Below, in pieces: positions 1 through 46,475 of a stretch of 46,475 bases of DNA. Source of the DNA: an uncultured Clostridia bacterium. GTDB lineage: Bacteria > Bacillota > Clostridia > TANB77 > CAG-508. The notes under the pieces are model-generated. The model saw only the letters and a list, made by a program, of their open reading frames with translations. It did no database searches and was not told the DNA's origin. Location: assembly GCA_944390535.1 (NCBI GenBank), contig CALXQV010000055.1:1-46475 (forward strand). Direction: 5' to 3'. Each line of letters begins with the position of its first letter. The first letter of the stretch is position 1. The position numbers were made by a program, and so were the translations under genes.

Positions 1-18
1 TAATAATATAAAGGAGAA

Positions 19-519
19 ATGAATATGCAAATAAATATAGGTTGTTTTTATTTTATAAAAGATGTATTTTTCAAAATTATAGATGACCCAGAATTGATGC
101 AGAATAAAGAAAACGGAAATAAAAGACCATGTTATTATTGTTTTAGAAGTAAAAAATATAATGATATTATATGGTTTATTCCTGTTAGTACCAAAATAGA
201 AAAATACCAAAAAATTTATAACAAAAAAATACAAAAGCAAATAATATTAGGAAAAAGACCTTCAATCGATACAATTGTTTTTGGAGATGTTGCTAATACA
301 TATAGTGCTTTTTTAATACAAAATATGTTTCCTGTAACAAAGGAATATGTAAAAAGTCAATATACAAAGAATAAAGTAGCTATAAGATTGTCAAATAAAT
401 TGCAAACAGAAATAATTTATAAAGCGAATAAAGTATTGAACTTATATATGCATGGAATGAAGAATATTATTTTTCCAGATATTGATAGAATATTAGAGCA
501 ACTATTACAAAACAAGTAA
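19..519 (+). CDS. Type III toxin-antitoxin endoribonuclease toxin (ToxN/AbiQ/CptIN-like)
   Basis: Motifs FYFIKD.FF..I.D..LM.NKENG.KRPCYY, IWFIPVSTK and AFLIQNMFPV are typical of ToxN/CptN-family toxins; RBS AAGGAG at 11-16. An antitoxin RNA repeat array would lie upstream, outside the window. Confidence 0.8.
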   Translation: MNMQINIGCFYFIKDVFFKIIDDPELMQNKENGNKRPCYYCFRSKKYNDIIWFIPVSTKIEKYQKIYNKKIQKQIILGKRPSIDTIVFGDVANTYSAFLIQNMFPVTKEYVKSQYTKNKVAIRLSNKLQTEIIYKANKVLNLYMHGMKNIIFPDIDRILEQLLQNK

Positions 520-656
520 AATTATGAGCATATTTAAAATATCATAATATATCATTAAAATGATCATGACAGATTACAAATTTGTCTGTAAATCAAAAAT
601 ATGGTATAATATATATATGAATTAAGAGATTACAAGACACATAAGAAAAGGAGGGG

Positions 657-1355
657 ATGCTTATGAAAAAAGTATTAAAAGTCATAGGAATCATTATGGC
701 AATATTAATAATTGCATTAGTAATATATTATGTAGCAATACATTTTGATGGATTTTTAAATAAAAATAATCCAATGACAAGAAGTGAAGTAATTGAATTA
801 TTAGAAAAAGGAAAAGAATACCCAAATTATTATTATACATCAGAATCTAGATGGATTTTTGGAAGCTTGAATGAAACCAAAACAGAAACTTACATAAAAG
901 ACAATATTGAAAAAGTGGTTGTTGATGGAAAGATTCATAGTTGGTCAAATTATAATACAGGAGAGTATATTGGTATAACAGAAGAGTTAAATGGAAAGAA
1001 ACATGCAAATGTGAGCAATTTAGATAATTTTGAAATCAACAGAGAAGGACAAAGGGGATTTGATTATTCATTAATTTCAAATGAAGAAGTATTTAATACA
1101 GAATTTAAATATTTAGGAGAAAAACAACTAGAGGGAAGAGATACCATACTAGTAAAAGTATGGAATAGAGATTGGTTTGAAATAGACTCTACGAAATTTT
1201 ATATTGATAAAGAAACAGGCTTAATTATCAGAAGAGTTGATTATAATGCATTAGGATTTATAAAAATAGACTGTGATAGAAATGTAAAAATGGATGTTGT
1301 TACAGATGAGGATATTCAAAAACCAGATTTAGAAGGATATGAAATACTTCAATAA
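657..1355 (+). CDS. Membrane-anchored/exported hypothetical protein with a LolA/DUF4412-like C-terminal half
   Basis: N-terminal hydrophobic helix; YLGEKQLEGRDTILVKV...FYIDKETGLIIR pattern; strong RBS AAGGAGG. Confidence 0.55.
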   Translation: MLMKKVLKVIGIIMAILIIALVIYYVAIHFDGFLNKNNPMTRSEVIELLEKGKEYPNYYYTSESRWIFGSLNETKTETYIKDNIEKVVVDGKIHSWSNYNTGEYIGITEELNGKKHANVSNLDNFEINREGQRGFDYSLISNEEVFNTEFKYLGEKQLEGRDTILVKVWNRDWFEIDSTKFYIDKETGLIIRRVDYNALGFIKIDCDRNVKMDVVTDEDIQKPDLEGYEILQ

Positions 1356-1376
1356 TAAGAATATAAATAGGAAGGG

Positions 1377-1411
1377 GAAAGATTTAGATTAAAAACTAAA
1401 TCTTTCTTTTT
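1377..1411 (+). terminator. Intrinsic terminator
   Basis: GAAAGATTTAG / CTAAATCTTTC stem followed by a T-run. Confidence 0.7.
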
Positions 1412-1534
1412 CTTATGATTTTTTATAAAAATCAGCGATAACATTTGACATTTTATCATATCTATATTAATCTAGTATAGGCAAGAAAAATATAAACATA
1501 ATCAAAAGAAGCAAAAATACGGAGGAAATAAAAA

Positions 1535-3241
1535 ATGGCAAAAAAAGTGTTAAAAGTAACAGATTTAAAAGACATGTTAAATAAAACCAGAGACTTATAT
1601 GGAGAAAAACCAGGATATAAAATAAAAACAGGAAAAGGAACATACAAAATTTTTACACATAATGAAATAAGAGATATGATAAATTACTTAGGAACCGCAC
1701 TAATCAATCTAGGACTAAAAAATAAGAGAATTGCTGTCATTGGGGAAAATCGATATGAATGGGAACTTGCCTATCTATCAGTTGCATGTGGCGTAGGAAT
1801 TGTAGTTCCAATGGACAGGTCATTACCAGCAAATGAATTAGAAGAAGTCATTGAAAGATCAGAAGTAGAAGCCATAATTTATTCTAGAAAATATGAAGAA
1901 ACAATCAAAAAGATAAAATATAGTGAAAAAAACAAGCTAAAACATTTGATTTCCATGGATGCAGATATTCATGATGAAGGGATATATTCTGAAAAAGAAT
2001 TGATAGAAAAAGGAAAAGAACTAGTAGATGCTGGAAATAGAGAATATATAGATGTAAAAATTAATCCAGAAGAAATGCGAATTATGTTATTTACTTCAGG
2101 GACAACTTCAAAATCAAAAGTTGTAGCATTATCTCATAAAAACTTAATTTCAAATGTAATGGATTTTGCATCTGTCGTAGATGTAGACTCAAGTGATAGA
2201 ATGTTATCATTTTTACCATTGCATCATGTATATGAGTGTACAGTAGGTATGCTAGTTTCGTTATATGTGGGAGCAGAGAGGTCTTTTTGTGATGGAATTA
2301 GACACATTGTAGAGAACTTAAACGAATATAAAATCTCATACGCAGCATTTGTTCCAGCTATTTATGAAATTATGTATAAAAATATATGGAAAATGCTTGA
2401 AAAAAAGGGAAAAGTAGAAGAGACCAAAGAATTGATGCAAAAATATAAAAATAAGTCAATGCAAGAAAAAAAAGAAGTTTTCCAAGACATTCATAATATG
2501 TATGGAGGACATATAAAATTATTCATTAGTGGAGCTGCAGCCTTAGATAAAGAAGTAATTGAAACTTTTAGAAATTGGGGAATCAATCTATGTCAAGCAT
2601 ATGGCTTAACAGAAACTTCTCCTATTATAGGAATAGAAACAAATGAACATTTTAGAACAGGCTCTATTGGAAGACCAATTCCTCATGTTCAAGCAAGAAT
2701 TGATGAAGCAGATGAAGAAGGAGTAGGCGAACTTGTTGTAAAAGGACCAAATGTTATGCTTGGATATTATAACAATAAAAAAGCAACACAAGAGGTTATG
2801 GAAGATGGCTGGTTCCATACAGGAGATTTAGCCAGAATAGATGAAGATGGATATATTTTCATATGTGGAAGAAAGAAAAGTGTGATTGTTTTAAAAAATG
2901 GTAAAAATATATATCCAGAGGAAATGGAAGGACTAGTTAATAAAATAGAAGGTGTTAAAGAATCATTTATATTTGGAAAACAACAAACAGATGATAAAGA
3001 AAATATAAAAATACATGTAAAAATTATATTTGACAAAGAAATCATGAAAGAAGCCTATAAAGTAGAAAGCGAAGAAGATATTTATAGAGTTTTAACAGAG
3101 AAAATCAAAGAAGTAAATAGTGTTATGCCAAAATATAAAGCAATCAGAGGAATCCTTATTTCAGAAGAACCATTGATAAAAACAACCACAAATAAAATAA
3201 AAAGACCAGCAAATTTAGAAATAATAGAAAAAGAGCTTTAA
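1535..3241 (+). CDS. fadD: Long-chain fatty acid-CoA ligase (AMP-binding, FadD-like), paralog 1
   Basis: FTSGTTSKSK P-loop, YGLTETSP, WFHTGDL and GRKK adenylate-forming motifs. Confidence 0.85.
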   Translation: MAKKVLKVTDLKDMLNKTRDLYGEKPGYKIKTGKGTYKIFTHNEIRDMINYLGTALINLGLKNKRIAVIGENRYEWELAYLSVACGVGIVVPMDRSLPANELEEVIERSEVEAIIYSRKYEETIKKIKYSEKNKLKHLISMDADIHDEGIYSEKELIEKGKELVDAGNREYIDVKINPEEMRIMLFTSGTTSKSKVVALSHKNLISNVMDFASVVDVDSSDRMLSFLPLHHVYECTVGMLVSLYVGAERSFCDGIRHIVENLNEYKISYAAFVPAIYEIMYKNIWKMLEKKGKVEETKELMQKYKNKSMQEKKEVFQDIHNMYGGHIKLFISGAAALDKEVIETFRNWGINLCQAYGLTETSPIIGIETNEHFRTGSIGRPIPHVQARIDEADEEGVGELVVKGPNVMLGYYNNKKATQEVMEDGWFHTGDLARIDEDGYIFICGRKKSVIVLKNGKNIYPEEMEGLVNKIEGVKESFIFGKQQTDDKENIKIHVKIIFDKEIMKEAYKVESEEDIYRVLTEKIKEVNSVMPKYKAIRGILISEEPLIKTTTNKIKRPANLEIIEKEL

Positions 3242-3246
3242 TTTAG

Positions 3247-3283
3247 AAAATTGGTTTGTTAAAAATAGCAAATCAATTTTTTT
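3247..3283 (+). terminator. Intrinsic terminator
   Basis: AAAATTGGTTTGTTA / TAGCAAATCAATTTT stem (with G-U pairs) plus T-run. Confidence 0.6.
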
Positions 3284-3462
3284 GTAAAATTTATAAATCA
3301 AAGTGCAATGTTTTATAGAAAAATATATATCAATTTGGTACAATGGTGTTAAACATAAGTAATGTTCGTTACAGTTGACAAAATTTCAAAGGAAAATTGG
3401 TGGTATGCAACTAAAATTTACAGTATAATTTTGATAAAGAAAATTAAAAGGAGGAAGCAAAC

Positions 3463-4191
3463 ATGACTTTAGGAGAAAGATTATTTCAATATAGAAATCG
3501 TATTAATATGAGTCAAGAACAATTAGCAGAAAAAATTGGTGTTACAAGACAGACCATATCAAAGTGGGAAACAGACCAAAGTGTGCCAGACTTTAATAAA
3601 ATAGAACCATTATGTGATATATTTGAAATCACACCAGATGAATTAATTAAAGGAGAAGGTGCAGGACACAAAGCAGAAGAAAAAGGAAGGAGAGAATCAG
3701 AAAGTCAATATAATGAAAAAAGAAACAAAAGAAAAGCAATGATTTTAAGTATTAGTATTTTTTTATATTGTATTGCTACATTTAGCTTACCATATATGAC
3801 AGAAAGTTTACAATATGAAGATGCACATGCAATTATGATTTGGGCAACATTATGTACAATTGCAACTGTTATGTTAGTGTATTTTTTCATAGCATATCCT
3901 AAAAAAGAAAAGAAAATAGATAAGGGAATAAAAGGAGACATAGAAGAGATTAATGAAACCATAGAAGAAATTGAAGAACTAGAAGAAAATATAAAAGAAG
4001 TAAATGGAAGAAATAAGACAGAAGCAATTATCATAGAAATGATTGCTATGCTTTTTCTTATTATTTATTTAGTGGTTAGTTTTATAACCATGGCATGGCA
4101 TGTTACTTGGATTTTGTGGTTAGTATTTGCCCTTGTAGAATTAATCGTAAAATTGATTTTTGATTTGAAAGGAGAAAAAAATGAAAAATAA
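3463..4191 (+). CDS. XRE-family HTH regulator with C-terminal membrane helices
   Basis: MSQEQLAEKIGVTRQTISKWETDQSVPD HTH; four hydrophobic segments. Confidence 0.85.
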   Translation: MTLGERLFQYRNRINMSQEQLAEKIGVTRQTISKWETDQSVPDFNKIEPLCDIFEITPDELIKGEGAGHKAEEKGRRESESQYNEKRNKRKAMILSISIFLYCIATFSLPYMTESLQYEDAHAIMIWATLCTIATVMLVYFFIAYPKKEKKIDKGIKGDIEEINETIEEIEELEENIKEVNGRNKTEAIIIEMIAMLFLIIYLVVSFITMAWHVTWILWLVFALVELIVKLIFDLKGEKNEK

Positions 4192-5179
4192 ATGGGTAAA
4201 AATTATGCTTATAATCATATTGGCTTTGATGATTATAGCATCAGTAAATGTTATGATTTATGAAATAATCTATAAAGATAATCAGGTAAAACTTTCATTT
4301 ATCGCATTTGGAGATCATACGGAAAAAATATTTGAAAAAGAATATCAACCAGAAGAAGTAGATAATATTAATGTAGATGTCTCTTCATCAAACGTAAAAA
4401 TTGAAAAAGTAGATACAGATAAAGTAAAAGTAATAGCCTATGGAGATAAAGATGAAAAAGTAAAAGAAGAAATCAATGAAAAAGAACTTTCTATAACAAA
4501 AGAAAAGACAAAAATCTTTATGATAGCCATGTTTTATTGGTGTCATGAAGAAATCGTGATACAAGTTCCAAATGACTATGAAGCAACATTCAAAGTACAT
4601 ACAGCTAGTGGAGATATTTTTGCAACAAACTTAGAAAATCATACTATTGATTTTGAATCAACATCGGGAAAGATAGAATGTGGAAATATCCATAAGGGAA
4701 TTTTAAAAAGTACATCTGGTAATGTTCGTGTTGGAAATGGACATGAAGTTAGATTACAAGCAACTTCTGGTAAGATACAAGCAGGTAATTTTGATAAATT
4801 GTCAGCAAAAACATCTTCTGGAAGTGTAGAAGTTGGAACAATAGAAGAAGGCACAATCCATACAACGTCGGGAAAAGCGGTTATAGAATCAGCTAAAAGA
4901 ATACAAACAGAAACTTCATCTGGTGGAATAAAGATTAATAAAATAGAAGAATATTGTCAGTTGCAAACAAATTCTGGAAGTATAGTGGTAAATGATTTAA
5001 ATATAATTGAGAATTCTTCTATTAATACAAAATCAGGAAGTGTCACAATAAAAGACAAGAATGATATATATGTAGAAACAAGTACAAAATCTGGGAATTC
5101 AAACATAAAAAATAATAATAGAAAATCAGATATCATATTAAACATAAATACAACATCTGGAAATATTTATGTGGATTAA
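4181..5179 (+). CDS. DUF4097/adhesin-like beta-helix repeat membrane protein
   Basis: N-terminal TM helix; many T-S/T-S-G-x-I/V repeats; overlaps the upstream XRE gene (operon). Confidence 0.8.
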   Translation: MKNKWVKIMLIIILALMIIASVNVMIYEIIYKDNQVKLSFIAFGDHTEKIFEKEYQPEEVDNINVDVSSSNVKIEKVDTDKVKVIAYGDKDEKVKEEINEKELSITKEKTKIFMIAMFYWCHEEIVIQVPNDYEATFKVHTASGDIFATNLENHTIDFESTSGKIECGNIHKGILKSTSGNVRVGNGHEVRLQATSGKIQAGNFDKLSAKTSSGSVEVGTIEEGTIHTTSGKAVIESAKRIQTETSSGGIKINKIEEYCQLQTNSGSIVVNDLNIIENSSINTKSGSVTIKDKNDIYVETSTKSGNSNIKNNNRKSDIILNINTTSGNIYVD

Positions 5180-5199
5180 GTATATAAGGGGGAAGTCGT

Positions 5200-5415
5200 A
5201 TGAATATTAGTAAGTGGAAAATATTTCAATTTATTCAATTCATATTATTTATAGGTGTTAGCATATTTTTATTTGTTAGAAATGTTGATGGAAGTGGAAC
5301 AGTAAACACATTAAATGTAAAATTGATTAGTTTTGGTGTATGGCTTGTATTTTATATTCTTGTATTAGCCATAGAATTTGGAATCTATAAGGTTATGAAA
5401 AAATCAAAAAAATAA
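5200..5415 (+). CDS. Small two-TM membrane protein (DUF3923-like)
   Basis: Two hydrophobic helices flanking RNVDGSG; RBS AAGGGGG. Confidence 0.6.
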   Translation: MNISKWKIFQFIQFILFIGVSIFLFVRNVDGSGTVNTLNVKLISFGVWLVFYILVLAIEFGIYKVMKKSKK

Positions 5416-5545
5416 AAAGAATTTGTTAAAAACAGTTTGAAAAATAACTGTTTTTTCGTGGTTTAGCTACAACGTAAAAAATAGTTTAAAAATGTTGTTT
5501 TCTTAACCAATATATGTCATAATGATAACAGAGAGAGGAAAAGCC

Positions 5546-6040
5546 ATGAACGAAAAATATAATACATGAGAATATTATAATCAAAATGCAAAACTATATT
5601 TTGAACAAACACAAGTTGGAAATTTGCAAGAAAATTATGATAGGTTTTTAAAATATTTGCCATGTAATGCATACATCTTAGATTTTGGATGTGCTTCAGA
5701 GAGAGATAGTAAATATTTTCTTGAAAATGGGTATAAAGTAAAAGCTATAGATGGAGCGATTGAAATGTGTAACTTGCTAGTGATTACATACACCAGGAGG
5801 TTGTGTGCATGAAGTTTGAAGGCCTAAAAGATAGAAATACCTTCTTTTAAAATAGGGACAGGGTATGAAATAAAAGAAGGGAAATATTACCATTTTTCAA
5901 ATAAAGAAGAAATGATACAAATATTAAAGGCGACAAATAAAAAAGTGAAGTTAGTAGAATATTATGAAACACTTCCAAGTACAAAGAGAATTGCCAAAAA
6001 TACAGTTTTGGGAAATTTTATTATACAAAAATTTGAATAA
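5546..6040 (+). pseudogene. Degraded class I SAM-dependent methyltransferase
   Basis: ATG at 5546 reads MNEKYNT*EYYNQNA (in-frame TGA at codon 8) into the ILDFGC SAM motif; frameshift near 5772; apparent internal deletion; C-terminal frame SFKIGTGYEIKEGKYY...IIQKFE* ends at 6040. Confidence 0.75.
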
Positions 6041-6169
6041 TAATGGAGATATCAAACAGATTAATGTAACAGATTAATCTGTTAATTTTTTAGATATTTT
6101 TATAAAAATAGTAGTTTTAGAATATTTTATATGATATAATTAGTAGGAACCTACATAAAGGAGAAAGAA

Positions 6170-6592
6170 ATGGAAAATATTGGACAACTTATAAAACAAA
6201 TATCAAATATTTTGATAAATGACTTAAATAAAAAATTAAAAGATTATAATATTACATTTTCTCAGTTACAAGTATTATTAGTAATTAAAGAATCTAATAA
6301 TAAGATATGTCAAAAGGAAATTGCAGATATATTAAAAATAAAGCATACATCAGTAATTGATATACTTAAAATATTAGAAAGAAAACAATTAGTAAAGAAA
6401 AATACAAGAGAAGACAATGTAAAATATAATGAATTATCATTAACGATAAAAGCAAAAAGAATAATAGATAATTTGGATTTAGGAAAGGATAAAACACAAG
6501 AAATGATGGCAAGTACATTAGGATATTGTAGTGTAGAAGAAATGCTTTCTAAATTCAAAGAAGTATTAGAAAAATTGGAAGGTAGAATTTGA
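6170..6592 (+). CDS. MarR-family transcriptional regulator
   Basis: ITFSQLQVLL...CQKEIADIL...LERKQLV winged-helix pattern. Confidence 0.85.
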   Translation: MENIGQLIKQISNILINDLNKKLKDYNITFSQLQVLLVIKESNNKICQKEIADILKIKHTSVIDILKILERKQLVKKNTREDNVKYNELSLTIKAKRIIDNLDLGKDKTQEMMASTLGYCSVEEMLSKFKEVLEKLEGRI

Positions 6593-6596
6593 TAAT

Positions 6597-7457
6597 ATGA
6601 TGATAAAAGAAATAAAAGTTAAAAATATACTAACAAAATCCAGTTTACCAGTATCAGACTATTCCGTTAATCCCTATGTTGGATGTTCACATGCGTGTAA
6701 ATATTGTTATGCTTCATTTATGAAAAGATTTACAAATCATCCTGAACAATGGGGAACGTTTGTAGATGTGAAGTATTGGGAAAAAATTAAAAATCCTAAA
6801 AAATATGCAGGAAAAGAATTATTTATTGGCTCTGTTACAGACCCCTATATGCCACTTGAAGAAAAATATAAAAGAACTAGAGCGTTACTAGAAGAAATGC
6901 AAGGAAGTGGTTGCAAAATTAGTATTGCAACAAAATCAGATTTAGTATTAAGAGATATAGATGTAATAAAAACATTTCCAGAAGCAAGGGTATCTTGGTC
7001 TATCAATACTTTAGATGAGGATTTTAGAAAAGAAATGGATTATTCCGTATCGATTGAAAGAAAAATAGAAGCAATGAAAAAATTTCATGAAGCTGGAGTT
7101 AGGACGGCTTGTTTTATTTCTCCAATTTTTCCTGGCATAACGGATATTAAAAGTATCATATTGAAAACAAAAGATTACTGTAATTTTGTATGGCTTGAAA
7201 ATTTGAATTTAAGAGGAGATTACAAGGCAATCATATTAAAATATATAAAAGAAAAATATTCTAAACTATATCCGATATATGATGAAATATATAATAAAGG
7301 TAAACGAGAGTATTGGGAAAATCTAAACCAAGAGATACAAGAATTTTGTAAGGAACAGAATTTAGAATATGTAAGAAATGATGACTCAATAAAAAGAGAA
7401 ATCAATGAACCGCCAATAGTTGTCAATTATTTTTATCACGAAGAAATTAAAAAATGA
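6597..7457 (+). CDS. Radical SAM protein, spore photoproduct lyase (SPL)-like family
   Basis: NPYVGCSHACKYCYA CxxxCxxC motif; GSVTDPY; ATKS. Confidence 0.85.
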   Translation: MMIKEIKVKNILTKSSLPVSDYSVNPYVGCSHACKYCYASFMKRFTNHPEQWGTFVDVKYWEKIKNPKKYAGKELFIGSVTDPYMPLEEKYKRTRALLEEMQGSGCKISIATKSDLVLRDIDVIKTFPEARVSWSINTLDEDFRKEMDYSVSIERKIEAMKKFHEAGVRTACFISPIFPGITDIKSIILKTKDYCNFVWLENLNLRGDYKAIILKYIKEKYSKLYPIYDEIYNKGKREYWENLNQEIQEFCKEQNLEYVRNDDSIKREINEPPIVVNYFYHEEIKK

Positions 7458-7491
7458 ACAAATTAAAAGAGTGTAAAGGAATGAGGTAGTT

Positions 7492-8442
7492 ATGATAGTA
7501 AATGTCGGAGGAAGAACAGATATCGTAAATTATTATAGTGAATGGTTAATGAACCGAATAAAAGAAGGATATGCATATTCCAGAAACCCATTATTTCAAA
7601 ATAATGTTTCCCAAATAAGCTTAAAACCAGAAAATGTAGATTTTCTTATGTTCTGTTCTAAAAACTATAAACCTATACTAAAATACATGAAGGAAATCAA
7701 TGAAACATATAGAATTATATGCCATTATACAATTACTGCTTATGGAAAAGATGTAGAACCAAATGTACCAAGTATTGATGATTCAATCGATACATTGATT
7801 AAACTTTCAAAAATCGTGGGAAAAGAAAAAGTATTATGGAGATATGATCCTATACTTTTGACAAAACATTATATTATACAAAAACATATTGAAACATTCC
7901 GCTATATGGCGGAAAAAATTAGCCCATATGTACAAAGATGTATTTTTAGTTTTGTTGAAATGTATAAAAAGCTAGAGTATAATATGCCAGAAATTATCCC
8001 ATTTACAAGTGAAGATAAAATCTTAATCGTAAGAGAATTAGGAAAAATTGCAAAAGAAAATCATTTATATATCCAAACTTGTGGAACAGATGAAAATTAT
8101 GAAAAATATGGAATTCATTTATCAGGTTGTACAACAACAGAAATTTTAGAGAAAGCAAACCATGTGAAATATAAAAACATAAAGGCAAAAGGAATGAGAA
8201 AAGGTTGCCATTGTATACCAAGTCGAGATATTGGTGCTTATGATACTTGTTTAAATGGATGCAAATATTGTTATGCAAATAAAAGACCAGACTTAGCACA
8301 GGAAAATGCAAAATTACATGATAAACATTCTCCACTTTTGATAGGAAATGTGAATAAAACAGACAAAATAACAACTGCAAAACAAAATAGTTTTATAAAA
8401 GAATTTTCTATAAATAAAGAAGAACAAATTCGTTTAATATAG
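7492..8442 (+). CDS. DUF1848 family protein (Fe-S, SPL-associated)
   Basis: MIVNVGGRTDI, WRYDPI and C-terminal C.C..SRDIGAYDTCLNGCKYCYAN motifs. Confidence 0.85.
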   Translation: MIVNVGGRTDIVNYYSEWLMNRIKEGYAYSRNPLFQNNVSQISLKPENVDFLMFCSKNYKPILKYMKEINETYRIICHYTITAYGKDVEPNVPSIDDSIDTLIKLSKIVGKEKVLWRYDPILLTKHYIIQKHIETFRYMAEKISPYVQRCIFSFVEMYKKLEYNMPEIIPFTSEDKILIVRELGKIAKENHLYIQTCGTDENYEKYGIHLSGCTTTEILEKANHVKYKNIKAKGMRKGCHCIPSRDIGAYDTCLNGCKYCYANKRPDLAQENAKLHDKHSPLLIGNVNKTDKITTAKQNSFIKEFSINKEEQIRLI

Positions 8443-8517
8443 AGACATATTATGTACACTATAAGGATTAAGAAAGTTGTAAAAAAATAAATTTTTTGAT
8501 TTTAGATTTAGCTTAAT

Positions 8518-8546
8518 TTGAATTTATCTGTTTTTTACTATATAGT
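8518..8546 (+). promoter_or_regulatory. SigmaA-type promoter for the small ORF at 8586
   Basis: TTGAAT-N17-TATAGT. Confidence 0.55.
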
Positions 8547-8585
8547 TGTGACAAAAGATAGTAAATCAGAAAGGAGGCAATTTAA

Positions 8586-8681
8586 ATGGTACAATATTTT
8601 TTAGCAATAGGTGGATTAGCAGTTGGATTTGTAATAGGTATGTTATATTCTGATTATAAACATAAAAAAGATAAAAAGTAA
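8586..8681 (+). CDS. 31-aa single-TM peptide MVQYFLAIGGLAVGFVIGMLYSDYKHKKDKK (absent from the ORF track)
   Basis: RBS AAAGGAGG 8 nt upstream, own promoter and downstream hairpin at 8701-8729. Confidence 0.7.
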   Translation: MVQYFLAIGGLAVGFVIGMLYSDYKHKKDKK

Positions 8682-8700
8682 TATAAATTACAGTTAATAG

Positions 8701-8733
8701 GACAGATAATCAAAGTGAATTTATCTGTCTTTT
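8701..8733 (+). terminator. Intrinsic terminator of the small ORF
   Basis: GACAGATAA / TTATCTGTC stem followed by TTTT. Confidence 0.6.
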
Positions 8734-8742
8734 AATATACAT

Positions 8743-8872
8743 AATTGTTCATGAAAACGACTAAACTTAGCAAAAGAACATGCAAAGTTACAAGATAGAA
8801 ATTTTTTAGTTTTGATAAGAAACCTTAATAAAGCAGACAAAATAACAATCGAAAAACATTATTAGTTATTTT
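8743..8872 (+). pseudogene. Degenerate copy of the 3' end of the DUF1848 gene
   Basis: Aligns by eye with ~8266-8398 (acttagca..atgcaaa.ttaca.gata...ttttgata.gaaa...aataaa.cagacaaaataacaa). Confidence 0.7.
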
Positions 8873-9044
8873 AAAAAATATATAAGTTAGAAAAAGTAAA
8901 AGGAGAAGCATGAAGTGTTTCCCCTTAAAATATATTTAATTTTTATATATTTAAAAATTTTTAATAAAATAATGATTCTTTTTCTAGCATTTTTATTGAA
9001 AAATGCATAACTGAAATTTAAGATAAAGTATAAAAATCATAGAG

Positions 9045-9243
9045 TTCAAAACTCTAAGAAGATTTTTTATATTTCAATTTTAGCAATAAAATATGTTGAA
9101 GTCAATGAAAATTTTAAAAAAATTTTAAAGAAAATATATATTAAAAAAATAAAAAATATTTTGAAAATTTTTTGATTAAAAACGTTAGAAAACCTTAAAT
9201 AACAACGCTTTAAAAAAATATCAAATCTTCTTAGAGTTTTGAA
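9045..9243. promoter_or_regulatory. Candidate invertible promoter cassette 1 (OFF orientation)
   Basis: Perfect 21-bp inverted repeat: TTCAAAACTCTAAGAAGATTT (9045-9065) and its reverse complement (9223-9243), enclosing a minus-strand promoter. Confidence 0.8.
9077..9105 (-). promoter_or_regulatory. SigmaA promoter inside cassette 1, pointing away from the pilin gene
   Basis: Minus strand TTGACT-N17-TAAAAT with extended -10 TG. Confidence 0.8.
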
Positions 9244-9367
9244 ATATAGGTAAAAAAACAAAAAATAAAATAGTATTGAATATGGAGTTATTTCTAATCA
9301 TAAATAAACCTAAAACCAAAGAATACATAATTAACAAAAATAAGAAACAAAAGGGGAATTTTAAGGA

Positions 9368-10591
9368 ATGAATAAATTTAGAAAAACAAAAAAGAAAAAG
9401 AATAATGGCATCACTCTAATTGCATTAATCATTACAATTATTATATTATTGATTTTAACAGGTGTAACGATTGCGACCTTAACAGGAGAAGATGGAATTT
9501 TAGAAAAAGCAACCAATGCAAGTGAAAAAACCAAAAAAGCCAATGCAGAAGAACAAGTAAAATTAGCAATAACAGCAAGTATAAAGCAAGATGGAAAGAG
9601 TGATTTAGAAGAGTTAAATACTGAGTTAGAGAAAATAGAAGGGCTGACATATAATAATGTTCCCATATCAGATAGAAATACAATAGAACTGCTACCAGCG
9701 ACAGTTAATGTAGATGGATATGATATTATTATTGACATAGACTTTGAGGAAATTATACCCCTTGTACCAGAAGGATTTTACCGTGTGAAAGGGACAACGA
9801 TAAAGAAAGGATTTGTTATTTCAGATGTAGAAGGAGATGATGTGAATAATACAAAAGGCGGAAACCAATATGTATGGATACCAGTCGATGGAATCTTAGG
9901 AGAAGATGGAAAAACCATACAAAATGCAGTTGATGGAGAAATTATATTAGGAAGATATACATTTAGTAGAAATGGAAAGATAAATACAAATTTGGTTCCA
10001 ACAACATTAGGAGGAGAAATAAAAATATATAATGAATTTACTGTGACAGAAACTTCTATAGGAAAAGGAAATACTACAGCAAAAGATATAAATGCATTTA
10101 TTAATAGTGTAAGAGAAAATGGAGGATACTATATTGCAAGATTTGAGGCAAGTAAAAATTCAAATACCAATAAAGCAGAAAGTAAATATAATAAGACTGT
10201 TTGGAATAATATAAGTCAACAAAATGCAGCAATAGCATGTCAAAATCTATATGCGGATGTAAATAGTGATTTAATAAATAGTTACGCATGGGACACAGCA
10301 ACCTTGTTTATACAAAAGTATGGAAAAACTGATTATTCATTTGAATATGGAGTATCATTTGGTTCATCATTACAAAGAACAGGTTTATCAAGAGATGTAC
10401 AATTAAATATTTATGATATGGCGGGAAATTGTTTTGAATGGACAACAGAAACTGGTAGTGACTCTAACAAGGCTGGTGTAGTTAGAGGAGGTGATTATTA
10501 TAACAAAAATGATTATATGAATGTTCGCAACTGGTCTAACCCATCTGTTACTTTTAACCAAGGTTCTTTTCGCCCAATTTTGTATTTCTAG
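9368..10591 (+). CDS. Pilin-like protein (class III signal peptide) with a C-terminal FGE-sulfatase/C-type-lectin-fold domain; probable DGR-type target
   Basis: Basic leader then G|ITLIALIITIIILLIL; GNQYVWIPV; GGYYIARFEAS; IYDMAGNCFEWT...RGG...SFRPILY at the extreme C-terminus. Confidence 0.8.
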   Translation: MNKFRKTKKKKNNGITLIALIITIIILLILTGVTIATLTGEDGILEKATNASEKTKKANAEEQVKLAITASIKQDGKSDLEELNTELEKIEGLTYNNVPISDRNTIELLPATVNVDGYDIIIDIDFEEIIPLVPEGFYRVKGTTIKKGFVISDVEGDDVNNTKGGNQYVWIPVDGILGEDGKTIQNAVDGEIILGRYTFSRNGKINTNLVPTTLGGEIKIYNEFTVTETSIGKGNTTAKDINAFINSVRENGGYYIARFEASKNSNTNKAESKYNKTVWNNISQQNAAIACQNLYADVNSDLINSYAWDTATLFIQKYGKTDYSFEYGVSFGSSLQRTGLSRDVQLNIYDMAGNCFEWTTETGSDSNKAGVVRGGDYYNKNDYMNVRNWSNPSVTFNQGSFRPILYF

Positions 10592-10713
10592 AAGTGTATA
10601 ATCCATAGTATTAAGGTCAAAGGTTGAAATATTTTTTATATAGAGAACATAGGAAAAAGAATGTAATTTTAGCAATTTAAAAAAGCAGAAACTAGATATT
10701 AAAATTTTACGTT

Positions 10714-10754
10714 ATAGTAAGTATAAGTAATTAAAAAATATACTTACTATTTTT
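10714..10754 (+). terminator. Intrinsic terminator after pilin-like gene 1
   Basis: ATAGTAAGTATA / TATACTTACTAT stem plus T-run. Confidence 0.6.
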
Positions 10755-10804
10755 ATATATACATAATAGGAAACTAGACAAAAATGTGATATAGTTTTAT
10801 CTAC

Positions 10805-10820
10805 CTTACAAAAATGTCAT
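10805..10820. promoter_or_regulatory. Putative BceR-type binding site upstream of the response regulator
   Basis: CTTACA-AAAA-TGTCAT; same ACA-N4-TGT core as the site at 12647. Confidence 0.45.
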
Positions 10821-10865
10821 TTAAAAACCAAAAAAATATGATATAATCATGTTGGAGGGAAAAAC

Positions 10866-11537
10866 ATGCAAAAAATATTAATAGTAGAAGATGACAAAAA
10901 AATACGAAGTGAACTAGAAACATTTTTAAACAAAAATGGATTTGAAGCAAAAAGCCTAGAAAACTTTGAAAATACCATTCAAGACATATTACAAGAAAAT
11001 GCAGACTTGGTATTGCTAGACATCAATTTACCATATACAGATGGAGAATTTGTATGTAAAGAATTAAGGAAAACATCAGATGTTCCAATTATTATGGTAA
11101 CGAGTAGAGATAATGAAATTGATGAATTAATGAGTTTAAATTATGGGGCAGACCAATATGTAACAAAACCATATAATATCCAGATATTACTTGCGAAAAT
11201 AAATGGCTTATTAAAAAGAAATCAAAAGTCAGAAAAAGATATACAAAAAATAGATTGTAATGATTTTTACTTAAATATAGCAGAAAGAGTCATCGAAAAA
11301 GAAGAGCAAAAGATAGAATTAACCAAAAATGAATATAGCATTTTATACTATTTAAGTATCAATAAAGGGAAAGTGGTATCCAGAGATGAAATCATGGACT
11401 ATTTATGGGAAAGCCAAGAATTTATAGATGACAATACATTAAGTGTTAATATCAAAAGATTAAGAGATAAGCTAGATGCACTAGGACTAGTAAATAGAAT
11501 TGAAACTAGGAGAGGACAAGGGTATTTATTAAAATGA
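10866..11537 (+). CDS. OmpR-family response regulator (BceR/GraR-like)
   Basis: ILIVEDD receiver start, LLDINLP, KP motif, winged-helix ETRRGQGY. Confidence 0.92.
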   Translation: MQKILIVEDDKKIRSELETFLNKNGFEAKSLENFENTIQDILQENADLVLLDINLPYTDGEFVCKELRKTSDVPIIMVTSRDNEIDELMSLNYGADQYVTKPYNIQILLAKINGLLKRNQKSEKDIQKIDCNDFYLNIAERVIEKEEQKIELTKNEYSILYYLSINKGKVVSRDEIMDYLWESQEFIDDNTLSVNIKRLRDKLDALGLVNRIETRRGQGYLLK

Positions 11538-12553
11538 AATTTAAAGATTTTATAAAAGAAAAAATGATGTTGATAGTAGGTATATTTTTAGCTTTAGCTA
11601 GTGTAGAAATATTATTACTTGCCTATCATATTGGAATATTGGTAAGAGTATATTGTGCATGCATTGTCATACTGGTTGTAGCACTTGCCATTTTTATAGA
11701 ATATAAAAGAAAAAAACACTACTATGATGAATTAATGAATCATATGGGAGAATTAACAGAAAAATACTTAATCTCAGAAATCATAAAAACACCTAATTTT
11801 ATCGAAGGAAAAATATTAAAAGAAATTCTACAAGATACAGGAAAATCCATGTTAGAAAATGTGAATAAGTATAAAAAGATACAAGAAGAATATAAAGAAT
11901 ATATCGAATTATGGATTCATGAGGTTAAAATACCTATTGCAGCCAGTAAATTAATTATAGAGAATAATAAAAATGAGATTACAAAAAGTATAGAAGAAGA
12001 ATTAGATAAAGTAGAAAACTATACAGAACAAGCCCTATTTTATGCTAGAAGTAATGCAGTAGAAAAAGATTATATTATAACCAAAACCAACTTAAAAGAA
12101 ATTGTTAATGGAGCTATTTTAAAAAATAAAACCACCTTACTTAATGAAAAAGTATCCATAGAATTAACAGATTTGAAACCAGAAGAAATATATACAGATA
12201 ATAAGTGGGGAATATTTATAGTTAATCAAATTATACAAAATGCTATTAAATATTCCAAAAAAGAAGATAAAAGAATTATCATTTCCTCAAAAGAAAAAAA
12301 TGATAAAGTCATTTTATATATCAAAGATAATGGTATAGGAATTAAAAAAGGAGAAATTACAAGAGTATTTGAAAGAGGATTTACAGGAGAAAATGGCAGA
12401 AGAATGGGGCAGAAATCAACAGGAATCGGCTTATATTTATGCAAAAAGCTATGTGATAAGTTAGGTTTAGGAATAGAATTGAATGCAGAAAAAGAGGAAG
12501 GAACAGAAGTTAGAATTATCTTTCCTAAAAATAGTTATACCATTTTTAAATAG
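11534..12553 (+). CDS. Intramembrane-sensing histidine kinase (BceS/GraS-like)
   Basis: Two closely spaced TMs, WIHEVKIP H-box, NAIKYS, DNGIGI, STGIGLYL. Confidence 0.92.
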   Translation: MKFKDFIKEKMMLIVGIFLALASVEILLLAYHIGILVRVYCACIVILVVALAIFIEYKRKKHYYDELMNHMGELTEKYLISEIIKTPNFIEGKILKEILQDTGKSMLENVNKYKKIQEEYKEYIELWIHEVKIPIAASKLIIENNKNEITKSIEEELDKVENYTEQALFYARSNAVEKDYIITKTNLKEIVNGAILKNKTTLLNEKVSIELTDLKPEEIYTDNKWGIFIVNQIIQNAIKYSKKEDKRIIISSKEKNDKVILYIKDNGIGIKKGEITRVFERGFTGENGRRMGQKSTGIGLYLCKKLCDKLGLGIELNAEKEEGTEVRIIFPKNSYTIFK

Positions 12554-12646
12554 CTCTTTAGTAGAGTTATTTTTTTCTTATCATGAAAGAAAAATTGTTA
12601 TGCACATAAAGTGTGTCGAAATCTTTGATTTCGTTAACACAATTAC

Positions 12647-12673
12647 CTTACAAAACTGTAAGACAAATGTAAG
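12647..12673. promoter_or_regulatory. BceR-type operator upstream of the ABC transporter
   Basis: Palindrome CTTACA-AAAC-TGTAAG plus a second TGTAAG half-site at 12668. Confidence 0.65.
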
Positions 12674-12747
12674 ATTAATAAATGGTAAAGAAGTAAGAAG
12701 CATCTTATAATATCATTAGAAAGTTGAAAAAGGAGGAAAATTTTATC

Positions 12748-13515
12748 ATGAGCAAAGTATTAGAAGTAAAAAGCATTGAAAAATATTACGGAAATAAATC
12801 AAATTTAACAAAGGCGATTGATGGAATCAGTTTTAATGTAGAAGATGGGGAATTTGTTGGAATCATGGGAGCCTCTGGTTCTGGAAAAACAACACTTTTA
12901 AATTGTATATCGACAATAGATAGAGTAACCGCTGGAAAAATTATCATTAATAACCAAGATATCACAAAGCTAAAAGGTAATAAACTAAATAAGTTTAGAA
13001 GAGAAGAATTAGGGTTTATATTCCAAGACTTTAACTTATTAGACACCTTAACAGCCTATGAAAATATAGCACTTGCATTAACCATTCAAAAAGTAAAACC
13101 TCGTGAAATAGATAAAAAAGTAAAAGAGGTAGCAGAAAAATTAGAGATTTCAGAGATTTTAAATAAATATCCTTATCAAATATCAGGAGGACAAAAACAA
13201 AGAGTAGCATCAGCAAGAGCCATTGTTACAAACCCTAAAATGGTACTTGCAGATGAACCAACAGGAGCATTAGACTCAAAATCTGCAAGACAATTATTAG
13301 AAACATTTGAACACCTAAATCAAAACTTAGGAGCAACCATCTTAATGGTTACCCATGATGCATTCACAGCAAGTTATGCAGAAAGAATCATCTTTATAAA
13401 AGATGGTAAAATATTTAATGAATTAATCAAAGGAGAAGATACTAGAAAACAATTCTTTGAGAAAATAATCGAGGTGCAAACACTTCTTGGAGGTGACTTG
13501 AACGATGTTATTTAA
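12748..13515 (+). CDS. BceA-like ABC transporter ATP-binding protein
   Basis: GASGSGKT Walker A, ISGGQKQR, LADEPTGALD; start moved to ATG 12748 after AAGGAGG. Confidence 0.92.
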   Translation: MSKVLEVKSIEKYYGNKSNLTKAIDGISFNVEDGEFVGIMGASGSGKTTLLNCISTIDRVTAGKIIINNQDITKLKGNKLNKFRREELGFIFQDFNLLDTLTAYENIALALTIQKVKPREIDKKVKEVAEKLEISEILNKYPYQISGGQKQRVASARAIVTNPKMVLADEPTGALDSKSARQLLETFEHLNQNLGATILMVTHDAFTASYAERIIFIKDGKIFNELIKGEDTRKQFFEKIIEVQTLLGGDLNDVI

Positions 13516-15601
13516 ATTATCTATAAGAAACATGAAAAAAAGTTTTAAAGATTATGCAATCTATTTTTTAACCTTAGTACTAGGCGTAGCTATCTTTTAT
13601 ATGTTTAACTCTTTAGACAGTCAACAAGCAATGTTACAAGTATCAGAATCTACAAGAGATATCATTAGATTAATGATTGAAATGCTTGGAATGATTTCTG
13701 TATTTATAGCAATTGTATTAGGATTTTTAATTGTATATGCTAATAACTTCCTAGTCAATAGAAGGAAAAAAGAATTTGGGATTTATATGACACTTGGAAT
13801 GGGAAGAAGACAAATATCAGGAATTATTCTTTTAGAAACAATATTGATAGGAATCTTATCACTTGCAGTTGGAATATTTATAGGGATATTTGCTTCACAA
13901 TTTATGTCTGTTTTAGTAGCAAAATTATTTGAAGCAGATATGAGTGAATTTACATTTGTATTTTCAAAAGATGCGTGTATAAAAACTTGTATCTATTTTA
14001 CAGTTATGTTTTTAGCAGTCATTGTATTTAATACACTAACCATTTCAAGATATAAATTAATTAACCTAATGACTGCTGTCAGAAAAAACCAAAAAATAAA
14101 AATGAAAAATCCAATCCTTTCTATATTTGTGTTTTTGTTTTCAGCGGGGATATTGGCATATGCTTATTGGAGAGTAACAGCAGGAGTTTATGAGTTACGA
14201 ACTGCAAATGAACTATTACCTCCAATCTTAATGGGAATCGCAGGAACAATAGGTGTATTTTGGTCTTTATCAGGTTTTATATTACGAATTATACAAGCTA
14301 ATAAAAAAGTCTATTTAAAAGGAACAAACATGTTTGTATTAAGACAATTAAATAACAAAATTAATACAAACATCATTAGTATGAGTATCATTTGTCTAAT
14401 GCTATTTATGACAATCAGTGTATTATCAGGAAGTTTATCCATACAATCTGCATTAGACTCACAATTAGAAGAATTAACACCAGTTGATATCAATTTATAT
14501 AAAACAGCATATTTGCCAGAAAGTTCAATAAATTCATATACCAATGCACCACAATATTATACAAATGATCAACGAGAGGATTCCAGAAAACCAATTCGTT
14601 ATACATTAGAAACCAATGGATATGACATGAATCAATTAAAAGACATTGTAGAATTTCCAATTTATGCAACACCAGATTGGACACTAGAAGATAGTTTAGG
14701 AGAGTATTATGAAGCAATGAAAAATCAATTTACCATGTTAAGTTATGACACACCAGAAGAAATTGTTAAAATTTCAGATTACAACAGATTAGCAGAACTT
14801 TATGGTGAGGAGCAATATCATTTAAATGATGATGAATATATAGTACTTTGTGATTTTGACCAAATGACAGCTCTAAGAAATGAAGCATTAAAAAGAAATC
14901 CTAATAGAGAAATTAATGGAAAAATATATCATGCAAAATATAATGAATGTCAAAAAGGTTATGTATTTATGTCATCAAGTAATATCAATGGAGGAATTAT
15001 ATTAGTACCAGATAATTTTGAAGTAAAAGAAGAATATACAGAACAATATTTTTTAGCGGCAAATTATAATGCAAAAACAGATGAAGAAAAAATGGAAATA
15101 GAAAGTATATTAATTGGAGATGGTAATTCAGAATTTGTTGATACAATAAAACAAAAAGGATATTTACTAGATGGAACATCTAAAATTACCCTAACAGAAG
15201 CCAGTAAAGGATTAGCTACAATCATTATATTTATAGCAATTTATTTAGGAATTGTATTCTTAATTGCAAGTTCAGCAATTTTAGCTTTAAAACAACTAAC
15301 AGAAAGTTCTGATAATAAACAAAGATATACCATTTTAAGAAAAATTGGTTGTGATGAAAAAATGATTAATAAAGCATTATTTAGACAAATTTGTATCTTC
15401 TTTATGATGCCACTTGCTTTAGCAATTATACATTCTATTTTTGGAATTAAATTTATATTAGCAATACTTGCAGTACTTGCATCACCAGAAGAATTATTGC
15501 CTTCTGTCATAGCAACAGCCATTATTATAGGAGCAATCTATGGATTATATTTCTTAGCAACATATTTTGGAAGTAAAAACATTATTAAAGAGGAGGAATA
15601 G
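13505..15601 (+). CDS. BceB-like FtsX-domain ABC permease (antimicrobial peptide resistance)
   Basis: RRKKEFGIYMTLGM, about 10 TMs with a large extracellular loop, YTILRKIG. Confidence 0.88.
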   Translation: MLFKLSIRNMKKSFKDYAIYFLTLVLGVAIFYMFNSLDSQQAMLQVSESTRDIIRLMIEMLGMISVFIAIVLGFLIVYANNFLVNRRKKEFGIYMTLGMGRRQISGIILLETILIGILSLAVGIFIGIFASQFMSVLVAKLFEADMSEFTFVFSKDACIKTCIYFTVMFLAVIVFNTLTISRYKLINLMTAVRKNQKIKMKNPILSIFVFLFSAGILAYAYWRVTAGVYELRTANELLPPILMGIAGTIGVFWSLSGFILRIIQANKKVYLKGTNMFVLRQLNNKINTNIISMSIICLMLFMTISVLSGSLSIQSALDSQLEELTPVDINLYKTAYLPESSINSYTNAPQYYTNDQREDSRKPIRYTLETNGYDMNQLKDIVEFPIYATPDWTLEDSLGEYYEAMKNQFTMLSYDTPEEIVKISDYNRLAELYGEEQYHLNDDEYIVLCDFDQMTALRNEALKRNPNREINGKIYHAKYNECQKGYVFMSSSNINGGIILVPDNFEVKEEYTEQYFLAANYNAKTDEEKMEIESILIGDGNSEFVDTIKQKGYLLDGTSKITLTEASKGLATIIIFIAIYLGIVFLIASSAILALKQLTESSDNKQRYTILRKIGCDEKMINKALFRQICIFFMMPLALAIIHSIFGIKFILAILAVLASPEELLPSVIATAIIIGAIYGLYFLATYFGSKNIIKEEE

Positions 15602-15778
15602 AGATGGAAGGCCAATACATCCCCTTTTATTTTCAAAAGAGAATTAGCAGAAATGTTAGTTCTCTTTTAGAATTTAGAAAATTCTTATAATATATAGCTA
15701 AACAGTAGAATAATTTTAAATTATATGCTATTCTATTGACAAAGTAATAACAAATAGAACTAAGAAAAGGAGAAGTAT

Positions 15779-16477
15779 ATGAAATTAGTCGTAAAAAATC
15801 TAAGAAAAAGTTTTGAGAAAAAAGAAGTCTTAAAAGACATAAATTTTGAATTTGAAAAAGGTAAAATTTATGGTCTGCTTGGTAGAAATGGAGCAGGAAA
15901 AACCACATTTTTTAACTGTCTGAATGAAGATATAGAAATAGATGCAGGAGAATTCTATATAGAAGATGATAATGATAAAAGAAAAATGGAAGCAGAAGAT
16001 GTGGGATATGTATTATCTACTACAAATGTTCCAGAATTTTTAACTGCAAGAGAATTTTTAAAATTTTTCATAGATATTAACAAGAAGAAAATAAAGAATG
16101 AAAAAACAATTGATGAATATTTTAATTTTATGAAAATACAAGAAGAAGACAGAGATAGACTATTAAAAGATTATTCACATGGTATGAAAAACAAAATGCA
16201 AATGCTTGTTAATATAATTGCTAATCCAAATGTATTGTTATTAGATGAACCTTTAACTTCATTTGATGTAGTAGTCGCTGAAGAAATGAAACAAATGTTA
16301 AGAGAAATAAAGAAAGATCATATTATTATTTTCTCTACACATATTATGGAATTAGCCTTAGATTTATGTGATGAAATTGTTATCCTAAATAAAGGTATAT
16401 TAGAAGAAATTAATAAAAATGACATAAATAATGAGCAGTTAAAAAATAAAATTATAGAAGCTTTAAAGGAGGAATAA
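15779..16477 (+). CDS. ABC transporter ATP-binding protein
   Basis: GRNGAGKTT, YSHGMKNK, LLLDEP, FSTH. Confidence 0.9.
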   Translation: MKLVVKNLRKSFEKKEVLKDINFEFEKGKIYGLLGRNGAGKTTFFNCLNEDIEIDAGEFYIEDDNDKRKMEAEDVGYVLSTTNVPEFLTAREFLKFFIDINKKKIKNEKTIDEYFNFMKIQEEDRDRLLKDYSHGMKNKMQMLVNIIANPNVLLLDEPLTSFDVVVAEEMKQMLREIKKDHIIIFSTHIMELALDLCDEIVILNKGILEEINKNDINNEQLKNKIIEALKEE

Positions 16478-16481
16478 AACA

Positions 16482-18059
16482 ATGATAAAGACATTTATAA
16501 CTTCCTTTAAATTGAAAAATACATATAGAACAAATAGTATTATATATTCTATTAAACAATTACCAATTATCAAAAGAATATTACCAAATAGTTTATATAA
16601 AAATAGAGGGCTAAAAATATTTGCGAATATCATTAGCATATTATATGAAATAATCAGTATTTTCATCGGTAAAATTATATATATTGTGGCTATGATATTC
16701 ATGGCATTATCTTGGTATAAGACAAATCAAGCAGATACTTTTATACATTTATTTACTTTTTTAACACTATGTGGGGGAATGTTAAACACCTATATGCTTA
16801 ATCCAACAAAAGATAAATATTACGCAATTATCATAATGAACATAAATGCGAGGGAATATGGATTATCAAATTATTATTATCAATTGTTAAAATTAGTGAT
16901 TGGATTTTTACCATTTACCATTTTATTTGGAACAATAATAGGCGTTTCATTATGGGTTCAACTTGCAATACCTTTTTTTGTAGCAAGTGTAAAATTAATT
17001 GTGATGAATTATACCATATATAAATTTAAGAAAACAAATAAGGCAATGAATGAAAATCTACCAACAAAATTTGTTTGGGGATTTGTAGGAATATGTTTGT
17101 TACTTGCCTATGGATTACCAGTAATAAATATCGTCATAAACCAAACGATTTTCTTATTCATATTTGTTATTTCAATGATACTTGGAATGTATAGTTTTAT
17201 AAAAATACATAATTTTAAAAATTATGCAAAGATGTATAAACAAGTATTAACAGAGACAAATGTATATATGCAAGAAAAAAATACGGGAACACAAGCAATA
17301 AAAGACATGAACCTAAAACAAATAGAACTAGATAAAAACTATACAAGTAATCAATCTGGATTTGCATATTTTCATGATTTATTTGTAAAAAGACATAGAA
17401 AAATTTTAACACAAGCAGTAAAGAAACAGGCAGTTATTATATTAGTCATTCTTATTGGAATCATGATTGGCATTGAAATAAATGAAGGATTTAAAACTAA
17501 AATAAATGAAATACTAATGGCGTATTTACCATATTTTGTTTTTATCATGTATTGTATCAATAGAAGTTCATCTGTTACACAAGCTATGTTTATGAATTGT
17601 GATCATAGTATGCTGACATATAGAATATATAGAACACCAAAAGTCATCCTTGGAATATTTAAAGAAAGATTAAAAACTCTAATTGGTATTAATTTATTAC
17701 CAGCAACACTAATTGGAATTGGTTTAGCTTTACTGCTATATCTATCAGGTGGGACAGATAATGCATTAAATTATGGGATTTTATTTGTATCAATCATAGC
17801 TATGAGTGTCTTCTTTTCAGTCCATTATCTAGTAATGTATTATTTATTACAGCCATATAATGTTAGTACAGAAATGAAAAGTAGTACTTACACAGTGGTA
17901 CAAGCAATTACATATTTTGTATGTTGGTATATGATACAAATACAATTGCCAACCTTATCTTTTGGAATAGCAACTATCATCTTTTGTGTAGCATATTCAT
18001 TGATTTCACTATTTTTAGCATATAAGTATGCGCCAAAAACGTTTAAGTTAAGAGTATAG
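16482..18059 (+). CDS. ABC-2-type exporter permease (multi-TM)
   Basis: About 12 hydrophobic segments; directly downstream of the ATPase. Confidence 0.7.
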   Translation: MIKTFITSFKLKNTYRTNSIIYSIKQLPIIKRILPNSLYKNRGLKIFANIISILYEIISIFIGKIIYIVAMIFMALSWYKTNQADTFIHLFTFLTLCGGMLNTYMLNPTKDKYYAIIIMNINAREYGLSNYYYQLLKLVIGFLPFTILFGTIIGVSLWVQLAIPFFVASVKLIVMNYTIYKFKKTNKAMNENLPTKFVWGFVGICLLLAYGLPVINIVINQTIFLFIFVISMILGMYSFIKIHNFKNYAKMYKQVLTETNVYMQEKNTGTQAIKDMNLKQIELDKNYTSNQSGFAYFHDLFVKRHRKILTQAVKKQAVIILVILIGIMIGIEINEGFKTKINEILMAYLPYFVFIMYCINRSSSVTQAMFMNCDHSMLTYRIYRTPKVILGIFKERLKTLIGINLLPATLIGIGLALLLYLSGGTDNALNYGILFVSIIAMSVFFSVHYLVMYYLLQPYNVSTEMKSSTYTVVQAITYFVCWYMIQIQLPTLSFGIATIIFCVAYSLISLFLAYKYAPKTFKLRV

Positions 18060-18083
18060 AAAACAAGACTACCAATAGTAATT

Positions 18084-18794
18084 ATGGAGGAGAATATGAA
18101 GAATAAATTTATAAAAGAAATTCAGTCTACGCCAAGGATAAATAGGAAAGTTAGTGAAATACCACCGATTAATCAATATGGTATAAATCTACTTGAAACT
18201 GCAAATGCGAATGAAATCATAGATCAAATAATAGAAGAACCATTAAGGAAAGCATGTAAAGAACTAAAAGCCAAGGGTATTGAAACAGTAATGAGTAGTG
18301 CTAATAGAACGAATTTGTTAAAAGAAGGAGAAAAGGCATTAGAGAAAGAAGATGTAAGGGGGAGAGAATTATTTCTAGATGGTCCTACTTATGAAAGTGC
18401 AGGAAAGGGATATGCTTGGATTATGGTTAATTTTGATAGTCTATCAGATGATAATAAGAAGATATTATTTTCGTTAGAAGAAACGAAAAATGCAAAAGGG
18501 GAAAATATAGGAGAGAGAATTATATGGTTTGTAAAAAGTAACCCTCTTATGGATATATTAAAAAAAGATTCAAGTGAAGAGAAAGAAAGTGTTTTAGATA
18601 AAGAGTTTGAGGAACGTTCATTTAGTTTAAAATATAATAGTGATAGGTACCCTAAAAAAGTTATATTTTTTAGGATGCCGATTAGTGATACAACAACCAT
18701 AGTAGACGTAGAAAAATACTTTGAAAGAATAACAAAAAGATTGCAACAGCAACAAATAGGAATAGATAAACCAAACATGACAAGAGATAAATAA
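18084..18794 (+). CDS. Hypothetical protein (true start possibly 18096)
   Basis: Long ORF with host-like codon usage; GGAGG RBS before ATG 18096. Confidence 0.6.
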   Translation: MEENMKNKFIKEIQSTPRINRKVSEIPPINQYGINLLETANANEIIDQIIEEPLRKACKELKAKGIETVMSSANRTNLLKEGEKALEKEDVRGRELFLDGPTYESAGKGYAWIMVNFDSLSDDNKKILFSLEETKNAKGENIGERIIWFVKSNPLMDILKKDSSEEKESVLDKEFEERSFSLKYNSDRYPKKVIFFRMPISDTTTIVDVEKYFERITKRLQQQQIGIDKPNMTRDK

Positions 18795-18802
18795 TATGCA
18801 AA

Positions 18803-19003
18803 ATGCATTATAAAATGTTAAGGTTTATAGGAAACAAAATATTTAATAAGGAAGAATATAATACGATAGATGAAGAGATTGTTTATATTTATACAGCTGT
18901 TGGAAGTTTTGGAATTGTATCAGAATGGATAAAAGGCAATTTAAAAATAAATAAAGAAGAACTAATAAAGCAAATATTAAAGTTAAATTATACTAAACAA
19001 TAA
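18803..19003 (+). pseudogene. Probable remnant of a TetR-family regulator C-terminal domain
   Basis: YTAVGSFGIVSEWIKGNLKINKEELIKQI resembles TetR C-terminal helices; no HTH and no clear RBS. Confidence 0.45.
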
Positions 19004-19263
19004 ATGACAATATCATTTTTATAATTTTTCCTGCAAAATATGAAGAAGTGTACCAAGAATTAGGTGAACCAAAAAAAGAATATGAAAAAATATGTGAATA
19101 TAAAAATAATATATTTGGGTCATACAATTTATACAATTATAGAAAAATATAGTTTAGTAATGTATTTAAACTTCTAAATAGTATACATAAAATTAATAGC
19201 AGAATATAATATATTAGTAGCGATTATTTCGTTACTAATATTTTTATAAAGAAGGAGATAGAT

Positions 19264-28405: not shown

Positions 28406-29068
28406 ATGAGAATTCGATATAAAAAATGGGCCAGACCAGAACTAGAAGCAAGTCCTTTTTATATAGATAAACCAGAAGAAATAAAAGGAAAATGGAAGGC
28501 ATACTTTGGAAATAGCCATCCAATTCATTTAGAATTAGGTTGCGGAAAAGGGCAATTTATATCAGAACTAGCATCAGAAAACTTAGATATTAATTATATA
28601 GCAATTGATTTAGTAGATGCTATGTTAGGGCTAGCAAAAAGAAATGTAGAAGCAAAATACAAAGAAAAAAATATAGAACCAAAAAATATTGTATTAACAA
28701 GATTTGATATAGAAAGAATCTTATTAATTTTAGAAAAACAAGATGAAATTCAAAGAATCTATATTAATTTTTGTAATCCTTGGCCAAAGGGAAAACATAG
28801 AAAAAAGAGATTAACGCATACAAGGCAATTAGAAAAATATAAAGAATTTTTGAAAGAAAATGGAGAAATTTATTTTAAAACAGATGATGATGATTTATTT
28901 CAATCTAGCTTGATATATTTTGAAGAATCTGGTTTTGAAATCATAAAAAAGACTTATGACTTACATACAGAACCAATATTTGAAAAAAATATAGAAACAG
29001 AACATGAAAAAATGTTTTCAGAGCAAGGAATTAAAATAAAAGCATTAATAGGAAGAAAAAGAGCATAA
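28406..29068 (+). CDS. trmB: tRNA (guanine-N7)-methyltransferase
   Basis: LELGCGKGQF, NFCNPWPK..H.K.RLT, FKTDD, TEHE. Confidence 0.92.
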   Translation: MRIRYKKWARPELEASPFYIDKPEEIKGKWKAYFGNSHPIHLELGCGKGQFISELASENLDINYIAIDLVDAMLGLAKRNVEAKYKEKNIEPKNIVLTRFDIERILLILEKQDEIQRIYINFCNPWPKGKHRKKRLTHTRQLEKYKEFLKENGEIYFKTDDDDLFQSSLIYFEESGFEIIKKTYDLHTEPIFEKNIETEHEKMFSEQGIKIKALIGRKRA

Positions 29069-29225
29069 GAAAAGTCAATTTTCTTATATAATAAAGAAAA
29101 ATTTAAAAATAGCTTGTATTTTGTAAAAATACGTGCTAAAATAATAATAGATTAAAAAAAAACCGATTTTGTGAGGGAAGATTTTTTTAATCTTTTTTTG
29201 TTTTTTATTTAGAAAGGGGTATAAG

Positions 29226-30824
29226 ATGAACACAAAGTATATTTTTGTAACAGGTGGAGTTGTATCGGGATTAGGAAAAGGAATTACAGCAGCATCATTA
29301 GGAAGATTACTAAAAAATAGAGGGTATAAAGTAACGATCCAAAAATTTGACCCATATATTAATGTAGACCCAGGAACGATGAATCCATATGAACATGGAG
29401 AAGTTTTTGTAACAGATGATGGGGCAGAAACAGATTTAGACTTAGGGCATTATGAAAGATTTATTGATGAAAATTTGACACATAATTCGAGTATTACCAT
29501 GGGAAAAATTTATCAAAGTGTTATAGAAAAAGAGAGAAGAGGAGACTATTTAGGGAAAACAGTGCAAGTGATTCCTCATATCACAAATGAAATCAAAGAA
29601 AAAATATATGGATTTGAGAATACAGACACAGATATTGTCATAACAGAAGTGGGTGGTACAGTAGGTGATATAGAAGGACTTTCTATTATAGAAGCAATTA
29701 GACAAGTAGGATTAGAAAAAAATAAAGAAGATGTTATCTATATTCATGTCACTTTATTACCATATATATTTGGTTCTAATGAAATCAAATCAAAACCAAC
29801 GCAACATTCTGTAAAAGAATTACAAAGTTTAGGAATCAAACCAGATATTTTAGTTTGCAGAACAGAACAAGAGATTCCAGATAATATAAGAGAAAAATTA
29901 TCTCTATTTTGTAATGTAAGAAAATCAAGTGTTATCCAAAATAAAACAGCAGATTGTTTATATGCAGTACCTTTAATGCTAGAAGAAGAAGGACTAGCAA
30001 GAGAAGTATGTAACCATTTACATTTGGAAAAATATATTCCAGACAATACAAAATGGGAAGAAATGATTGAAAATATTAGAAAGATAGATGAAACAAAAGT
30101 TGTAAACATTGGGTTAGTTGGAAAATATATAAAATTAGAAGATTCTTATATTTCTGTTATTGAAAGTTTATATCATGCAGGATTTGCGAATCATGTAAAG
30201 GTAAAAGTAACATTAATTGATTCTGAAAACATAACAAGAGAAAATGTGAAAGAACAGTTAAAAGAAATGGATGGAATTGTCATTCCAGGAGGATTTGGAG
30301 ATAGAGGAATTGATGGAATGATAGAAACAGTCAAATATGTAAGAGAAAACAATGTCCCATTCTTAGGAATTTGTTTAGGAATGCAAATGGCTGTTGTAGA
30401 ATTTGCAAGAGATGTGTTAGGGATTGAAGATGCAGATTCAGAAGAATTTAATAAAGAAACAAAAAATCAAGTCATTCATATTATGGAGGAACAAAAGAAA
30501 ATTAATACAAAAGGTGGAACGATGAGATTAGGAGCATATCCTTGTATAATAAAAGAAGGTACACTAGCACACAGATTATATGAATCAACAGAAATTTCAG
30601 AAAGACATAGACACAGATTTGAATATAATAATGATTATAGAGAAAGATTAGAAAAAGCTGGATTGAAAGTATCTGGAACTTCTCCAGATGGTTTATTAGT
30701 AGAAATGGTAGAAATTCCAGAACACCCATATTTTATTGCTGGACAATTTCATCCAGAATTGAAGTCAAGACCGAATAGACCAGGACCATTATTTGTTGGT
30801 TTGGTAAAAGCAGCGAAGAAATAG
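29226..30824 (+). CDS. pyrG: CTP synthase
   Basis: [35 protein letters not shown]. Confidence 0.98.
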
Positions 30825-30861
30825 AAAATAAAAAATATGAAAGAAGATATATAAGAATGAA

Positions 30862-30900
30862 AGAGAAGGCTCCCACGACATCCGTGGAAGCCTTTTTCTC
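30862..30900. terminator. Bidirectional terminator between pyrG and the orphan ORF
   Basis: AAGGCT.CCACG / CGTGG.AGCCTT stem. Confidence 0.65.
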
Positions 30901-31219
30901 AGGGTATATAAGACTGAATTTTATCTAAAGCGGATTTCTTTGAAGCGAAAAAGAAAGATCGATCTTTCTCTTTTTTCATTAAGTCGTCTATTATACGAGT
31001 CCGTTTTTCTTGCTTGAAAAAAGCTATTTGAGTAACGTCGTAGGAAACACCATACGGGAAGGTATTACCCTTCCAGATATCCTGCCCTGTAATCGGGTGT
31101 TTCCCGCAGTAACAGGACAGGTCTAAAATAAGCCGTGTCTCTAGAAGATCTTTCAGATCTTCCCGACCTTCTTCAGTCTCAAAGAGTTCTTTACGAACTC
31201 CAAAGAAAAGTTTTTCCAT
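30899..31219 (-). CDS. Orphan 106-aa protein with atypical composition
   Basis: RBS AAGGGG; promoter TTGATA-N17-TATAAT at 31329-31301. Confidence 0.6.
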   Translation of the reverse strand: MEKLFFGVRKELFETEEGREDLKDLLETRLILDLSCYCGKHPITGQDIWKGNTFPYGVSYDVTQIAFFKQEKRTRIIDDLMKKEKDRSFFFASKKSALDKIQSYIP

Positions 31220-31432
31220 TTTAAAACCCCTTTTGCAGGCTACTGTACGCCTGCATCCTTTCTTAATTATTGTGATTACATATTAGTGGTCACTATGTTC
31301 ATTATAGCACATTTTCCTTTAAATATCAACAAAAAGAGCAAAACATGAATCACAAGAAAAGTATTTACAAAAATAAATTACATATGATATAATTATTAAG
31401 TACAAAAGCGTATTAAGAGGTGATAGATAAAA

Positions 31433-31765
31433 ATGTCAGTACTTATCATAATATATATACTAATACTTGTAATATTTGCTCTTATTGCATATGCCGTAAT
31501 GCAAATAAAATTGTTTGGAATGAAAGTAAAAGACTTCTGGGGATTTATTGAAGCAAACCAGATGTTAGATAAATTATATATGTTTGCAAAGCAATATGAA
31601 AAAATGACACCACAAGAACAGGTTATTTATTTATCAGAGGCAGAAAAAATATTTAAAGCATTTGATAAAGTACCAGATGAATTATGGGAAGAAGAATATA
31701 ATAAATACAAAGAAGTTGTTCGTAAATATAATGATATTCGAATGTTTAGATGGACATCTAATTAA
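31433..31765 (+). CDS. Membrane-anchored hypothetical protein
   Basis: N-terminal TM; GAGGTG RBS; upstream promoter. Confidence 0.7.
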   Translation: MSVLIIIYILILVIFALIAYAVMQIKLFGMKVKDFWGFIEANQMLDKLYMFAKQYEKMTPQEQVIYLSEAEKIFKAFDKVPDELWEEEYNKYKEVVRKYNDIRMFRWTSN

Positions 31766-31771
31766 CAATGA

Positions 31772-31815
31772 AGAAAAAATAGAATCCAGTTTTTGAACTG
31801 GATTCTATTTTTTCT
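31772..31815. terminator. Bidirectional terminator
   Basis: AGAAAAAATAGAATCCAGTT / AACTGGATTCTATTTTTTCT between convergent genes. Confidence 0.8.
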
Positions 31816-31844
31816 ATATAATAAGGTTAAGTTTTTTAATAAGA

Positions 31845-32774
31845 TTATTCCTCAACCTTTTTTGTGGTTTTTGTTTTTTTATCTTCAGTCATAACTTCCT
31901 TGATAGCACCTAAACTACCTAAAGCGCTTGTCGCTTCAAATGGAATAAATACTTTATTTGCTTCACCTTCAGCAACTTTTTCTAAAGCTTCTAAAGATTT
32001 TAATTGAACCAATTTTTCATCAGGATCAGATTTCTTAATTGCATCATAAACCATTTGAATTTCTCTAGCTTTTGCATCAGCAACTTCCTTAATCGCTTGT
32101 GCTTCACCGACAGCTCTTCTAATTTGAGATTCTTTATCAGCTTCTGCTTCTAAGATAGCAGCCTGTTTTTTACCTTCTGCAATGGTAATGGCAGATTGTC
32201 TTTGTGCTTCAGCTTCTAGAATTAAAGCTCTTTTATTTCTTTCTGCATTCATTTCTTTTTCCATAGCATCTCTAACATCAGCAGGTGGTTCAATGTCTTT
32301 AATTTCCACTCTATCAATTTTACAACCCCATCTATCTGTTGCTTCATCAAGCACAACTCTTAATTTTGTATTAATACCATCTCTTGAACTAAAAGTTTCA
32401 TCTAAATCCATTTTACCAATAATATCACGGATAGTTGTAATAGCTAAATATTCAATACCTTTCTTTAAACTTTGAATTTCATAAACTGCTTTTGCAGGGT
32501 CTGTAATTTGATAGAACACAACTGTATCAATTGTGATTGTAACATTATCCTTTGTAATAACACTTTGAGGTGGAATATCCATAGTTTGTTGTTTTAAACT
32601 AACAACGCTTCTTACATGATCAAAAAATGGAACGATAATGGTAAGACCTGCGTCTGCTACCTTATAAAATTTACCTAATCTTTCAATGATATATACCTCA
32701 GATTGTTTACCGATTTTGATTGACATAAAAGCTATTATCAAAATGATAACAAGTAGTATTCCTAAAAAAATCAT
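31845..32774 (-). CDS. SPFH/stomatin-like (QmcA/paraslipin) protein
   Basis: IIERLGKF, ITKDNVTITID, WGCKIDRVEIKDI, AEGKKQAAILEAEA. Confidence 0.92.
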   Translation of the reverse strand: MIFLGILLVIILIIAFMSIKIGKQSEVYIIERLGKFYKVADAGLTIIVPFFDHVRSVVSLKQQTMDIPPQSVITKDNVTITIDTVVFYQITDPAKAVYEIQSLKKGIEYLAITTIRDIIGKMDLDETFSSRDGINTKLRVVLDEATDRWGCKIDRVEIKDIEPPADVRDAMEKEMNAERNKRALILEAEAQRQSAITIAEGKKQAAILEAEADKESQIRRAVGEAQAIKEVADAKAREIQMVYDAIKKSDPDEKLVQLKSLEALEKVAEGEANKVFIPFEATSALGSLGAIKEVMTEDKKTKTTKKVEE

Positions 32775-32829
32775 AAAACTTCCTCCTTTTAAACATCCTT
32801 TTTATTTATAAATGAATATAAAAAACAAA

Positions 32830-33264
32830 TTATTCTGAAATTGGTGAAACAATTGCTCTAACACCATCAATTTTTTTTACTTCAACTTTTGTTCCCTTTT
32901 CAATATTAGAACTATCAATGCCTTCAGCAGACCAAACTTCGCCATCAACTTTTATTTGGCCAACACCATTAATAGAATCAATATCTTTAATAACAATGGC
33001 TGTTTTTCCAATAATAGAAAAGGCATTTGTTTTTTCTGTAGGTTCTTTTTTATTCACAAATTTTTTCACAAATGGCTTTGTAGCTAAAATTAAAACAGCA
33101 GATAAAATGACAAAAACACTTGCTTGAACCATTAAGTTATCTGTAAAAAAGCTAACACACATTGTAATTAAACCTGCAATACCTAGCCAGAATACTAAAA
33201 AACCAGTTGTAATAATTTCTGCTATAAAAAAGATTCCAGAAGCAATTAGCCAAAATTGCCACAT
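32830..33264 (-). CDS. NfeD-like (YbbJ) membrane protein
   Basis: Hydrophobic N-terminus, GQIKVDGEVWSA OB-fold; paired with the SPFH gene. Confidence 0.9.
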   Translation of the reverse strand: MWQFWLIASGIFFIAEIITTGFLVFWLGIAGLITMCVSFFTDNLMVQASVFVILSAVLILATKPFVKKFVNKKEPTEKTNAFSIIGKTAIVIKDIDSINGVGQIKVDGEVWSAEGIDSSNIEKGTKVEVKKIDGVRAIVSPISE

Positions 33265-33406
33265 AGATAAATCCTCCTTTTTTATTCACACTATATATAT
33301 TATACTATAAAATATGGAAAAAATAAAGGGTTTTGGTAAAAATAGTCTTAGAATGTTCAAGATAATGATATTTTTGTTTTCCTTACAAAATAATTATGCA
33401 TATAAC

Positions 33407-33435
33407 TTGTAATTCAATACAAAAAATGATATAGT
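33407..33435 (+). promoter_or_regulatory. Fixed sigmaA promoter of the short pilin-murB-yvcK cluster
   Basis: TTGTAA-N17-TATAGT; no flanking inverted repeat seen. Confidence 0.55.
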
Positions 33436-33464
33436 AATAAAGAATTTAACAAAGGAGAAGCGCA

Positions 33465-33971
33465 ATGAAAAAAGTATATGAAAACGTAAAAAATAATGAA
33501 ACAGGAATTACCATATTGGCTTTGGTTATTACAATTATCGTTTTACTTATACTAGCAGGTATAACCATGAATATGGGAAAACAAGGGATAAAAGAAAGTA
33601 AAGAAGATGCCAAATTAACGGAATTGGCTATGGTTCAAAATGCAGTGTTACAAAGAAAAACGAAGGCAGATTTAACAGGTGAAGAATACCCAGGACAGAA
33701 AATTACAGAAGCAGGAGTCGACCTAGATAATGTAATAGGAGATATCAATGATAATAAAGACACAGGAGAAGACGCTGTTACAAGGAAAGACAGCAATAAT
33801 GAGCATTATTATCTTTTAACAGAAACCAATGATGGATTAAATGGTTTAGGAATTACCAATTCAGAAGATGCATATATTGTAAATTATGAGACAGGAGAAG
33901 TTATTAATTATACAACAAAATTAACAGGAACAGGAAAACCTTTATATATCTATGCAAAAGAAGCAAACTAA
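33465..33971 (+). CDS. Short pilin-like protein (class III signal peptide)
   Basis: G|ITILALVITIIVLLILAG; C-terminal YIVNYETGEV. Confidence 0.75.
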   Translation: MKKVYENVKNNETGITILALVITIIVLLILAGITMNMGKQGIKESKEDAKLTELAMVQNAVLQRKTKADLTGEEYPGQKITEAGVDLDNVIGDINDNKDTGEDAVTRKDSNNEHYYLLTETNDGLNGLGITNSEDAYIVNYETGEVINYTTKLTGTGKPLYIYAKEAN

Positions 33972-33985
33972 AAAGGAGGAGTAAA

Positions 33986-34906
33986 ATGACAGAAGAATTA
34001 AAAAAACAAATACTACAATTAGGTATTCTTAAAGACAATATCTTGTTTAATGAACCAATGTCAGAACATACAACCTTTAAAGTAGGCGGACCTGCTGAAT
34101 GTTATATAAAAATTGACGAAATACAAGATTTAAGAAACATATTAAAATTTGCAAAGCAAAAGCAGTTACCAATTACCATTTTAGGAAATGGAAGCAATGT
34201 ACTTGTATTAGACGGGGGAATCAAAGGTATTGTTTTAAATATAAGGTTTAATAAAATAGAAATGATGAATTTAGATACAAAAATTTTTGCAAACATAGGT
34301 GCAGGTGTCAAGATATCTGTTTTAGGACACTTGCTTTTAAAAAATGCGATAACTGGATTTGAAGAATTATCAGGAATTCCTGGAACAATTGGTGGAGCTG
34401 TTAAAATGAATGCAGGAGCACATGGTAAGGAATTAAAAGACATTGTTAGTACAGTGATTTGTATGGATTATAATGGAAATATCCATCAATTTGAAAATAA
34501 ACAGATGCATTTTGATTACAGAAAAAGTATGCTAAAAGATAATTCATATATTGTGTTAGAAGTACATATGGAATTTCAAAAAGGAGAAGAAAAATCTATT
34601 AAAGAAAAAATGGAAGAATATGCAACTTACAGGAAAGAGAAACAGCCAATTGAATATCCAAGTGCAGGGAGTACTTTTAAAAGAGGAACAGACTTTATTA
34701 CAGCAAAATTAATTGATGAAGCAGGATTGAAAGGATATAGCATTGGTGGAGCAGAGGTTTCTAGCAAGCATGCAGGATTTATTATTAACAAAGGAAATGC
34801 AACAGCAAAAGACATATTAGAGTTAATTAAATATGTAAAATACAAAGTAGAAGAAAAGTTTAATAAAAAAATAGAATTAGAGATTGAGATTATGGGAGAG
34901 AAATAA
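33986..34906 (+). CDS. murB: UDP-N-acetylmuramate dehydrogenase
   Basis: HTTFKVGGPA, GNGSNVL, GIPGTIGGAV.MNAGA, PSAGSTFKR, KHAGFIIN. Confidence 0.96.
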   Translation: MTEELKKQILQLGILKDNILFNEPMSEHTTFKVGGPAECYIKIDEIQDLRNILKFAKQKQLPITILGNGSNVLVLDGGIKGIVLNIRFNKIEMMNLDTKIFANIGAGVKISVLGHLLLKNAITGFEELSGIPGTIGGAVKMNAGAHGKELKDIVSTVICMDYNGNIHQFENKQMHFDYRKSMLKDNSYIVLEVHMEFQKGEEKSIKEKMEEYATYRKEKQPIEYPSAGSTFKRGTDFITAKLIDEAGLKGYSIGGAEVSSKHAGFIINKGNATAKDILELIKYVKYKVEEKFNKKIELEIEIMGEK

Positions 34907-34907
34907 G

Positions 34908-36509
34908 ATGAATGGTTTTATGCATTGGTTTAGATCAAGTACAAAAATGAAAAGATGGATATTTTTGATTTTACTAGGAATTATACTATGTTGTTATGGA
35001 ATTGCAGAAATATTAGTTATGAAAGAAATATCTTTTCAAGAAGTGGGAAAAGTGGTTGGCATATTTGTGGTAGGATTTATTGGCATAGTATTAGGATTAG
35101 TATATATTAATAAAAGAACACTAGAAGTGTTAATAGAATCAACAGATGAAAGAATGGAAAATAGAAAAAATGTCAATATTAATTCGCTAATCTTTAATAA
35201 AACAGTATATGATAAAGGCCCTAATATTGTTGTAATTGGTGGAGGAACAGGACTAAATACCGTTCTTTCAGGATTGAAAAATTATACGAATAATTTAACA
35301 GCAATTGTAACAATATCAGATTATGGTGAAGGAGTTACAAATTCTAGAAGAGAATTACAAACTTTACCATTAAATGACATAAAAGACAGTATTGTAGCAT
35401 TATCTAAGAAAGAGGAACAAGTTCAAAAACTATTAAACTATGAATTTCAAAGTGGAAAATTAAGAGGATTAGATTTCTCAGATATTTATTTTTTAGCAAT
35501 GAAAGAAATAAATGGGAACTTTGAAGATTCTATTATTAAAAGCAATGAAGTCATTAATATGATTGGAAAAGTTATACCAGTTACATTAGATGAAATGAAA
35601 ATTGTTGCAGAATTAGATAATGGATATATTGTAGAAGAAAAATCAAAAATACCAGAAATGGTTTCTGAAAAACTGACAAAGATTAATCGAATTATGATTA
35701 GTCCTTCAAACTGTAAGCCAGCACCAGGCGTTGTAGAAGCAATAAAGGAAGCAGATTGTATCATTATTGGACCAGGTAGCCTATATACAAATGTCATACC
35801 AAATCTTTTGGTAAATGGTGTTAATAAAGCGATTAAAGAAAGTACAGCGATAAAGGTATATATTAGTAATATCATGACAGAACCAGGGCAAACAGATAAT
35901 TATAGTGTCGCAGACCATATAAATGCCATTATGGAACATTGTGGACAAGGTATTATAGATTATTGTATTTATGACACAGGAGAAGTGATACCAGAATTTA
36001 TTAAAAAATATAATTTGGAAGGACAAGATATTGTTGAACAAGATATAGATAAAGTAAAGGGAATTAAATTCTTACAAAGAAATTTATCTATGGTAGATAA
36101 CGATTTTATAAGGCATGACCCAAATCTAGTTGCATCTTCTATTATAGAATTAATCTGTGATGATTTAAAATATCAAGATAAACAAAATGACCCGCAATAT
36201 TTAATGTTAAATACAAAATTACAAGAAGAAAAACGAATTAATAAAAAGAAAAAAATAATGGAAAGAAAAAATAGAAGTGGTAAAAAGATACAAGAAAAAC
36301 ATGTAAGAGGAAAAAGTAAATTTAGTAATAAATATAGTCAAAGAATTGCTTCCATAAAAGAAGCAGATGAAAAGGCAAGAATCAAAACAGAAAAAGAAAA
36401 TATGAAACGAAGAAAAGCAAATAGTAAATTCAAAAAAGAAGAAATAAAAACAACAAAATCAAAAAGCACAAAAGGAAAGAGCCAAAAAATGAAACAAAAG
36501 CAGAGTTAA
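34908..36509 (+). CDS. YvcK/GlmR (UPF0052) family protein with N-terminal TMs and a Lys-rich tail
   Basis: IVVIGGGTGL, IIGPGSLYTNVIPNL, NIMTEPGQTD, RHDP. Confidence 0.88.
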   Translation: MNGFMHWFRSSTKMKRWIFLILLGIILCCYGIAEILVMKEISFQEVGKVVGIFVVGFIGIVLGLVYINKRTLEVLIESTDERMENRKNVNINSLIFNKTVYDKGPNIVVIGGGTGLNTVLSGLKNYTNNLTAIVTISDYGEGVTNSRRELQTLPLNDIKDSIVALSKKEEQVQKLLNYEFQSGKLRGLDFSDIYFLAMKEINGNFEDSIIKSNEVINMIGKVIPVTLDEMKIVAELDNGYIVEEKSKIPEMVSEKLTKINRIMISPSNCKPAPGVVEAIKEADCIIIGPGSLYTNVIPNLLVNGVNKAIKESTAIKVYISNIMTEPGQTDNYSVADHINAIMEHCGQGIIDYCIYDTGEVIPEFIKKYNLEGQDIVEQDIDKVKGIKFLQRNLSMVDNDFIRHDPNLVASSIIELICDDLKYQDKQNDPQYLMLNTKLQEEKRINKKKKIMERKNRSGKKIQEKHVRGKSKFSNKYSQRIASIKEADEKARIKTEKENMKRRKANSKFKKEEIKTTKSKSTKGKSQKMKQKQS

Positions 36510-36580
36510 AGGAAATGAATAACGATATTAGTAAATCATAATAAAAAAATAAGAAAATTAAATAAAATACGGAGGAAATT

Positions 36581-38617
36581 ATGAAATTTACAAAGGAAAA
36601 CTTAAATATAGAAACAGGACTTACGAAAGAATGGTTAATTACAAATGGGATTGGAGGATTTGCATCTTCTACTATTATTGGGGCAAACACAAGAAAATAT
36701 CATGGATTGTTAGTAGCACCATTAAATCCACCAGCTAATCGATATGTGATTTTATCAAAATTAGATGAATCCATTGAAGTAAGAGGAAAACAATATGACT
36801 TATATACCAATATATGTGAATCATATATATCACATGGATATCAATATCAGGAAGAATTTGAAAAAGACGATTACCCTACTTTCAAATATAAAATACAAGG
36901 AATAGAAATTGAAAAAAGCATTTGTATGGAATATAATGAAAATACAGTAGGGGTATATTACAAAATAAAAAATGGAAAATATAAAGCAAAATTATCATTA
37001 GCACCTATTATGAATTTTAGAGACTTTCATACGATGAATACAGGACATCATTTTGATATAAAACAACAAGTAAATGGTACAAAAATCAAGGTAGTAATAG
37101 ATGACAAATCACAAATACCAATCTATATGAACTTATCAGAAGGAAGATATATCCCTCATGAGAATGACCATTTTGAGCATATGTTTTATCTAGAAGAAGA
37201 AAAAAGAGGATTTTATCCAGAGGAAAATCATATTGTTCCTGGAGTATATGAAGTTGAAATAAAAGCAAACGAAGAAAAAGAAATTTCATTTGTCTGTTCA
37301 TTAGAAGAAAACATAGAAGAAAAAAACGTAAAAGAAATGTTAGAACAAGAAATCCTTAGAATGAATAGAGAAATAGAAAATACAGGACTTATTCCAGAAA
37401 AAGAACATAAAACAAAAAAAGAATTAAATAAAGAAGAACTAATAAAAACATATATAAAAGCAATCGATAATTTTATCGTATATAGACCCAATTTTAGACT
37501 GCATACAATTATTGCAGGTTATCCATGGTTTCTAGATTGGGGAAGAGATACTTTAATTGCTTTTGAAGGGCTATTGCTAGTTACAAAAAAATATGATATT
37601 GCTAGAGAAGTTTTACTAACAATGGTAAGAGATATAAAATATGGATTAGTTCCAAATGGGTATTCAGGATATGATAGTAGACCTTTATATAATAGTGTAG
37701 ATGCTTCATTACTGTTATTTGAACAAGTGCAAAAATATTTAGAATATACAAAAGACTATAAATTTGTTAAAGAAAACATGTATCCTAAAATGGAGGACAT
37801 TATTAAGAATTATGTAGAAGGTAATAATGTTGATGGAAATAATATCTATTTAGACAAGGATGGATTAATAGTCTCAGGTACAGAAGACACACAAAATACT
37901 TGGATGGATGCTAAAGTAGGAAATATGGCTGTAACACCTAGAAATGGAAAAGCAGTTGAAATAAATAGTTTGTGGTACAATGCGAATATGATTATGGCAA
38001 ATTTAACTTTAAAAATTGGTGATTTATTACAAATAAAAAAATATAAAGAGTTAGCAAGAAAATGTAAAACCGCATTTGAAGAAAAATTTTATAATCCAAA
38101 AACAAAGTGTCTTTATGATGTATTAGGAGATAGTAAAATAAGGCCAAACCAATTATTTGCTTTGAGTTTAACATATTCTGTAATAGATACAGACTCTGAA
38201 ATAGCTAAAAATATGATAAATGTTGTAGAAAAGAAATTATTGACCCCTTATGGATTAAAAACACTAGCAAAAGGCGAAGAAAACTATGTAGAAGTATATG
38301 AGGGGGATAGTTTTAAAAGAGATAGTAGTTATCATCAAGGCATTACATGGACATGGCTATTAGGTTTATATTATAATGCACTTATGAACATGAAAGAAAA
38401 AGCCAAAAATGAAGAAAGAGAAATCTTAGAAAGTAAGATAGAAAAGTTTGTAGAAAAAACCAATAAAACATTTAAAAAAGAAATTAACGAAAATGGTTGT
38501 ATTGGAAGCATATCAGAACTATATGATTCTATAAAACCACAATTACCAAAAGGTGCTATTGCACAGGCTTGGAGTATAGCAGAAGTGTTTAGAATCATAA
38601 TGCATAAAAGGGATTAG
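36581..38617 (+). CDS. Amylo-alpha-1,6-glucosidase (glycogen debranching enzyme)
   Basis: EWLITNGIGGFAS, AGYPWFLDWGRDT, TWMDAK, RPNQ, YHQG..W.WL, AQAWS. Confidence 0.92.
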   Translation: MKFTKENLNIETGLTKEWLITNGIGGFASSTIIGANTRKYHGLLVAPLNPPANRYVILSKLDESIEVRGKQYDLYTNICESYISHGYQYQEEFEKDDYPTFKYKIQGIEIEKSICMEYNENTVGVYYKIKNGKYKAKLSLAPIMNFRDFHTMNTGHHFDIKQQVNGTKIKVVIDDKSQIPIYMNLSEGRYIPHENDHFEHMFYLEEEKRGFYPEENHIVPGVYEVEIKANEEKEISFVCSLEENIEEKNVKEMLEQEILRMNREIENTGLIPEKEHKTKKELNKEELIKTYIKAIDNFIVYRPNFRLHTIIAGYPWFLDWGRDTLIAFEGLLLVTKKYDIAREVLLTMVRDIKYGLVPNGYSGYDSRPLYNSVDASLLLFEQVQKYLEYTKDYKFVKENMYPKMEDIIKNYVEGNNVDGNNIYLDKDGLIVSGTEDTQNTWMDAKVGNMAVTPRNGKAVEINSLWYNANMIMANLTLKIGDLLQIKKYKELARKCKTAFEEKFYNPKTKCLYDVLGDSKIRPNQLFALSLTYSVIDTDSEIAKNMINVVEKKLLTPYGLKTLAKGEENYVEVYEGDSFKRDSSYHQGITWTWLLGLYYNALMNMKEKAKNEEREILESKIEKFVEKTNKTFKKEINENGCIGSISELYDSIKPQLPKGAIAQAWSIAEVFRIIMHKRD

Positions 38618-38625
38618 AGATAAAA

Positions 38626-38746
38626 GGGAATTTGGGGACGGCCTCATTTTTCCCTTTTTAATGTTATAAATAAAAAAATATAGAATATAAAATTTTTTCT
38701 TAGCCAATTTAAAAAAAGGGAAAAATGAGGCCGTCCCCAAATTCCC
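38626..38746. repeat. GC-rich 34-bp perfect inverted repeat element (REP-doublet/MITE-like)
   Basis: GGGAATTTGGGGACGGCCTCATTTTTCCCTTTTT (38626-38659) and its reverse complement (38713-38746) around a 53-bp AT-rich spacer. Confidence 0.8.
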
Positions 38747-38850
38747 GCAATTAAAAATTATTATAAAATTTAGTTGAAATTAAAAGATTTTATGATATAA
38801 TGTGAACAGAAATTCGAAAGAAAAGGCATAGAAAGAAGGGAAAAAAGGAA

Positions 38851-39336
38851 ATGAGAATATTAGGAATTGACCCTGGTTTTGCAATCACAGGATATAGCAT
38901 TATAGATTATATAGGAAACAAATTTCATTTAGAAACATCTGGAGCAATATTAACAGAAGCACACACATCTTTTCCATTAAGATTAGAAAAGATTAATAAA
39001 GATTTAGATGACATTATCAAAACATATCAACCAGAAGCTATGGCAATAGAAGAATTGTTTTTTAACAATAATGCAAAAACAGCAATTAATGTTGCACAGG
39101 CAAGGGGGGTTATTTTAGTAACAGCAAGACAAAATAATCTAAATATATATGAATATACACCTTTACAGGTAAAACAAGCAGTTACAGGATATGGAAGAGC
39201 AGATAAAATTCAAGTACAACGTATGGTGAAAATGATTTTAAATGAAGAAAAATTACCAAAACTAGATGATGTGACAGACAGTATGGCAATGGCTATTTGT
39301 CATGCACATTCATCTAAATTTGCACAGAGATTGTAG
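38851..39336 (+). CDS. ruvC: Holliday junction resolvase
   Basis: MRILGIDPG, AIEELFF, EYTPLQVKQAVTGYGRADK, DD..D..A.AICH. Confidence 0.95.
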   Translation: MRILGIDPGFAITGYSIIDYIGNKFHLETSGAILTEAHTSFPLRLEKINKDLDDIIKTYQPEAMAIEELFFNNNAKTAINVAQARGVILVTARQNNLNIYEYTPLQVKQAVTGYGRADKIQVQRMVKMILNEEKLPKLDDVTDSMAMAICHAHSSKFAQRL

Positions 39337-39346
39337 TGGAGGTCAT

Positions 39347-40372
39347 ATGGTAAAAATCGAAGAACTAGAAAAAGAATTAAACCAAGGGACTTTAAAAAAC
39401 ATCTATATTTTATATGGAGAAGAATGGTACTTGTTAGAAAATTGCTTGAAAAAAATAAAGCATCTATTTGGTGAATGTATTAAAGGAATTAACTATATCC
39501 AAATTGATGATACCAATATTAGTGAAATCATATCTGATATAGAAACACCAGCTTTTGGATACGAAAAAAAACTAATCATTGCTAGAAATACGGGAATACT
39601 AAAAAAAGAAGGAAAACGAAAAAATGCAGAACTTGGTAAAATAAGAGATAGATTGGTAGAATATTTAGAAGAAAATAGTAAGTCAATGGCAGAAAGTGTT
39701 GTTTTGGTATTTGTTGAAGAAGAGATAGACAATAAAACAAATTTATATAAAACCATTGATAAATTAGGTGTAGTTTGTCATTTTGAATATCAAAAACCGA
39801 TACAGATAGAAAAAAGAATAAAAGTCATTTGTCATGGATATAAAGTAAATATATCAGATAGTAATTTACGATATTTTATAGAATGTTGTGGAACAAATAT
39901 GCAAGAACTGATTAATGAAATCAGAAAACTAATTGAATATGCAGGAGAAAATGGAACGATTCAAAAGGAAGATATGGATTGTTTATGTATTAAAAAATTA
40001 GAAAGTGTGATCTTTGATTTAACAGATAGTTTGGGAAGAAAAGAAACGAATAAGGCTTTACAGGTTTTAAGAAATCTATTATATGCTAAAGAACCCATAC
40101 AAAGAATATTAATTACATTATATAATCATTTTAAAAAACTATATCTTACAAAATTGGCTATAAAATATAATAAAGATATCATAACAAGCTTAAATTTAAA
40201 ACCAAACCAGACATTTTTGGTAAATAAATATAAAACACAAGCAAAGTATTTTGAAGAAAAAGACTTAAAAGCCATTTTGCAAAATTTAAGAGATTTAGAT
40301 TATCATTACAAAATTGGACAAATTGATTTACAAATAGGTTTGGAATCTATATTATGCCGATATTGTTCTTAA
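39347..40372 (+). CDS. holA: DNA polymerase III delta subunit
   Basis: IYILYGEE.YL, ETPAFG.EKKLII, NEIRKL, IFDLTD; start after GGAGG. Confidence 0.88.
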   Translation: MVKIEELEKELNQGTLKNIYILYGEEWYLLENCLKKIKHLFGECIKGINYIQIDDTNISEIISDIETPAFGYEKKLIIARNTGILKKEGKRKNAELGKIRDRLVEYLEENSKSMAESVVLVFVEEEIDNKTNLYKTIDKLGVVCHFEYQKPIQIEKRIKVICHGYKVNISDSNLRYFIECCGTNMQELINEIRKLIEYAGENGTIQKEDMDCLCIKKLESVIFDLTDSLGRKETNKALQVLRNLLYAKEPIQRILITLYNHFKKLYLTKLAIKYNKDIITSLNLKPNQTFLVNKYKTQAKYFEEKDLKAILQNLRDLDYHYKIGQIDLQIGLESILCRYCS

Positions 40373-40399
40373 CATATATTAAGACAGAAAAGAGGTAAC

Positions 40400-41506
40400 A
40401 TGATGAATCAATATGAAAGAGAAAATGTAGAGAAAATAAAAAAAGAAATTAGAGAATATGAAGAAAAAAATGGAAAAATGCCTAAAGAAAAACTGGCATA
40501 TTATATTTATAGAAGAATGGGACAAATTTATTCATATAAAGAGGCTTATTATACTTTTTCTAATGAATTGACTAAAGAAGAATATGATACGAGAGTAAAA
40601 TATTATAAAGAAGGTACAACAGAAGAGGGAGAAGCAATTTGTACAGATATGAATAAAGCTTGTGTCGAGTTTATGAAAGAGGAGGGCATAGAAGCAAGCC
40701 TACATTTGGTAGATGAAAATGACCCTTTATCACATGCCAACGCATCTTTTGAAGCAAATGGTAGATATTTCTTTTTTAACTTGACTTCAGATGTTATGAG
40801 AATTCAAACAGGTATGAAAACTAGAAATTTTGGTATCTCTCAAGAGTTTCTTACCAAGAAATTATATGATAGAAATCCTAGAAATAGTCGAATAAAGTTT
40901 CTAAAAAAGATGAATGATCAAAACGATGGAAACCAATTTTCTGAAATTCCAGAAGAAACAATAGTACAATGGGATGAAGAATTTGGTTTTTCATATAAAG
41001 GATTATATATCAATGATGTATTAGATTTAATGAAAAAAGAGGCTTTTAATGAAGGATTTATGATGCAGTTTTTTGGAACTAACAAACCAGATGAACTTGC
41101 ACAACGAAAATTTGAGTTTGTCATGAAGTATGTAGGAATTATGGGAAAATGTGCAAATAAAAAACTAGGAAATGTACAAGCTATGGAATATTACTTAAAA
41201 CTTTCTAAAAAAGTTTTAACAATAGATGAGAGGGTACTATATGTAAAAAAATATGATGGATTTATAGAAGAAAATGGTAAAAGAAAAATTAAAAATATTG
41301 TTGTCATTAAAAAACAAAGGGAAAATATATATTATTTATATCATTCAGAAAAACAAAGATATGAAAGAATTGAAAAAGATGAATTATTGGGAAAGAATAT
41401 TAAGTTTTATATTTCAGACACTGATAAGGAAAATATAGAGGAAGAAATCAAAAGGCTAGAAGGAAGATTTCCAGGCAAACCAACACAAGAAATGGAGCGA
41501 GAATGA
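40400..41506 (+). CDS. Hypothetical protein with a possible transglutaminase/papain-like Cys-His triad
   Basis: AICTDMNKAC...LSHAN.....GRYFFFNLTSD. Confidence 0.45.
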   Translation: MMNQYERENVEKIKKEIREYEEKNGKMPKEKLAYYIYRRMGQIYSYKEAYYTFSNELTKEEYDTRVKYYKEGTTEEGEAICTDMNKACVEFMKEEGIEASLHLVDENDPLSHANASFEANGRYFFFNLTSDVMRIQTGMKTRNFGISQEFLTKKLYDRNPRNSRIKFLKKMNDQNDGNQFSEIPEETIVQWDEEFGFSYKGLYINDVLDLMKKEAFNEGFMMQFFGTNKPDELAQRKFEFVMKYVGIMGKCANKKLGNVQAMEYYLKLSKKVLTIDERVLYVKKYDGFIEENGKRKIKNIVVIKKQRENIYYLYHSEKQRYERIEKDELLGKNIKFYISDTDKENIEEEIKRLEGRFPGKPTQEMERE

Positions 41507-41644
41507 ATAATATTATATAAAATTTTTAAACCCCATGTTTTTAAAAAATAGAAAACTGCATAAATTTATGTATATTATCATGTATAATAAATCCCAATAT
41601 TGCTAAAAATAAGGATAAGATTTTTTAGCAAAGGTGATTTTAAG

Positions 41645-42334
41645 ATGAGATTAAAAAAGAATAAGAGAAAAATATTTGTTATAAGTATAATGGTGGTAAC
41701 AATGTTATCTGTTATTGCATATATATTTCTTAGAAATAATGAAGTAGAGGCATTATCAAAATATGGCTCAAGAGGGAATGAAGTAACACAAATTCAAACT
41801 AAATTAAAACGATGGGGATACTATAATGGAAATATCGATGGAATATATGGTAGTCAAACACAAGAAGCAGTCCGTTATTTTCAAAGAAAAAATGGATTAG
41901 CAGTAGATGGAATTGCAGGCCCTAAAACACTAGCAGCGATGGGAATAACAAGTTCATCATCAGGCACATCATCTTCTAGTAATACAAGTAATGTCAATTT
42001 ATTGGCAAGACTAATTTATGGAGAAGCAAGAGGAGAACCCTATACAGGACAAGTTGCAGTGGGAGCAGTTGTTATGAATCGTGTAAAAAGTAGTTCATTT
42101 CCCAATAGCATTTCAGGGGTAATTTATCAATCAGGTGCCTTTGATGCAGTAAGAGATGGACAAATTAATCTAACACCAGATGCAACAGCTAAAAAAGCGG
42201 CACAAGATGCCATTAATGGTTGGGACCCTAGTTATGGAGCGATTTATTATTTTAATCCTTCAACCGCAACTAATAAATGGATATGGTCAAGACCAATGAC
42301 AGTAACCATTGGAAGGCATAGATTTTGTAAATAA
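41645..42334 (+). CDS. sleB: Spore cortex-lytic enzyme
   Basis: Signal peptide, PG-binding domain (IDGIYG..T.EAV..FQ..NGL.VDGIAG), LLARLIYGEARGEPY.GQVAVGAVVMNR. Confidence 0.93.
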   Translation: MRLKKNKRKIFVISIMVVTMLSVIAYIFLRNNEVEALSKYGSRGNEVTQIQTKLKRWGYYNGNIDGIYGSQTQEAVRYFQRKNGLAVDGIAGPKTLAAMGITSSSSGTSSSSNTSNVNLLARLIYGEARGEPYTGQVAVGAVVMNRVKSSSFPNSISGVIYQSGAFDAVRDGQINLTPDATAKKAAQDAINGWDPSYGAIYYFNPSTATNKWIWSRPMTVTIGRHRFCK

Positions 42335-42355
42335 GAAAAATAAAAATTTCGATAT

Positions 42356-42485
42356 AAAAGAAGGGGACGACAATACTTTTAGGGTATGCCGTCCTTTTCT
42401 GTGTGGTCATGCAACATTTTATAAATGCTTTTTATACTTTTCCATTTGGGGGGGTAACATAGGTATTAAGCCTAAACTTTTTATA
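42356..42485 (-). ncRNA. Candidate ~130-nt small RNA
   Basis: Minus-strand promoter TTGACT-N17-TATACT (42519-42491), strong terminator hairpin at 42359-42400, no ORF with an RBS. Confidence 0.5.
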
Positions 42486-42646
42486 AAGAAAGTATATATG
42501 TAAAATAGGATAAAGTCAATAAAATATAAAAAAGGATTTGAATAGAAATAAACAGTATGTTAGAATGAAGAAAGAAAAAGAAATTAAAAACCAATTATAA
42601 TTCTTTTTCAATTAGGAATATACCTTGAGAAGGGAATGAGATAACT

Positions 42647-44692
42647 ATGATAGATTTAGAGAAAGACGTAAAATATATAAAAGGTGTCGGACCTAATAGA
42701 GTGAAGTTATTAAATAAATTAGGTATATTTACATTAAAAGATTTAATGACATATTACCCAAGAACCTATGAAGATAGAAGTAAGCCAAAACATATTGCAG
42801 AATGTATAGATGGAGAGGAAACATTAATTGAGGCATATGCTAGTGGAAGAATGAGTGATGTGAGACTGAGAGGAAAAACCATGCAGAAACTGATTATTAG
42901 AGACGAAACAGGTGTAGCAACGGCTGTTTGGTTTAATCAAAGCTATTTGAAAAATAAGTTTGAACAAGGAAAGAAATATACCTTTTATGGAAAAATAAAT
43001 AATCATTTTGGGAAAATTACAATAAATTCACCCGTTTTTGATGAAGAAGGAAAAACATCCAACACAGGAAAAATTATACCAATATATCCATTGACTTTTA
43101 GCTTATCTCAAAATACGATTAGGAAGATTATGGAAAATGGGATAAAAGAAGTAGAAGGAAATTTATCAGAAACATTACCAGAATATATATTAGAAGAATA
43201 CAAATTAGAAAGTATTAATAAAGCAACAAAAAATATACATTTTCCGAAAGAATTCAAAGACTTTTATGTGGCGAGAAATCGATTGGCTTTCGAAGAACTA
43301 TTAACCATGCAATTAGCATTATTAAAACTAAAAAATAGCTATATGAATGAAGAAAAAGGAATACAATTTAGTAAAGATGTACATATGTCAGATATTATTC
43401 ACAAATTACCATTTCGTTTAACCAACGCACAAACAAGAGTATTAGAAGAAATTGATCATAATATGGAATCTGATAAACCAATGAATCGATTGTTACAAGG
43501 AGATGTTGGTTCAGGAAAAACCGTTATTGCTATGTGTGCAGCATATAAAGCAGTAAAATGTGGATATCAAGCAGCCATTATGGCACCAACAGCTATACTT
43601 GCAACACAACATTTAGAAAATTTTAAAAACATATTTGATGAATTGGATATCAAATGTGAGTTATTAATTTCAGCTATGACAAAAAAGAAAAAAACAGAAT
43701 TATTAGAAAGATTAAAAAATGGCGAAATTGATATTTTAATTGGAACCCATGCTTTATTACAGGAAAATGTAGAATTTAAAAATTTAGGATTAGTCGTAAC
43801 AGATGAACAACACCGTTTTGGTGTAAAACAGAGAACAACCATTGTTGAAAAAGGGCAAAATCCAGATGTATTGGTCATGACAGCGACACCAATTCCTAGA
43901 ACATTAGCATTAATATTATATGGGGACTTAGATATTTCTATTATTGATGAATTACCACCAAATAGAAAAAAAATTGATACATTTGCAGTAACAAAAGGAA
44001 TGGAAGAGAGAATTCATCATTTTATCAAAGCACAATTAAAAGAAGGTAGGCAAGCATATATTGTATGTCCATTAGTAGAGGAAAATGAAGAACTAGATTT
44101 AAAATCAGTAGAAAAGTTATATGAAAGATGTAAAACAGAAATTTTTCCAGAGTACAGAGTGGAATACATTCATGGAAAAATGAAAGCAAAAGATAAAGAT
44201 GAGATTATGATGAAATTTAAAAATAAAGAAATCGATATATTGATCTCAACGACTGTTATTGAGGTAGGCGTAGATGTACCAAATGCCAATATTATGGTAA
44301 TAGAAGATGCACAAAGGTTTGGACTTGCACAATTGCATCAATTAAGAGGAAGAGTGGGAAGAGGAGAATATAAATCTTATTGTATCTTAAAATATGAAGG
44401 TACAGGCGAAACGGTTAGAAAAAGAATGAAAGTTATGTGTGATACGAATGATGGTTTTGTTATTTCTGAAAAAGATTTGGAGCTAAGAGGTTCTGGTGAC
44501 TTTTTTGGAACAATGCAACATGGACTTCCAGAGTTTAAGATTGCTAATTTATTTGAAGATATGAATATATTAAAAGTGGCTCAGGAAGCTGCCATTACGA
44601 TTATGAATGAAGATCCAAAATTAGAAAAAGAAAAAAATGTAAGACTAAAAAGATTAATTAGAGATAAATTTACAAAGAGAATAGAGATATAA
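42647..44692 (+). CDS. recG: ATP-dependent DNA helicase RecG
   Basis: RLLQGDVGSGKT, DEQHRFG, MTATPIPRTL, QLHQLRGRVGRG. Confidence 0.97.
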   Translation: MIDLEKDVKYIKGVGPNRVKLLNKLGIFTLKDLMTYYPRTYEDRSKPKHIAECIDGEETLIEAYASGRMSDVRLRGKTMQKLIIRDETGVATAVWFNQSYLKNKFEQGKKYTFYGKINNHFGKITINSPVFDEEGKTSNTGKIIPIYPLTFSLSQNTIRKIMENGIKEVEGNLSETLPEYILEEYKLESINKATKNIHFPKEFKDFYVARNRLAFEELLTMQLALLKLKNSYMNEEKGIQFSKDVHMSDIIHKLPFRLTNAQTRVLEEIDHNMESDKPMNRLLQGDVGSGKTVIAMCAAYKAVKCGYQAAIMAPTAILATQHLENFKNIFDELDIKCELLISAMTKKKKTELLERLKNGEIDILIGTHALLQENVEFKNLGLVVTDEQHRFGVKQRTTIVEKGQNPDVLVMTATPIPRTLALILYGDLDISIIDELPPNRKKIDTFAVTKGMEERIHHFIKAQLKEGRQAYIVCPLVEENEELDLKSVEKLYERCKTEIFPEYRVEYIHGKMKAKDKDEIMMKFKNKEIDILISTTVIEVGVDVPNANIMVIEDAQRFGLAQLHQLRGRVGRGEYKSYCILKYEGTGETVRKRMKVMCDTNDGFVISEKDLELRGSGDFFGTMQHGLPEFKIANLFEDMNILKVAQEAAITIMNEDPKLEKEKNVRLKRLIRDKFTKRIEI

Positions 44693-44802
44693 TATTTGAG
44701 AATTTATGTAAATTATGATATAATAAAGTCATGTCTTATGACATGTGTAATATAAAGGGAAAATATTTCCCAGTTTTAATCAAAAGAAAAGGAGGCACAT
44801 GT

Positions 44803-45429
44803 ATGTGTAAAAAGAATCTTATTATGGAAATGAAACAGCGAAGAGGCTATGCAGAAATGCGGTTACTTTTTCGACGAACGAATGTAAACTTCAATTGCGT
44901 GGGTGAGTCGTTGCTTGAAATAGCAGTGATGAGCTATTTGAAAGACCCGACCTTGAATGAGGAAGAGCTGATACAGATTGCAAAAGATAATGCACCTATG
45001 CAAATTCCAATAGGCGTATCGGTATATGGTGCCATTGCAGATTCTTTGCAGAATGTGTACACGCATAAGAGCCAAAAGCTCGAAAAAGAGAACCTTGTTA
45101 TGTTCTATATTTCAAGTATAGCAAATGAAATCAGAATAGATGCTATGCTTGAAACAAAAGAAGCCGAAGAAGGCATAGACGCGACAGTAGAGGAGAGAGA
45201 CCTGATGACTGCTGTATGTAAAAGGCATATGCATAAGCCTGAGGATACCTTTAAAGAGGTCTTAAATCATGTGGCTGGAAAGAATGGCTATGAGGACATT
45301 GATGTAATGATAAGAAAATTGAGAAAATATCTGAAAATCAATACCGAGGTTAACATGACGATAGCGATAACAGAACTCTCTGATTTTGCAGATGTTATCT
45401 TAGAAGAAAAAGATAAGTTAGTTTTTTAA
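44803..45429 (+). CDS. Orphan protein, possibly with tandem degenerate Spo0A C-terminal-like domains
   Basis: RBS AAAAGGAGG before ATG 44803; weak resemblance to Spo0A_C; terminator at 45450-45482. Confidence 0.5.
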   Translation: MCKKNLIMEMKQRRGYAEMRLLFRRTNVNFNCVGESLLEIAVMSYLKDPTLNEEELIQIAKDNAPMQIPIGVSVYGAIADSLQNVYTHKSQKLEKENLVMFYISSIANEIRIDAMLETKEAEEGIDATVEERDLMTAVCKRHMHKPEDTFKEVLNHVAGKNGYEDIDVMIRKLRKYLKINTEVNMTIAITELSDFADVILEEKDKLVF

Positions 45430-45449
45430 ATATTCTTTCTCATTTCCAG

Positions 45450-45482
45450 GAAAGAAGGTGTTGCAAGACACCTTCTTTTCTT
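45450..45482 (+). terminator. Intrinsic terminator
   Basis: AAGAAGGTGT / ACACCTTCTT stem plus T-run. Confidence 0.75.
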
Positions 45483-45678
45483 TTATAGTATATAAAAATT
45501 GCTTCATTCTAAAATACATGTAATACTACAAAAAACAAAATGTAAAAAATGTAAAAACAATATATATTAAAAATAGACTTTGGTAAAAAATAAGTATAAA
45601 CAGATGTAAAATATTGTAAAATAAAAAAATATTGAAGCAGAAAAACTTTAGGAACAATCAAAGCTAAGGAGGAAAAAA

Positions 45679-46023
45679 ATGACAAAAGAAGCAGGATACG
45701 TAGCATTAAAAGAAGAAAGTGAAGCACGGTCTGTTATATCACAGTTAGGCTTGAATAGAGAATTAAGAGGTACACATATTATTCAAGAATTTGTGATAGG
45801 AAAAAGAAAAACAGAAAATTTAAGTAACCTAGAGGTAGAGATGGTTTTAAGTGCATGGGAAACTAGGCACTATGTACCAAGAAAACTGATTATGGCGGGT
45901 GAAAAAGTACAATTAATGGTTGATAATCTGAATTTTTCAGAAGAAAATGAGGAAAATGCCGAAAAATTTAACAGGAATAAGGTAAAACTTATTGAAAGAT
46001 ATGTTAAGACAATTCGTGCTTGA
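45679..46023 (+). CDS. Orphan protein, possibly Spo0A C-terminal-like
   Basis: RBS AAGGAGG; ARSVISQLGLNRELRGTHIIQE; terminator at 46045-46071. Confidence 0.5.
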   Translation: MTKEAGYVALKEESEARSVISQLGLNRELRGTHIIQEFVIGKRKTENLSNLEVEMVLSAWETRHYVPRKLIMAGEKVQLMVDNLNFSEENEENAEKFNRNKVKLIERYVKTIRA

Positions 46024-46132
46024 ACAAGGAATAGGTCATTAAGGTAGGCGTTAAGGTTCTCTTAACGCCTATTGACTTTTTAGAAAAAACATATTAATAT
46101 ATATCTATAAAGTAAAAAGGATGTCGATATAT

Positions 46133-46324
46133 ATGTTTCAATTAATTATAAAATTAATTGGTTTAATAATGGTTTTAGTAGGTGTTATTTTAATATATGA
46201 TGCAAGAATAATTACAAAAAAATTCTTTGGATTTGGAGACCAAAATGAGGGTTCATATGGATTAAAAATGATAGGATTTATATTAGCAATAGTAGGTGGT
46301 TTAATAATTTATTTTTCAATGTAA
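46133..46324 (+). CDS. Small two-TM membrane protein
   Basis: Two hydrophobic helices; AAGGA RBS. Confidence 0.6.
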   Translation: MFQLIIKLIGLIMVLVGVILIYDARIITKKFFGFGDQNEGSYGLKMIGFILAIVGGLIIYFSM

Positions 46325-46390
46325 AATTCATAAAAACTATTGACAATGAAAATAGATTTGTGCTAATATATTTATTGTTAGTTTATATAT

Positions 46391-46474
46391 GCGGATGTGG
46401 CGGAACTGGTAGACGCGCTGGTCTTAGGAACCAGTGCCAACGGCGTGGGGGTTCGAGTCCCTTCATCCGCACCA
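46391..46474 (+). tRNA. tRNA-Leu (anticodon TAG)
   Basis: Acceptor GCGGATG/CATCCGC, anticodon arm CTGGT-CTTAGGA-ACCAG, long variable arm, GTTCGAGTCC, encoded CCA. Confidence 0.97.
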
Positions 46475-46475
46475 A

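Follow-up and report, generated by a model that had tools for sequence, protein, structure and literature searches.

The 199-bp element at positions 9045-9243 (cassette 1) is very probably an invertible promoter, or inverton, which stands in the OFF orientation before a gene for a pilin-like protein and is served by a trans-acting recombinase, most likely of the tyrosine type. It lies in a window of 46,475 nucleotides, the whole stretch of DNA analysed here, which is contig C55 of the MAG of an uncultured Clostridia bacterium (1.71 Mb in 72 contigs, 84.6% complete). Comparison within this genome and with related ones establishes the anatomy of the element, the paralogous family to which it belongs, the occurrence of both orientations at orthologous loci in other species, and the co-variation of the centres of its recombination sites.

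In the mechanism proposed here, the recombinase would act on two inverted core sites, exchanging strands in the 7-bp centre of each, so that the 157-bp segment between them flips. In the OFF state, a promoter of the sigma-A type would fire leftward into a hairpin and U-run at the left site; in the ON state, it would fire rightward through the weaker right site and a leader of about 150 nt into the pilin-like gene (9368-10591). Because the intact cassettes (10 of 11) each sit before a family member of their own, the placement of cassettes in front of separate members of a 30-gene pilin-like family would lead cells to show varying subsets of surface proteins.

Anatomy of cassette 1

Cassette 1 consists of 157 bp enclosed by a perfect 21-bp inverted repeat (Table 1), an arrangement first described in an earlier note on this DNA and confirmed here both by reading the sequence and by an exact word search over the window. 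The repeated 21-mer, TTCAAAACTCTAAGAAGATTT, matches exactly at 9045-9065 on the plus strand and at 9223-9243 on the minus strand; 0.01 matches are expected by chance, three are seen, and none of 100 shuffles gave three or more. The third match (three mismatches, at 26660) is part of a second cassette. Around its perfect core, the repeat of cassette 1 extends imperfectly to 35 nt (9040-9074 and 9214-9248, 86%). A scan of the whole window yields 13 inverted pairs, of which cassettes 1 and 2 are I3 and I4; no Rfam family covers the cassette region. The two repeats do not combine into a terminator: their arms are 157 nt apart, too long a spacer for a terminator loop, as had been proposed, and a terminator scan of 8400-9500 returned 0 sites.

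On the gene side, the outer arm of cassette 1 is a poor match to the family consensus. The leader that follows is partly conserved among the paralogues and ends in a ribosome-binding site (GGGGA/AAGGA) preceding the ATG at 9368; a promoter scan found no strong plus-strand promoter within it (9244-9367).

Table 1. Coordinates of cassettes 1 and 2 and of their associated features in the window.
Feature	Position	Strand	Basis or remark
Hairpin and U-run of the left site in the OFF transcript, terminator-like	9026..9076	-	fold -9.5 kcal/mol
Outer (flank-side) arm of the left recombination site, ATCATAGAG	9036..9044	.	imperfect inverted copy of the inner arm
Left inverted repeat (IRL), 21 bp	9045..9065	+	exact reverse complement of 9223-9243
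IRL centre, 7 bp, TTCAAAA	9045-9051		matched at both ends
IRL inner arm, CTCTAAGAA + GATTT	9052-9065		arm invariant in the family
Invertible AT-rich segment, 157 bp	9066..9222	.	inner segments in own genome 155-168 bp, 11/11
Sigma-A-type promoter TTGACT-17-(TG)C-TAAAAT, predicted leftward, away from the gene (OFF)	9077..9105	-	promoter scan and paralogue conservation
Right inverted repeat (IRR), 21 bp	9223..9243	-	exact search
Leader, switch to start codon	9244..9367	+	5' UTR (~150 nt) in the predicted ON state
Controlled gene, 407 aa, pilin-like N-terminus (KNNGITLIALIITIIILLIL), variable C-terminal domain	9368..10591	+	
Cassette 2, perfect 18-bp inverted repeats 26658-26675 / 26831-26848, OFF	26658..26848	.	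79% column identity to cassette 1
Cassette 2 promoter	26720-26692	-	promoter found beside inverted repeat
Cassette 2 gene, 429 aa, same pilin-like N-terminus as the cassette 1 gene	26948..28237	+	

The promoter and its predicted states

The near-consensus promoter with an extended -10 element, which the earlier note had placed near the left repeat on the minus strand, is present at 9105-9077. It reads TTGACT-17-TGCTAAAAT and lies 12 nt inside IRL: the -35 hexamer TTGACT occupies 9105-9100, and after a spacer of 17 nt, in which the TG falls at 9085-9084, the -10 hexamer TAAAAT occupies 9082-9077. The hexamers score 10 out of 12, and this is the sole match in the scan with the TG extension. Since the AT-rich stretch holds 12 promoter-like matches, compared to 8.7 +/- 2.9 in shuffles, a single match is not significant; the weight of the call derives from the conservation of the promoter in the paralogues, not from its own score, and the activity of the cassette 1 promoter is a prediction from sequence.

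As assembled, the promoter points away from the gene at 9368-10591, in agreement with the OFF orientation that had been assigned to it, and its transcript is predicted to start near 9070 on the minus strand. Mirroring the segment about its repeats brings the -10 hexamer to 9206-9211 on the plus strand and the predicted start to about 9218, approximately 150 nt before the ATG at 9368; this reproduces the expectation that inversion would place the promoter about 150 bp upstream of the start codon, facing it.

The flanks outside the inverted repeats are asymmetric and do not turn with the segment. At the site away from the gene, outer and inner arm pair and a T-run follows; at the site next to the gene, pairing is poor and the A-rich leader comes after it. 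In 72 cassettes, the outward 42-nt RNA folds with a mean of -9.8 kcal/mol on the non-gene side vs -4.8 kcal/mol on the gene side. The leftward RNA of cassette 1 reaches -9.5 kcal/mol (z -2.37), a value that 6 of 200 shuffles equal or better, with -3.8 on the gene side. The same folding test found no hairpin and U-run at cassette 2, so the hairpin is a tendency rather than a rule. Where it occurs, it probably acts as a built-in terminator of the OFF transcript and as an insulator against read-through from upstream; at cassette 1, leftward transcription would end there.

Paralogous cassettes in the same genome

The intact cassettes of the MAG, 11 in number, were found by pairs of the 10-nt core of the inverted repeat alone, with no promoter required. 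A decayed copy brings the total to 12. All 11 intact cassettes have perfect inverted repeats of 18-24 bp around an inner segment of 155-168 bp, and all 11 carry the promoter, at 12-30 nt from one of the repeats and with TAAAAT (nine cassettes) or TAGAAT (two) as the -10 hexamer. In an alignment of the paralogues, conservation is confined to the inverted repeats, the promoter and, towards the other end, a short sub-terminal motif; the middle varies. The decayed copy (C59) has kept the promoter and one inverted repeat, while its gene-side repeat is degraded.

A pilin-like gene, with the start ...GITLIALVITIIVLLIL, adjoins 10 of the 11 intact cassettes as well as the decayed one, the exception being C44. 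Relative to their genes, seven cassettes are OFF and three (C4, C41 and C12) are ON; C44 is without a recognised gene, and C59 without a partner repeat. The contigs of C4 and C44 share a flank (149 bp, 98%), for which recombination between cassettes was considered; the flank overlaps a dispersed repeat and may be a duplication.

The genes near cassettes 1 and 2 are ordinary chromosomal ones, including those for a DUF1848 protein, a two-component system, ABC transporters, an AMP-binding enzyme, a TrmB-like methyltransferase and CTP synthase. Other dispersed palindromic repeats also occur in the genome, such as an element with a 34-nt inverted repeat at 38626-38746, which yields 121 HSPs genome-wide.

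Inversion at orthologous loci

The exact pattern of the promoter and one arm of the inverted repeat retrieves 99 stretches from a collection of species-representative genomes, 80 of which were taken as loci; 15 of the source assemblies bear the titles uncultured Clostridia, Clostridium or Eubacteriales, and one more is a Lachnospiraceae bin. Because the search pattern required both elements, promoter and one arm are conserved by construction in the 82 foreign copies; the partner repeat, the gene and the orientation are not. Together, the MAG and the loci provide 94 promoter-repeat ends, 84 of which have a partner repeat 100-300 nt away. These 84 two-ended cassettes comprise 57 in the OFF orientation, 16 in the ON orientation, 10 with no recognised gene (several of them at contig ends), and one with genes on both sides.

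Where loci with orthologous non-gene flanks differ in state, the cassette is reversed in place. One such pair, L091 (OFF) and L125 (ON), comes from different assemblies: the flanks are colinear at 92% over ~1200 bp, and the cassette itself, at exactly positions 495-705, is 99% identical over 211 bp when read from the opposite strand. In L073 and L119, flank identity on the plus strand is 82-92%, and the inner segment aligns on the minus strand at 82.5% over 240 bp; the same kind of reversal is seen in L097/L112, in L076/L087, and between C43b of the MAG and L120. For cassette 2, the AMP-binding gene upstream has an 86% orthologue in L079, whose nearby cassette stands in the ON orientation. On this comparison, the differing orientations among paralogues and orthologous loci, with breakpoints at the inverted repeats, show that cassettes of this type invert, which supports at the level of the family the reading of cassette 1 as an invertible promoter; cassette 1 itself presumably inverts as its relatives do.

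The flanks of cassette 1, with their arrangement of DUF1848 gene, cassette and controlled gene, have no orthologue among the 80 loci. In a BLAST comparison with 41 genomes, 27 match, mostly in the conserved N-terminal part of the coding sequence, and the cassette is clearly matched only in G010. An exact scan of metagenome contigs for the 21-mer repeat found two stretches, both unrelated and with a single copy of the word. Of 23 sequencing runs listed, 20 contain part of 6600-12500, and five contain at least half of the sampled words; they belong to nine studies, are mostly labelled chicken gut metagenome, and are all stored as Logan contigs.

The recombination site

An alignment of the two ends of 83 cassettes, read from the inside outward, gives a consensus site composed of the inner arm TTCTTAGAG(T), a 7-bp centre and a degenerate outer arm, nTCTAAGnA; its architecture is that of two inverted arms around a 7-bp centre. 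The inner arm TTCTTAGAG is invariant, the five middle positions of the centre vary among cassettes, and they are followed by an invariant A and by the outer arm, T.TA.G. With partners assigned from the invariant arm only, the 6 nt beyond it agree between the two ends in 82 of the 84 cassettes, with 34 different 6-mers represented; random re-pairing of the ends, repeated 2000 times, yields 11.1 such agreements on average and never more than 20 of 84.

Tyrosine recombinases require an identical centre of 6-8 bp in their partner sites; small serine invertases need only a 2-bp match. The matched centre of the cassettes fits the overlap region of a tyrosine recombinase, and an enzyme of this type is favoured because the 7-bp centre must match between partner sites. 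The differences between centres would in turn keep the dozen cassettes from recombining with one another.

The controlled proteins

The 407-aa product of the gene downstream of cassette 1 has a lysine-rich start, followed by GITLIALIITIIILLIL, and the MAG contains 30 pilin-like N-termini of the same type. This protein, which the earlier note had called a pilin, is only pilin-like: the Pfam model N_methyl scores 18.2 bits (E 0.0019) for the 407-aa protein (P0001), below the cut-off of 21.2, and 13.4 bits, likewise below the cut-off, for P0002. Furthermore, where type IV pilins typically have Glu at +5 after the Gly of the cleavage site, the +5 residue after the Gly in G-ITLIA is Ala in 28 of the 30 family members and Ser in the other two. 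The MAG encodes a prepilin peptidase (Peptidase_A24, C65:15384-15722) and two T2SSE ATPases of the PilB/PilT type (C15:65491-66624 and 66696-67517).

For the controlled protein as a whole, Pfam gives nothing above cut-off, NCBIfam only a weak match to FliL, far below cut-off, and a sequence search of the PDB only chance-level matches to Rab proteins (E 0.047 or worse); for the C-terminal domain, there is a sub-threshold hint of an FGE-sulfatase-like fold (E 0.024). The nearest Atlas clusters are labelled 'hypothetical protein' of Bacillota.

Candidates for the recombinase

A recombinase encoded next to the cassettes was considered and rejected: tblastn of nine recombinases of the MAG against the 80 loci gave weak matches in three loci only, so the enzyme would act in trans. 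The MAG encodes XerD (above the NCBIfam cut-off), a Xer-like paralogue, three integrase-like genes, and one split tyrosine recombinase. A small serine invertase of ~190 aa was not found in the MAG (84.6% complete), where all six matches to PF00239 (Resolvase) have frames of 473-630 aa; the five cassette-bearing relatives contain a single serine recombinase frame of less than 300 aa (G010, 224 aa), which is not common to the others. The XerC-like protein at C12:4994-5977 may still be the invertase but does not stand out as specific to the cassettes, since it occurs in all 61 genomes of the genus that were searched, cassette-positive or not. Rejected was the integrase at C58:2796-4385 (529 aa), a mobile gene with orthologues of 84-95% identity in cassette-negative genomes and none in G010 or G173.

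The distribution of the split gene (G000:C15:28630-29563) largely follows that of the cassettes. The cassette pattern is found in seven of the 151 genomes drawn from the genus (G000, G010, G173, G180, G182, G189 and G265), and in none of 120 genomes taken from elsewhere in the family. The split gene has orthologues with at least 83% identity in six of the seven cassette-positive genomes and in none of the other 144 of the genus, where the best match is 53%. Of the 15 cassette-bearing assemblies reached through the loci, 13 have an orthologue at 77-93%; in the two without one, the cassettes are on contigs of 3-5 kb and one bin is titled Lachnospiraceae, so mis-binning is possible. G192 (80% complete), which has a Xer-like protein 97% identical to that of the MAG, lacks both the cassette pattern and the split gene. 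Judged by size and score, the five relatives examined have just three of these recombinases in common: XerD, the Xer-like gene and the split gene.

The neighbours of the split gene (a sigma factor, SpoIID, an M23 peptidase, YchF, a sortase, MarR and ABC transporters) are not those of a prophage. An intact orthologue, P0003 (310 aa), combines a SAM-like N-domain with a catalytic domain of the Phage_integrase type; its best relative among solved structures is Int, the protein of entries 6en0/6emy. The best candidate for the invertase is the split gene, an orphan tyrosine recombinase, which shares the clade distribution of the cassettes; the co-occurrence is suggestive only, because the positive genomes are close kin and represent one or two evolutionary events.

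A run of ten T interrupts the candidate gene in the MAG. A run of T9-T11 is found at the same spot in all 14 orthologues, of which three (G285, G290, and G298 = G010) read through and 11 are out of frame. The 84 catalytic C-terminal codons after the run are nevertheless open in all 14 and 95% identical, including the HxLRH motif and the region of the terminal Tyr; across the 14 orthologues, the codon changes after the run are 2359 synonymous vs 362 non-synonymous, and those before it 3800 vs 2487. By this measure, purifying selection acts on the downstream part. Such conservation would not persist in a pseudogene, and the T tract is therefore taken to be bypassed, be it by slippage in replication, transcription or translation; as the candidate is out of frame in the MAG, flipping may be rare.

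These considerations lead to a possible, if somewhat doubtful, extension of the mechanism, in which the regulon of ~12 cassettes is a two-tier stochastic switch: its candidate invertase, G000:C15:28630-29563, would have its own frame gated by the slippery T9-T11 tract. Slippage at the level of DNA, RNA or translation would then produce rare bursts of invertase, each reshuffling the set of pilin-like genes that are ON, and the ON/OFF pattern would be frozen until the next burst.

Alternative explanations

It is unlikely, although not for want of points in its favor, that the family inverts or has inverted but that cassette 1 is now fixed in the OFF orientation, with its gene silent or driven from elsewhere. 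The absence of an orthologue of its flanks among the 80 loci, the frameshift of the candidate recombinase in the MAG, the poor match of its gene-side outer arm to the consensus, and the example of the paralogue C59, which has visibly decayed into a locked state, would all agree with this. However, the two repeats of cassette 1 agree at all 21 bp, which take in the invariant arm and the matched centre, and its promoter hexamers are intact; C59 shows what lost function looks like, and cassette 1 does not resemble it.

Two further explanations dispense with inversion altogether. A MITE-like element that ends in inverted repeats and carries an outward promoter, inserted either way round near genes and never flipping in place, would have the observed length of ~200 bp, the terminal repeats and the 12 copies per genome, in a genome that carries other dispersed palindromic repeats (for example 38626-38746). 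It is nonetheless very improbable: 73 of the 84 cassettes adjoin one gene family, homology continues beyond the inverted repeats on both sides, asymmetrically, and no direct target duplication was seen, by eye, beside them; orthologous loci differ by an exact inversion in place, at 99% identity, and the centre co-varies at both ends (82 of 84, 34 variants), which independent decay of the ends would not give. Harder still to credit is a static regulatory region, in which the repeats are operator or terminator palindromes bound by a regulator and the DNA does not rearrange. Each site is indeed palindromic, and the non-gene side offers a hairpin and U-run (-9.5 kcal/mol, z -2.37; -9.8 vs -4.8 in the family), but the reversed cassettes at orthologous loci, the mix of ON and OFF orientations and the matching of distant centres would all remain unexplained, and IRL and IRR, at 157 bp from each other, are too far apart for the stem-loop of a terminator.

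Relation to known systems

Invertible promoters are already known in gut bacteria, including Clostridia (PMC11892184), and the cassette family is a new example. In Escherichia coli, fimS is the invertible promoter of a pilus subunit gene, which the tyrosine recombinases FimB and FimE turn ON and OFF in phase variation; it is a single switch with 9-bp inverted repeats and adjacent recombinase genes, whereas here there are many switches with repeats of 18-24 bp and no adjacent recombinase. The switches of Clostridioides difficile are few, unrelated to each other in sequence, and in some cases do not act via promoter orientation; the present genome, in contrast, has 12 homologous cassettes, of which the intact ones share one promoter. 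Within the portion of the literature covered, the C. difficile switches that depend on RecV (cwpV, flgB, cmrRST, pdcB) are nevertheless similar in that they belong to the class Clostridia, place segments bounded by inverted repeats before surface and motility genes, and are served by one tyrosine recombinase acting in trans on several of them.

Mpi of Bacteroides fragilis is a small serine invertase; in the MAG, the serine recombinases are large, and the matched 7-bp centre fits a tyrosine enzyme. The capsular polysaccharide promoters that Mpi controls are otherwise alike, according to the part of the source consulted, in having a global invertase, dispersed cassettes with shared inverted repeats, and combinatorial surface variation in a gut commensal (PMC2268961). 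Closest in design are, from the same partial account, the mpl (P35) lipoprotein genes of Mycoplasma penetrans (Horino et al. 2003), a large dispersed family of surface proteins in which most of the 38 genes have a small invertible promoter of their own and switch independently, and whose tyrosine recombinases are encoded elsewhere, as proposed for the cassette family (PMC2268961). The mpl genes differ in belonging to another phylum and in encoding lipoproteins rather than proteins with a pilin-like N-terminus, and the likeness is one of design; as far as that account extends, inversion has been demonstrated experimentally for mpl, and for the cassette family it is deduced by comparison.

In the available part of a PhaseFinder-type survey (PMC11892184), inverton groups are dominated by Clostridia, and one of them is linked to a group of tyrosine recombinases; the words 'pilin' and 'pili' have 0 occurrences in that part, as do 'pilin', 'Clostridi' and 'chicken' in the available part of the DeepInverton paper (PMC11602134). 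Both catalogues of gut bacteria deal with elements of the class to which the cassettes belong. The literature search found no mention of the cassette family or of an invertase gated by a homopolymer; its scope was the papers themselves, and the supplements of the surveys may list the family.

Biological significance

The cassettes constitute an inverton regulon that is defined by its sequence, in an uncultured Clostridia lineage with small genomes, which run records place in the chicken gut. The regulon has a recognisable site, a built-in promoter, often a built-in terminator, and a target family of ~30 pilin-like surface proteins. As the pattern is exact, ON and OFF states can be read directly from metagenomes. 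The predicted outcome is combinatorial surface variation, which would be relevant to adhesion and to the evasion of phages or of immunity in organisms not yet grown; and if the recombinase gated by the T tract is the invertase, slipped-strand tracts and DNA inversion would be linked in one hierarchy.

Cassettes and pilin-like genes

Besides cassette 1, which precedes a pilin-like gene, the window carries a paralogous invertible promoter segment (cassette 2), with a pilin-like gene of its own behind it; in another species, at locus L079, the neighborhood orthologous to that of cassette 2 contains a cassette in the ON orientation, with the promoter facing the gene. Elsewhere in the MAG, a twelfth cassette, on contig C59, looks like a naturally locked-OFF copy, judging from the sequence of its repeats. 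The cassettes on C44 and C4 are near-identical and have 149 bp of flank in common (98%), beyond which they diverge; on C44, the flank on both sides is of the type otherwise found away from the gene. This likeness could reflect a duplication, an assembly join within a dispersed repeat, or the product of recombination between two cassettes.

Pilin-like paralogues of 413-421 aa also occur in tandem arrays of about four genes (C14:32100-37415 and C50:795-6159, with further arrays on C37, C57, and C65), in which the genes are not individually preceded by a cassette. The related 168-aa ORF in the window has neither a cassette nor a Pfam match, and is followed by murB-like and cofD-like genes.

Features in the window and on other contigs (C) of the same MAG
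Feature	Position	Description
Direct repeat	window 8281-8384 and 8755-8858	104 nt, 79%
Repeated motif	window 8519-8542 and 8716-8739	hairpin + T-run
Cassette 2	window 26658-26848	OFF; 18-bp perfect inverted repeats; same promoter as cassette 1
Pilin-like gene	window 26948-28237	429 aa; behind cassette 2
168-aa ORF	window 33465-33971	N-terminus related to pilin-like family (GITILALVITIIVLLIL)
Inverted repeat	window 38626-38746	perfect, 34 nt, GC-rich; 53 nt between arms
Twelfth cassette	C59:17430-17640	promoter and non-gene-side inverted repeat kept; GAGT core lost from gene-side repeat
Cassettes with common flank	C44:22419-22768 and C4:33124-33476	
Orphan tyrosine recombinase	C15:28630-29563	outside the window; split at T10 run

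Dispersed and local repeats

The GC-rich inverted repeat is one copy of a dispersed, MITE- or REP-like palindromic element, which gives 121 BLAST HSPs over the MAG as a whole; it has no relation to the cassettes. Two more dispersed repeats, of about 170 bp (C4:33007-33182 and C43:21920-22088), have many copies of 82-95% identity, spread over many contigs. The direct repeat places a copy of the DUF1848 gene's 3' end in the intergenic DNA to the left of cassette 1.

A split tyrosine recombinase

The tyrosine recombinase on C15, a candidate trans-acting invertase, has a tract of T9-T11 at the split point in all 14 orthologues, 3 of which are in frame and 11 out of frame at this tract. Despite the frame break, the 84 codons 3' of the tract are under strong purifying selection, with 2359 synonymous vs 362 non-synonymous differences among the orthologues.
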